Source: Trichosphaerium sp. ATCC 40318
Lineage: Eukaryota > Protista > Tubulinea
DNA length: 64,000 nucleotides
NCBI GenBank assembly: GCA_038496445.1
Contig: JALMLS010000310.1
Span: forward strand, 62,001 to 126,000
Direction of reading: 5' to 3'
Each line of letters starts with the position of its first letter. Position 1 is the stretch's first letter. Shown here piece by piece: positions 1 through 64,000 of the stretch. Position numbers and translations under genes: made by a program. The notes beneath the pieces are model-generated. The model was not told the origin of the DNA. It made no database searches and was given only the letters and a program-made list of their open reading frames with translations.

Positions 1-291
1 TGTTTTTTGTTGTCAATAAAATGACTTTCAAGTCATTTACTGCTTGATACAAGTAACGGACGTGGTTTGCTTCAAAGTAAGTGTGCTGACGTTGCCCATT
101 TTTTCCGTTGTTATAAATATAATACAGACCTTTAAACGATTGTAGTAATGTAGTGATACGTCTTTTAGTGATATCAACAAACTGTCTTGAAACCAGAACT
201 ATTTTTTTGGTTTTCGTCAGCAACTCAACTTGTTAGGTTAATACTAACCTTTTCCTGTCTTGGACAATACAGATACCGCTAATATAGTCAT
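1..291 (-). CDS. ARCN1: Coatomer subunit delta (delta-COP), 5' part; runs off the window start
   Basis: Splicing one intron gives MTILAVSVLSKTGK|VLVSRQFVDITKRRITTLLQSF...QHTYFEANHVRYLYQAVNDLKVILLTTKN, which matches the delta-COP/Ret2 N-terminal longin domain. Confidence 0.92.
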
Positions 292-999
292 GTGGTCTAA
301 TCTATTAAGCTGTTATTATAGTGTTCCATCAATAAAATTAATAAACAATGAGCGACGTGGTCATTTTCTCCAAAACCCCATCCATTCCAAAACTGGTTTT
401 TCATTTTATCTCACGTACTTACCTCAAAAAACTGCCCTTATTTTGTGTACAAAACACTGTCGCTTGTTCTACTAGGCGCCACAACTAAATCCCCCTAGCG
501 TTAAGCACGAATTCTATTAGCACGTGATAAATGTACTGAAAACTATTGCGAGCAAATACTAAGCTGTTCGTTGGAATTTAGAAATAAAGGTCCACTAGTG
601 GTACGTAGAAGCTGGATTACGCACGAAAAAACTAATATAATAGTTCAAGAAGTTAAATGATGTCTACATAAGAATTTTTGACGTCATCTCGCATGTTTGT
701 GGTTAACTTTGCGTACACTAGGCTTAATAACGAAATTGGCGCACTCACACCATCTACAGGGCGTTTCTATACCTTTTAAGGGGAATTTTTTTAACAAGTG
801 CACGCAGCGACTAAAAACGTACAAGCACGTCAAAAACGCCCAATACACTAGTGCACAAAGGTTACCTTCCTATTTCTACCTTCTCAACAAAAAATGTCAC
901 ACATTGTTAAATTTCGAATCACTTAACTGCGCGAAAACTCGTCAAAAATAGACTGCGTCAACTGACGAAAAAGCAGTATAAACAAGCAGCTCTACAACT

Positions 1000-2805
1000 A
1001 TGGCAACACAAGAAGGCCGATCTCTACGTAGAGAACTATCTCATCAACAAGACAGTTATAAGGAGTTTTGGCTTCGAAATGAAACTGAAGATCTCTCTAG
1101 CGTGCCAAGAGAAGCCTTAGAGAACGAAGTACGCGGAGAATTCAAATTTTCTTGAATTACACTTCACTAACTATCTCGCTAGGTATTAGCTCTACGCAAA
1201 GAGCTCAATGTAAAGGACAATATACAGATGAATACTTATCACGAATACAGAGACGTTTTATCTCACGGCACAACCGGAAAACATCCGTCAGACTACCTCC
1301 ATTTGAACCAAACAGTATCTTCAGATGCTTCAGAGACAGTGTCTATTCGTGAAACGCTTCGGAAAGCAGGTAAGTTGGCCGACTTTTCGTTTTTTCAATT
1401 TTTTCACCGCAAACCACTATAGAATCGCAGTAAATAACATAGTAATTAGGTAACCGTGCTCTTGGTGGTGGTGTACTTGGAGCCGCAGCTATGGGCATGC
1501 AGGTAAGGGAGATTTTTGGGTTTTTTTGATTTTGGATTTTTATCACGTTCTAACTCCTTTTCAGGTTACAACTCTCATGTGGATGAGAACCACAATGAAC
1601 TACCAGTACCGCCACGGTACTACAACAACACAAGCGATTAAACACTTGTACAAGGTAACATTCTCTTTCCTATTCCAATAAAATCGCTTGTTTACCCTTG
1701 TAACAGGAAGGAGGGTTACCAAGGTTTTACAAAGGGTACCTACCAGCTATGTTCCAGGGACCTCTAAGTAGATTCGGCGATACAGCCGCAAACGCCGGAA
1801 TTATGGCTCTTTTGGATTCGAATGACACTTTAAGGAATTTACCTGTCATGGTTAAGACTGTCGCTTCTTCAGCTACTGCTGCTCTTTGGCGTATAGCACT
1901 TATGCCTATCGATACATGTAAAACAATTATGCAGGTAAGAAGGATAAAGGAAAAAACTGTTCTAATTTACTTCACAATTTTTCTTTTTTTTTATTGTATC
2001 GACGCACTAACAAATCCAAGGTTGAAGGAAATCAAGGCTTTAAAATTCTTGCAAATAAAGTTAAAGTTGGTGGTGTACCTGTACTATATCACGGAGCTTT
2101 GGGATCATACGCAGGTCAGTAAAACTATTTACAAGAGCACTAGGAAATGTCTCTTTAAAAGTCTCATTACTAACTTTTTGTAGCTACATTTGTTGGTCAC
2201 TATCCGTGGTTTGCAACCTTTAATTTTCTAAGTGCCTCTATTCCAAACCCAGATGACCTATGGCTTAAACTAAGTCGTAATGCGTTCATTGGTTTTAGTT
2301 GTTCTGCTGTATCTGATTGTGCGTACTCAAACAGTTTTGTACCTTATTTCTTTTTCTGAGAAAAAAAAAATGAAAAAAAAATTGTGAAGCTAATGGATGT
2401 GCCTTTAGGTATCTCTAATTCTCTTCGCGTAATCAAGACAACTAAGCAAACAACTAAAGAACCTATAAGCTATAGAGGCGCTGTGCGTATGATTTTAGAA
2501 AAAGACGGAGCTATGGGTCTTTTTGGAAGAGGTTTAAAGACACGTCTTTTATGCAATGGTCTTCAAGGCATGTTATTCGTAGTATTGTGGAAGGTACGAA
2601 CAAAAAAATTTGTTTCTAAGACGAGATTTTAGAGAAGTTGCAAAAGTAGTGGTCTTTTTTTAAGATACCGTTGTGTCATCTTTTCGCTAAATTATTGTTT
2701 TTTATTGCCATTTGAAAGCTTTTAGATTAAAAAAAGAATTTTTACGCTAATGTTGTTTAGGGCATGGAAGAAGCGTTACTCAACCGCTACGGTGAATATT
2801 TCTAA
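1000..2805 (+). CDS. Mitochondrial carrier family (SLC25-like) protein, ~9 exons
   Basis: Spliced product has three carrier repeats: RALGGGVLGAAAMGMQVTTLMWMRTTMNYQYRHG...EGGLPRFYKG; LMPIDTCKTIMQVEG; SNSLRVIKTTKQT...DGAMGLFGRGLKTRLLCNGLQG. Ends GMEEALLNRYGEYF*. Confidence 0.9.
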
Positions 2806-3065
2806 TGTAGTACAAGCATAGGAACCCTTTTTGTAAAGTAAAAATCAAGTTGAGCAGTTGTGTAATGATTTCTTTGTCGAAAAAACGCAGGCAAAATATC
2901 GCAAACTTTACGACTTTCTTGAAAATTAGTTGATATTTCACTTTTTTTGAACGTTTCCAACTCCAAATTATCAAGAACGCTTTGAAGTACTTTAAACATG
3001 CATTCCTATCAGTATTATTCTGTTTTAGCTAAAACCACTTTTTTTTTTTCAGTTCTTTCTGGAGG

Positions 3066-3072
3066 TATAAAA
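3066..3072 (+). promoter_or_regulatory. TATA box (TATAAAA) about 30 nt upstream of the candidate ncRNA
   Basis: TATAAAAG lies 28-31 nt before AATGGGGAG, the 5' strand of the terminal helix. This spacing fits a type-3 Pol III promoter. Confidence 0.55.
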
Positions 3073-3096
3073 GGGCCTTGTTTGCTGTTTTCTAAT

Positions 3097-3617
3097 GGGG
3101 AGCGGCAGTAGTACGATACGCAACCAACAAACTAGCGTCTGTTGGACTGATACCTGCAGCGGACCCGAAACTAGGACAGTGAGAGAACTTTGGCATATTC
3201 GTCCAATTAGATATTCCGCTGTCTTGTTCGGGTAAGCAACGGTTGATGTCAGCATTAGAGACAGCTGTGACCGGATTGCTTAAGTCGCCATTGGAAACGT
3301 GTTTCTTCGTTAACTATGACTATCTCAACAACTCCTGAAAAGCACCTATCTGAACTTCAACTATCATAAACTATATGTTTCATTGTTTCTGTAAGCGCAG
3401 GTGTAGAGTAGGCGGGAGTTCAAGCAAATTGGACGTCCATGAAACACCGCTACTGCGTTTACAACCATCATTGAACATCCTTCCAGACGAGGAATACAGG
3501 GCTCTATATGAGTCTTGTACCCGACTACCACAAATAAGCTCGCGTAGCCTGACACTTCCCTTAATTGGGAGCAAACTCAGCGCGAGAAAAATGCACGTGC
3601 CGCCACCTCCCCTTTTT
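3097..3617 (+). ncRNA. Candidate ~520-nt structured non-coding RNA (Pol III-like), family unassigned
   Basis: GC-elevated intergenic block with no credible spliced ORF. The 5' end GGGGAGCGGCA pairs with the 3' end TGCCGC-CAC-CTCCCC, followed directly by TTTTT. At least 8 internal helices of 7-17 bp, with G.U wobbles that work on the + strand. Confidence 0.7.
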
Positions 3618-3624
3618 GTTTTTT
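3613..3624 (+). terminator. Oligo-T Pol III-type terminator (TTTTTGTTTTTT)
   Basis: T5-G-T6 run directly after the 3' strand of the terminal helix. Confidence 0.5.
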
Positions 3625-3851
3625 GTCATGACTTACATGTTGCGAGGCTAACAACTATGGGTACACCATTTATAACTTTTTTTCTTCAGGTATTGAAGTG
3701 AGTGCGAAGGGTTACGTAGTTTACAAATTCTGTGTGAAAAAAAAGTTGTACTTTAAATAAGTTGACTGTAGCAGTAGTGGTTTACCTCAACGCAATATAA
3801 CACTGATTTACGTATTTACGTAACCTATGGGCGTTTAAAGAAACTTAAATC

Positions 3852-4528
3852 ATGTTTCATCAATTAACTGCAACCACCAGCCTCGTAGAGGAACTGGATA
3901 GTGCGAAAAGGACATAGAACTACAATTTACTCATATTTCCATTTAGAAAAAATATTAGTCGTTTTAAGAGATGGGAGAAAGTACGTAGGCATATTACGGT
4001 CATTTGATCAATTCGGTGCGCATTTTGATGCATTTGAAGCTATTTTAAATTAGACGAAATCTAACGCATGCTATAGCGAATGTGGTAATGGAAGACACCG
4101 TTGAGCGCGTTTTCGTTGATAATAAGTATGGCGAGAAAGACATTGGTTTATTTGTAGTACGTGGAGAAAACGTTACGCTCATTGGTACGTATACCCTTAT
4201 CCTGAGTGGTTTGTTCATTATTCAAAAAGGCGAACTTGACTTGGACAAAGAAGCAGCATTGCGTCGTGATAAAACAATAATACGTGTAACTAAAAAAGAG
4301 ACACCGAAGCTCATTCAAGTACGTACAATGAAGATATTCACAAAACACAAAAAAACGTTGAATTTCTATCATTTCCTACTTTCTTTGTTGTAAAGGAACT
4401 CAACTAATTTTAAACGTAAGGAAGCAAAGAAGCGTCAAGAGGAAGCAGCAATAATCCAAAAAAAGAAGAATACAGTATTAAGACAATTTGGGTTATACGC
4501 TGATCCTGAAGGCCTTGACTTTTTGTAA
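3852..4528 (+). CDS. LSM1: Sm-like protein LSm1, 5 exons
   Basis: TSLVEELDKKILVVLRDGRKYVGILRSFDQFANVVMEDTVERVFVDNKYGEKDIGLFVVRGENVTLIGELDLDKE is the characteristic LSm1 sequence, followed by a helical C-terminal extension. Confidence 0.93.
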
Positions 4529-4863
4529 ACAAAAAAAAATTGGGAAAAAAACAATGTCATTTAATGAAAAAAAAAGAAAAAAGGTCGAAATATTTGAACC
4601 CAAGTTGTTTGCATAGTTTTCTCTTGCTATTAGCAGCTTATATGTGTAATTAAGCATTACCTAAGTAGTAGCTAAAAGGTGACACAGTCTACGTTAACGC
4701 AGAAAAGGCAAAAATGTCAAACTTGTTTTACTTTTTTTTATGTTTTGACATTTCTTGTTCAATTAACAGTACAACACAATTAATAAAATAGGGTACCCGT
4801 ATAAATCTTAGAACAATCAAATATGATACAGTGATGTTTATAGGCGAATCAAAAGGAATTTGG

Positions 4864-7364
4864 TTATGACTACAACAAGTTAATAAACTTTTGAAAAAAA
4901 ATGTAACGAAATTTCGTTTATGACTTGCCTTCCATATCTTAAGAATACCATCATCACTGTAACTACCAAGAAGATTTCTGTGAGGATGATGACAAGCACC
5001 AATAATCTACATAATACCATTAGATAACGTAAAAAAAAAACCAAGAGGAGGAAGACTGAAAAACAACAGCAAAAAAAATTTCCGTTACCTCTTTGTCATG
5101 GAGCTTTACAAAAAATTCTAGCTTGTCTGTCTTTGTAGAGAAACAGTATAACACGTTATCTTCAGCAATACCATAAACCCATTCACACTTTGGAGATACA
5201 ACACAAACAGTAAAATCACTTCCTTTCGTGTGTCCTGCAGAGTACGTCTTGAGGATCTACAAAAAAAAATGAGCCGACTTAATTACATGTAAAGTAAAAC
5301 CCTTGACTTAAATAAAGGCACGTACCTGTCCGTCTAAATTCATGACATATAGTGTACTGGATTGATCGCATACAACAATATTATCAGTCCCAATAAGAGA
5401 ATGAATTGAGTGTATAGGTGTTTCAGTTGTTAAGTTAGAAGGTGAAAAAGTTTGAAGGCAATCTGTAGTCTGAGCATCCCATGTACGTATAGTGCCATCT
5501 GAAGAACATGATATTACTACATCACCATCTGAAGACCATATAGCCCTATTTACAAACGATGTATGCCCACGGAATATCTTTAATGTCTTTCCAGACTTTA
5601 AACCATGAATCCTTTGGTAGAAGTTAAACTACTTGATTTTGTCTTTAAAAAATCACTGTGGGATATTACCTTACTGTATTATCGTAAGAAGCTGATAGAA
5701 CTTTGTTGTGACCAGATGAAAATTGTACTGAAGTAACACCTAGACGTGAAATGTCAAAATAAAGCAAAAACGTGCAAGCTCAAAAAAAAAATAACTAAAG
5801 TTTGCGCTGTACCTTTGGTGTGAGCTTTAGGGAACCTCCTTAGACATCTACCTGTTTTTATTTGCCACACCTACATGATTTTAAGTCAATTTTATAACTC
5901 AGAAAACCTAAAATGTCAAGGTAATGCGAAATTTTAACGGTTTTTTTTCATACCTTTATTTTACCATCTTGAGAGCCAACTACTATTGTTTCAGAATCGC
6001 GACTAAATTGCATACATAAAATAGCTTGTTCATGTATCATAAATTTCTCTTCAGCCTGTCGTAAAAGTCAGTTACTTATGTACAAATTGTTTTCTTTTAC
6101 AAAGTGTCACAAACCTGATACTTTAGGTCCTTTCTTAACTTGCCAGATAGAAAGTCCCATACTTCTAAGAATCCATCAAATGAACCAGTAACGAGAAATT
6201 GACCATCAGGAGAAAATGCTAAACCAAGTATAAGGATAAACAAACAAGGTACAAAGTCATACCAGCAACTTCCGGATGAGATTTCTGAGCAAATTTTATA
6301 GTAACAGCAACACGTCTCGGATAAGTCTCATGGGTATCCTTATCAGGCGCACGTCCTCTAAATAGATCATATGCTTGACCAGCAGCCAATTGACCCTTGA
6401 TTCGATATTAGTTACACAACGGGAAAAATAAAAGGCTGCGTCGGTAAAATACTTTAAGTTGCTGATACTTCAGTGCTTGTCCAAGTAAAGAAATTAACCT
6501 TGATGGCGGTACAACAGATACTTCTTCAGCAAGTGATTTTGCTAATCTTGCTCTGCTCTTTTCTTTAGATCCTAGAGGGTAGTACTACAAAAAACAAAAA
6601 AGGGTTAAACAAAGCAAAAAAAAAAAAATTAATAATTTCTCGATACGCACTTCTTTGGCGTCAAAGTAACTACGAGCTAGCAAATGCTCTAATTTATGAT
6701 ACCTATCTGGTTGTTCTGCTTTCATTATTGTCATTGGTTGTGTTTGGCGTAATATAGTGCGTGCAACCTATCAAAAAAGGCGTGTTAAGACTGATGTCTC
6801 TTTGCATAAAAAAGTGTCAAGATATATGACTGTTTCGTCTTGTAATGCATGATTTAAAAGCACTATTAGCATCGCGGTATTGCGCACCTCCAGTTCTTGT
6901 AGCTCGGCAAGCTCTAGAATAATTTGTTCGTACAAAGCCTGCATTTTTGCCATTGGTAGCTTTACTTGATCAATAGCGGACAGTACGTTTTCCCAACGTC
7001 CGTTCTTGACGTTTGAAATAAAAACATCGACATTTTCGACAGTATTCAGCGATATTTGAGCTTCTTTCTGTTTAAACATACTTTGTAAGGAGAATAATTT
7101 CAAAAAACAAGTGAAAAAAGCGCCACTATAATTTTAAGCGTAAAAGACGCTCAGATTCGAGACTACACGCTTATTCATACCTGTAGGGCTTCAAATGTGT
7201 TTAGCAAGTTACTTTCCTTCAAAAATTGAAGACAAAGGCGGATTACACTACAACGTTATTATAAATGAGAAATAAACGGTGCAGAAACATTAATGTTTTA
7301 GTTTGATTTTTTAGAGACTCAGAACATTGTCGTACTCTCCAGCGTCAATCTCTACTGTGCTCAT
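4864..7364 (-). CDS. SMU1: WD40-repeat spliceosomal protein SMU1, ~14 exons; last intron is GC-AG
   Basis: [24 protein letters not shown] (LisH), [24 protein letters not shown] (CTLH), [95 protein letters not shown]|S*. Confidence 0.95.
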
Positions 7365-7576
7365 GCTGCCTCAATCAATTCGGCATTGCCAAAGTATTTT
7401 GTAGTGGTTTACGCTAAGATTTTCACCCAAAATATCCATCTGGTTTAGTCGGAGCGCGTAACTCTGTATTTTTATACTATTTCGGATACTTGTTCACGCA
7501 GCTTACGCTGACTTGTTTTGGTTTATTGTCAATGTCATGATTGTCCGTAATTTCTAAAACGGTGCAAACAGTGCAA

Positions 7577-10500
7577 ATGGCATCGAAAACTAGCAAGATG
7601 ATCAAAAAGAAGAAAAGCATCGACTTGGCTGGTAAGCGATTGGACGGTGAACAAGTATTGGCGGAGCTAAAACTGAGGCCGTGCCCAGAGACGATATCAG
7701 AGGTTAAGATAAACAATAACTTGGTGTCCTCGCTCAATTTCGACGCACTTGCTGCTCTTTTACCGAATCTATCAACTTTAAACGTGAGCAAGAATAATAT
7801 ACGCAAATTGAGCCCAAATATCGCGAAATTAACGTCGCTCACGAAGCTCAACCTCAAGGATGTAGGGATTAGCAAATTACCGTCCCAAATCGGTGGTTTA
7901 ACTAATCTCACTGATCTGCAGCTACAACACAACATGCTCGCGTTTTTGCCCAATCAACTCACGGACTTGGTAAATTTGAGCAAGCTTAACGTATCCAACA
8001 ACAAGTTACGCTCATTGTTGCCCTCCTTGTTCAAAATGACGAAACTCTCGAAGCTAAACATAGAAAATAATCCGCTCATGTGCCCACCGACATTTATTTG
8101 CGCTAAAGGACTCACCCAGACACTACGCTACCTGCAGCATGTTTACGAGGACCTAAACGACAAAGACTTGCCCAGATTTCCTAAACTGCGTTTACGAACA
8201 ACACAGGACGCTACTGATACTGAGGGATCGCGTTCGTTTTTGGTACAATAACTTTTTATTTTGAAACGAAAAATCGTTGTATACTCCCTGACTTACTGCT
8301 ACAATAGACGGACGTCAGAGATGCATTTTTTGTAGTATCTCATTGCGTAACAACAACACAAGTACGTGATCTTTTACAGTTTTTTTTTTGAAACTAGGCA
8401 TTTGCCTCTAATAGTATTTTTTCTTTGCAACAGGGAAACAGACCTTACATGGAGGATCGTTATAAAATAGAACCTGCAATAAATATTGTAGACTACTTAT
8501 CAAAAAGACAATTACAGCGTATAGAACGGCGGAAACAAAGAGCTCAAAGGCGGATAAGTAGAGAAGGAGCAAAACCCGATGTACCAGGTGAAGAAACGCG
8601 TGAAAGCATCTCAAAGGCACATTTACGCCAGCGGAGTAAGTCTGAGACGAAAAATATAAGTCCTTCTAAATCGTACGTAAACAAACGGTTAAATTTTGAA
8701 ACGTGCGTATTTGTAACCACAGTATGCGTATTTTAATTTTTAACTTCTTTTCTACCCTCCTTAATTTTTTTTTAAACGAACACATTTCGTCAAAATCGTG
8801 TTCTTAGCCATCTACGACCTCAACCTTTTTTTTGTTTTTTTTGATACCCATTTTTGGTTAAAACACGCTATCGGGTTGCAATTACGCATGGGAGTAAATT
8901 TTTATAGCGTGTGGTTCTATAGATTTTTGTATGGGTTTTATTTCGAGTCTAGAAAAAATTGAAGAGAGCTTCGATGTATTTTTTCTTTGACTTTGTTCGA
9001 TTTTGTGATTTGTTTTTTTCTTTTTGCTGTTTGAAAATATTTTATTTGTTGCTACAGCTGTATGTATATATTATTCAAGTGCTCACCGACTTATTTAAAG
9101 ACATAGTGGGAGTAGAAGATTTTCAAATCCTCCACAAGTTGACGAGCCATCTTCTCACTCTAATGGAGTCCGAAGTCCATCTCCAAGTAAAAAAGCTCTT
9201 GGTCGTTTAGTTAAGAGAAAAAAAGGAAAAAAAGCTTCAGCACTACCTGATATACAAACTATTGAAGAGGAACCTTCAGAGCACTCTACAGAGGGTGATG
9301 CTAATCTTGATTATAATTTTATGACGTCTATGGGTAAAATAGCATTCTTTGGTTTATATGATGGACATGGTGGTGATAGAGCGGCTGATTATTGCACGGA
9401 CTTGCTTCATGTAAATATCTTTAAGCAGTACCGTTGTTTTATGGAACATAATATACCTGCTGCAATGAAACAAGGTTTTATAGATACTGATAAGGGTTTT
9501 CTATCTCTTGCAAAAGGAGGAGATCAAGTACGTCATTGTTTTGTGAAACTTTTATTTTTTCTTTTATTTTTTCGATTTTCGTTTCTAACGTGAGAAGAAG
9601 TGGCGAGATGGGTCGACTGGTCTTGTACTTTTATTACAGAACAATAAGTTATTTACTGCGCATGTGGGGGACTCACGTGCTGTACTATGTCGTGAAAAGA
9701 GAGCGATTGAACTTACTGATGATCATAAACCTGATCGTGAAGATGAACAACAACGGTATGAAAATACCTCCCTACCTAAAGCTATATTTACTGACTAGTA
9801 CTTTAGGATAGAGTCTATTGGTGGTAGTGTGGTTTCAAATTCTTCAACAGGATGGATTGCACGTGTGAATGGGCATTTGGCTGTTTCAAGAGCTTTTGGT
9901 GATATACGATTAAAAACACCTTCAGAATTCGTTACTGCTGTTCCTGAGCTTGGTGAATTTATTCTTGATCACAATGACCAATTTATTATTATGGCTTCTG
10001 ATGGATTATGGGATGTGATGATAAACCAGGTATGTAAAATGTTCAGTAATGCGATGATATATCAAATCTTTTTTTTTTATAATTCACGTAAGCAACTCTA
10101 AAGAAATTTCTTTTTAGGAAGCTGTTGATATTGTACGCAAGTGTAAGGACAAAAAAGATGCGAGTGAGGAACTGGTTAATCGTGCTTTAAAATTAGGTAT
10201 GCATGGTGAATACATTCACAATCATTCAGACGAGTTTACTTTGTAATATTATTTTTTTGTTTGTACTAACCTTTTTCTTCTTCAGGTTCAAGTGATAACA
10301 TTACTGTTATTGTTATTTGGCTGCGATGGACAATTGACTTTCCTAGCACACCTAAAGCCCCTGGTTCACACGTTTCTCCCAAAGTAGAGGTTGATTCTGT
10401 TGCAAGCCATTCATCGTCTAGTCCAAAACGGTCAAGCGAAACTGAAGGTAGTCAAAATAAATCAAGTAACGGAAAATTTGTTACTATTGGAAAACGCGAT

Positions 10501-10794
10501 AAGCGTGGATCTAAACCAAGACCTGGTAAATCTCCTAGGTCTAGGAGGCATTCAGAAGCAAAGGATCGTAAGGAGAAATCAGATACGAGTAAAGAAAAGA
10601 GGCATAAATCAGCACAAAGACAGCAAAAAAGTTCAAAAAAAAGGGAATCATCCAAAAGACAACTAAAGCAACAACAACAGCAAAGTGTTGTTGCGAAATC
10701 AAATACTAGTATTGAAACAGTAGTAGATAGTGTAATATCAGATCCGGGTGACTCTGGTTACGAGGCTGCGGAAGATACCTTGTCAAATTCGTAA
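7577..10794 (+). CDS. Leucine-rich repeat plus PP2C (PPM) protein phosphatase with basic Ser/Lys/Arg-rich inserts and tail
   Basis: N-terminal LRRs (LTSLTKLNLKDVGISKLPSQIG...LNIENNPLMCPP). PP2C motifs QGNRPYMED, FFGLYDGHGG, AHVGDSRAVL, DHKPD, RVNGHLAVSRAFGD, IMASDGLWDV and GSSDNITV across spliced exons. Confidence 0.9.
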
Positions 10795-10976
10795 TTGTAC
10801 ATTATGTAATATAAAATTTTGATGCCGTCGAGTTCTCTAAGTTTCCGCATCTTAAGTACTGTCTGGTGATCAATACTTGCGATTGTCGGCACAAGAGAAA
10901 CCACAATCTTGAGGTTGATTTACGCGTCTTCATTTTAACAAAAAGAAAGGTGGTCTTTACTCTCTGAGCTTTGTGT

Positions 10977-11478
10977 TTATAGACTTTGTTTTTTTATTGT
11001 AGACGCGTAGAGCGCAAAATCGAATACTTGTAGACTTCGGTCTTTACGTTTTTTTGTTTCAGGTTCTCGGAATAGGTTTAATCGAGGTACTTTACGAGAA
11101 GTACAAGCGCCAAGTGTTCTTGAAGGATTTGTAAACAAGTAACGGTTATAAAGTAACTCACCGAATGACTGGAGTAGATGCTATGTTGCTTGATGCAACA
11201 CGTATTTTTTCAAACAGAAAGCCAGCCTGTTTTTTCGATACAATGAGCTTATTCGCTCTGCGTAGTTGTCTTTTAGATGTGAGGTTTCTGTCTGCACTTG
11301 TTCTTGTTGTTGTCCTTTTGTTTTCTATCCTTGTTCTTGTAGTTTTGTTTACTTTATATTTACCACTTTGGCGGCGTATAGGCACTAGCGAAGATGAAAA
11401 ATAAGATTTGAGAGCAGGTGTATCAATTTCATTGCAGTCAAATACGCTACGTGCTACTTCTCCACGTGCCATTCTCAT
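10977..11478 (-). CDS. Hypothetical highly basic protein (~150 aa, 2 exons)
   Basis: The 106-codon ORF ends at a GTGAGT donor. After the ...CTTCAAG acceptor the frame continues TLGACTSRKVPRLNLFREPETKKRKDRSLQVFDFALYASTIKKQSL*. No recognisable domain. Confidence 0.45.
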
Positions 11479-11551
11479 CTATTGGCAAGGTCCGTTAAGT
11501 AAGCTGCTAGAAATTTCGAGTTTTTTGGTTAATTGTAACAGAAAAGGAATA

Positions 11552-13530
11552 ATGGGCAACATATTGAGTACGCAACCTATATCAATTAGTAAACCAACTG
11601 GTGGGCACGTAGAAAAGAATGATACGGCTGGAGATGAGGTGTTCGGACAAATCAAGTTTGAAGTTGTACCAGCACCGCTAGACGAAGCTGGATACATGAC
11701 AAGCTTCAAGCTATCAGAAAACGAAGCGTTAACAGCCTTTTTTAACGAGGTGAGTAACAATTAGTTTAAAGGCCGTTAGCATACACACAGCGTGGTGTGT
11801 AGTATCAACGACAATACTAAGGATTGTGTAGTATGGTTTCGTGGTTATACGCGACATTTTAACGCCAAAGGAGGTTGAGGATACCCTAGACGAGGTATGG
11901 AACACAGTTGAAGGTGCGTAAATAATGTTATTCGACATTGGCTGAAAGAAATATAGAAAAGCAGTGGGGTTGGACTGGAACGCCAATGGTACGTAATAAA
12001 ATTGTGTAATGGATCTGTGAAAATACAAAAATAAGGTCTTGTTTTTCATGGTCTTTTGCTAACCATTGAGCTAGGTTTCAAGGGACGATCCGTCAACGTG
12101 GTCTAACGAATCGTGGCCGCCAGGTAAACAACCCACAGAAAAAAAAGAGTGGTTATTAACCAAGAAATTAGGCAAATTGGGCATTCTTGGTAATTCTGTT
12201 GCTCGTAAGAAACAAGCTTGGAAGAATAGACAAAACCAAAACTTGTACGAGGCACGTGTTATTTTCCTAAAAATCAGTCTTGTGTTGTTATTAGTTTAAT
12301 CTATTTTTAGGCTTTTAAACTATTGACACAAAGAGAGGACTTGTGGGTACTTACTCACTTCATTTGTAAAAATACGTCATCTAAAGGGATTGTTAGGTAT
12401 CCTTAGATAGATATGGAATAATGAGGCCTACAAAAAGCGTTCCTGAGTGTAAATTAAAGCCACGTGAGTACAAGATTATTATCGAAGATCAAACACAACC
12501 AACCAACTTAAATTTAGAGCGTGGCCGAGCATCATGTGATGATCCTGAAAAAGAAAATCCGAAATTGAAAGACCATGACGAATGGCGTACACAGAATAAA
12601 TGGATCCACTGGGACTTAAACGTAAGCTTACAATTCAAAATATTCTCAGAAAATTCTTATTAACAAACCCCTTCATTAGCCTTGGAAATGGACAGGCACT
12701 ACAGAAGGTAAACCTTACAAATTCGATAGATTTATTACGGAGAATAATGGGAGTGCAAATGATGGCCAATTAAAGTTACAAGGATTGATAACATTGACAG
12801 ACTCAAAGGAAGATGATGGAGGCTTTCTAACAGTTCCTGGTACCTTTTTTTTTCAGTTTTCGTTTTATTTTGACTTATAGCGAACAAAAGGGTTTCATAA
12901 ACACTTAAAATCGTGGTCAAAAGCTACAGTAGAATCAGCATATGGAAAGAGATGTCAATCAAACTTGAGTTTTACAACACTTCATCCAAGTACAGAAATT
13001 AAAAGCCAGTCACGCAAAACTACGATTTATTTTTTACAATACAACCTGCCTCTAATTTTGTTTTTTTCTTCAATAGAAGATCACATGCAAACACAGACTC
13101 AAAAAATAACAGCGCGCCCAGGTAGTCTTATTGTATGGAGAGGTGAACAACCTCATTGGTAAGAAAAACAAACCACGTGTTTTTCTTTGTTTTTTTTATC
13201 TGCGCATCTTTGATCAAGTTCTTATTTTTCTTCAAATGTAGTAACTTCCCTAACAACAGCAACAAATTCAGAATAAATCAGGTATGCCCAATCATCCGTT
13301 TTAAACAGTAATTCTTTTCGTTGGTTTATTTCGTGTAGTATGTCAAGATGTTTGCGCAAAGAGAAGGTGCTCCTCAAACAGATATAAGAACAAATATGAT
13401 GAAGGATTATCTTAAAGATATTGATGTGACACCATTAGGAAGAAAGTTATTCGGATTACAGTCTTGGAAAGGTAAGAGCAAAAAAAAAGATTCCAACTTA
13501 GCCTCTAACGTCATTTCAATTGTAGAGTAA
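11552..13530 (+). CDS. Phytanoyl-CoA dioxygenase (PhyH)-like Fe(II)/2-oxoglutarate oxygenase, ~14 exons
   Basis: FFNEYGFVVIRDIL, RDDPSTW, AWKNRQ, LWVSLDRYGIMRP, WIHWDLNP (HxD), LQGLITLTDSKEDDGGFLTVPGFH, GSLIVWRGEQPHCNFPN..R..QYVKM. The MGNILS start is a possible myristoylation site. Confidence 0.85.
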
Positions 13531-13859
13531 AGCTATACCTTCATTAATCAGAGATCAGCACAATTAATAATCGTACTCTAAAACTAAGTTTAATAAAAGC
13601 ACAAACATGTGTTTGTACTTAGTCTCATTATCGAATACTGACGCTACCGTTGGTATCGTGTTTGTACTAGTTTTACTTGACAAAGCAAACGAGTGTATGG
13701 CACCCTTTTAGTTTGATCACACGACATGTTCTGGTGCGAGCACTTTACACGGTTTAGAGACATTCTGTTATTTGGAAACAGTCATCACGCCTTGTCAAGT
13801 TCACTGAACTCTTCCCCATTACTTTTACACTGTGCTAACAAGCGGTAACTGCTCTTCGT

Positions 13860-14410
13860 ATGCTGAAAAACGTTATAGCAGACTTGGGTGGGGCTAACAC
13901 ATGGCATCACAGAACCGATGGTGTAAAACATTTGTACATGGCTAGGTATTTAATGCAAAGTAGTGAAACCACTATTAGCGAACCCTTTCGAGAAAAAATA
14001 GTTAAATACGTTAATAAGCACCTACAAGATGCCGTAAAATTAAAGAGAACAATAGTAGCCTTGAAGACGAAGTTCCAGCTCTTAGAACCTGGTTTTACGC
14101 ACGATTCTAAGTTGTGGAGTAATCTAGAGTTTAATTATGTTGACAACATGGTTATTGGGTGGATGAGTTGCGCTTGCTCGTATTTTATAACAAAATCAAA
14201 GTCGTGGCCAAAAATTGGCCCTGTGCCTATGGATGTACATCACAAGGTACTACCCAGTTCAACGTTGTTGGCTGTGATATGTTAACTATAATTCTAAAGG
14301 TTCTTTTGTGGTACATCTTCGATCACAGGCGTAGTTGGGATGCTTATCTGGTATCCAAGGGCATAGATATTCCAGAATTCTCGGATTGGAAAGAGGAAAA
14401 TGAGAAATAA
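13860..14410 (+). CDS. Hypothetical protein (2 exons, ~165 aa; true start may lie upstream)
   Basis: ORF 13860-14285 joins through a GTACTA...CTAAAG intron to VLLWYIFDHRRSWDAYLVSKGIDIPEFSDWKEENEK*. Confidence 0.55.
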
Positions 14411-14999
14411 TTTTGTAGAGCTTGCTGCGCGTAGCTATTTCTCAAAAAACTGAACAGCCAATAAAATCTCAAATCCCTACATTACATACAGTGTATGTTA
14501 TTTACAGCTTTTGTAAGGATTATCTACAGTTGCATAAACGTAGAACGAAAAAGGCAGCCTTCGGATTTGTTGATAGCTTAACATACATTTTGTTAAGGCA
14601 AGCCTCAAACATCTACTCCTGGTGAAACAGCTGGAGGTTACCTTGTGAATTAACGCGTTACACAGCTCACCGCCCTTGATAGGCGCAATTGTCTTATTTC
14701 TAGTGTACTTGTGCATTCACTAATCTTCTTTTACTTATTTTACGTAGCTTCGCTTGTCATAGTACTCATAGCACGTATATTGGACGCTTCCAGATAGTAG
14801 TTTGATTACCCCAAAGGTAAAACGTGTTTAAAACCGTAGCACTCCTCTTGTTTTCATATGCACCGCTAGTAAAAAGCGTATGTGCAATTTAGCACAAAGC
14901 GGTCTGCTGCGACTTTTGTCTTCTTTTCTAATTGCCCCTGTACTTTGTTTACTGCAAGTTAATAGTACTGTTGTAGGCTGCGGCATTTACCGTCCCTAT

Positions 15000-15246
15000 A
15001 GAGATGGTATGGAAAACTGAAATTGTTAACACTTTTTGAAAAAAGAGCCAAAAGTGAAATATTTCAGAATTTACATTTCCAATTTACAACAGTTTTTAGC
15101 ACAATTCTAAGCCAATTTTCGTACTCTACGCTCCTTGTAGAGCAACATAAAAAATTCAAATACCTGATATTATGTAAGTTGTGTTTGAAACAGAGAAGTT
15201 ATAAAATTTCGTAATTTTCACTGTTTCAGTTTCCCATACCATCTCT
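15000..15246. mobile_element. MITE-like element with 23-bp terminal inverted repeats
   Basis: Left AGAGATGGTATGGAAAACTGAAA (15000-15022) versus reverse complement of right 15224-15246, AGAGATGGTATGGGAAACTGAAA (22/23 match). AT-rich non-coding interior. No target-site duplication found. Confidence 0.6.
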
Positions 15247-15408
15247 TTTCTTTCACTTTTTTAACACAAATCGAAAAGTACATTTTTACCTTTACACAAT
15301 TAGAATCATATTAATAGCAACCACACAACTACCTTTTTGTTTTAAAGTTTGTCAAAACGCATTTATTTTGTTGTCTAATATTCTTTAGGTTTTAGTTGCT
15401 AGTGTAAA

Positions 15409-16740
15409 ATGTGCTCTTCTTTGAATCTACTGGATCTTCCGCGTGAAATACAAACATACATTTGTACTTTCAACAAAGAAGCATTTACAAAATTCCATAC
15501 ACTATCAAAAAGGGCAGCCATTAATACACATTTTGATGACAGCTTGAAACGTCATGGAAGATGGATAGGATGGTATCTGAGTGGAAAAGTACAACGAATC
15601 GAATACGCAAAGAATGGTCCACGTTTAGTTTGGTATGAAAGTGGAGAGCTTATGGGAAAATGTGTGGTGGTTAATGGTAATATATGTGGTGAAACCAGAT
15701 TATGGTACAAAAGTGGACAACTTCAAGCACAAGACATGTGGGTTGACGATAAAAGACATGGGGAAGTAAAACAATGGTATGAAAATGGCCAACTTAGAGC
15801 ACAAGAGATGTGGGTTGATGATGAAAAACACGGAGAAGCAAACGTCTGGTATCAAAACGGACAACTTGAAATACAAGAGATGTGGGTTGATGGTAAACAA
15901 CATGGTGAGAGAAAGATGTGGTACGAAAATGGCCAACTTAAAGCACAACAGATGTGGGTTGATGATGAACAGCATGGAGAAGCAAACTTCTGGTATCAAA
16001 ACGGACAACTTGAAATACAAGAGATGTGGGTGGATGGTAAACAACATGGTGAAGCCACAGTGTGGTATGAAGGTGGCCAACTCCAGGTAAAGCAAATGTG
16101 GTTTGAAGGTAAACAGCACGGTGAAACAAAGTCGTGGTATGAAAATGGACAACTCAAAGCGCAGACAATGTGGAGTGAAGGTATACAACACGGTGAAGTA
16201 AAAATGTGGCACGAAAATGGACAACTAAAGGTACAATTCAATATGATTTATGACACAGTGGATGGGGTGTACAATACGTGGCATGAAAATGGACACCCTC
16301 GGATACATCAGGTGTTTGTTGATGGCAAGAAGCATGGCAATAGAAAAATATGGTTTGAACGTGGACAACTAAAGGCGCAAGAGATTTGGGTTGATGGTAA
16401 ACAACATGGTGAAGCACAGTATTGGTATAAAAATGGCCAACTTAGAGCACAACAGATGTGGGTTGATGGTAAGTTAAACGGTAAGTCCAGAGAATGGACT
16501 GCGGATGGTAAAACTGTTGAGGAAGGTAATAATGCTATAAAGCAATTGCTAAGTCAAAGACATCGCAGAAAGTTTGGTGGCAATAACAAGAATGGCAACA
16601 AACAAAGTAATGCAATGATAAGATCACTCAACATAGTATTGTTCCCTTTCCATATTTTCAAAAATGTGGTTTATGGTTGGTTCAGATACTTTGCAAACAG
16701 TATCTATGTATCAATGTCGTATTGGTCAAGAAAGCAGTAA
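15409..16740 (+). CDS. F-box-like plus MORN-variant (MORN_2/YwqK-type) repeat protein, intronless
   Basis: N-terminal LLDLPREIQTYICTF, then ~13 repeats of 24 aa, WYENGQLxxQxMWVDGKQHGExxx. Confidence 0.85.
   Translation: MCSSLNLLDLPREIQTYICTFNKEAFTKFHTLSKRAAINTHFDDSLKRHGRWIGWYLSGKVQRIEYAKNGPRLVWYESGELMGKCVVVNGNICGETRLWYKSGQLQAQDMWVDDKRHGEVKQWYENGQLRAQEMWVDDEKHGEANVWYQNGQLEIQEMWVDGKQHGERKMWYENGQLKAQQMWVDDEQHGEANFWYQNGQLEIQEMWVDGKQHGEATVWYEGGQLQVKQMWFEGKQHGETKSWYENGQLKAQTMWSEGIQHGEVKMWHENGQLKVQFNMIYDTVDGVYNTWHENGHPRIHQVFVDGKKHGNRKIWFERGQLKAQEIWVDGKQHGEAQYWYKNGQLRAQQMWVDGKLNGKSREWTADGKTVEEGNNAIKQLLSQRHRRKFGGNNKNGNKQSNAMIRSLNIVLFPFHIFKNVVYGWFRYFANSIYVSMSYWSRKQ
15775..16062 (+). repeat. Near-identical 144-bp tandem duplication (two MORN units) inside the CDS
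   Basis: 15775-15918 and 15919-16062 align without gaps, with long identical runs such as TGGTATCAAAACGGACAACTTGAAATACAAGAGATGTGGGT. Confidence 0.85.
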
Positions 16741-17081
16741 ATCCATAAAACTCTTGTTGTTCCATCCTTGTGTTGCTTTGTTGAAGGAATCATTGTAGTA
16801 AATTATCAATAAAACAACAATACTGTCTAGCACCATTAAGTTGAGGTTGTAATAGTATTAATTATATTGAATACACTCTTGAAGTGCTATCTTGTAAAGA
16901 AAAAAAACCAACAGTGCTCGTGTGAGGATATTTATTTTATGACACAATTGTTTCAGGCACAATTTGATATTGCCACTTACATAGCTGTAATGCTCTTCAA
17001 AGATGTTGCAGAGCACAACTAAAAATAGTGTAGTAGAAGCAAGAAACAACAGTTTGTATCACCGATATAGTGGGTTCAAAT

Positions 17082-19048
17082 TTACGCTTCTACATCTGCT
17101 CCAGGACAACGGTGTCCATTAGCAGTTTCAATGTAGATTTTAACATGCAAATCCTTTTTCAACCATTTACAGCCAAAAGATATTTCTCTACGTGGTTGAG
17201 CAGGTGTATGAGGGAAATTGAACTTGAAACAGAAGGTTAGTATGATATTTTAGAGGCAAATCAGGGTTGTGGTTTTTTTGGATTTTTTTTTCAGGGAAAC
17301 AAAAACTTGTAACCGGATCCACAAGAAAAAACGGCTCAAACTTTTAGTTTCCTTGATTCTACTAGTAAAAAAATTGTTTTGTTTGACAATGGTAGATACA
17401 GTGTAGTAGGTGTAAGATGGCGAAAGTCTTAAAAACAATTAGTCTCTACCTGTCTTGTGAAAGGCCCAGAGGCTGTCAACTGGCTTACTGATCCCCAACA
17501 TTTCTCAATGGTAGCGCCATTAGTAGATTCAAGACGGATTGAGAACTCGCTAAGAACACTCCTGGACATGAAATGAAACTCTGTGTTCATACCACCTCTC
17601 CAACCTAAATTAGCGGTAAGTTGTTTAGTATATAATAGCGAGATGTACCATGATAGCGTCTATGCTTTACGATTGGACAATCAGAACTTTCATTTGGACG
17701 AGTAGTCGTTGGCCGAGGGGTAGGACGAACTGTAGGAGGAGCTGTAGGCTTAGGTGTAGGACTAGGTGTAGGATTGGGTGTAGGTTTAAGTGTAGGCCGA
17801 GCTGTAGGCTTAGGTGTAGGACTAGCAGTAGGTCTAAGTGTTGGAGGAGGCAGCTGAAACAATATTAGCCATTTAATTTGATCCACTCAAAAGATCCTGT
17901 ACGTACATTGATTCCAGTGCCAAATTGTACGCCACTATCGAAATACCGTGGAGCCTTCTCGATAGCTTCGCGATCGAAAAAGAATGTCTTTATTTCTCCA
18001 TGTACTGAAGTTATACGTGCTTCCCCACGTGTCTGCTCTCCCCTGTTAGAAGTGCTTGTAAACCCTCCAGCAAAGATAAATCTGTTTTGTGAGTTCTCTC
18101 TGCGCAATGTCTGCCATCTTCCGTTCTAAAGTATCTATAAGTACAACAACAACACTGCTGCAAACCGTACTATCTTTAATTCAAACTTCTCAACAGGGAA
18201 TCTGTGGTTTCTGATTTGAATCTGGGCGTAAAAGAGATTGTTCTCTTTGAAAGAGTATTGAATACCGCCTTAAGGGTTTTTTTAAGTCAAGTTGTTTTTT
18301 CTCTCTATGTACCTCTTGTAGGGCATGGTATTGCCTTCCAGTCTACTTTACATAAACCAGTAACGTCTTGAATAGCCAAATCGATATGAAAGTCGTCGCA
18401 CTCAGGGCATACATTTGCCGTGAACATTTTAAGTGGCCTGTTCCAAGGAATTGATTTTGGACAGTTGCTGTTTGGGTTCAAGTCTCCTTTAATAGTGACT
18501 TCTGCGCATAGACCACATTTCATTGTAAAGCTTGGATTAGAAGGACCAATGGCAATCGTGTACATTCCCCTGCTGCCTGTGGATTACGTATTAGTGGCTA
18601 TGTCTATTAGCATGCGTTTCTTTGTACCTGATTCGACTGCTGGGCCCATTGGTGTCCATGCTTTACCTCCAATAGAACCGAAGCTACATGGTCCGTTTCC
18701 TCCATCAACTAGGTATGTGTTAGCGCGCCAGCAACAAAAAAACTTTCGAAGGTTTCTGCGTTAAAAATAAAGAGGCGTACAAAGGCCATATTGCGTTAAC
18801 TAGAAGGCATTAGTCGTTGTACAAGTTAGAATATGGCCGTATTATGTACGACGGAACTTTGGGTCGAAAATCGATTGTACCTTTCGTGAAGTGACGCCAT
18901 TAAATAGCTGGAGGATGTCACTTTTTGGTGATGCGGAAGCAACTAAAAGAAGTGTGCTAGTTGTGCAAGTTAGTTTTTGTGTTTGTGATTCACTACAAAC
19001 GGTTTAACATACGTACCTCAGAACGAGCAAGTGAAGAGTTGCTTTCAT
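17082..19048 (-). CDS. Secreted expansin-like protein: DPBB + CBM63-like, Pro/Thr linker, probable CBM2-like C-terminal module (3' exons uncertain)
   Basis: Signal peptide [92 protein letters not shown]. PTxxPT repeats at ~17700-17850, then C...[10 protein letters not shown]. Confidence 0.8.
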
Positions 19049-19275
19049 GTTGAGTTGAGTGTGGTTTGACTCGAAAAGGAAATTTTTTGACACAAAAACA
19101 CCTTACATTCCCTTTTGGCTCTTTTTGCACGCCGATTAAACCTTAGTGACAGTTGACGTTGTAATACCTTCTTCAAGATTAGAGTGAGTATTGTACGTCA
19201 AACATGCTAGAGCCTTAAAATGCGTCAAAGTCGGGGAAATTTCTAATACTCCCGGCCGTTTAGTAAAATGCTTTG

Positions 19276-22200
19276 ATGGCAAGCAACGGTGGCCCAAGGA
19301 AGCTAGATTCAAAGAGGTCTCATAACCATAAGTCTAACGGCAAACATACGAAGCTTGCTAAAGAACAGCATTTTATCGATGAAACACAGTTTGTGGAAGA
19401 GATTAAGACGATACAAAAGACATTGGAGCATATAGATAATAAATACAAGCAAGAAACAAATTTCAACCCAATAAGCCATGTCATTGATATTTTGGCGTCT
19501 CCTACAAAGAAAGAACTAAAAAACAAGAGGATTGAGCTGGAGACATGGAAAAATGAAATAAACGATTGCATGAAGACAATTGTTAGAGGTACGCTTTGCT
19601 ACCGGTATAGTGCTTCGCTTTAAATACAATTTGATAAAAACAAACTGGTTAGAGTGCTAAATGTATCCTAGCTTACTACGGGCATTTTAATACCATACTG
19701 AGCAACTACACAACAATCCTTAAAGAGCTAAACTCGTCCCAAGCAAATATCGAAACAGGTCAGTTTAATTAACCTACACGCCAATTATACATATCATTAC
19801 GTTCTTAACATATAATTTTAGCAACTGATCATCTCGAAAAGAGTTCTCACAACTTGACATCACGAAGTAAGCCTATTGCTAACTACAACAACGAAGTTAA
19901 AGAATACGAGCGTATTTTGGCAGTTTACGACAAAATGTACCCTGGGTTTATTTTTTCCATCTATTATTCTGACTCTAGTGTAGACAACAAGTTAACTCTT
20001 CGCCTGAACAAGTCCAACAGTACATGCGTGATGGAGAATGGCAAGTATTCTGGTTTTTTCAATAAAAACTTTTTTTTATTATTGCGAGCCTAGCTCTAAC
20101 TGTATCGTAGGTACATGGCTGCTGAGTTACTTGTCAAATCACATAAGGTAACGTTGTAATCATAGGAATCTAAGGTGTTATGTTTGAGCTAATGTAAACA
20201 TTGTAGACACTTCAACACCCTGACCTTGATTTACCTGGTTTGAATGAACTTAAAAAGACAATTAGACGTCTTCTCGCTGCACGTGGCTTTATTATTTCAA
20301 TGATAGATAATTTAACAGTCGCTTTTAGGAATTCCAATCTCGAGCATTTGAAGCATTGAATAATTTGCTTTATGGCAAGACATTGCCAACGCCAACAGAT
20401 GATGACGACTTGGACGGAAAGACGTACGAGAACTCTTTTTTTTTGAAATTTTTTTTGATGCGGTTCTTAACTGTTGCTATTTAGCTCGGTATCTCAAATG
20501 AGTGCTTCTCGTGTTAATTCTTCTTCTCTTGGACCAGCTATTGGTTCGTATTTTTTTTGTAGGCATTGGCTAAATGTGTTTTTGTAGAGCGACAGAATCA
20601 TGAAAAAATATCTCAATTAATTCGTGGATTGTTTTTGGGTCGGACTGGAAAAGTTGTTCAGCTGGCTAACTTCTTATGTGATAAGATTAAAACAGAAGTT
20701 CGGTTGTTAGTACAAGAGATTTATAATCAAGTCAAACAAGAAGAGTACGCAGTCACAAATCTGTTTATATTTTTTTGTAACTCAAATGGTGCTTCTTGCT
20801 GTTTGTTTTCGATGCCAGGACCATAACGATCTGCTCTAATACTGTATTATTCACTCCATAATTTAGGGAAACTGAGAGCTTCATGACAGGTATATATGGT
20901 GTAAATAAGAATGATGAAGAAGATCCATTTTTGGGAAATGCTTTTGCTAGAATGCTTTATTTGCTTCTAGAACGATTAAAAACAGTTGTATCTAATCATA
21001 AGATTGCTTGTGATGCCTTTGAGAGTACAGTACAACAAACAATAAGCAAGGAGGGTAAATCTAGAAATAACCGTGTTAACACCAACCGACAACCACAGAG
21101 GCTCAGACGTAATGGTAAGCTGAAAGAGACTGCTGAAATTTACTATTTTGTTACTTGTTTTAGCTTACCTTTTCTTTAGATACGTTTAGTGGAAGGCGTG
21201 GAGGAATATCCATTCTGGATATTTATAACATTAATACAGTTTGGAGTTCTGTTCAAGATGAGGTACGATGAAGAAGAAAAATTATAATTAAAGTTAACAA
21301 CAAATTAGCTTGTGGAGCTTATAGCTTGGTATTTAGCAGCCCCTACTGGTTCTGCAGTTATTGCAGATACTGAACATGAGACAACAACGGTTAGTAATGA
21401 CGCTGTTATTATGTTATAAACAATGACTGGTGTTCACATTTTTGACATGTTTTTTTGTTCTTAGATGTTTAAGTTTGAATGGTCTTCTGCTGAAGTAGTC
21501 AATTATTTCGAAGGAGAAACTACTGCAAAGAAGTTTATTTATACTGAGATGGAGATTGGTAATCCACCTTCTTGTTATAACCTTGCATCACTTTATCCAT
21601 TGGTAATGAACTTCAACAAACGAGTTCAACCAGTTGTTTCAGCGTACGACTTTTTTGCTTTTTTTTTTGGTTTTCAAAAAAAGGACAAACTCGGAAGGAT
21701 TTTATAGTCAAGCATTTTCTTTGACCTCTTTATGCAAAACTAAAGCAATTTTATTAACATGGTGTGTTATAGGAAACATAGAGATTCCAAATTGAGTGAT
21801 TGGTTAGATAACTTTGTAGTTAAGTCCTTCTTGCAAGATATTAAAAAGCACTACAGAAAACGTGCAGAGAATGCTGCCACAGGTATGGACGTCTTGTTAC
21901 ATGTATACCTTATGTTATTTGTGCACTTACACGTGAATTAGTTAAGAGCGCTTTCTTGCCTAAAGATAGGACTGTTGTCAGTGCAGATGGTGATGATTAT
22001 GGAAGCAATGAATCTCGACCTATTCTCAATGTATGCAACTTGGTTTTTTTTTCTTACTGTTTACAGGCTATTTATGGTTTGAGTTTGATTTTGTTTGTAG
22101 GGTTGTGTTGAGATATACCAGATTATAAAGGAGTTGTATACTGATATTCTACGTATTCCTCAGTACAAGAATGAGTTTTTGAATATTATTCGTATTGTTC

Positions 22201-24198
22201 TTGAAATATATAAGGATAAGTGCCAGGAATATTATAGGAAATTACTTAGAGAGTCTGAAACTGGTATTCTTATGCGGTATGCCCGTTTTTCTAGACGATT
22301 TGGAAAAAGGAAAATCAGCTAAACATCATTTTTCGTACATTGTTTCAGTTTTTTTTTTGCCTTTTTTACTGTTACTTGTCTAAATAATTTGGTATATAGT
22401 GATGCTAGTATGACACAGACAATTGATACAACTACTCCAATGATGCGTGATACCGGTGATCCTCAGAATCAACGAGAAAGGTACGTTAGTATAGCTCCTA
22501 TGTTGTTTTTTGTTCTCAAGATCGTTTTGTATTTCTTATGTTTTATCTAGACCTGTACCTACTGGTGAAGATATATCACGACATAATCCAGCTATCAATG
22601 CTTTGGGATGGGATGATACACCTCTTTTGACTCTTATTGATCAGAAAACCATGCCATTATATTTGGTGCGTTTGTAGCAGCGCAGATTGTTTTTGCTGAC
22701 TTTTCCGTCCCAGGGATTATCACTTCGTGGTGATCAATTAGCTAGACGCTATCTGTTAACGGAGCACTCTGACTCTAGTCAACATAAAGATACATCACGG
22801 CTGGCTAACATGCATGACAGTTTGGTACGTTTATCCTCTAATTATTTTCTCTTTAATCTTACTGACTTTTCTTTCTCAGCTGTGGCTTATATCTAGCATA
22901 CGAGAGCTTGGTAAAAAGAAGAGATCTGGAAAGAGAAATAAAAAAACGGCTGCTAGCATGACAAGAAGCACGAACAGCTTGGCACTAGGTTAGTTTTTTT
23001 TGAAAGTGGGATTCTGTCTCTAACTCATTTTTTCTTTGTGCAGTACAATCTCTGGAGGCGTCCCAACTTACACTACAAGAATATGATATTTTCCAACATA
23101 TTGGGCCGTACTTAATCAAACAATTGAAGCGTGTATCAACATCTTGCCTCATTGCTTTGAAAATAGAGTTCCGTGTAAATTGCTTCTTCTTTTTGAGTAT
23201 CATCCTTGAGGTATGTGCCTACGATTACCTTTTTAATTACAGCCTAAACTACCTACCTTTCTGTTTATTTTTTTTCACAACTTTTTTATCACGTGATGCA
23301 GGTTGTTTTTTGCTTTTTTTTCCTCGAGAATTTATTCATTTGTCCGTTCCTGTTTATTGACAGTTGTTGTTTTAGAAAAATTACTACTACGAAGTTGAAT
23401 ATAAAGATCCTGATAATTTTACAACTGATTTGAATAATATTCTCGCATCAGCTGATACTGCTTTGACAAAATTCTTACCAGTTGATAAGCGAAGGTATGT
23501 TTTTATGTTAAGGCATCATGATGGCTTAGAATTTTATTTTCAACCCTTTTGTATTATTTACTGTTGTTTCAGCTGGTTATTTACAGGATTGGCTACGCTT
23601 ATGGCTAATATCATTATCAACAGGTACGCACAACAGCCTTTTTTTGATAGTTTGTTTTTTTTGTATAAGACAATTGATTCAACCTCGCTCTTTGTCGGTG
23701 CTTTGGTGGCTAATGTCGTTTTAGTTTGTCTTCAATAAAAGCTATTAATCAAAATGGTGTTATCAAGATGTGTAGGCACGTCTAGTGATCCAATTTGATA
23801 ACTTGACTATGGCCGAATAAAGTCTTAAATATCAGCTTATATTTTTGTTTTAGGAATATTTTTAATTTGCAACAAAATTTGACGAATGTTGGAAGCCTAG
23901 AGGATCCAAAAGAGCTTATTATAGAATTTGATAGAGCAAGGCAGTATTATGAACTTATTAATTTAACTGAAGAGGTACGTGCATACCATTAATACACCAA
24001 ATAACCAAATCTTTTATTTACACTCCATTTCTCACTTTTTTCTTAAAGGGTGTCTTTGAACACATTAAGCAAACACCACGTGCAAAGTTATTTACAAAGC
24101 AGCAATATACTGAAGTTCTTAAATGTGTTACAAGATCACCAAGGAAGATACCAGATAAGACATTATTCAGACTTAAACAGTTTTTCCCACGGATGTAA
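19276..24198 (+). CDS. EXOC4: Exocyst complex component Sec8/EXOC4, about 28 exons
   Basis: FNPISHVIDIL, IVRAYYGHFNTILSNYTTIL (Sec8 N-terminus), CLIALKIEFRVNCFFFL, YVFTGLATLMANIII-type segment, INQNGVIKMCRNIFNLQQNLTN, FDRARQYYELINL, FTKQQYTEVL. Confidence 0.9.
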
Positions 24199-24641
24199 AT
24201 AAAAAAAACCCCATAAATGGTTTTCTTTTCTTCATACTCCTGTGCCTTATTTTCACAACAAAAAATATCTATAAAACGCAAAGAAGTCAGCAACAGAGTA
24301 TAAACATCTACTGGCTACTTCTTGATATTTTAGCCCTTTTTTCTTTTGAGATACCATTGAGAGGTTCGTGTATTTCTTTGGCTATATCAGGCTTACGAAC
24401 TGAAGAAATCACCGCAACACGCGCGTGTATATACACTAATAACTTGTTCATTGTTTTTGCACCTTTTTTGTTGTAACTTGAAGTTATGCAAGAACGTTTC
24501 GTTTGAAAGAAAAAAAAGACTGTTTTGAATTTTGTTTTTAACATACCAAAAGGAATGAAACAAGAGTAGGTACATGGGTTGTAACCAGTTTTCTTGTTTA
24601 ACAAGGTCAGCATTGTTTTGCAATAATCTCTTTATTATTTG

Positions 24642-27300
24642 CTATTGACGCAAGTTTGTTTGTTCTATTGTAATTTCTTTCACTCTTTTGCTTCTTTTGT
24701 ACAAGACTAACAATACCACTATTATTACGCTAACTACTACAACAACTGATACAGTTATTATGTAGTAAACAATAAAGTTTTGTGATTTTTTGTTGTCCAT
24801 GTTGGTACATGTAGATATCAATACAACAAGAGATTGTAACTCTTTCACTGTTTTTGTTTGACATTGTCGCATATCTGGGTCTGTTACTGTCACTTGAATA
24901 CTTTCAAATGTACATTGTTGTTGTGAGAAATCAAACAATGTGAAGTTACCTTGTTTAAGTATTGACTCAAATACTGCTGGATTTGAGAATACTATGTCAA
25001 TAAGTGAGATATTGGGACAATGTGTTGTGTCTATTGGTAGTGGGTTATTTGTGAAAATAACTTCTACGCCATCATATGTTCCATTAATTGGAAGTGTCAC
25101 AACATCTTCTCTGATAATAAGTGTGATTGTTCTTCTAGTTGTAGGTATTGATGTTGGTGAGATTACGGGTGATGATGTTGTTGGGAGTTCAGTAACAGGA
25201 GGAGTTGTGGTTGGTGGGATGGTAGTTGGAGGCTCTGTTGTTACTATGGGACATGCAAAAACGCCACACGTTTCATTATAAAATATAATATCAGCTGTAT
25301 CATCAACGAACAATACAAGAACCTATGAACAAAGTGGGAAAAAGAGAAGAAGGAAGCTGGCCGTTGAAAAAAATAATGTAAAAAGAAGAACAAACAGAGT
25401 TTAGCTTAAGTACGTACTGTCACTACGCACTCAACTGGATCAAAAGTAGCTGTAATCTTCTTCATAGCGGTTTCTTTTAATACAGCAGTTGTATATGTTG
25501 GTGCGAGGAACATTCCAGAAGTATCCTAGCGTCATAAAGTTAGAACCAACAAAGGTTTCACTTTGTGGATTGTAAATTGTTTTGACGTACACTGTAAGCA
25601 CGTATTGTTACTTCTGATGGAGTATCCACATACACAATTAATAAATCTGCGTTTATCGCTGTTTCCATTGCAATAATAGCAGATACTTCAGATTCAAGTG
25701 TGGGTATACTTAACGTAATATTTGTACTTGATGAAAAAGGTTCTTGATCACTGGAGCAATTTACTAATGACTTGAAAAGATATAGCAGCTTGTCAACACC
25801 ATTAGGTTCAATAGTGTATAATGTATCATTAATGGATGTAGTAGATATACTGTTTATATTTATTGATGCTACAACACCTGATAGGGTGTTTGCATGAGCG
25901 AGAAAACCATCACCAAAAACCTTTTCGAACTAGGTTAGCATTGTCGCAGAGTAAAGCAAATTATGTTTTTTTTGGTCTTTATCCTTGTTAGTCTACGATA
26001 AAAGGATGCCCATCAACTCATAAACTCTTCGGGAGCGTGTAATTGTAGGGTTGTTTTTTATTGCAAAGATTAAAAAAGAAGTTGAACAATCAACTATTTT
26101 TTCAATAGTAAGTACCTTGGATGTGTTTGCATCTACTTTAGCGTTACCTATGACGTGCTCAACAGCAAGGTCTAGTACTAAAATCTTTACAAAGCATCCA
26201 GGGGTATTCATACTGGTTATACTGTACTGGTAGTTAATAGCTGCAATCGCTTAGTAAAACAAAGTTAGTTATTTTGTTGGTAAGTTCTTTTAGTACTTCT
26301 GTTGAATGTGAGTATCTCAAGCGGGGATCCTTCACTTATTATGTACATATAAGAATCGTCTGAAGGGAATTCTACGTCAAGAAGAAATCTTTCCTTTCCA
26401 GTACCTGTTCAGAATTAAAAAAAGTACAAAAAAAAAACAATGTGGAGTAAAAAACACGCTCTCGTTCTATCTATACTATGTGAGCTAAAATGCGCTTATG
26501 TAGTATGTAAAATATCAAATTAACAAGACATCTGGTAGAACGAGAGTAGGTAAACTGACAAGCACTTTTTGAACTCGGAAATTAGAAACCACGTGCTATA
26601 GATATTCTCAATTTTAATAATAACTTACTTTGGAATTCTGCTTTATCAAATGATACGTAGTATGCAATATCAGGTGTACTAGCTATTACCTCTTCTACAT
26701 CACCTTCATCTATGACTGACGGCAGCTACGCAATCAATCAGATTTGATTAAAAAAAAAGCAACAAAACGCACAGTAATGTTGTCCGTTGCACTTATAAAC
26801 CTGTACGAGAGCATTCCGTTTTCGGCTATGAAAACGAATATTACTTTTCTGTTGCCATGCGCTAGGATTGGTCCAGTAACAGTGTCGGTAAACCCAACAC
26901 CGTTGGACGTGCCGTTGAAGAACTCTTTTTGGTTTGTTAGTTGTCTCTTGCTGAACTGACTCAAACAATTTATACGCACTTCTGGGCGAGGCTACATCTA
27001 TTGACGTGTTGCTTGATCCTATTTTAATCAGATTTGCACAACTACAATTTGGGAACCTTCAAAAGCATAGAAATATGATGCAATATCGTTGTAGACGCCG
27101 AAAGTAACATCTGCAGCAACTATAGAGTTGAATTGATTTGTAAGTTGGCTGGCGTCTCTAAATACATTGAACTGCGGGTCTGAAAACATAGCCATAGCGA
27201 CTAGGTACTGTTGAAATGGTTGCTTTGAAAAACAAACGCTGTACGTACCAATTACTTGGTTAAGCGCTATAATTGCTGTAACCGCTCTGTAAATGGTCAT
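24642..27300 (-). CDS. Single-pass type I membrane protein with Pro/Thr-rich stalk, multi-exon, function unknown
   Basis: Hydrophobic N-terminus, beta-rich spliced ectodomain, TTEPPTTIPPTTTPP stalk, TM segment IVYYIITVSVVVVVSVIIVVLLVLY followed by KRSKR. Confidence 0.7.
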
Positions 27301-28150
27301 TGATAACCCAACAACGGAGTGGCTTTATTAGCAGGCCAATCCGCGTTTCTTGGATTTGACCTGAAATAGTGCACTATTTTATTTTATCGCTAAGCCTAAG
27401 GCCACTCCCAATTTGTAGCATGCACGTGACTTTTTGCACTTATGCTCACGTAAAGTACTCCATAAGGATACACTAATGGTATAGTATAGCTTGCAGAGTT
27501 GCAAAAGGCTACCTATGTTCACAAACCGTCTCGAAAAATCTGGTTTACCTAACACAAAATATCGTTATTTCAGGTCAAATCCCTTGTATGTCTGGAACTT
27601 CTGCAAGTTCTGGAAGTTCCCTACTTTTAGCTTCTTTTTGCTGTGCCGTACACGGCTGAGGTATAAGAATAAGTGCAATTGAAAGAGTATTTTTCTAATT
27701 TTGTAAAAGGGCAAAGAGAAGTTAGTAATGAAATTCCGGAATGTTTCAGGTAAAATATGAAGAAAAGTATAGGAATGGTTTGGCTTCTCTTTGCAAACGT
27801 GTTCGCAGATTTCATTAATTGATTCGCCCTATTTTTTTTATGTTGAAGTTAACATCAATTTTCAGCACACTGTTGTCCACTACGAAACTGTAGGTTAAGA
27901 TGACTACTTGTGTACCGTATTGAGAACTGAAAGTATCTCTACCTAAACGTTGGACAGGTATAGATGACACAATGTCCAGCACGTGCCACTGAAATCTGAG
28001 ATTATTGTTTTAATAAATAGCCTGAGCAAATTTCGCTGATAGGTCATTACAGATGCTAGTATTGATGGGTTTAACTGCAACAGAGCTTATTCCTAAGCGT
28101 TGTGCGATATAGGATAATTTCACTCGAACATTTAAATGGCTCATATACTT

Positions 28151-29533
28151 TTATTGTGTCCTTGCTATATTGTACCGGCCTTCAAGGGAATTCGTAGATA
28201 CATACGATAATCCAGAATACGTAAAGTCATCCCTTCTAGCTTTATGCGTACTCCAGAATTGCATCAATCCATCAGTGCAACATAATCCCCATTCTCCTAT
28301 TCTTATACCGCATTGGAATATGAAAGATAAAATCAACACGTGTTTGTCACTTCCTTGTGATAGAACCTTGACTGTGCTCCTTATTGATAGTAATATCAGC
28401 GTTACTACGCCACATATAGCAAAGAAACAACCAAGTACAAGAAAGACAAATAACTAAAAGGGTGATAAGGACAACAAAAAAGTGAGCTGTTAGTCCGTAC
28501 TTTTCTAACGATTGACATTGATTGTGGTGGCTTTTCTTTAAACTGCAGTGGTATACACATAACCTTCAAAGCAACGAATCCTCCCATCAAAATGCATATA
28601 CCTACATACAGTGCTGTAATACCATAGTTGATGGAATTCACTAGTTTAACTTCTGGTATTGATACTTGTAAAATATAAAAAGCAAGTTCAGAGCCAGTGA
28701 TGAAGATGCACATGAAGAGAAATACTCCAGCTAAAACAGTAAAAAAGCCAAACTTCTCATTATAGAGTTCATGGAGAGCAAAAGAATAACGTGCCAAACC
28801 AAGCAGCCAAGTAGAAAACCTTCAAAAAAGTACATCAATTTGGTTTAATGAGTATTAGTTTTCGTTTCGCACAACATCACAAAGCCATCAAAGAAGTTGA
28901 CTTGATGATAATGGTGCGCCAAGTAATACAATGCTATTGAATTTTAAGAACTTACACAAGAGAAACCCCTAAACCTTGAAGAATTGCGTCAACATAGAAC
29001 GGAATAATGTGGTTTAATGAGAAGGGATCAGATCCAAACCATACTACTCTGACTAGATAATAAAGTGTCACAAATCATCACGTCGCGTATAAATAGAGTA
29101 TCACGTGACTATAAAAGTAAAGGTACCGATTATTGCGCCAAAGATTGTTGAAAATTGTATCACGTGCAATAAAGTCAAGTTTAGAGGTCTACGCGCGTAG
29201 AGAAACCCAGAAATGACGAAAAAGAATATTCCCCACAGAGATGCACCAATAATTTGGAATGAAAGGATGTAATGTTTACCTAGCACATCAGATATACTTA
29301 ATTGGCAATCAGCACCTAAAGCGGATAGTATTAAATACGAAATAGTACGAAATGATTATAGGTTGTCAAAAAACAACAAAAACCTTCTTTTTGGTTCTTG
29401 GTGTTCGTTAACTAACGTAGTGATGATCACGTGATTTTTTTTTTTGATTTTATTTATCGGCCGTACCAGTGAAGAATTCAAAGCAAACACATTCATTCAT
29501 AGAGTTATTAAATCCGTTACCATTGCAGTTCAT
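28151..29533 (-). CDS. EGF-like domain plus multipass (about 7 TM) GPCR-like membrane protein; 3' end uncertain
   Basis: First exons splice to MNCNGNGFNNSMNECVCFEFFTG|ADCQ (truncated EGF motif), then about seven hydrophobic helices including VRVVWFGSDPF. Confidence 0.65.
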
Positions 29534-29679
29534 TGTAAAACGTAACGTTTTGTTTGTTTTACAGCGCTTAACTGTATTAAGTACATTTCAAGTAAAACCA
29601 GTTTGCACCATAACCTTTGATTGTTAGTGCGTGTGCGTTTACAACATTAGAAGACAAAAATTAACTAGGACAGAGTCCA

Positions 29680-30424
29680 ATGGCGGTAAGACGCAACAAT
29701 ATCGCTTTAATCAGGTATCATTCTAATTGTACTAGGTTCCTTCTTCAGATTTAGACACTTGCTTACTTTTAAAGCTTCCGGTGGAGGTACATCATTGTAT
29801 TATGGATTTAGACTTAAAAACGTATCTAAAATGGCCTATACTATCAAAATACAGCGCAACAACATCAAGGTTTGATAAGGATTTGAAAAAACACGGGAAA
29901 TGGCTAAATATAGAATGGTTCGCTGAAGTTCGTATTAATTTATCCCAACTCCCTATGTTTTTGCGAAAGAACAGAGAAGTATTGATCAAAGCTTACTGGA
30001 GTCATGGAGAACTTTCTGGAAATTATACAAAGTGGTATGCCAATGGTAACTTGGAGCTACAAGGACAGTTTGTGAACGGTAAAAGGCATGGTGAGTTCAA
30101 ACGTTGGATTCGCAGGGGTGACTTATATTCTGTATCATGTTATGTAAACGGAGAAAAGGTAGAGTACAAACAATGGATTAAACGCAAGCTATTTCAGCAC
30201 TCATTTTATAAAAAAAATAAGCCAGAAGGAGAGCATAAGACTTGGCATACTAATGGCCAGTTGCAGGTAAATGTTTTTTTGTTTTTTAAACTCAACTTTT
30301 ATTGAAGGTGCACTGCTTTTTTGCCAAAGGCCAACGGAATGGACTGTATAAGCGATGGAATAAAAAAGGCGAATTGACGAATATGGAGACTTATGATAAT
30401 GGTACAAAGGTGGTTGACAACTAA
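29680..30424 (+). CDS. F-box-like plus MORN-variant repeat protein (short paralogue, 3 exons)
   Basis: MA|VPSSDLDTCLLLKLPVEVHHCIMDL...SRFDKDLKKHGKW...WYANGNLELQGQFVNGKRHG...WHTNGQLQ|VHCFFAKGQRNG...KVVDN*. Confidence 0.78.
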
Positions 30425-30804
30425 CTTTGTAAAACACAATAGAAACACTTTTTCAACAATTTTGTTGTACAGCTATCTTTTGCTTTTTATTGGATTGTGC
30501 TTGCTATTGTGAAGGTTTAGTACGTGTCAAATTAAAGTAGTTTAATAGCAGCGGCTTTGATACGCTACAGTTGTAGACAGTACATTGCTGTAAACCACGT
30601 GGCACCAAACAATAAATCTCCAGGTTGTCATCTTTGTTTTGGTTGCACGTTGGGAAATTAAGTTATTAGATTGCTTCTTTTTTGTCCTTAACAAACTTAT
30701 GTATTGTACAACAGCATGGAACGTCTAGCTAAATTTATGTCTTTTCCAGTACTGAATATGAAAATCATTTACACTCATTTTTGTAATCTCAGGGACGTTT
30801 CAGT

Positions 30805-31300
30805 TTTAAAAGTCACCAAGCATGGTGCTGCGGCATGCACAGCAGCTATCCGTGGCGTGTTTACAGATGGTACAAGCAATCATAGTAACAACCACAACAA
30901 GTAATAAAGATATCGTGACTGCTCTTGGTAGTCTTGAACCATCTTCCGTCGTTTCGGACACGTGGAAAGTGATAGAATATTCTCATTAAAGTTGAATCTT
31001 GGGTAATGGCCAGTAATACTATTACAACGTACCATTTAAGTGGCACACTTTGTGTTGATTATCGCTGTACACCAATGGAATGTTGCAATTTGGGTGTTTT
31101 TGATACGTTGTGAGTTATATTTCCATTCAAATTAACGCACTCTGAACAGACTTAAGCAAAGTTCCATGGGTAAGAAATCTCCTAAGAAACTTTATGTTTG
31201 TAAAAATGTCTCCTTTACCAATCATACAAGAATGAGAATTTGTATATCCAATTAGGAAGGTTGCCGTCCAAGTTATTAAACGAAAGATCTCTATTATAAA
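30805..31300 (-). pseudogene. Fragment of an extracellular-LRR single-pass membrane gene
   Basis: DLSFNNLDGNLPNWIYKF (secreted-type LRR), a Cys segment CNIPLVYSDNQHKVC and a TM segment AVTISLLLVVVVTMIACTIC. No start, signal peptide or clean splice path linking them was found. Confidence 0.35.
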
Positions 31301-31365
31301 GTTTTGAAGTGCTGAGAACCTTGGCTATAGTGCACTCTTGTATTTAAAATCAAGCTTAATTTTAT

Positions 31366-34145
31366 TCAGTACGTATAGAACACAGTAAGTAAATCCTTGG
31401 CACCATATCTTATTTTTTTCCATTTGTCTTGATTTAGGAGAGGTTCTAAGTCAACTTCAGACAAATTTCTACATTTCAAGAGACAAAGATGCTACGCAAA
31501 TCTCATCAGTATTTACCAAAAAAGGTGCACAAAAACCAAGGAAAAAAAGAGAAAAATAACTTTAAAAGTTTTATGACATACATTTAACTTTGGTAGTGAT
31601 GCGAATATCGGAACTACTCTAGGTACTAAATCCTTTATCCTTATGTCCAAAGTTGTCAAACTTGTAAGATGGGAGAGCCTAGACACGAAGTTATGAAACA
31701 AACTAAAAAAAGGACAGCTGTTCATGAATCTTTACCTCACCACACTTCTGTGAGTAATCTCAGGTGAGCTAAATATTTGCAACATCTCTAGTGTATCCTT
31801 ACACTTTCCAGAAACAAAGTTACATAATCCCTAACAATAAAATTTATGAGAAAATGAACTAGTCTTTAAAGTAAAGATGCACCTTATCTGTTACACCACA
31901 TTCAGCAATTAAAATCTTTTAAGAGCAGGGAGTCGTCCAAGATAAGCAATACCTTCATCTCCAGCGTTTGTACGCCATATATTAAGATTATTTAGAGTAT
32001 GTATTTCACAAAGATGCTTGCATCCTTCAGGTCCTAAATTGCTCACAGCTCTCAAACTAAGAACTCGTAGATTCCGGCAGGATTTCAATTCTGCAACACC
32101 CAAGTCTCCAAAACTGGTATCGGCCAAGTTCAGGTTGGTCAGATTTACCCATGATGTAATTATATCACTACTGTCCTCTATAACCAATTATGTTTCATCG
32201 AAAAAATGAAGGAGTAAGGCAACATAATGTACCAGTTAAGTTACAACAAGATACATCGACCCGTTCTAGTTTTCCAATGGATCGAAACGGTTTTAACTCT
32301 TTATCGCCCATATGACGTTCCCTGGTCGGTCCTGGATTAAGAAAGGGTTGTACTCCAACACTTGCTGAGAATACTTTAAGGTGCTTAAAAAAAAGTCAAC
32401 AGAAATAAAAAGTATGAGGTGAGTTGTCCTTATTTTGTACCTTCAAGCGTGACATGTGTTCATAAGCTTCAGCACCGCGGATAGGTGCATTCATAATATC
32501 CAGTGATGTCAGATTTGTAAGGACTTTTGTCAAAGCAAGAAAACCAATGTTACCACAAGCAGTTTGACAGAGTGTTATGTACTGCAAGTTGGTTAAACTT
32601 GTCAAGTGAATAACGGTGTTGTCGTCAACACTTGTGCTGTTAAAAAGCGATAACTTGGTGAGATTAGTTAATTCCGCAACAACAGAAAGACCTATAACAA
32701 CATCATTACTCCACAAAAACAGAACCAAGACAACACAAACTTTCTGTTGGTATTTTCGTACCATAATCATCGGATAATGACTCAGAAAGAACCAACGAAG
32801 TTATTTGTGTAAGAGGTTTAAGACACTGAAGTACTTTACTATTTGTTTCTTTTAGTTCCAAACTCAATGAAGTTATATTAGTGCAACACTCAAGAGGTTT
32901 TAAAGCATCGTAAGGTACACGCCATTGTACTAAAAAAAAGTTAACAAACCAGTTTATGAATGTATGTTTCACCATTTGATACTTTGAGCTCCTGTAAGTT
33001 TGTTAAGTTTTTCAGGAAACCAAAATCAATAGATTCAATATGCATATAACGAAGTGTCAACTTTGTAAGTGATACTAAGCGTGAAAGCGCTTGACAATTT
33101 AACGTTTTCACAACCTACAAAAAAAACTTTAAGAATCTCATAGGAGGCATAAAATCTGTCACCTTTGGCGGTTTAAGATTGCTATCAAAATACTGTCCGC
33201 TTTCAGCTCGAATAATTAATTCTTTCAGCTTTGTAAAACTACCCAATGGCTTCACATCAACAAAAGGTGAATCGCCAAATGTCTTTGCAAACCACACAAG
33301 TGACAGACTTGTCAAGTACTTTGAAGCGTGTTTAAGTCTATATAAAGCCTTTGTTACATCTAAAATACGTATTACAAGCTTTAAGGGTGAGGTTGTGGTT
33401 CTCTGAACAAAAAAAAGCAAGCACGTGACAAAATGTTGTTTACTTTACGATGAGTACCTTTCGAATTGTAGACGCCTTCTAAGCGTTTGAGGTCGAGACA
33501 AAGCTCGCTGGGATTAAATAGGTGTAAATGGCAAAGCTCTAGCTTACGATGGCGAGCTAGTAACGTTATAACTTGCTCCTATAAAATAGTTACAATTGTT
33601 TGACAATGTTGCCTCTTACTTGTACACCAAACGCCAGATTAGACATATCAATGCCGTATTTAACGCACGCAAGCGCTGATAACCGAAATAAGCTTGAAGG
33701 CTGCCAGGATGCTGGTAAGACAAGTCAACTTAACGCTCTAAGAGTTTTATGCGAATTTTTCGAAACGGACCTCTTGATGGAACAGACAGCAGCAAACTTT
33801 TTGGAATGTCTAATGGGAGTAATTCTTGAGCGTTTATGTGCATATAACGCATAATGTAGCGAAACAGTACATATTCGTCAACATTTAAGTGTAAATCGTT
33901 ATCTATGTCCGCCATGCTCCTGTACATACAATGTTATAACGTATGGGCCAATCTACTACTAACCACAGGTTTTTTAACGTTTCTGGGTTAGAAGGTTGCT
34001 CTGAAGATATGAGCGAATCATCCACGCCGTTTATATACTCTGAGTACTCTCGAAATGATAATAGCCCGTATTCATCATTTGTAATTTGAACAAACTCTTT
34101 AACATACTGTATTCGCAACGGCTTAGATATTGTGGCGTTGTTCAT
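31366..34145 (-). CDS. EH (Eps15-homology)-like domain + BC-box/F-box-like motif + LRR protein, about 14 exons
   Basis: YVKEF...EYGLLSFREY...TLKNLW|SMADIDNDLHLNVDEYVLFRYIM...LLPLDIPKSLL follows the EH pattern. Then PSSLFRLSALACV, then many LRRs (LTNLTKLSLFNSTSVDD, LTNLNLADTSFGDLGV, LNIWRTNAGDEGI). Confidence 0.75.
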
Positions 34146-34695
34146 ACACTTCGAAGTAGTTTTGGTTAAACATGGTTTTCTGACTTATTTTGACCCATGT
34201 GCCGGATCAGTCACATGTCAACTAATTTTACTATCCACAACTTTGAGTTACTACCCAGAAAGTTTAATCAAGCATCCATGAACTTACTGCAACACGAAGA
34301 TATTGTAAAGGAGTTCTGCCATCACTTGTCAACCTTTCAATGGTGCTTGTACTCTCAATTACAAAGAGCGGACCTTTTTGTTGCCACTATCCAAACCGGT
34401 TACCATTCCATGATGCTGGCGCCATTATTGTACAACAGTTCTCATGCATTCACAGCTCCTGAATATCTATTCTTCCCAAGTACTAGAAGATTGAGTGAAT
34501 TATTTGTTGGGCATGTGTTGAGCTCAGCCTCAATAAACTCAGCGATCGATTTCCACGTACCACACTGGATTTCCTTTCACTCCATAACAACAAACAAATA
34601 GTACACATCAGCTTTATTTTATCACAGGCTTACATTTTCTAACCATTTATGAATGTCAAACTCGTTTATCACATCATCAGCATTAGGCACGTCAT

Positions 34696-35181
34696 CTAAT
34701 TTTGGATAGTACAAAATAGCAAGCATGAAATCAAGCTCAAGAGTTTTAAGAAAAGTAATCCAGAGTACCAGATCTTCTTTTGATGCTTTTGTTCCTTCTT
34801 TCGTAAATTCTTTTTTAGCTCCGCTGCAATCATCAGTTCGTCTGCGAACCGCCTTGCTTTCACTATGTTACTTACAACGTTGGCTTTCTCCGCAGCCGTG
34901 TCTCTCTTTACCCCTGGGCCAGAGATAATACTTTCACCTTCTGGGTACTGTAAACATAGCGTCACTGTGCCGTGGCTTGAGGAATGGTATTGTAGTGTTA
35001 ATTCTTTCGTAGTTAATTCAACAGTCCTGGAACGACCATCCTCACGCGTGTAAAGCAATGTACCGCCATTTGCTGCAAAAACAGCTGTCATTCCGATTAG
35101 ATTAGGCGAAAACTGGTTGTCATCATACTCCTGTTGAGTAACGGATACGGCTTTGTTACCAAAAGGATCATTTTTAGCCAT
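34696..35181 (-). CDS. Hypothetical protein; downstream part (to ~34260) appears disrupted
   Basis: 161-codon ORF with protein-like composition. The downstream frame (LLYNNGAS...DGRTPLQY) contains several stops. Confidence 0.4.
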   Translation of the reverse strand: MAKNDPFGNKAVSVTQQEYDDNQFSPNLIGMTAVFAANGGTLLYTREDGRSRTVELTTKELTLQYHSSSHGTVTLCLQYPEGESIISGPGVKRDTAAEKANVVSNIVKARRFADELMIAAELKKNLRKKEQKHQKKIWYSGLLFLKLLSLISCLLFCTIQN

Positions 35182-35579
35182 TGTGGTATGTAGCGCAAAG
35201 CCTTTGTAATTGTCAAGTGCTTAATTGTGTTTTTAAGTAAGGTCGTTAAAATATCTTCAGTGAAACCATTTTATCGATTTTGCACAATATTCAGTTTGGG
35301 TAGTCACAAAGATGCATCAAAACTTCTACGTTAAAATAACCTTTTGCCAACATACTACACAGTCCACGTTTGCACTGTAAATCTATCAGTTAGCACATGT
35401 TGACTTAGCTACTCATGTTCTTGAACATTCAATGGAGTGCTGAGCTTTATTAAAAGAGAACCTTACATTTCTGACTTGATACCGTGTGTTTGCTGACGCT
35501 ACACTCAACCACTGATTGACGAGCATCATCAATAAGTATCTCAAATTTACAAACATCAACAGTGGAAGTGTGAATATTG

Positions 35580-36884
35580 TTAGATAGTAATGTTGAATAA
35601 AGGAAACGCAATATGCTCATAATAGTGTTTGTTAAGTCCTGGAAGAGACTTATAGATATTCTTAGAAGTTGACGTGCATGCTACATCAAGTGATCGAACG
35701 CCTTTTAGTGCCAAAACACCCTCATCGGTCACGTTTTGACAATGATATAAACTAATTGCATAAACACCAGCCAGCGCTTTAACACCTTCATCTGTTACCA
35801 AAGTTCCTTCAAGGTTAATACTATAAACTCCCGCCAATGCCTTTACTCCCTCATCAGTCAAACGGTGACAACAACTTAAATCAACACTATGAGCACCAGC
35901 CAGAGCTTTAACACCTTCATCTGTAATATGTTTGCAATGGCTTAAGTCAATCGTATGAACACCCGCCAATGCTTTAACACCATCGTCTGTAACATTTGTA
36001 CAAGAGCCTAAGCAAATAGTATGTACTCCTGCAAGAGCTTTAACACCATCATCTACAACACATGTTTTCATTAGCTCAATTTTATGAACCCCAGCCAACG
36101 CTTTAATACCAGCACTTGAAACGTTGGTATAATTTAACTTAATTATTTTAACCCCTGCCAGAGCCTTAATGCCATCGTCTGTCACTTGCCGGCAATGGCT
36201 TAAATCAATAGCATAAACACCAGCTAGTGCTTTAACACCTTTATCTGTGATAAGTCTACAACGACTTAAGTCAATTGTGTGAACACCAGATAATGCTTTA
36301 ATAGCCTCATCTGAAACACTGGTGCGAGCAAGACCAATTGTATGAACGCCAGCCAATGCTTTGATACCATCAGCATTTATCACACTATCACAGCCACGTA
36401 AATTAATTGTATGTACTCCAGCAAGTTGCTTAATACCATTGCTTGTCACACACCGATAGCAAAGTACAATTCTATGAATACCAGCAAGTTGTTTAAGATG
36501 ATCATCTGTAACTTCATCACACAAAGAAAGGTCAATACTGTTTATGTCAAAACCAGTAAAGTCAATACTCCTATCAAGCTGATTAAGTTTGAGAGCATAA
36601 CCACCTTGTAAGAACTTCAAGTGCTTTTGTTTTATTGGGAAATCTATTATAAGTAAGTTTGTTTTGATGAGATATGGTGCTTTGTTGAATAATTTTTTAA
36701 GCTTTCTCCGTGTCTTGATAACAATAGTTCCTCTGTATGCATAGTTCAAGTGATTTATTGCTATTTTAGACAATATTTTAGATGTTCGTACTACTGAGCG
36801 CATATCTAACATGGATACAAACTGTAGAACATGAACAATAACCTCAACTGGGATCTCATCAAAGAATGCGCTGGTTGGCTTCAT
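35580..36884 (-). CDS. F-box plus LRR protein with LAGVHTIDLSxC repeats, intronless
   Basis: FDEIPVEVIVHVLQFVSMLDMRSVVRTSK is an F-box. About 13 repeats of 21-22 aa, VTDxGVKALAGVHTIxL. Confidence 0.9.
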   Translation of the reverse strand: MKPTSAFFDEIPVEVIVHVLQFVSMLDMRSVVRTSKILSKIAINHLNYAYRGTIVIKTRRKLKKLFNKAPYLIKTNLLIIDFPIKQKHLKFLQGGYALKLNQLDRSIDFTGFDINSIDLSLCDEVTDDHLKQLAGIHRIVLCYRCVTSNGIKQLAGVHTINLRGCDSVINADGIKALAGVHTIGLARTSVSDEAIKALSGVHTIDLSRCRLITDKGVKALAGVYAIDLSHCRQVTDDGIKALAGVKIIKLNYTNVSSAGIKALAGVHKIELMKTCVVDDGVKALAGVHTICLGSCTNVTDDGVKALAGVHTIDLSHCKHITDEGVKALAGAHSVDLSCCHRLTDEGVKALAGVYSINLEGTLVTDEGVKALAGVYAISLYHCQNVTDEGVLALKGVRSLDVACTSTSKNIYKSLPGLNKHYYEHIAFPLFNITI

Positions 36885-37038
36885 ATTTTGTTTACAATAG
36901 ATTTAAATAGTGCTACCGGTGAAAACTTGCGATTGGTTTGTAATATTTAGTGACCACGTTTTTACTACTCTTGAAACTTGGCGACTTTCGGTACAAATTT
37001 GAGGCGTAAATATTAGCCAAGCAAAAGCAACACATAAA

Positions 37039-37920
37039 ATGGCGTCCACCGAAAGCGCTTTGAAACAAACGTATTAATGAAATTCGGACCACTGTTTAAA
37101 ATTTTTCGAAAGAAAAATTCGAAAAAATAGAATTCGATACAAAAACCGAATGCCTATACAACCAATGGATCACTATATAGCGATCTCGATTTCAGCTTCT
37201 CAAACATGCCGTCTTCTTTCTTCTATTATCCACGATATAGTAGGATACTACAGCATTAGATTATACCAGCTTGCAAAAGAATTAAATTTTTTCGGTATTT
37301 TGAAACACAAAAATTAGGTTAGTTGGTATTAAAAAGACAGGTTTCCTTCCAACAATCTTCTGGAACAATTTGCAGGAGTTCATACAATTGACCTTCGAGG
37401 AATATTGCCTGCTAAAAGTTTGAAAGCGCTTGCTGGTGTCCATACTATAAAACTTGCTGGCACTGATGTAACGGAAAAGGCATCAGGTTTCTGCATTTCA
37501 CTGGTGTAACAGATAAAAGCATGAACGCTTGCTGGAGTACACATCATCAACCTTGATAATACTGCAATCACAGATGAAGGGGTAAAAGCACTCAAAGGTT
37601 CATTCTATTTCATTGTCACAAAGTTATGAAGTAACAGATGAAGGCATTAGAGCATTGGCTGGCGTGCATAAAATAAACCTTACTGACACTAATGTAACAG
37701 ATAAAGGTCTCAGCTTTCTTAAAGGAGTTCATACAATAAAGCTTAATGGTTGCAAAGACAAAACAGATATGGGTATGACTTCTCTTACCGGTGTTCACAC
37801 AATACACCAAGATAACAGATAAGCCATTAGTGAACCTTGAAAGACTTGATTTTCCTTGGTGTTCGAGGATTACAAACAACTGTTTGAAACCAGGGCTTTC
37901 AATCGGTGATTTATACAAAT
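37039..37920 (+). pseudogene. Degraded, divergently oriented paralogue of the adjacent F-box/LRR gene
   Basis: Same repeats (FAGVHTIDLRG, ALAGVHTIKL, LAGVHIINL, VTDEGIRALAGVHKINL) spread over different frames, with an in-frame TGA (~37521) and frameshifts and no splice signals. Confidence 0.8.
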
Positions 37921-38599
37921 AATCTATTAAACCAGGCTCTAAAGTACTTGGCCCATGAAAAAAAATGGAATAAATTGTTTTCCAGTATTTGGAACAGAGG
38001 CCGCAATCAATTATGGTAGTTAGATCACCTACAAAATTGAGTAGAAAAGGAATGAGCTCTCAGGTAGCATACATCGCAATTATACACTAGTTAATTTTGA
38101 TCACGTGCAATGGCGTTCAATCGATCAGCGTTTTTTACATGATTCTTTATTGCTTGTACAAAAAAGCCGAAGCAGCTCAACTTAATATTTCCTCTATTTT
38201 TTATGTATGAAGAAGAAAACAAGTGCAATTTATGTTTTGTTTCTATTCTATTGTATGTTATTCCTGTGCGCCTGGTGAGCGAAGGATGTTCATATTTGTC
38301 AAGGGTTTGATAAGTTTGTCTTCTAGGAGGTTTTCGGATCTCAAACCGTTCACAACAACTTTTGCTGAACCAAAAAGTGTACTGCCCGCAACTTTCGGAC
38401 GTAAAAACTGCTTGCCGGAAGCGATAAAAATGGTAAAACTATAACGATATTTAGTAAATGTAACAAATAACCTGATTTCGGAGCAAAAAGGGGTACGTTT
38501 TATGAATGAAGGTGTATCACGTTCAGGAAACGGTTTTTCACATGAAGTGTTAAGTCACTTTTACCGCCGTTTGGTGTCCATCAAAACAAACTCATTAAA

Positions 38600-39058
38600 A
38601 TGACCTCAACCACCCTTCTAGTACTTGCTCTTACCCTTGTAGTTCTGGTACGTGTTCGTTTCAATCCTTCTTTACTCACAGCTTACTAGACTTTCGCTCA
38701 AGAACGCTGCTGTGTCTACAACGCTGAACGTGATGTTTGTGTTGACAACGGATGTGGAGAAAAAGGTATCATTCCTACCATCTGCAAAAAGGTTGGCATT
38801 CGTAACCCTGCCGGAGGTACAGCGCTTTAACCGCAAGTATACTAGCCCCCTAACTTCATCTTAGAAGTTGTCAAGTCTTGTCTATGCGTCCCAAGGAATC
38901 CTGAGATCGCTGATAACTGCAGAACACCAGCTACTGGCGATTGTGGAGATATGAACTGCGAAAGAGCTCTTACCCGCGCTCAAATCAGGTCCCCACTCGG
39001 TTGTGTTCGTACTACCAGAGGTAGACAAGACCGTTGTGTATGCTCTGTATGCTTTTAA
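38600..39058 (+). CDS. Small secreted cysteine-rich protein (one 14-Cys domain), 3 exons
   Basis: MTSTTLLVLALTLVVL|TFAQERCCVYNAERDVCVDNGCGEKGIIPTICKKVGIRNPAG|EVVKSCLCVPRNPEIADNCRTPATGDCGDMNCERALTRAQIRSPLGCVRTTRGRQDRCVCSVCF*. Confidence 0.85.
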
Positions 39059-39855
39059 AGTAATGTCTACTCAATAAACCCTCACTCTCATCAACTTGTT
39101 TTTTAATTCACTTCCTGTACATGTGCCTTTCAACAAACGCAAATCCACCGTGCTGAACTACTTTGTGCCAATTTCAATAATTTAGATTGTTTGTTTTTTG
39201 TTGTAACAAATGACATGTCCAGTAACAGGTTTCGTCATACAAGCTCTATGTCAACAATACAATGTAGATTTGGTAAGCCCGTGAATTAGTGACCTCTTTC
39301 ACAAGCACAAGCTATTTGGGAAGACATAAAGATAAAAACATGCAACTCCTTTTTCATGCTGCACTTGAATGGACTTACAACCTGAACTTTATAGCGTTCA
39401 CACAGCGCAAGTTGGGTAAAGTACTTAATATTATACCAGTTCTCTCGCAAGTGGAATACAGTAAAAAGTAACTCACTGAGGACACAATTTGAGACGTCGG
39501 TTTTCGCCATAAGTAACGTATGTAGTTAACCCGCAAATGTCGGCCTAGCTGAAAAAAAAAACAAGCCTGAAATAGTACAACTGTACAACAGCGTCAAATA
39601 TAGCTGGAAACATACTAGCCTTCCTGCAAATTCGGCCGATAAACTCGGTTTTTGTGTTTGGTGCTGACGCACATGTTTTTCGCTTTCCTCTTCGGAATAG
39701 GCGCTAAAGAAAAGCAACACGTGTACGAACAGGCATCTTTGTATTTTCGCACTTTTGGCTATTCTCTTTACGTTATCTAAACACGTGAGTTTCAGCTGAA
39801 TTTTTCTTTCGGGTCAAAAATAACCCAACAATTGGTACATATTTTAACAACAACT

Positions 39856-40739
39856 ATGACGTTAACAACTCTTCTCTTAGTCGCTCTTTCAATTATAACA
39901 ATTGTACGTTAGTTGATAGCGAAACAAATAAGAAAACAAATCGAGTATTCTGATTGAAGTAGGTGTCATCAAAACCATGCTGTACATACAATCCTGTTAC
40001 TGATAGCTGTACCGATGTCACTTGCTCTTCTCTCCCTGATGGTCTACCAAACGCTCTTCCTACAGTTTGTAAACTATTCAAAAGAGTATCAAGCAGCGGT
40101 AAGTGCTTTGTCGCAAACAAAAAATAGAACCCCTTGTATTGATTCGCTATAGGAGCCACAATAAAACAATGCGGCTGTGTTGTTGATGAGCCATCGGTAG
40201 TAGAAGGAAGTTGTTTTCCTGACCCTGATACTGGTCGTTGTTTCGATACACCTCCTGTAGAGTTATGCAAAACACGTATGCAAAGACTCGGGTTTGATAA
40301 CGGCGAGTGTTGGAACACAGAAGAAGGCTGCCGATGTGTTATCTGCGGTGAAGTCGAACAAAGACCATGTTGCGAATTGTTGGCAAACGGTGAGTGCAGT
40401 GACGTCACTTGCAGCAGAAGAGGTGAGGCAGTTGGTGAACCAACGACTTGCTTGAAAGTGTGGAGAAGATCACAAGTTGGACAACGTACGCCTTTACTTG
40501 TAAATATTCTAATATTAACATTGATTTTTTTAGTAAGACCTTCTTGTCTCTGTGTACCACGTGATAGAGAATTACTTGATAATTGTAGAACACCAGCCTT
40601 CCCACAAGAATGCGGTGATATGAATTGTAAACTGGACTTGAGAACATCTGGATTTCCAAATCCTTTAGGTTGCGTTAGATCTGTACTTCGCACACCACAA
40701 GGAAGAATAGAACGTTGTCTTTGCTCTGTATGTGACTAA
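39856..40739 (+). CDS. Secreted cysteine-rich protein (two tandem 14-Cys domains), 4 exons
   Basis: Signal peptide MTLTTLLLVALSIITI. Two domains with the same Cys spacing. The second shares SCLCVPR, DNCRTPA, CGDMNC, PLGCVR and RCxCSVC with the upstream gene. Confidence 0.87.
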
Positions 40740-40962
40740 GAAATTCCAAAATACTGTTCAGATCTGAAAGAACAATAAACTCATTCACAAACATGTCTAT
40801 CCGTTTCTCTGCAGAATTAAGCTGATCACTTTGACACGATATTTTTTAGTTCGTTGTGCTACTTACAATTGCAGTTTTTAACTTCAATTTAATTCTGCTA
40901 CGCCGAGACTAAGTATTTGATTTTCATAGCTACTGATACGTTGTTTTTATTTACATTTGTAG

Positions 40963-42333
40963 TTATTGTTGAGCACAGCGGCTTGTAAACACTTCATCAT
41001 CACTGTCGCGTTCTTCTGGGACAGGGAAAATACTCATGGGTTGCATTGGAGAATCACATACTTGAGATCTCGGTAATGTAGTTTGTGAAAGCAACTAAAC
41101 ATGCTGTTAGGTACCAAAAACTGCTTGATAAGTGACATACGTTTACTGAAGCATCATCTATTGTCATTGGGTACTGAATGTCGAACTCAATATATAGATC
41201 ACCACTAGATGTTGGGTTGTTATATAACGGAAGGCCTTCTCCTTGGACACTATATCTAGCTCCTGGTTTTATTGGACCTCGATTTCTACAGAAAGTTAGG
41301 TTTTTTTTTTTGAGCTTACAGCTTCGTACCTTGTGTTATGTTCAACAACTATCGGCATTCCAGAAACATGCTTGATCTTAAATTTGAACCCAATTAAAGA
41401 ATCAAGGAGAGTAATGCTTTTTTTATAAACCAAATGTTGCCCTTCGTTGCCTGTTCTCGAAAACCTGATGAGACATTAAGTGCAAATATTTCAAACAAAA
41501 ATCATCGCACGTGCTATGTTCCGCATCGTATAACTGAATGATTACTTCACCTGGTTGCAACCCTTGTATTTCGTCACCAAACCCAGGAAATCTAAATTTA
41601 TGTCCAGGTGGTGTTCCAGGTTCAATGTTGAGTGTAAGAGCAACTTGATCCTAAAAACAAAAAGAAAATTAACAAAAAAACAGAAAAAAACAGGAAATCA
41701 TTTTCCTTTTTGGCGCAACGTTCATCTTTGACTTTAATGAAATCACGTGCCACTGTATTATTAAGACGTTTACGAGATAATTTGAATGTTTTTGTGCATC
41801 CTGTAAAGATTTCTTTCAAAGTTACTTGAATAGCCATTATTTTTGTTGGACCATAACCTTGAGGTTGTACATGCACAGGAGCGTTTATATCATTCATAAA
41901 TTCTGTAAAAGGATCTTTTTTATCGTCTTCACGCAGTTTCTGCTCTTGTAAGCCGGATTGACCAGCTAAGTGTTGTCTTAGGTTGTTTTTACTGTTTAAA
42001 AGCATTTCTACGCTATTAAGGGTAGATTGAAGAACATACCGGCGTCGTACACGCGCTTTTTCTCTGGTTTTGATAAAACGCCATAAGCTTCGTTAATGTT
42101 TTTAAACTGGATTAGTTAGGCGCTTAATAGCGGTTTTAGAGCATTTAAGAGGCAACTTGCCTTTTCTACTGCGTCTTCACTCTTGTTTCTGTCAGGATGA
42201 TACTTTATTGCTAGCTAGACGCTCAGATGGCCACATTATAACTTTCTAAGCTTCAACGTACTTTTCTGTACGCTTTTTTGATTACAGCAGCTGAGGCATC
42301 TCTTGGTACACCTAATACCTTGTAGTAATCCAT
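40963..42333 (-). CDS. DnaJ/Hsp40 co-chaperone (J domain + C-terminal domains, no zinc finger, CaaX end)
   Basis: MDYYKVLGVPRDASAAVIKKAYRK|LAIKYHPDRNK...FKNINEAYGVLS; VTLKEIFTGCTK; IEPGTPPGHKFRFPGFGDE; GEGLP..GDLYIEFDIQYP; ends RCAQQ*. Confidence 0.92.
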
Positions 42334-42580
42334 TCCACAGGTTTACATACACCTTCGCAGGTTGTAAAATATGACTCCATTTGACCTGTAAAAACAGTAC
42401 AGCACGTGATAACCTTGTACAATCATAATGATAACTAACTACAACTTAATACCGTGCTCATAACGTCGAGTAATTATGTTGATGTTATTTGATTTCACTT
42501 TATTTTGTTGAACATCCAGTTGATGCTTTTGTGTCAATTTTTTTTAATATTGTGATTTTGATTCTTAGTTTCTCCTTTGT

Positions 42581-43627
42581 TTAGTCTATACTGGCTATTA
42601 TATGTACTTCCCACTCGTAGAAATTACCCATACAAACTTCTAAGTAAACATAACGCTGGCTTGATAGGTTGTAGAAACCAACAGAAGATGATAAAGTACT
42701 AAATTTAGTAATCTTCCTAATAGGTGCTTCCGATCTTAAGAAAATTACACCACAAGGTACCTCTGTTGCAACAACATCGAGATATGAAGGCTTTTCACCA
42801 AGCGATCCCATGTAGTCTGGACGAGGTGTGCAAGTTGCTCTAATACTGACAACGCGTTTGCCTTCCATTTCAGTAAATCTGTAATTGGCATAGCTGTAAA
42901 AACTTTTGGAATTTGTGAACATTGACAAATGACAAGAAAATACAGTCTCCTTTGTTGATTCTATTGATGGAAAACACAGTACTGCTCTATTTCCACGAGG
43001 ACTGGGAGTAATGTCGTAATATCGCCTCTTATCTTTTAATTTAGGTCTGCGTAGTGTCGCTCTTTTGTTTCCTCTATAATTTATTGTATATTCGCCCACG
43101 TGATCTAGCACGTTTTTGCAACGTCTCGTGAACGCTTTATTGTGGTGATACGCAGACCTGTGCTTCAAATAGGATGAGTAGTTTTGACATAAAAAGGATA
43201 TAGATTCGTCTTGACAGTCTTTTAAAAATATGTCCAAGTTTTTAAAAGCACCAATTACCAGTGTTAAGTTTGTTGAATGTATTATGAAACGGAACAGCAT
43301 ATTTATGTAGTCTTTTGGCTCTAATAACACCCTAAACGCGCCAAATAATCGATATAATGGTCCGCTTTTGAATAGTATTCGGATGTAAGCCTTTAAGCTC
43401 GATTTAAATGATGAACTCAAGTAATCACGCCAGGTAGAGCATACCACTCGCCCAGAGCATATTACTAGTATATTAGTACGTTTGCATAGTTGTTTTAAGT
43501 TTTTGTGTTGAACGTCATTTGATGGCGCTTTTATTACATCATTTAATATGTAGTACGTCAATTCTAGAGGCAAAGGCCAACAGCCTACGTTGTTGATATC
43601 CGGTTCCATGCTACTTTTAACATTCAC
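42581..43627 (-). CDS. F-box-like protein, intronless, unknown C-terminal domain
   Basis: 348-codon ORF. LPLELTYYILNDV...RVVCSTWRDYL fits an F-box with an insertion. Confidence 0.7.
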   Translation of the reverse strand: MNVKSSMEPDINNVGCWPLPLELTYYILNDVIKAPSNDVQHKNLKQLCKRTNILVICSGRVVCSTWRDYLSSSFKSSLKAYIRILFKSGPLYRLFGAFRVLLEPKDYINMLFRFIIHSTNLTLVIGAFKNLDIFLKDCQDESISFLCQNYSSYLKHRSAYHHNKAFTRRCKNVLDHVGEYTINYRGNKRATLRRPKLKDKRRYYDITPSPRGNRAVLCFPSIESTKETVFSCHLSMFTNSKSFYSYANYRFTEMEGKRVVSIRATCTPRPDYMGSLGEKPSYLDVVATEVPCGVIFLRSEAPIRKITKFSTLSSSVGFYNLSSQRYVYLEVCMGNFYEWEVHIIASID

Positions 43628-43790
43628 TTATAGTAGACTACGAAACTTAACCAGACAACTGATCTATCAGTGATTGCAACAAACTCCGTTCGTACTTGTG
43701 GTTTGAATTCCACAAATACAACTGACATTTGTATCGCTGGCAAGCAAAAGGGAGCTCTATTTTCCCACATTCCAAAGGAGAAAAGAAAGC

Positions 43791-46700
43791 TCAACGCCTT
43801 TCCTGTATGTAACGACATCCAAAAAGGACAGTATAAGCAGCGCTGAAAGATGGACAAGAAAGGAAAAAGCCAACCCGAAACGCTCCAAGGCAAGCATTTG
43901 TAAAGAGACTTTTGGTTAAACGGATTTTATTGTACAAAGTAACGAAAAAAAAACTTACTCCTGCTAACAACTTCTTGTAGTTGATTAATTTGTATGAAGA
44001 TTGAAAATACCATACGAAGGGCATCTAAGGTAAGAGTAAGAAAATAATACAATACTGTGAGGACCCGAGAAGTAGTCAATTCTTTTAGATTTTTTTCAAC
44101 AAAAATAAAATTTTATGTAAACGTACATGTTTAATACTTTCTCAAACCTCTGATCAAGACGATCCAAATCCATACTTTGCTGCTCAAGGCAGTTCCTCAA
44201 AATTTCATCTGCTGGCATTTTATTGAATAACTTATGCTAAAAAAACAGGTAAGAAGGTAAATTAAAAAGTTGTTGATTTGTTAACAAACTAATCGACTTT
44301 TACTAACCCTCAATAAACTTGTTGCTGGTGGCCTAGAACTTGGTTGTTTTTTTAGTGCCGTTTGTATAAAATTACGCAAACTAGACGACCACTGTGTTCC
44401 CCTTTTAGAAGTTTAGTAAAGACGAAACAAAAACCACAAACAAACCTTAGATTTGGTGCTGGGTTCTTTGATATTTGGAACAAAGCAGCCATAGGTGTCA
44501 TATCATGGTAAGGTGGTTTTCGTTCTGCGATTTCTAACATTGTTTCGGTTACAAAAAAAAACGTCCAGTAAAGTAAGACTACTTACCAATTGCTGTGATA
44601 CCCAAACTCCAAATATCGCAACTGTGGTTATGACCAGTGCCTTGAAAAATCTCTGGAGCCATCCTTTAATAAATAAATGAGAAATCATTGTAGAATAATA
44701 CCAATAAACGCAAACAAAAAAAAAAGCAGAGAGGCAAAACATTTATTAGAATCATACGTACCAGTATGGTGATCCAATTGTTGTAGTACGCAGCTCATCA
44801 AACGATGTAACTTGAGCTGATATTCCAAAATCGCCTGTTGGAGCAAAAAAGTTAGTACGTACTGAAAAATAAAATAACGTACTTAATTTGCACTTTCCAT
44901 CAGTGCCAAGAAGGATATTTTGAGCTATGCGATCAATTAGAATACCAAGCAAGGATACCCACTGAATGGTAAATACTACGTACACTTTATGTCTCTGTGT
45001 ATAATATTGACTGAATGCAAGTACGCAATAGCATGCGTAATCTTATGTAAAATAATGCGAACTTGATCTTCGGTAAAGTCTACAAAACGGTTAACAAAGT
45101 TGTATGACCTGTCTAAGCAAAAAAAATACGTACCAACAGGCATTTTATCGAGAATCATTGTGAGACTACCACAGTCAAAGTATTCCATTACCAACTACAT
45201 TATAATAAGATCAAACAAGTTCAAGGCGTGACAATGGCTGTGTACCCAATGGTAGTCGTAGTAGTAATAAGTAGCATAGTATTTTGATGTATATAACGTA
45301 TTGAGTTGTGTTAGGAACTTAATTTCCTTCTCAATTAGAACTTGTGCGTCATCTGTATTACCAGGCATTGTAAGCAACTTAACAGCTACTATTGAGCCTG
45401 TTTCTTTATTCTTGGCACGAAATACGAGTGATGTAGACCTATAAATGAAAACTCATTAAATAAAATACGTGCGCAGGTAGTGACATTAAATTAAGCGTAC
45501 CCTTTGCCAATAATATTTGTAAGCTCAAAATCATCCTGTATATTGCCTTGTATGTACATATCGTCATGTGTTTGTGTTTTCTTTAATAGAATGTTTTCTG
45601 TTTTTAAATCTTTCATTTGATTTTCAAGAGCTGCTAGCTTTCTCTATAATACCATTAAACGAATAACCGTTGTTTCACGCCATAAAAATTATCGTAACAC
45701 GTACTGCTAGTTCAGCAACTTGATCCTAACCCAAAATGAGCAACAAAGTCTTTCAAAAAAAAAGATAATGCGTACGTCTTTATCTGTTTGTGGAGCCGGA
45801 CGGAAAGATGAGCTACTAGATGCCTCATACTCTAATGCTGGAACAGAAGAGTTTCTACGTGTCACCCTACTACGTTCGGTGCTTATTCTACTATCTTGAC
45901 TACGTCTGGTATCTTGACTACGCCTAGTCTCTAAACTAGCTATAAAGTAAAACAACTTAGCAAAAAAATAAATAGTAAGCTCAGGTACCCCAACCAGAAG
46001 CTGAATTTGCCAATGTTATACTAAAAGAAACATCCACTGACGTTTGCTCTATAACACGGACTGTGACGTTGACCTACACAACCATTGAACAGATATTTTA
46101 CAAAAAAAACCACTCATGCTTATCTAAACGTACCATAATTCCACGTTTGTTCTTCATACGCGTTTCGATCACTTGAGCGCCCATTTTGACCTGAGCTACA
46201 AATTTATTCAACGTTTTCATTTCAGGGTCAAGAAACGATAATAATTTTTTGCCAATCATTCTACTACGTTTGTATCTATTATACTAACATTAGAGACATC
46301 TCTACAAATAGATCTATAAACCTCAAAGAAGCACAGCACCTCAATTACGTCCAGAAAAAACTTTCCAAAAATAACCTTTTCAAAACTGACCAAAAACTGA
46401 CCAAAGCGTACCCAAGAGCATCAATTGGTCCAGATACTGCATCAATTTTTGTAGTGGTAATATTACAAGAAACGAATATGCTATCATCAGATGCTGATGC
46501 GCTAAGTGCTTCGGAGTAAGAAAAAAGAAAAATAAAGTAAAAAAGTTACTACGCGTCATCTCCTTTACCTTTGTGTATCTGTGTGTTCCACTGATGATGT
46601 ACCAGGTGATCGTGATGATAGAGAGCGCACATTCTCCTTTAGAAATCGATTAATCGCTTTTTCTTTATTGTTTTTTGACAATAAACGCTTACCGTGGCGG

Positions 46701-47234
46701 TACTAGCTGCTATGCCTGAGAGAGGGAAATACGTGAGAGCCGACAGCCATACTTCCAGTTCTGATAATATTAGACAAAAACGAAATCATTTTCTTGAAAC
46801 GCTCACATGCGTACGTTTTCTAGATGCCACAGCGAATATAAACGGTGTTGTTTTCTTCTTTTTTGAATGTTTGTCGATCTAATGTAATAAACATGAGAAA
46901 ACTGCTGAACTCCATGTAGAGCAATAACATACCAACTCAAAGCAGTATTTACGTTTAACAGTTGCTGTTTCTCGAATAACATGCAAACGCAAATTTTTTG
47001 TTCTTTTTTTACCCTGAACAAAGTCCTGTACGCTGTTAATGAACAATAACAACGTAGTTGAAGTAACCAACCTTTTCACTGTCTGCATAACTGAAAACTC
47101 CACCACTCGCTCTACAATACTTAGGTACCCACCTTAGGCCTCTCTGGCGCTCTAAGGTGCCCTCAGCCCGCTATTATCTGTTAATAATAAACTATGTTCG
47201 GAGTACGTTATCATACTGTATTTCTCTGCGCCAT
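43791..47234 (-). CDS. PH + PAS + STE20-family (GCK/MST-like) Ser/Thr kinase; 3' end uncertain
   Basis: PH: EGTLERQRGLRWVPKYC...KYCFEL...FIFAV...LEVWLSAL. PAS: ALG|YKRSRMIGKKLLSFLDPE...ETRMKNKRGIM|VNVTVRV. Kinase: GKG, VAVK, EKEIKFL, WLVMEYFDCGSL, IHRDIK, DFGISAQ, TTIGSPYWMAPE, CDIWSLGITAIEIAERKPPY. Confidence 0.88.
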
Positions 47235-47952
47235 TAGCAGTAACCACAAGAAACAAAAGATTCAGCGACCAAACACGACGACTCGTGTAGCAATAAAATC
47301 ACCAGAATGATGCTGTAGCTGTTTTTAAGTTTAAACCGAACATCGCTATTTGTTGTGAGTAGCCTTGGGAGGATTATTTTTGTGTTTTGGTGTTCATCCA
47401 GTGGTGTGGTTCATAGTTTTTAGCTCAAGTTATCCCTCAACGCCGTTTGGCGTAAAAATAGGCTTGCAAAGATTTCTAGTAAACAAACCCTAAATTACGC
47501 AACGCTGAGTAGTGCTAAAGATATCACTAGAAACTTGACGTTTAAGAACACATTATAAATTGGTGCTTCGAAAATCATACTGTTAGTACGCTACCGATAT
47601 CGGCAGCCGCGTTTATAACTACATCAGAGTATTCGCAGCTCTATAAACTATTTTTTCCGTGTATGTTGACATAATTACTGCGTAGTGGACTTTAAGAATA
47701 CCAAGCGTCGCGTTGCAAGGCAGTGTGCCGAAGAGTATTAAAAAGGTGAACAAGTAGAATCTCCGGTTTCCCGAACAGTTACATAGAAAACGACTTAATT
47801 TAAAATTAGATCATCTTCAACCTTAGCGCAGCGTAAACACTCGATAAATAACCAAAAATATGACGAATCTAAATTTGCTGTTTAGTTATGAAAAACAGTG
47901 TAATTTCTGCTTCTTAGCTAAATCTTATAAGCATTAAACACTAAACAACAAC

Positions 47953-48242
47953 ATGGTAAGCACCTCTCCTGACGTCCTTGTAATTTAATTGCTCACACGT
48001 CTTTGTAGAACGGAGAAGTATTTGTACAAGTCGGTATCGTAAAGAAAGGCAGAGTTCTTACCTCTAACGCTGACTATGATAACCTCAAGTACTACTACAA
48101 GCCAATGACCCCAACTTCAGGCGAAGCGGTAGAAATTCTTGACGTAGAAGACTACGAGCATAAGATTATTCGTATCGATGGCTTGCGTTTCGGTAACGAA
48201 GTCTTTGGCTGCAGCGTAACTGTCGCTTCAGATGGTAGCTAA
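47953..48242 (+). CDS. Small 78-aa protein with an ATG-only first coding exon (absent from the ORF track)
   Basis: ATG|GTAAGC...TTTGTAG|, then an open frame NGEVFVQVGIVKKGRVLTSNADYDNLKYYYKPMTPTSGEAVEILDVEDYEHKIIRIDGLRFGNEVFGCSVTVASDGS*. TATAA upstream, AATAAA downstream, many C-ending codons. Confidence 0.75.
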
Positions 48243-48676
48243 ACAACCGGCTATTCCTCCTTGTAACTAACATCGTTGTTAACGATACTTGTACAAACCC
48301 AGCATTGTAATAAAGGCACTATTATCGCTAAACAAAAGACACGTCGTTTCATTTTTGCTTCTTTTTTTAGTAACCGAATAGGCCGAAACTACAAAAACGA
48401 ATAGAAAGAAATTCTACTTTCACCGTGTAGCCTTTGTTGTTATTTTTTGCAATTGCACTGAAGTAATGAACCGTCGTGCACCAAAAATCTTCGATTTTGT
48501 CTCTTTTAGTACTTGCGCAACCCGAAAATTACAAACAGAGTATATCACTTGGTCTGGAAACACGGTAATAACCGGTTCAGTCTATTCAAGCGCAAAAAGT
48601 CTCGAAATAATGTTCAAAACCTGACCTTCTTTTGTTCGGTAATTACGTTGTTATGACGTAAAAGTTCTGTTTATTA

Positions 48677-49180
48677 CTACTTAGAAGAGTTTACAGCGCT
48701 TTGCGTAATATAAATGCATTTTAGAGAAATTATGAGCCTTCCTTCGTCTACGAGCGTATAGCGAACATTCCACGTTTGAGGGAACGCTGGTAAGACTTGA
48801 AGAAGAGTTGCACCACCGTATGCTTTTTTAGAGAGAAAAGTAGGGTAACCGGTTCCGTTGAGCGCCTGTATATCAGCGTCCATGAACAAATGACCTGCTC
48901 TTCGGCTGTGTGTTTTGCTATCGGCGAAAATGATATTATTGTTCTCCGTAAGTTTCCTCATAGTAATAGCAGCGCCATCAGTTGTGTTGTCGATAAAAGT
49001 AACGTAGTCTCCTCGTTTTACTCCGTTTTTCTGTAGTACGTCGAGGTAATTTCCAGTAGATAGCTTATCTACGTTGCAATTGCAAGGTACATCTAAAGGA
49101 CTCTCATCATTTGTTTTTGTACTTGCAAATGCTACTGCGAACAGTACGCAAAGTGCAGCTAGGGTAGCGAGGTATTGCAT
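48677..49180 (-). CDS. Secreted hypothetical protein, intronless (167 aa)
   Basis: Signal peptide MQYLATLAALCVLFAVAFA, a CNC motif and N-glycosylation sequons. Confidence 0.72.
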   Translation of the reverse strand: MQYLATLAALCVLFAVAFASTKTNDESPLDVPCNCNVDKLSTGNYLDVLQKNGVKRGDYVTFIDNTTDGAAITMRKLTENNNIIFADSKTHSRRAGHLFMDADIQALNGTGYPTFLSKKAYGGATLLQVLPAFPQTWNVRYTLVDEGRLIISLKCIYITQSAVNSSK

Positions 49181-49432
49181 TGAAGATGGCAAAGTGTTGA
49201 CTGTGCGTATAATTCTCAAAATGGAAATATAACGAGTTAGTACACATAAAAAACAAGTTACACTTAATCAATCATCCAGACGCTACTACAGCGGGGTAAA
49301 GCCGTTTTTTCACTTAAATACCTCAGCAACGTATCATTTTCCGTTTTAGTACTCGGACTAGTCGCGCACTGCGTAGGTTAAAACAACCGCACAACAATGA
49401 AGCGCAATGCGTTTAATTTTTATTGAAAAATC

Positions 49433-51231
49433 TCAAATCCACGCTTTGTTGTATACCCAGTTTTCTATCATTACCTTACTTGATTGTGGTTGATCCATTG
49501 GACTTAAACAAACAGTATTTAGATGATCACGTGACGCAAGATTCAAAACAGAAAAGATATTTAATTTTTGTTCAACGGCGTACCATAAGTGACCAGCACC
49601 TGCAACCATGACCAAAGTAAGAGTGTCAGCTTTAGTTAAATACAACCTAGATGTTCCAACTGATATTGGGCGACTTACAGCTCTAGACGTTTCTGTAAGG
49701 GATGTGTAAGGGAACAAATGAATATTTGTGTACTTTTGGAATGCGTCTGAACTTCTCCATTTTACTGATATTGCTACTTGTCTTGTGCTTTGGTACCCCA
49801 AGAAAGGATCGAATTGACCAGCATATAGAAGTACTTCAGTAAACGAGAAGTGGTTAGCTTATTTTGTAGAGTTGTTTAAAGGGTTTTACCTTTGTAGTTG
49901 TTAAAAAGATCAGGTAGGAATGGCATCATCCCTTGTGGTTGTGCTTCGAACATAGAAGCTTCAAATTCAGTATTGCTAATCTACGAATAATTTAGAGTCT
50001 CAAAGCAACACTTAGGGTAGTAATAAAGCTTTGGACAACCTTGTACGTAATATTCGAAGGGACACCAAGTGCTTCCTTAATATGCGGTTGGTTTAGATAC
50101 GATTCTGCGGCACTGTAGTCGTATTCTTCGTAAGTACGCATATCATAGATATTTGGGAATCCACTTGATGCTAGTACAGAACCAAATGTTTCTCCTGAAG
50201 ATGTACTTTTAGTTCACAGTTTTCACTAAACAATTAAATTGCATACCTATAAACACCATTGCTTCGTAATAGTTCCCAGCCTGTATACTATCCCTGGCAT
50301 CATTAGCGGCATCCAATGACTCTTTAAATCCGTTTTCATCTACTAGTCCCAAGGAATAGTCGAAATCTGCAGAGCTTCTAACTTGTATTTGTGGTTCTAT
50401 CCACCCATTTCCAATCGATAATCCAACGAGGTTAATCTTTAGTGAAACATCCGGATTTTGATTTGCCAAGAAGATTTTATGCGCTAGTAACGGCACATAA
50501 TGACCTCAAACCATGTTAAGGCGCATAGGTAATAAGTACATACATACCACCAAATGATTCTCCTGTAATGTAAAAGTCGTTTTTTTGCAAAGATGGATAT
50601 TTTTCAAACCACATTGTCAATGCGCTGTAGAGTTGGTCGGCTACCACAGTTTAGCTATACTACTCATATATTTTCACAAGTACCTTGTTCCGGATTTGTA
50701 GTAACTAATTTTCCAGCAGTGTGACTGTATCCGACTCCGGCAGGTTGATCAACAAACAGCATATTAAAATGTTCATTCCAAGTATATTCACGTTTGGACA
50801 GAGACATATCAGGCTGTACTTGATATGGTCCAAGCTTAATAGCAATTAGCAAAGTTTTTTAACGGCAAACATCCAAGATACACAGAGAAACTATTGAGGT
50901 AAAATCACGTGTGGACCGTTATTTTGTGACGGCAAATTTTCAAGAACGTTTTTCTGAACTTGGCAAGGTTTACCTCGTAAAAGAAGCCAATAAAATCGCT
51001 TGCTCCTGGCCCACCGTTTAACCAGAGAAGTAATGGCGCTGATACATTGCCATCTTGAGCAGGACAGTACCAATAAAATCTGTACAGTTGTTATTACGTT
51101 ATCGCTGGTATTAAAACGCACATGCTTGTGTCTGTTTCTGGAATAATAGGTAAATATCCTGTATCACAATTAGGAAGTGGCGAAGCCATACATACAGTCA
51201 GTGATGATATAAATAAAATGACCAGCAACAT
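49433..51231 (-). CDS. Serine carboxypeptidase (family S10, CPVL/vitellogenic-like)
   Basis: Signal peptide; PLLLWLNGGPGAS, FYELGPY, TWNEHFNMLFVDQPAGVGYS, FYITGESFG|GHYVP (catalytic Ser), GLSIGNGWIEP, LYAGQFD (Asp), GAGHL|CPMDQP (His). Confidence 0.95.
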
Positions 51232-51573
51232 TTCTACTGCAGGTTGGCAATGAAGAAAAAAAAAAGAGAGTAAAGTCAATGACAGTTGTGGCTCTTAGCA
51301 AACATTGAATGTACGTCATTGTTGCATTACAAAGCTATAAACAGTGGTGTAGCATAACGTTTGGAGTTCTTATAAGAAGGACAATTCATACTGCCATTCT
51401 TGAGTGTTACGACAACTTTTATTGTATGAGCCAAAGAATAAATACATACACAAGAGCTAATCTTACAACTTTCGCAAAAAAACTAAACTTAACCATGTCT
51501 CTGAGAGATTGAGTCAACGCAAGTTCTTAGTCTACATTCATTGCGCAAACGATTACCAAATCAATTAGCTAAA

Positions 51574-52304
51574 ATGAACTTTACTGTACCAATAACAGAC
51601 GTTTCTCAGTATTTTGGTTCCCCGGAAGAAATGGTAACTATCGCAGTAGAAGATAAGAAGCTTTACGCTCATGGGCTAGTGCTGTCAATGCATAGCCCTG
51701 TCTTTGAAGCAATGCTGAAACAACCTATGAAAGAGGGTAAAACAAGAGTTATCACCCTTGAGGTACAGCACAGACGCCTAAAACGTGTTTGTGGTAATTC
51801 CGCTGTTAGGGCAAGACGTACAAGGATGTTTATAACCTACTGTCCCATATGTACGACCCACAGCCAATACCGGAGGAAAACTTGGTCCGATTATTGGAGC
51901 TTGGAAAGGAGTATCTGATGGAACGTCTTATTCAGAAGTGTGTCAAAGAAATTAAGAGTCTTCCTTGTAACTCGGGTATGTAGTTGTGAAAACTGTGTTG
52001 TATAATAAAATGAGTAGAACGATTTGTGGCAATTGATAAATGTGGTGAAAAATACCGGCATGTTGTATCAACTAAGTTCATACCTTGGGCAATTAATAAC
52101 TATGGGTGCCTATCAGATATTTTACATTTGTTAACTGAACAAACCACTTCGGAACTTGCACTGAAAACAAAATTGTGTATTGCTCACTTCAATTCGGAGG
52201 TTGCTCGCCTACAGCCTGTACTAGAAGCAATAAGTAGATTAGAATCGAGCAAATCCATTGTTGCTCATGAAACAAGAACCACTCTACAATTGGTCTTGGT
52301 GTGA
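51574..52304 (+). CDS. BTB/POZ domain protein, 3 exons
   Basis: VTIAVEDKKLYAHGLVLSMHSPVFEAMLKQPMKEGKTRVITLE|GKTYKDVYNLLSHMY...LLELGKEYLMERLIQKC. Confidence 0.88.
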
Positions 52305-52687
52305 CACCAGCCTTCTTCAATGAGTTTAACATACTCTTTCGCTCTAATGTACAAGAAATTGCTGAGGAGTTATCTTTAGAATTAACATGTATGTAGCATT
52401 CCCAACAAATAGCACAACTTTCAGACCTTATTGACACCTAAATTTACCTCGTAAGTCACATTACTTGCAAGTATTTAACAGTGAAAGATAAAATATGCTA
52501 CTCTCATCTGAGAATTATTTCTTGTCTAATACTACAAGCAATACCTTCCTAGGTTCTTTTAACCTTGTTTACGAATACGTAATCTATATTAATGTGATAT
52601 ATTTAAATAAACAACTAGTGAGTAACTTATCAACGACCTTGTGATTGGTAAAATAACAAAAAAATTTATCCTCTCAAATTTGTGTCA

Positions 52688-54145
52688 CTAAGTATTCCTT
52701 GTCTGTAATTGACCATCTGGTGCCCATTCCTCGAATTCACCATGTTTTTTGTCATTGATGTAAACACCAACTGAGCGAACTTGACCATTCTTGTACCACT
52801 CTTTGTGCTCGCCGTTCTTCTGACCAGCAACATACATAGATTGTAGCTTCAGATTACCATTACTAAACCAAATACGTTGAACTCCTTCTCTTGCACCATT
52901 CTCATAATAGCATTGTTCCCATAGCTTGCCATTATCATACCACTTATTGTATTCTCCTTCAAGTTTATCATAGATATAGTAGCAATGTTCTTCAAGTTGA
53001 CCATTTTCATACCAGTCTTTACTTTCGCCAGTAATACTTCCATTATCAAACATACATTGTAAGCTCAATTTTCCGTTCTCGTGCCACGCCTTAAACTCAC
53101 CATTTTTATCACCATCAATAAGCATAGCTTGTAACTTCATTTGTCCATTCTCGTACCACTCCTCATGTTTGCCATGTCGCTTGCCATCAACATACAAAGA
53201 TCGCATATGGAGGACTCCATTTTCATGCCATTCACTGTACACACCATGCCTCTCGCCTTTTACAAATGTATCTTGAAACCTTAATCGTCCATTAAAAAAC
53301 CATTCTCTGTGCTCACCTTCCTTTTTACCACGAACAAACATACCTTGGGAACACCGTTGTCCATTGGTACACCACACTTTGCATTCACCATGCCTTTTAC
53401 CATCAACCCACATAGTATGGTCCCTGAGAGTTCCATCTTCATACCAAGACTTGCACTCGCCATTCTTTTCGCCATTGACGAACACAGCAGTTTCTTTAAG
53501 TTGACCATGCGTGTACCAAACCTTACACTCGCCATCTTTTTTATCATCAACAAAATGACTTTGTTCAACAACTTGTCCGCTATCACACCAAAGCTTGAGA
53601 TCGCCGTTCCGTTTACCCTTAACATACATACTTTCCCCCATTATTTGCCCACTCCTGAACCATGCCTGTTGTAACCCATCATGCTCATTATCTACCCATT
53701 TACAAAGCACTTCAATTTGTCCATTATCATACCACCTTTTTTCGGTTCCTTGTCTTTTGCAATTAACAACCTTTAATTCAGACTTCAGTTCTCCATTTTC
53801 ATACCATACCTTCTGCATACCGTTGGGTTTATCATCGATAAACGTAGCTTTTGTCTTGACTTCTCCAGTCTCGTACCACTCCGTTGCCTCACCGTGTCTC
53901 TTTCCATCAACCATCGTTAATCTATGATGTTTCTTCCCAGAACGGTACCAATATATCCAACTACCATTCCTTTCAAGTGAGGTATTGTAGCGAGTGTTGA
54001 TTGCGGCCTGTTTTGAGAGACGAGGGAATTTTTTATAAATTTCAGCGGCAAAAGTACATAAATAACGCTGGATATCGCGAGGAATATCTAATATAGTACA
54101 CCGGGTTGTGATAGTAGGGTTATAAGGCCCAAGCTTTGCTGACAT
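52688..54145 (-). CDS. F-box-like plus MORN-variant repeat protein, intronless
   Basis: ILDIPRDIQRYLCTF...LSKQAAINTRYNTSLERNGSWIYWY (clear paralogue of 15409-16740), then ~17 repeats of 24 aa, WYENG. Confidence 0.88.
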   Translation of the reverse strand: MSAKLGPYNPTITTRCTILDIPRDIQRYLCTFAAEIYKKFPRLSKQAAINTRYNTSLERNGSWIYWYRSGKKHHRLTMVDGKRHGEATEWYETGEVKTKATFIDDKPNGMQKVWYENGELKSELKVVNCKRQGTEKRWYDNGQIEVLCKWVDNEHDGLQQAWFRSGQIMGESMYVKGKRNGDLKLWCDSGQVVEQSHFVDDKKDGECKVWYTHGQLKETAVFVNGEKNGECKSWYEDGTLRDHTMWVDGKRHGECKVWCTNGQRCSQGMFVRGKKEGEHREWFFNGRLRFQDTFVKGERHGVYSEWHENGVLHMRSLYVDGKRHGKHEEWYENGQMKLQAMLIDGDKNGEFKAWHENGKLSLQCMFDNGSITGESKDWYENGQLEEHCYYIYDKLEGEYNKWYDNGKLWEQCYYENGAREGVQRIWFSNGNLKLQSMYVAGQKNGEHKEWYKNGQVRSVGVYINDKKHGEFEEWAPDGQLQTRNT

Positions 54146-54359
54146 TTGGAAACACGTGTTATTTCTGTACTAATAACGTTTGTTGAGTTCGAAAGTAACG
54201 AGAACGCTTTCAATTCAAGCACTACTGTCGAACAACGTTCGAATAGCAATTGAAGGACTTTCAGTAAGGATAGGTTGAACAATGGAATTTTATACATATA
54301 AAATATTGTTATTGGTTTTATGAACTACAATACGGTTCTTTTGCCTGCTTGCGGTGTGT

Positions 54360-57300
54360 TTAGTTGGTCAGATAGTCGATTTCAGTTAGCCTTTCGAATT
54401 TCCTTGATTTTTTCCTTTTTTGAATTTGCACACGCACAAACCTAACGCAAGACCATGCCTACAAACAAAGGTAAGCCGAAAAAAATATCAAATGTGGTTC
54501 GGGGACATACAACAACAAATACTGCCCAAATAATAGGTATGATAGTACATATGAACCCTATAACAGCAAGTGCTTTCGAAACACCAATTTGGAACGAATC
54601 CTGTGTATTAGATTCTCCTAAAGATTATTATGTTTTTTTTTGATTCTCAGTATTTTCTTGCATCAACAAAAAGAAAGTAACAGATAAAGTACCGGCTGAT
54701 GCCAAAGTAGCTGTCCGGACATTAATGAGAGATAAAATCCACAATAGTGTTAATGATACTGTTTCAGAGTACATAGAAATTTTATCCTTCCAAGCTCTGC
54801 GAAAAAAACTGTTACATAATCTAAAAGAAAAGAAAAATCAAAGCTCTTTATGTTGCTATCAGAATTGCAAAAGTGTACCTGCATATGAGGTGCACAACCA
54901 TCATAATATACAAGAAAAAGGATAAGCTTGCAGCTCTTAAAAAGGAGTCCGTGATGAATGCAAAAAGTGCTATAAGTATAAACCGTCTGCTCATCAACAA
55001 ACATTCCCACCTATTTTACCATTACTATTAAAATTGTATTTCATTTGCATACCACCACATCGATTTTACGTATGGATATTGAAGAATCTTAAGAACGGCA
55101 ACTTGTCTCATCGAAGGCATAGATTTGTTCATGAGACTAACAACAAATTAATTCAAAGCAAAACTACTTGGATAACACTAACATGAATTGCCAAATCCAA
55201 AGAACGAAAGGCAAAGGTGTGAGTACAACTCCAACAAAAGCTAACAAGAGCCATTGCCACCAAGCAGTACATTCTACATGAGCAGCTCGCCTTTTCAGAG
55301 AATTGAGTAAGCTAAGAATAAACTCGTGGGTACTTAGTACCATAATCGAGATTGTCCTTCTATTGATACACAGTGAAGCAACTCGAAACTTGCATAACTA
55401 AAACCAGTATAACACATTAATCCCAAAGATAGCAATGCGGCTGTCAGGCGCTGGGCGACCGTCTAAATGCCAAGTAAGTACGAGAAAAGCCGTAGTATAG
55501 ACATACTGTAATGTTATCCTTATCTGGATCATATCCATTGTACGTCCTATGGAATTCAACTTCTTCTCTGAAAGCCACACGACGAGATAAAATATATTGC
55601 CCAATAAATAATATCAGCAATACTATGAATAGTAAAACTGGTACAAGGAAGAAGACGCCTAATAATATTACAACAGAAACAACAGAAGAAAGAGTAGTAC
55701 TGATTTTTTCGATTGTCGTTAAGCCAGAAAAGATACAGAATCCTTGAAAAGAACCGACTAGATCTAAGTTGGATAAAGAGCTAATCTCCTTGCTAACAAC
55801 TGAAAGATCGTATTGAAATACGTCTGCTGATGGTGGCATTACAACAAACACCTAGAAAAATAGTCAAGAAAAAAACAAGAAAAAACGAAGTGCTTACCAC
55901 TTGGTAGAAGTAGATGACAATTTTTAAGTGACCCTCTTTGCCATGAGGTACTATTAGCATAGACGCAACATACATAAAACCCAGAATTAGGACAACCACA
56001 ATTGCAATAATTGCGTTTATTGACTTGCATTCGTCCTACAATTTGTATTAAACGTACACCGTTGTAATTCCCATAGTTGCTATTTCTAGTAAATCAAAAC
56101 GTACTGAGTGTACACAATTAGTTGTGCCGAATGTTTCAGAAAAGCCTTGTTTACAAGAACCACAGAGAATGCCTTAACAAATTAAAAAAACTGCAGGAGC
56201 TTTTAATACGTTACCAGTTCGATTTCCTTCGCAATGATTGTATTTACAGTCTTTTTTTGTAGCAGGACAACAATATCCCTGTTCAAAAGTAAGAAAGCAA
56301 AAAGAACATAAACAAACAGTACATCAGGACATGGATAAAAAGATAGTTCGTCTTGCGAATTTAACACGCCATAGAATCCAGGTAATGCCCTCACTTCTGA
56401 ATTTCCTATTAAGATATCATATCAGTGCCTCTTATAAGATGAAGTAATCACCTATACATAGCCCACCATAAGGACACGTATTACAACTGATATTGAAATC
56501 ATCAGACCCTTTTTAAGTATAAGTTTAGTTTAAGCTAGCGTGCCGGACTTTAAGCATACCTCGCTCAAAACTGTAAGTACCACTTGGACAAGAAGAGCAA
56601 GCATAAGACCAAAAAGAGTGAGATACAGTAGTGAAGTTTTCAGCTTGCATAATGTAACCTAACACAAAACAGTAAGCTATGGATGTAGCTAAGTTGTTAA
56701 CCTTCTGGGCAAGTTATCAAAGTGTCAGCGAATTTAAGGTGAAGTCCACCGCGACTATATACATTCCATACTTCTATACCATTGAGGATACGAGCATGTT
56801 CGCCTGTAAGCGAAATATTACACGTTGTAAATGCCAAGCGACCATTCGATTGAGAAAACACCTTTTTGTGTCAGAAAAGTGAGCTGTAACATCCGTCTGT
56901 CTCGCTTTATAACACGTACAGCAGATCCATGAGAGGAAGTATTATTTTCCCATACGCAATCAAGACCATTCAACGAAGTGAGTGTATCAAGGTACATACC
57001 TAAAGATGAAACGATTGGCTTAATTAATTGTCTCGCTTAAGCTTAATCTTTACCTCCACCGAAAGTACCAGCGTGATTTTGTATGAATGATACACTAGTA
57101 GCTTGTATCTCTACATCTCCGTTTGCCATAATACCTCCACCAACTGTTGTGACTTTATTATTAAAGAAAGTTACGTTGGTTAAAGCCATAGAATCTGTAT
57201 TCGATCCAATCATTGTTAAGCCACCTCCTGTACGAGCTTTGTTATTTTTAAAAGTGCCTATTGTCTTTGTAAGTAATCACACGGCTAGTAACACTCTAAA

Positions 57301-58713
57301 GAACGAACGTAAAAACTAAAACAGTAAAGAGATTATTGAAATTTAAAATATAATTTCAAGAGGTGTACAATTAGTAAACTCCATGTAGTTGTTTGTGACG
57401 TTAACCTCTCTGCTGCCAAAGTTCGCAAAAATACCGCCGCCACCAAATTTGGACACAACATTATTACCTATTCATAGGTGATGACAACAAACAACACAAA
57501 CGAATTAAATACGTACTGAACAATGTGTCATGAAATATATAAGTGTTTTCAGCGCCATTCTTGTCAAATGATAACACCACCGCTCCTCCTTCATTTATCG
57601 CTGTATTATCAATGAATTCATTTCCAATAAACTCAGCATAATCGCGGTCTTTGAAAACCTGAAAACAAAATGTTAAGCAATGTTATTGTTTATGTCTTTT
57701 TTAGATACCTTGAAATGAAACGATACTACACCACTCCCAGCTGAGTTGTTTACAAACTTGTTGTTCAGTATATGATGTGATGTTGGTATTTGTTCAGTGC
57801 CAAGGAAAGATATACAAGAACCCAAAGCAGCGGCACGATTTTCTGTAAAAACACTTGATTCAACTCTATAATTTAGAGTATTCTACAACACAGTTGTTTT
57901 TGAATGAAGAACACATGACGCTGCGTTTTTTTTTTGCGTACCTCGATACTAATGGCTCCACCTTCATTGCCTCCATAAAAATTGTTTGTGAAGGAGCAAT
58001 TAACAAAAGTAGCGTTAAATCCATTCTTTACTGCTATAGCACTCCATCCTGGATAATTCAAGCCACCACATCTGGTTATTGTCAATCCATAAAAAGCTAC
58101 GCTTTGGTCTGGATTAAGCAAAAAATAAAGTCCTTGACTTTGTCAGTACTACGCAGTACACACGTGTCTAATAAATAGTACCAGATACGTCATATCCATC
58201 CTTGGAACCACAGTCAATGACTGCTCCATTATCCGCCTCAAAAATCAAATCCTTATTCGCAATGGTTAGATTTCCTTCTTGATAAACACCGCTAGCGAAA
58301 TGTATGTGTCCAGCTATTACAACAGTCAGATGGCTCTGAAATTAATGCGGATATAGGCTTGCCATTATCTACTTTATGAATAGAGCCTTTTATTGTCTTG
58401 CAAGGCTTTTCAGGCGTTGTACATTCGAAATCGTCACTGCCTTTACGATGTTTGTTCAAAAAAAAAGTACTTGTATTGAAAACGAACTGCTTACCATCAG
58501 GTGACAGATAAATATCCTGGCGAGAGATATCTACATGATAAAGTACGTACTCATCGTCTAGTGAACATTAATCTTTTTTTTGACAGTTACAACGCAGTTA
58601 CCATCTAGAGTTTCGCTAATGGTATGAAACGACGCCTTCACGTGCGTTTTAATACTTATTTGTAGAAAAAGAAATAACAGCGCCATACAAGCGTAAGAAT
58701 GCCATAGAGACAT
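54360..58713 (-). CDS. Large receptor-like protein: beta-helix (polymorphic membrane protein GGA[IV]/FxxN) repeats, Cys-rich region and multipass TM domain, >20 exons
   Basis: Signal peptide; repeats FTNNFYGGNEGGAISI, FIDNTAINEGGAVV, FKNNKARTGGGL, FFNNKVTTVGGGI; CSSCPSGTY, CPYGGLC, ALPGFYG, GNRTG-ILCGSCKQGFS; TM region starting LKIVIYFYQV. Confidence 0.82.
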
Positions 58714-58941
58714 AAAACCAGATACGTTGAGAAGGTGTAATGTTCTCGAAAAAGTGTTGGCTATTTTCTGATGTCCTTAATCAGTCACGCGGGTTTTTTT
58801 TGTCCGCAAGAAATAAATGTAAAAACTGTTAAAAAAAAGCTTCTAATTACGCATAATACACGCGACTGAGTTATCTCTTGAGTAAAATTACAATAAAAGA
58901 GTGACAGTTTCATAGTACTTCTTTGAGAAATGAGAAATTAA

Positions 58942-59903
58942 TCACTTGTTTGCTGCACGGCTAAGTTTCTTCATAATCACCTAGTGGCATGATAAGAGAC
59001 GATCAAATAACAGGAATACTATCCGCGTACATCTTCTTCAAGGTCGTGCTCAGATGAAGCATCAATTTGAAGATGCACAGGGTCAAGAAAACGACCTAGT
59101 AAAACAATCAAATATCTGTGACGGAAATATCACGTGATATTCCGTGAGTACATACCTATATCCCATGATCTACCATGCATCAAACCTTTTTGTAGAGCAG
59201 GTATACCAGCAGGGTTCCTTGGATGATATTTAGTGACCTCTTGCCAACAGTTTTGGTTTTGACGTACCATGTAATGTATACGAATTTGTAGACTTCATTT
59301 TCGTCTAGGCGCAATCTAATGAGGCCAAACCTGCAAATGGTTTAGTAAGAGTATAGCCAAGGATACGACAAAGAATGCTGCGAATTGTTGAAAGCTATAA
59401 ATGGCATGTACATTGGTTTAGCTGGTTCAAAAGTGTCAATAAACTCTTCTAGGTCTCCATCACTTTTCTCGTATACTGTGAGAGCATTTGATGTTCCTTT
59501 GTATGAGTAAATAACCCTGCAGAATATATTTAGCTTTAAACGCCTTGATAGTATCTACAACTGCAAAATAGTGCGTCGAAGAGTAATATTACACGCTCCG
59601 TACCAATTTATATCTGACTTAGCGTCTTTTACTTCTACAATTTTGTTAACGCGTGATTTGATGTATTTGAGGCCGACCTTTGCACGCAACAGCTAATTCT
59701 GGATCGCTCAGGTCAACTTTACCAGTTCCGACGTTAGCACCACTGACGCCCGATTTTGGGGTAGGATCCTTGTATTCTCGCTTGCTTGTAGGATATTGCG
59801 ACGTGTCAGTGCCTGTACAGCGTTTAGTTAATTATTGTAACGCTCAACATCGAAATACTGTACCGTGTTCTTTTCTTGAAAATGCGTCGTTCTTAGTACT
59901 CAT
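58942..59903 (-). CDS. Coactosin/drebrin-like ADF-H actin-binding protein, 8 exons
   Basis: VDLSDPELAVACK|EVKDAKSDINW|VIYSYKG...GDLEEF...FGLIRL...KFVYITW|NPAGIPALQKG...HLQIDASSEHDLEED|VIMKKLSRAANK*. Confidence 0.9.
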
Positions 59904-60035
59904 TATAGCGAAATAAAAGTTGCTGAGGTTTCTGTAAAGGAAACGGTTTTTTTGTAGTTGATTGGCATTGACTTCACCTGTATTGCGTTGGCAAACTACT
60001 GAGCGCTTCCCCTGAGCGAATGGTTGTCATTTCCG

Positions 60036-61917
60036 ATGGCTATTGCGCAAAAAAGTATATCATTCGCTGTTATGATCATTAACTCACTTCTTATGTATAG
60101 GCACCGCGTATTGGGGTCACTGGAATAGCGTAGAGAACCAGCGGCATTTTGTAGATACAGTAATTGCTCCAAAACTCAAAGTTTACACTCAAAACGAGTG
60201 GTACAACGTCTCACTGAATGATATAGCGGTGGCATCAGGCATATCTGGCTCCTTGCTCCACAGGTCAACCAAACACTTTAAGTCCTCACTCATAAACTAC
60301 AGGTATTCAAGCTGTACATTAAAACTATTGCGCAACGTCTACCCTGGCGCGCGTTGGCTTACGTGGAAGTTCAAGTGCGTATCAAAGTGTTTTTTCTAAT
60401 TTTGTTAACACTTCAAAAGACGGTTGCCACGTGAGTTTTGGGAGGACTTAGAAAGTCAAAGACAAAAACTAGAGTACACAGCAGAGAAGTACAATGTCAA
60501 GGAATTAGATGCATGGTATGATGTGGTCGTAATACCCGATCTTGAAGAGGATGATGCAAGCGTAAAAATGTAACCAATATTTGCAACTCAATTTTATACG
60601 CTCTGACTTGCTATTGAGTTATGGTGATTCATTGTACCAGATGCTAATCAAAGTGTATCCAAAGCATAATTGGCAGCAATGGCGTTTAAAGTACGTAACA
60701 GTGATGCTTCTGTTCATAGTTAACACCCTTTACAAGGCCAATGTATCCAGCTAAAGTATTACAACATCGTAGAGTCCTAAATGATGTTGGCCAAAAACTT
60801 AACATCAAAACAATTGATGACTGGTTTAGAGCTGATTATAATAAGGTCAAAATATTCGCAAACAGTGTTCTAAAACGGCAAGAGCTCACTAAAACAAAGC
60901 AACTTTGGCTAACAGCAAAAAAGATATGATGGATCACTTTCAAGAGCATTATCTAGTGTATATCAATATCATAGTTTTGAATCACTAGATACCACAATGC
61001 CTCGTGGATACTGGAAACAGGGAAAGGTGCAAGTGTCTTTTCTAGAGCAAGCAACAAAGATACTAAATGTAAACACACTTGAAAGCTGGTACCAACATAC
61101 TTAAGTCAATATTCTTTTTAAATGTTCAATCTTTAGGTATCGTGTATCTACTTCACAAATTAAATCAATAGCGCCAGGTATACTACCATACTTTCCAAAG
61201 ATACTTAAGTTACTCGATCCGTCATTCTCTTGGGACTGGGATAAGTTTAGTGTTTTTAAGAAACGCTCAAGACAGTTGTAAGATTTACTATTTTTTTGTT
61301 CTTCATACAACTGATGTGTTTTTACAGACAACTATCTTTTCGTATACGAGACATATTTAAGGGCATGACTGTAATTGAAGAGCATAGCATTGGTTGTTTA
61401 TCTTCAAATACTATTTTGACTGTTGATATCTATGTACCTCACTATAACTTGGCAATCGAATACCAAGGTACACCGTGCACTTTTTTTTTCAAACTACCGT
61501 AACACATTATAGGCGAGCAACACTATAATGACTTTTACAGCTTTGGTGCACCTACTGGGGTGTATTTATCGAGAGATCTAGAAAAAGTCGATTATTGTAA
61601 AAGAAATGGTGCATTGTTTTTTTTTTTATTTCGCTCTTGTTTTGTTGTTTACTTTTTTACCTCAAGGTATTACCATTGTACCCATTCCATATTGGTGGAA
61701 GGATGATATAGACAGCCTTAAATCAACACTTAATTACTATAAACCAGAATTAAATTTAAAAGTGGAATCTGGTGTTAAACCATTACTTGAAAAGCCGCAA
61801 CAAGCACTTTTGACTCATGATGGTAGTTTCAACTTTTACTTGTTCACTTTATTAATTTGTTTTCCTGTAGGCAGTGCAAAAAGTCTAATGGCTCCTGAAA
61901 AGTTAGTAGTCGCATGA
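60036..61917 (+). CDS. Trp-rich helical-repeat protein with C-terminal PD-(D/E)xK-like (restriction-endonuclease fold) domain, about 11 exons
   Basis: Four ~70-aa repeats (PRGYW...Q+xFL....L.V...DxWY...LLxRYxGSL..AL..VYP...W). C-terminal LTVDIYVPHYNLAIEYQG|EQHY...RDLEKVDYCKRN|GITIVPIPYWW. Confidence 0.8.
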
Positions 61918-62049
61918 ACCATGGTAGTGGTGAGTGATATTAAAGAACAAATGTATAATAAAAGACAAAACCGGAAAACAAGGATTGACTTCAGTAACAT
62001 GATGCATATAACAGAACAGTTACAGTATGTACACAAGGTGCGGTTTTAC

Positions 62050-62144
62050 AAAAAAAGGTGGTTGCGAAACGTGTTTCAAAGGAGGTTTAGTAGGTCTACA
62101 GGGCTATCTAGCCTTATAAACCCACGAGGTTGCCGAAGCAACAC
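62050..62144 (-). ncRNA. Candidate ~90-nt structured small RNA, unassigned
   Basis: Minus strand has a GUUGC-UUCG-GCAAC tetraloop hairpin, an 11+4 bp hairpin with three G.U pairs and a U7 tail. A TTTTAAAA element lies ~29 nt upstream. Confidence 0.45.
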
Positions 62145-62568
62145 GAAGGAGGAGGTTTTTTTTTTTTTTAAAAGTATTCTAAAAAGGAAGTAACACTATC
62201 TCTATGCACCTTGTCATTTATTGAACACTAACAACTTTTACACCTGAAGAAATCTAGCATTAAAAAAAAGTGGGCACACTATTATACGGCGTAGATGCTT
62301 ACAGATAAGAAAACAGATACCCACCAAATTATTAGTAGAAAAAACTTCGTTTAACACTTTTGGAAAACTCCCACTTTTTAGCTACACTACCTTCAACCGC
62401 ACACTCACTGCTGACCTGTACACCCACTCTGTTATATTATCAAACTATATTCTTCATAGAACGTTCAAGTAACGACTTTCCAACACCGACAATATAATTT
62501 GGTGACTTTATTCATGCAAACGAAAGATCTCGTGTACTCACATGAAAAGGAGTTGATTGGTCCTTGTT

Positions 62569-64000
62569 TTATTTAGATGTAACTGGTATAGAAGGTATAC
62601 TCTTTCTTCCCCACAAGTCAACTGAGTTGACCTTATACCTAAGTGCACTCAATCAGACCAGACGAAGTATTTTTACTATGGACGTACCATAAATCTGGTG
62701 AACCAATGTGCATAAATCCTTTTGTTAAAAACATGCCTTGATTAGCTTGAACATACTCACCGTCTTTTGTTGGTGCAGCATATACTTGATAGGTTTGGAT
62801 ACATTTAGATGAAGATGAGTCCCACCTAAAACATGAATAAGTAAGTGTTTGTACGACTCAAAAGAAACATTGAAAATTCTTACATTATCCAGTTTTGTTG
62901 TTTGTTGATTAAAGATTGCTCTTGAGGTTTTGGTGTGACTCTAACATTTTTAACTTGTTCGGGCGGGTTTCCATCATTGTGGCATATTTGAAGAAGCACG
63001 ATTCCTGTTGAAATACATCACGTCAACCCAATAAACTGATACTTTATAAAGAACCAAAAAAAACTTGCCTGGTAACCTCATTTCGACTTCTCTTGAATAT
63101 TGTCCTACGTCATTGGGCTCAAATGTCTTGACAAAATCGAGAGTAGGGTTTTGATTATATCGTAGTTTCAATAATTGATCTTCTGTTGGTATAGATGGTT
63201 TCCCCATGGATTCCCAAACGCCTAAAAAACCAATGTCAGTCAAAGTTACAATAGATTTGAATTCGTGCCGTATACGCTTCCATGGTTGTTGTCTAATCGA
63301 TATAATGCCACCTTACTACTGCCTGGAGTGAATATTTGAGGTATATTCTTGATTGTAACCGTTACATTTTCAGTGAGATTTTTAGCTGTAGTGTCAGTTG
63401 ACCAATATAGAATTACTGAAAGCACACTTTCTTTTGATGTTTCTTCAAGAGTAGCTATGCCGTTCATTGGACAAACATTCGGATCATTACAGCCGTCTAT
63501 ATTATTAAGCTGGATGGATGGAACCTTTTGAGCTTACCGGACGATGTTATATCGTAGCTTTGAGTACCAATAAGTGAGAGAAGTAACATGACATTGAAAC
63601 TCGGTTTTCTGATTGTTTCGAATTTTAACACATTATTATTTCCTGGGTTTGTAACATTCGATAGCCTTGCGTTAAGTGTTCTAAGTTTAAATGATCCATC
63701 TCCCATAAATCCATTATCATTCGAAAGTAGACCGAAATGAACAGGAGGTTGGAATGTATTACTGTAGATGATGTGATTAAGGTGTTGTTTGAGGACCTTT
63801 AATTCCACTAAAAAAAATCACGTCAGTTTGAGCTCACTTTTTTCTCATGTTTTCGTACTTGCTGCGTATGTTACATCAGCTCGCCATTCCTCAGGTTTAT
63901 TCCAACCAACAAGAGGATCTCCTAAGTAGAAAAATTAATAGGTGAGGTTGAAACGATGACATTAATCAATAGTTTATTCGATCGTACCTTCATCATTGAA
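62569..64000 (-). CDS. IDUA: Alpha-L-iduronidase-like glycoside hydrolase (GH39), 3' part; runs off the window end
   Basis: DPLVGWNKPEEWRADVTYAA, LLSNDNGFM, RTLNAR, IRKPSFNVMLLLSLIG, YRLDNNHGSVY|GVWESMGKPSIPTEDQL, then Ig/FnIII-like tail CIQTYQV...YKVNSVDLWGR. Confidence 0.9.

Follow-up and report, generated by a model that had tools for sequence, protein, structure and literature searches.

The L1 stalk of the ribosome binds uL1 and grips the elbow of the tRNA. To our knowledge, the elbow-gripping double T-loop has so far been found in three hosts, the L1 stalk, RNase P and the bacterial T-box leaders, the known non-ribosomal ones being bacterial cis-leaders and the universal RNase P. The L1 stalk and the RNase P specificity domain carry the same module for docking to the tRNA elbow, and its invariant residues and platform purines have been defined (PMC3664808). 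The contacts of uL1 are H77, the base of H78 and loop B, and L1 also binds a mimic of the stalk in its own mRNA, the operator of the bacterial and archaeal L1/L11 transcripts (PMC5689012).

The locus described here, from an amoeba-like protist, lies within a window of 64 kb, which is the whole stretch of DNA analysed, and encodes an RNA of approximately 516 bases containing a replica of the L1 stalk. As with the L1 operator, a copy of the L1-binding site is found outside of the ribosome. The operators are minimal mimics that lack the double T-loop and have a short J2-1, and they act on translation in cis (PMC5689012), whereas the present RNA is an abundant eukaryotic transcript with complete rRNA-type loops that would act in trans in the reading proposed below. 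The RNA shares with RNase P and the T-box the six invariant residues and the platform logic for stacking on the tRNA elbow and might, as the T-box does, employ the module for tRNA binding outside of any ribosomal RNA. It differs from both in the connectivity of the replica, which is of the L1 type with H77 and H78 present, and in having no specifier loop, antiterminator, P4 core or Rfam match to T-box or RNase P. A second group of comparable RNAs consists of the Y, vault, 7SK and dictyostelid Class I RNAs, which are likewise abundant, of Pol III type, with paired termini and a U tail, and form gene families with constant and variable parts. In the Class I RNAs, the 5′ end is likewise rich in G, and an element lies upstream at approximately −60 (PMC7919456). 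The present RNA is five to ten times longer than the members of this group, contains no GAUC and has no Rfam match. We know of no Y, vault, 7SK or Class I RNA with an L1-stalk module.

The gene and its transcript

The approximately 516-base RNA is real, very abundant and non-coding, and is expressed with the predicted ends. The transcribed region (3097–3617, + strand) yields an unspliced, non-polyadenylated RNA of approximately 516–521 nt according to the RNA-seq contigs. Runs X4 and X7 provided unspliced contigs over 3096/3097–3495 and 3466–3606, and run X1 provided contigs over 3141–3470 and 3481–3605. An earlier note on this DNA had anticipated an unspliced RNA of approximately 515–525 nt, and the contigs, which extend from 3096/3097 to 3605/3606 with no splicing, bear this out. 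The depth over the RNA is 64–112 and 5,826–11,394 compared to 0–24 for the flanking mRNAs, and over several studies it exceeds the depth of the neighbouring carrier and LSM1 mRNAs by a factor of hundreds to thousands. In run X2 the spliced flanking mRNAs are present and the approximately 516-nt RNA is absent. A circular form was considered and rejected, as no back-joint was found among the RNA-seq contigs. The spurious ORFs on the RNA have no protein homologues and no exact products on record.

The TATA box TATAAAA (3066–3072, + strand) was identified in the sequence and by pattern scan exactly where it had been reported previously; its first T is at −31, and the contig starts fall 24–25 nt past its end. 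A tentative DUSE-like upstream element, ACCACTT (3034–3040, + strand), was identified by pattern scan at −63 from the start. The dictyostelid DUSE sits approximately 60 nt upstream and a two-C variant of it exists (PMC7919456). The placement of ACCACTT fits this element and its sequence departs from the strict D. discoideum consensus. At the other end of the gene is a Pol III-type terminator (3613–3624, + strand) composed of T5 at 3613–3617, a G and T6. The stretch free of T4 (3089–3615) coincides with the transcript, and the terminator is the first T4 after 516 T4-free bases. The gene thus exhibits hallmarks like those of Pol III type 3, namely a TATA box at approximately −30, no internal T4, an end at a T-run and a non-polyadenylated product, and from these features it is predicted to be a Pol III-type gene with an external, TATA-type promoter. 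No internal A or B boxes were found in the RNA by pattern scan. A B-box-like sequence, GAGUUCAAGC, was discarded, as it sits in the tip of H78, a part that is not kept in paralogues. The transcript is inferred to come from the + strand based on the TATA box, the T-run, the G.U pairs and the + strand match to the L1-stalk CM.

The upstream neighbour on the + strand (1749–2855) is a mitochondrial-carrier gene, of which the last exons were assembled from GT..AG joints and the spliced translation, with a stop near 2803; its per-exon Mito_carr matches are weak. The downstream neighbour (3780–4544, + strand), identified by its joints and spliced translation, is an LSM1-like gene with its ATG at 3853 and five exons, which matches the LSM domain at E 1e-6. 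In the protein collection searched, the ORFs of the window are themselves absent, and the nearest long ORF is without a close relative.

Overall fold and comparison with known RNA classes

The + strand folds better than its shuffled controls (z −3.05, 1 of 100 shuffles as good), as had been expected, and the fold of the − strand is weaker (z −1.52). The MFE structure of the + strand contains 15 G.U pairs, in agreement with the wobbles previously assigned to this strand. The ends of the RNA are joined by the 11-bp helix P1, in which GGGGAGCGGCA (3097–3107) pairs with 3598–3603 and 3608–3612 with a pair probability of 0.86–0.99. This terminal duplex, which is followed by T5 and had been proposed in the earlier note, has an energy of −19.0 kcal/mol, and 0 of 9000 window controls of the same geometry were as stable, the best reaching −15.8. 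The further helices proposed alongside it fared less evenly. The tentative second closing helix P2 (3108–3115 with 3522–3528, + strand), present in the MFE structure with a probability of 0.43, and the helix at 3124–3145 (0.57) are weak elements, as is the helix at 3233–3282, for which the pair probability is 0.2–0.3 and the MFE structure has other pairs.

The four proposed hairpins are well supported, with pair probabilities of 0.84–1.0. These are H4 (3163–3233), a long hairpin of 7 + 10 bp plus apical pairs with an outer stem probability of approximately 1.0 in addition to its presence in the MFE structure; the hairpin at 3390–3463 (0.95); H7 (3495–3519), with 10 bp and 0.84–1.0; and H8 (3539–3586), a 3′ stem-loop of 6 + 4 + 5 bp with internal loops that lies between P2 and P1, the outer and apical stems of which have probabilities of 0.97–1.0. 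All are on the + strand, as is a weakly structured, G-poor tract at 3283–3389 in the MFE structure. A direct-repeat search identified the motif CUAUCU(C/G)AAC at 3320 and again at 3346, with related copies at 3361 and 3466. A K-turn candidate at 3240–3273 was unconvincing, amounting to a 2-nt bulge. The two pseudoknots that had been proposed from crossing pairings were not confirmed, as 32% and 28% of dinucleotide shuffles contain at least as many perfectly complementary 9-mers and 8-mers, respectively. The segments involved overlap the L1-stalk fold, at the 3′ strand of H78 and at T-loop 2, and their pairing would clash with it.

When compared with Rfam, the RNA fits no catalogued RNA family. 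The whole window provided no match at the gathering score, and a search at E<=10 on 2900–3800 and 3090–3625 provided no plausible family; none of RNaseP_nuc, RNase_MRP, telomerase, SRP and 7SK, the families singled out for this check in the earlier note, was matched. The matches to HLE at 2929–3013 and to a 26-nt viral pseudoknot on the − strand are spurious.

Telomerase RNA is marked by a template of approximately 1.5 telomere repeats, of the CCCUAA type for TTAGGG. No 6-mer of any permutation of CCCTAA occurs in 3097–3612, a result that presumes a TTAGGG telomere repeat in the host, and because of this absence the RNA is not considered a telomerase RNA. The plant- and ciliate-type telomerase RNAs, which are Pol III products, do resemble it in that they have an external TATA promoter, end in a U-tract, are shut by a closing helix and place a 3′ stem between two closing helices, and Amoebozoa have no known telomerase RNA so far (PMC12133305). 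This identity is nevertheless close to refuted, given the missing template, the chance-level pseudoknot that overlaps the L1 fold, a depth approximately 1000-fold over mRNAs that is far above expectation, and the presence of many paralogues.

The pattern scans also agree with the earlier note that SRP and 7SK signatures are lacking, as is the CCCUAA-type template. SRP RNA is characterized by the GNAR loop of helix 8, the AGCA symmetric-loop motif and UGUAAU of the Alu domain; these motifs are absent from the RNA by pattern scan, there is no Rfam SRP match and, unlike in SRP RNA, the 5′ end pairs with the extreme 3′ end. In 7SK RNA, a 5′ hairpin contains the GAUC repeat and a 3′ hairpin adjoins the U tail, whereas GATC is found nowhere in this RNA and its 3′ end sits in the closing helix. 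The search for snRNA and snoRNA signatures (Sm site, box C/D, H/ACA, U1/U2/U5/U6) provided just a GUAGUA hexamer and one relaxed box C, with no Rfam match. Look-alikes of the U17/snR30 m1 and m2 elements were set aside, as they lack the H/ACA architecture and a 3′ ACA and clash with the hairpin at 3163–3233. In RNase P and MRP RNA, CR-I and CR-V form P4, with P4′ lying 3′ of P2′. No consensus CR-I/CR-V/P4 pattern and no Rfam match at E<=10 to either RNA were found, and the partial look-alikes listed previously are in the wrong order and context. Of the two options offered in the earlier note, a large ncRNA of a class not yet described is the one supported, over a highly diverged member of the telomerase or RNase P class, as the RNA is abundant, unspliced, of Pol III type and without an Rfam family.

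A replica of the ribosomal L1 stalk

By comparison with bacterial stalks, the hairpin at 3390–3463 (+ strand) reproduces the ribosomal L1 stalk (LSU rRNA H76–H78) in sequence, pairing and junction lengths. Positions 2125–2216 of the Rfam LSU_rRNA_bacteria model align locally to it with 15 bits and an E-value of 0.0086. A dedicated L1-stalk CM identified it as the sole match in the 64-kb window (128 kb searched), on the + strand and over the full model length, with 34.6 bits and an E-value of 3.4e-7, which is a rough value from a model built on 48 bacterial stalks only. In the controls, true bacterial stalks scored 87–100 bits and everything else in the rRNA operons scored 15 bits or less. That this hairpin is a stalk replica had been overlooked in the earlier note.

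The CM alignment places the elements in the order H76, loop A, H77, H78, loop B, H77′ and H76′. H76 is formed by 3390–3400 and 3453–3463, and is followed by loop A of 9 nt (3402–3410), which contains T-loop 1 (AGAGUA, 3405–3410) and the platform residue G3403. H77 has 5 bp (3411–3415 with 3447–3451) and is connected by a GA linker (3416–3417) to H78 (3418–3434), after which loop B of 12 nt (3435–3446) contains T-loop 2 (UGAAA, 3440–3444) and the platform residue A3442. The lengths of loop A, H77 and loop B, the GA and the lack of a spacer match the bacterial consensus. The six invariant residues of AGNN(U)A...UGNNA are all present, together with the extra U in T-loop 1 and the platform G and A, and a descriptor of the double T-loop is expected to match 8.5e-4 times per shuffled RNA. 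H77 has C-G here in place of U-A in bacteria, a compensatory change relative to E. coli 23S rRNA and the 48-stalk alignment. The replica thus has in common with the L1 stalk of LSU rRNA the helix order, the AGNN(U)A loop A, the GGNGGGAG core, UGAAA plus two nucleotides, and the G/A platform. It differs in its score (34.6 versus 87–100 bits), in position 4 of T-loop 1, which is G here and A in 48 of 48 bacterial stalks, in its H78, which is half the bacterial length and varies between paralogues, and in being located within a 516-nt RNA that has its own TATA promoter and T-run.

The flanking LSU helices (H75, H79 and beyond) are absent, and the Rfam alignment ends at the ends of H76. Outside of the stalk, most of the RNA is not rRNA-like, and matches to E. 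coli 23S and 16S rRNA are short and at chance level, with a weak excess of shared 8–10-mers (p ~0.02–0.03). Likenesses of UAGUACGA (3107–3114) to the sarcin-ricin loop and of CCAUCAUU (3464–3471) to the GTPase centre were rejected, their BLAST matches being at chance level. The L1-stalk reading leaves approximately 85% of the RNA outside its account.

The RNA could also be a piece of rRNA acting in trans, that is, the L1 stalk of the cytosolic or mitochondrial LSU encoded by a separate gene. 5S rRNA, which is separately encoded and made by Pol III, is a precedent for such an arrangement, and the full stalk with its rRNA-type long loop B and the very high abundance of the RNA are as expected. 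This explanation is very unlikely, however, as the flanks have no similarity to rRNA, the RNA ends pair with each other rather than with another RNA, and diverged paralogues with other H78 tips and 5′ domains are ill-suited to a core part of the ribosome.

Paralogues and the proposed role

Branch points in the RNA-seq contigs indicate several expressed paralogues with a common 3′ part of approximately 140 nt; the contigs cover a single locus in full, and the paralogues are known from loose contig ends of 30 nt. The most conserved segment of the family in the contig graph (3461–3493, + strand) is composed of the single strand ACAACCAUCAUUGAAC and, in the MFE structure, a 5-bp hairpin (3478–3482/3489–3493) with the loop CCAGAC. 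The node common to the paralogues in the graph is 3466–3495, and paralogue contigs match 3444–3495 and 3461–3493 with 2 differences each. Further upstream, 3273–3311 is an island retained in a diverged paralogue with 4 differences, and in paralogue P-c the 3′ strand of H7 differs. Within the stalk, the paralogue fragments keep AGAGUA, GGCGG and a loop B of 12–13 nt, and their T-loop 2 reads UGAAA or UGCGA, with the invariant positions kept and the free ones changed. Folds of the loose ends suggest that the H78 tip has been swapped for a different hairpin. Since the T-loop residues, the junctions and the H77 pairing are kept while H78 varies, this looks like selection on the fold. No paralogues are found inside the 64-kb window, and exact-pattern scans with the most conserved 20–21-mers provided 0 matches in metagenome contigs, viral contigs and prokaryote genomes. 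These data are best explained by a family of abundant RNAs of approximately 0.5 kb, non-polyadenylated and not described before, to which this RNA belongs.

Many related, expressed copies with a common 3′ part would also be seen with a small-RNA precursor or a SINE-like, retroelement-derived family of Pol III transcripts. There is little to recommend this origin, given that the contigs are predominantly full-length, the window holds a single copy, and the gene has an external promoter and paired ends with no A-rich or repeat tail.

For the function of the family, the reading preferred here, which is given about an even chance, is that the L1-stalk module of these previously undescribed Pol III-type RNAs serves for binding uL1, docking tRNA, or both, off the ribosome. 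The module would fold as a real stalk. Its partner could be uL1, contacted by H77, loop B and the H78 base, or a tRNA or tRNA-like RNA, on whose G19:C56 elbow it would stack, or both. The proteins shared by such particles may sit on the terminal helix and the constant 3′ domain, and La on the U tail. The strong terminal helix would clamp the 5′ and 3′ ends, and paralogues would differ in their variable 5′ domain and in the tip of H78. Such an RNA would amount to an "L1 stalk on a scaffold" outside of the ribosome, holding uL1 or tRNA. Stoichiometric binding by so abundant an RNA would tie up much of the uL1, which counts against this part of the reading. No second tRNA contact, to the anticodon or CCA, was identified in the RNA.

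A possible but clearly less probable alternative is a lineage-specific scaffold RNA in which the stalk likeness is a captured rRNA relic or a product of convergence, with no role in binding uL1 or tRNA. Such an RNA would act through 3461–3493, the CUAUCU(N)AAC motifs or the 3′ stem, in the manner of the Y, vault, 7SK and dictyostelid Class I RNAs. This would fit an RNA that is mostly not rRNA-like and in which 3461–3493, rather than the stalk, is the segment most conserved in paralogues. Against it stands the retention of the T-loop residues, of the lengths of the junctions and of the pairing in H77, which extends to the paralogue fragments even though H78 is variable.

The likeness to RNase P bears on both function and identity. 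As the double T-loop is common to the stalk and the RNase P specificity domain, a functional kinship in tRNA recognition is possible and membership is not. A diverged RNase P-class ribozyme or tRNA-processing RNA, in which an L1-type double T-loop replaces J11/12-J12/13 and holds the tRNA elbow while a separate region would act on the acceptor end, is very improbable. It would draw on the elbow-docking module shared with the RNase P S-domain (PMC3664808), on the end-closed architecture with nested helices, and on a conserved single strand that starts approximately 11–12 bp below the platform, which may correspond to the length of the acceptor/T-arm. The connectivity is, however, of the L1 type and not the P type, CR-I, CR-V and P4 are missing, and many paralogues and very high abundance are untypical of this class. 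Somewhat less improbable, though still doubtful, is a reading in which the RNA would be a trans-acting eukaryotic counterpart of the T-box/RNase P principle. Here the double T-loop would seize the elbow of a tRNA or tRNA-like module, with the partner chosen by the variable 5′ domain and effector proteins seated on the constant 3′ domain, forming a programmable RNP for tRNA handling or sensing outside of the ribosome.

Even at its most modest, the analysis identifies a highly expressed and well-defined family of genes in a genome that had no annotation, and the L1-stalk likeness would give this orphan RNA a testable handle in the binding of uL1 and tRNA. An independently transcribed, abundant 0.5-kb eukaryotic RNA family would be new as a fourth host of the double T-loop, and would show that an ancient module has been reused for an extra-ribosomal job. 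Binding of uL1 would make the RNA the first counterpart in eukaryotes of the L1 operator of bacteria and archaea, and binding of tRNA would represent a new layer of tRNA biology in amoebae.

Gene, transcript and surroundings

The RNA gene (3097–3617) lies alone within a spacer of approximately 900 nt between a mitochondrial-carrier gene ending near 2803 and an LSM1-like gene with an mRNA start near 3780 and an ATG at 3853. Both neighbours are plus-strand genes with short GT..AG introns, those between 2112 and 4421 measuring only 45–167 nt. The elements proposed in the earlier note are all present: a TATA box (TATAAAA) at 3066–3072, a closing helix in which GGGGAGCGGCA (3097–3107) pairs with 3598–3603 and 3608–3612 with a 4-nt bulge between, and a T5-G-T6 tract at 3613–3624 directly following the helix. 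The terminal duplex has a predicted energy of -19.0 kcal/mol, and none of 9000 same-geometry segment pairs from the window is as stable (best control -15.8 kcal/mol). The T4-free stretch at 3089–3615 matches the extent of the RNA, and across the 64 kb just 2.5% of windows of 516 nt lack T4. With 47% GC in a window of 37%, the gene is also a GC island. An ACCACTT at -63, a tentative upstream element, is positioned like the dictyostelid DUSE (PMC7919456) and fails the strict consensus. A CACGTG palindrome occurs within GCACGTGC (3593–3600), in the junction that leads into the 3′ strand of the closing helix. No protein relatives were found for the longest ORF on the RNA (108 codons). Upstream in the spacer, 2929–3013 weakly matches the Drosophila hairy localisation element in Rfam (24.7 bits, gathering 60, E 0.026), probably by chance.

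Contigs from four public sequencing runs were placed on 2000–5000 (3,001 letters). In X4 (a metagenome) and X7 (organism C), both recorded as RNA-seq libraries, one contig begins at 3096 or 3097 and continues unspliced through 3495; another contig of X4 spans 3466–3606, and contigs of X1 span 3141–3470 and 3481–3605. The contig starts place the 5′ end 31 nt past the first T of the TATA box, matching the predicted end, and the absence of splicing over 3096/3097–3495 and 3466–3606 agrees with the unspliced transcript that had been expected. The depth of the RNA contigs is 64–112 in X4 and X7 and 5,826–11,394 in X1, whereas that of the flanking mRNAs is 0 and 2–9 respectively. The fourth run, X2, contains none of the RNA, though both flanking mRNAs are present, fully spliced, at a depth of 16–24; this is the pattern expected for a poly(A)-selected library if the RNA is non-polyadenylated. 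As the contigs do not reveal strand, the plus strand was assigned from the TATA box, the T-run, the lack of T4, the 15 G.U pairs in the plus-strand fold and the plus-strand match to the L1-stalk model described below. A minus-strand copy would hold U4 at two places. The product is an abundant, unspliced, end-clamped RNA with a TATA promoter and a T-run stop, probably a Pol III transcript, whose exact 3′ end is predicted.

Several further features were seen in these contigs and in the window. A joint in X1 at 4185–4232 (TA..GC), alternative or erroneous, competes with 4183–4229. The joint at 4869–4929, found in two runs, has skipped ends CT..GC on the plus strand and corresponds to a GC-AG intron of a minus-strand gene downstream of LSM1. 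The link between 2381 and 4566 in one X1 contig, made by 30 nt of A/G-rich filler, probably reflects chimeric assembly of the two mRNAs. The ORFs at 15409–16740 and 52688–54145 encode long, single-exon MORN-repeat proteins (Pfam MORN_2, E 1e-50 and 1e-59), neither of which has an exact sequence in a 15-billion-protein collection.

Fold and comparison with known RNA classes

The plus-strand fold of the 521-nt RNA has an energy of -154.1 kcal/mol (z = -3.05), and one dinucleotide shuffle in 100 does as well; for the minus strand, z = -1.52. Most of the helices drawn in the earlier note are supported by partition-function pair probabilities, namely the closing helix (0.86–0.99), the outer stem of the hairpin at 3163–3233 (about 1.0), the hairpins at 3390–3463 (0.95) and 3495–3519 (1.0), and the stem-loop at 3539–3586 (0.97–1.0). 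Lower values were obtained for the helices at 3108–3115/3522–3528 (0.43), 3124–3145 (0.57) and 3233–3282 (0.2–0.3). The two pseudoknots are not supported: in 32% and 28% of shuffles, respectively, perfect complementarities of 9 and 8 nt are just as frequent. Both would also draw on the 3′ strand of H78 and on T-loop 2, which makes them incompatible with the L1-stalk fold. The motif CUAUCU(C/G)AAC occurs twice (3320 and 3346), with the related CUAUCAUAAAC at 3361 and CAUCAUUGAAC at 3466, the latter where the family is most conserved; these motifs could be repeated single-strand binding sites.

Rfam returned no match at gathering score in the whole window and nothing relevant at E≤10 in the RNA region. 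Scanning of the RNA with consensus patterns from established knowledge found no RNase P/MRP signatures (CR-I, CR-V), SRP signatures (helix 8, Alu UGUAAU), 7SK GAUC, snRNA signatures (Sm site, U1/U5/U6 boxes) or box C/D and H/ACA signatures. Neither the order nor the context of AGAGAAC, UGGAAAC and GAGUUCAA, the RNase P look-alikes of the earlier note, fits that RNA, and the tip that holds GAGUUCAA gives way to other sequence in paralogues; a tRNA-processing RNA akin to RNase P is an improbable identity. As for telomerase RNA, the transcript has no 6-mer of any CCCTAA permutation, and its high abundance and paralogue family also disfavour this identity, which is hardly credible. No amoebozoan entry appears among the telomerase RNAs of a 2025 review (PMC12133305). 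Taken whole, the RNA belongs to no family that was considered.

An L1-stalk module at 3390–3463

When the middle third of the RNA was searched alone, which loosens the Rfam filters, 3390–3463 matched positions 2125–2216 of the bacterial LSU rRNA model (15 bits, E 0.0086), which are the L1 stalk, helices 76–78. For an independent covariance model, 120 bacterial 23S loci were fetched by a loop-B/H77 pattern absent from the amoeba RNA itself, 92-nt stalks were excised, and 48 diverse ones were aligned; compensatory changes in 19 of 27 pairs confirmed H76, H77 and H78 in this alignment. The single match of the model on both strands of the window is 3390–3463 on the plus strand (34.6 bits, E 3.4e-7, E-values being rough), aligned over the full length of the model. 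Bacterial stalks outside the training set score 87–100 bits, and all else in 16 rRNA-bearing loci scores at most 15 bits. A descriptor written from the double T-loop rules (AGNNA...UGNNA, platform) matches only the stalk in the E. coli rRNA operon and only the 3390–3463 site in the window, with 8.5e-4 matches expected per shuffled copy of the RNA; alone it is not significant at whole-window scale, where 0.7 matches are expected.

The module is composed of the closing stem H76 (3390–3400/3453–3463), loop A (3402–3410, UGU and AGAGUA), H77 (3411–3415/3447–3451, GGCGG/CCGCU), a GA linker (3416–3417), the H78 hairpin (3418–3434) and loop B (3435–3446, GUCCA, UGAAA and CA), all on the plus strand. 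Its junction lengths (9 nt, 5 bp, 2 nt, 12 nt and 0 nt) equal the bacterial consensus throughout. The invariants of the double T-loop are AGNNA...UGNNA, to which the L1 stalk adds a U in T-loop 1; two residues, the last but one ahead of T-loop 1 and the central one of T-loop 2, make up a platform on which the tRNA G19:C56 pair stacks (Lehmann et al., PMC3664808). All of the T-loop residues are present (A3405, G3406, U3409, A3410, U3440, G3441 and A3444), as is the platform (G3403 and A3442). One H77 pair is C-G in the amoeba RNA whereas it is U-A in 48/48 bacteria, a compensatory change; position 4 of T-loop 1 is G where 48/48 bacteria have A, and H78 is about half the bacterial length. As a module, 3390–3463 agrees with the L1 stalk in every computational test run.

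The likeness stops at the foot of H76, and the rest of the RNA has only chance-level matches to E. coli rRNA. A piece of rRNA supplied in trans is a very unlikely reading of the gene. Separately, 3097–3612 has a slight excess of 8–10-mers in common with E. coli 16S/23S rRNA (p about 0.02–0.03 against shuffles), which could reflect composition or faint rRNA ancestry outside the L1 module.

Paralogues and proposed function

The contig breaks fall where other transcripts share sequence. Paralogue contig P-b (378 nt, depth 51–89) joins at 3444 with two differences up to 3495 and then shares the node 3466–3495, and hence the contig 3466–3606, which together indicate a paralogue whose 3′ part, about 140 nt, is identical and whose 5′ part, about 326 nt, has diverged. 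Contigs P-a and P-c join at 3437 and 3532, and a contig from a fourth copy matches 3273–3311 and 3461–3493 with a diverged middle of the same length. The summed X1 depth over 3414–3514 is about 7x that of the copy at 3097–3617. A small-RNA precursor or SINE-like family is a most doubtful reading.

The stalk is readable in two paralogues through 30-nt loose ends, T-loop 1 of P-b being outside the visible part. P-a shows AGAGUA and GGCGG followed by UA; it carries a hairpin sequence of its own (GCCAC-ACUU-GUGGC), and its loop B, 12 nt long, ends in UGAAACA. In P-b the hairpin differs again, and T-loop 2 is UGCGA within a loop B of 13 nt. In these short fragments, T-loop 2 keeps positions 1, 2 and 5 while 3 and 4 vary and the H78 tip is free, which is the pattern expected if an L1-type fold is under selection. 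The comparison identifies a complete predicted L1-stalk module that is kept in paralogues. A scaffold RNA whose stalk is a relic is a possible but lesser explanation.

In a limited full-text literature search, no free-standing eukaryotic ncRNA was described as carrying an L1-stalk copy. Given this, the results of the L1-stalk tests and the position of the whole RNA outside the families considered, the RNA family is rated as new, built around a known module. Ribosomal uL1 contacts H77, the H78 base and loop B, and in bacteria and archaea L1 additionally recognises a mimic of the stalk within the mRNA that encodes it (PMC5689012). With about an even chance of being correct, the module would fold as in the ribosome and recruit uL1 and/or dock tRNA or a tRNA-like RNA, and La-type proteins may bind the terminal helix and U tail. 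The constant 3′ domain (3444–3612) would carry partners common to the family, and the variable 5′ domain would differentiate the paralogues.
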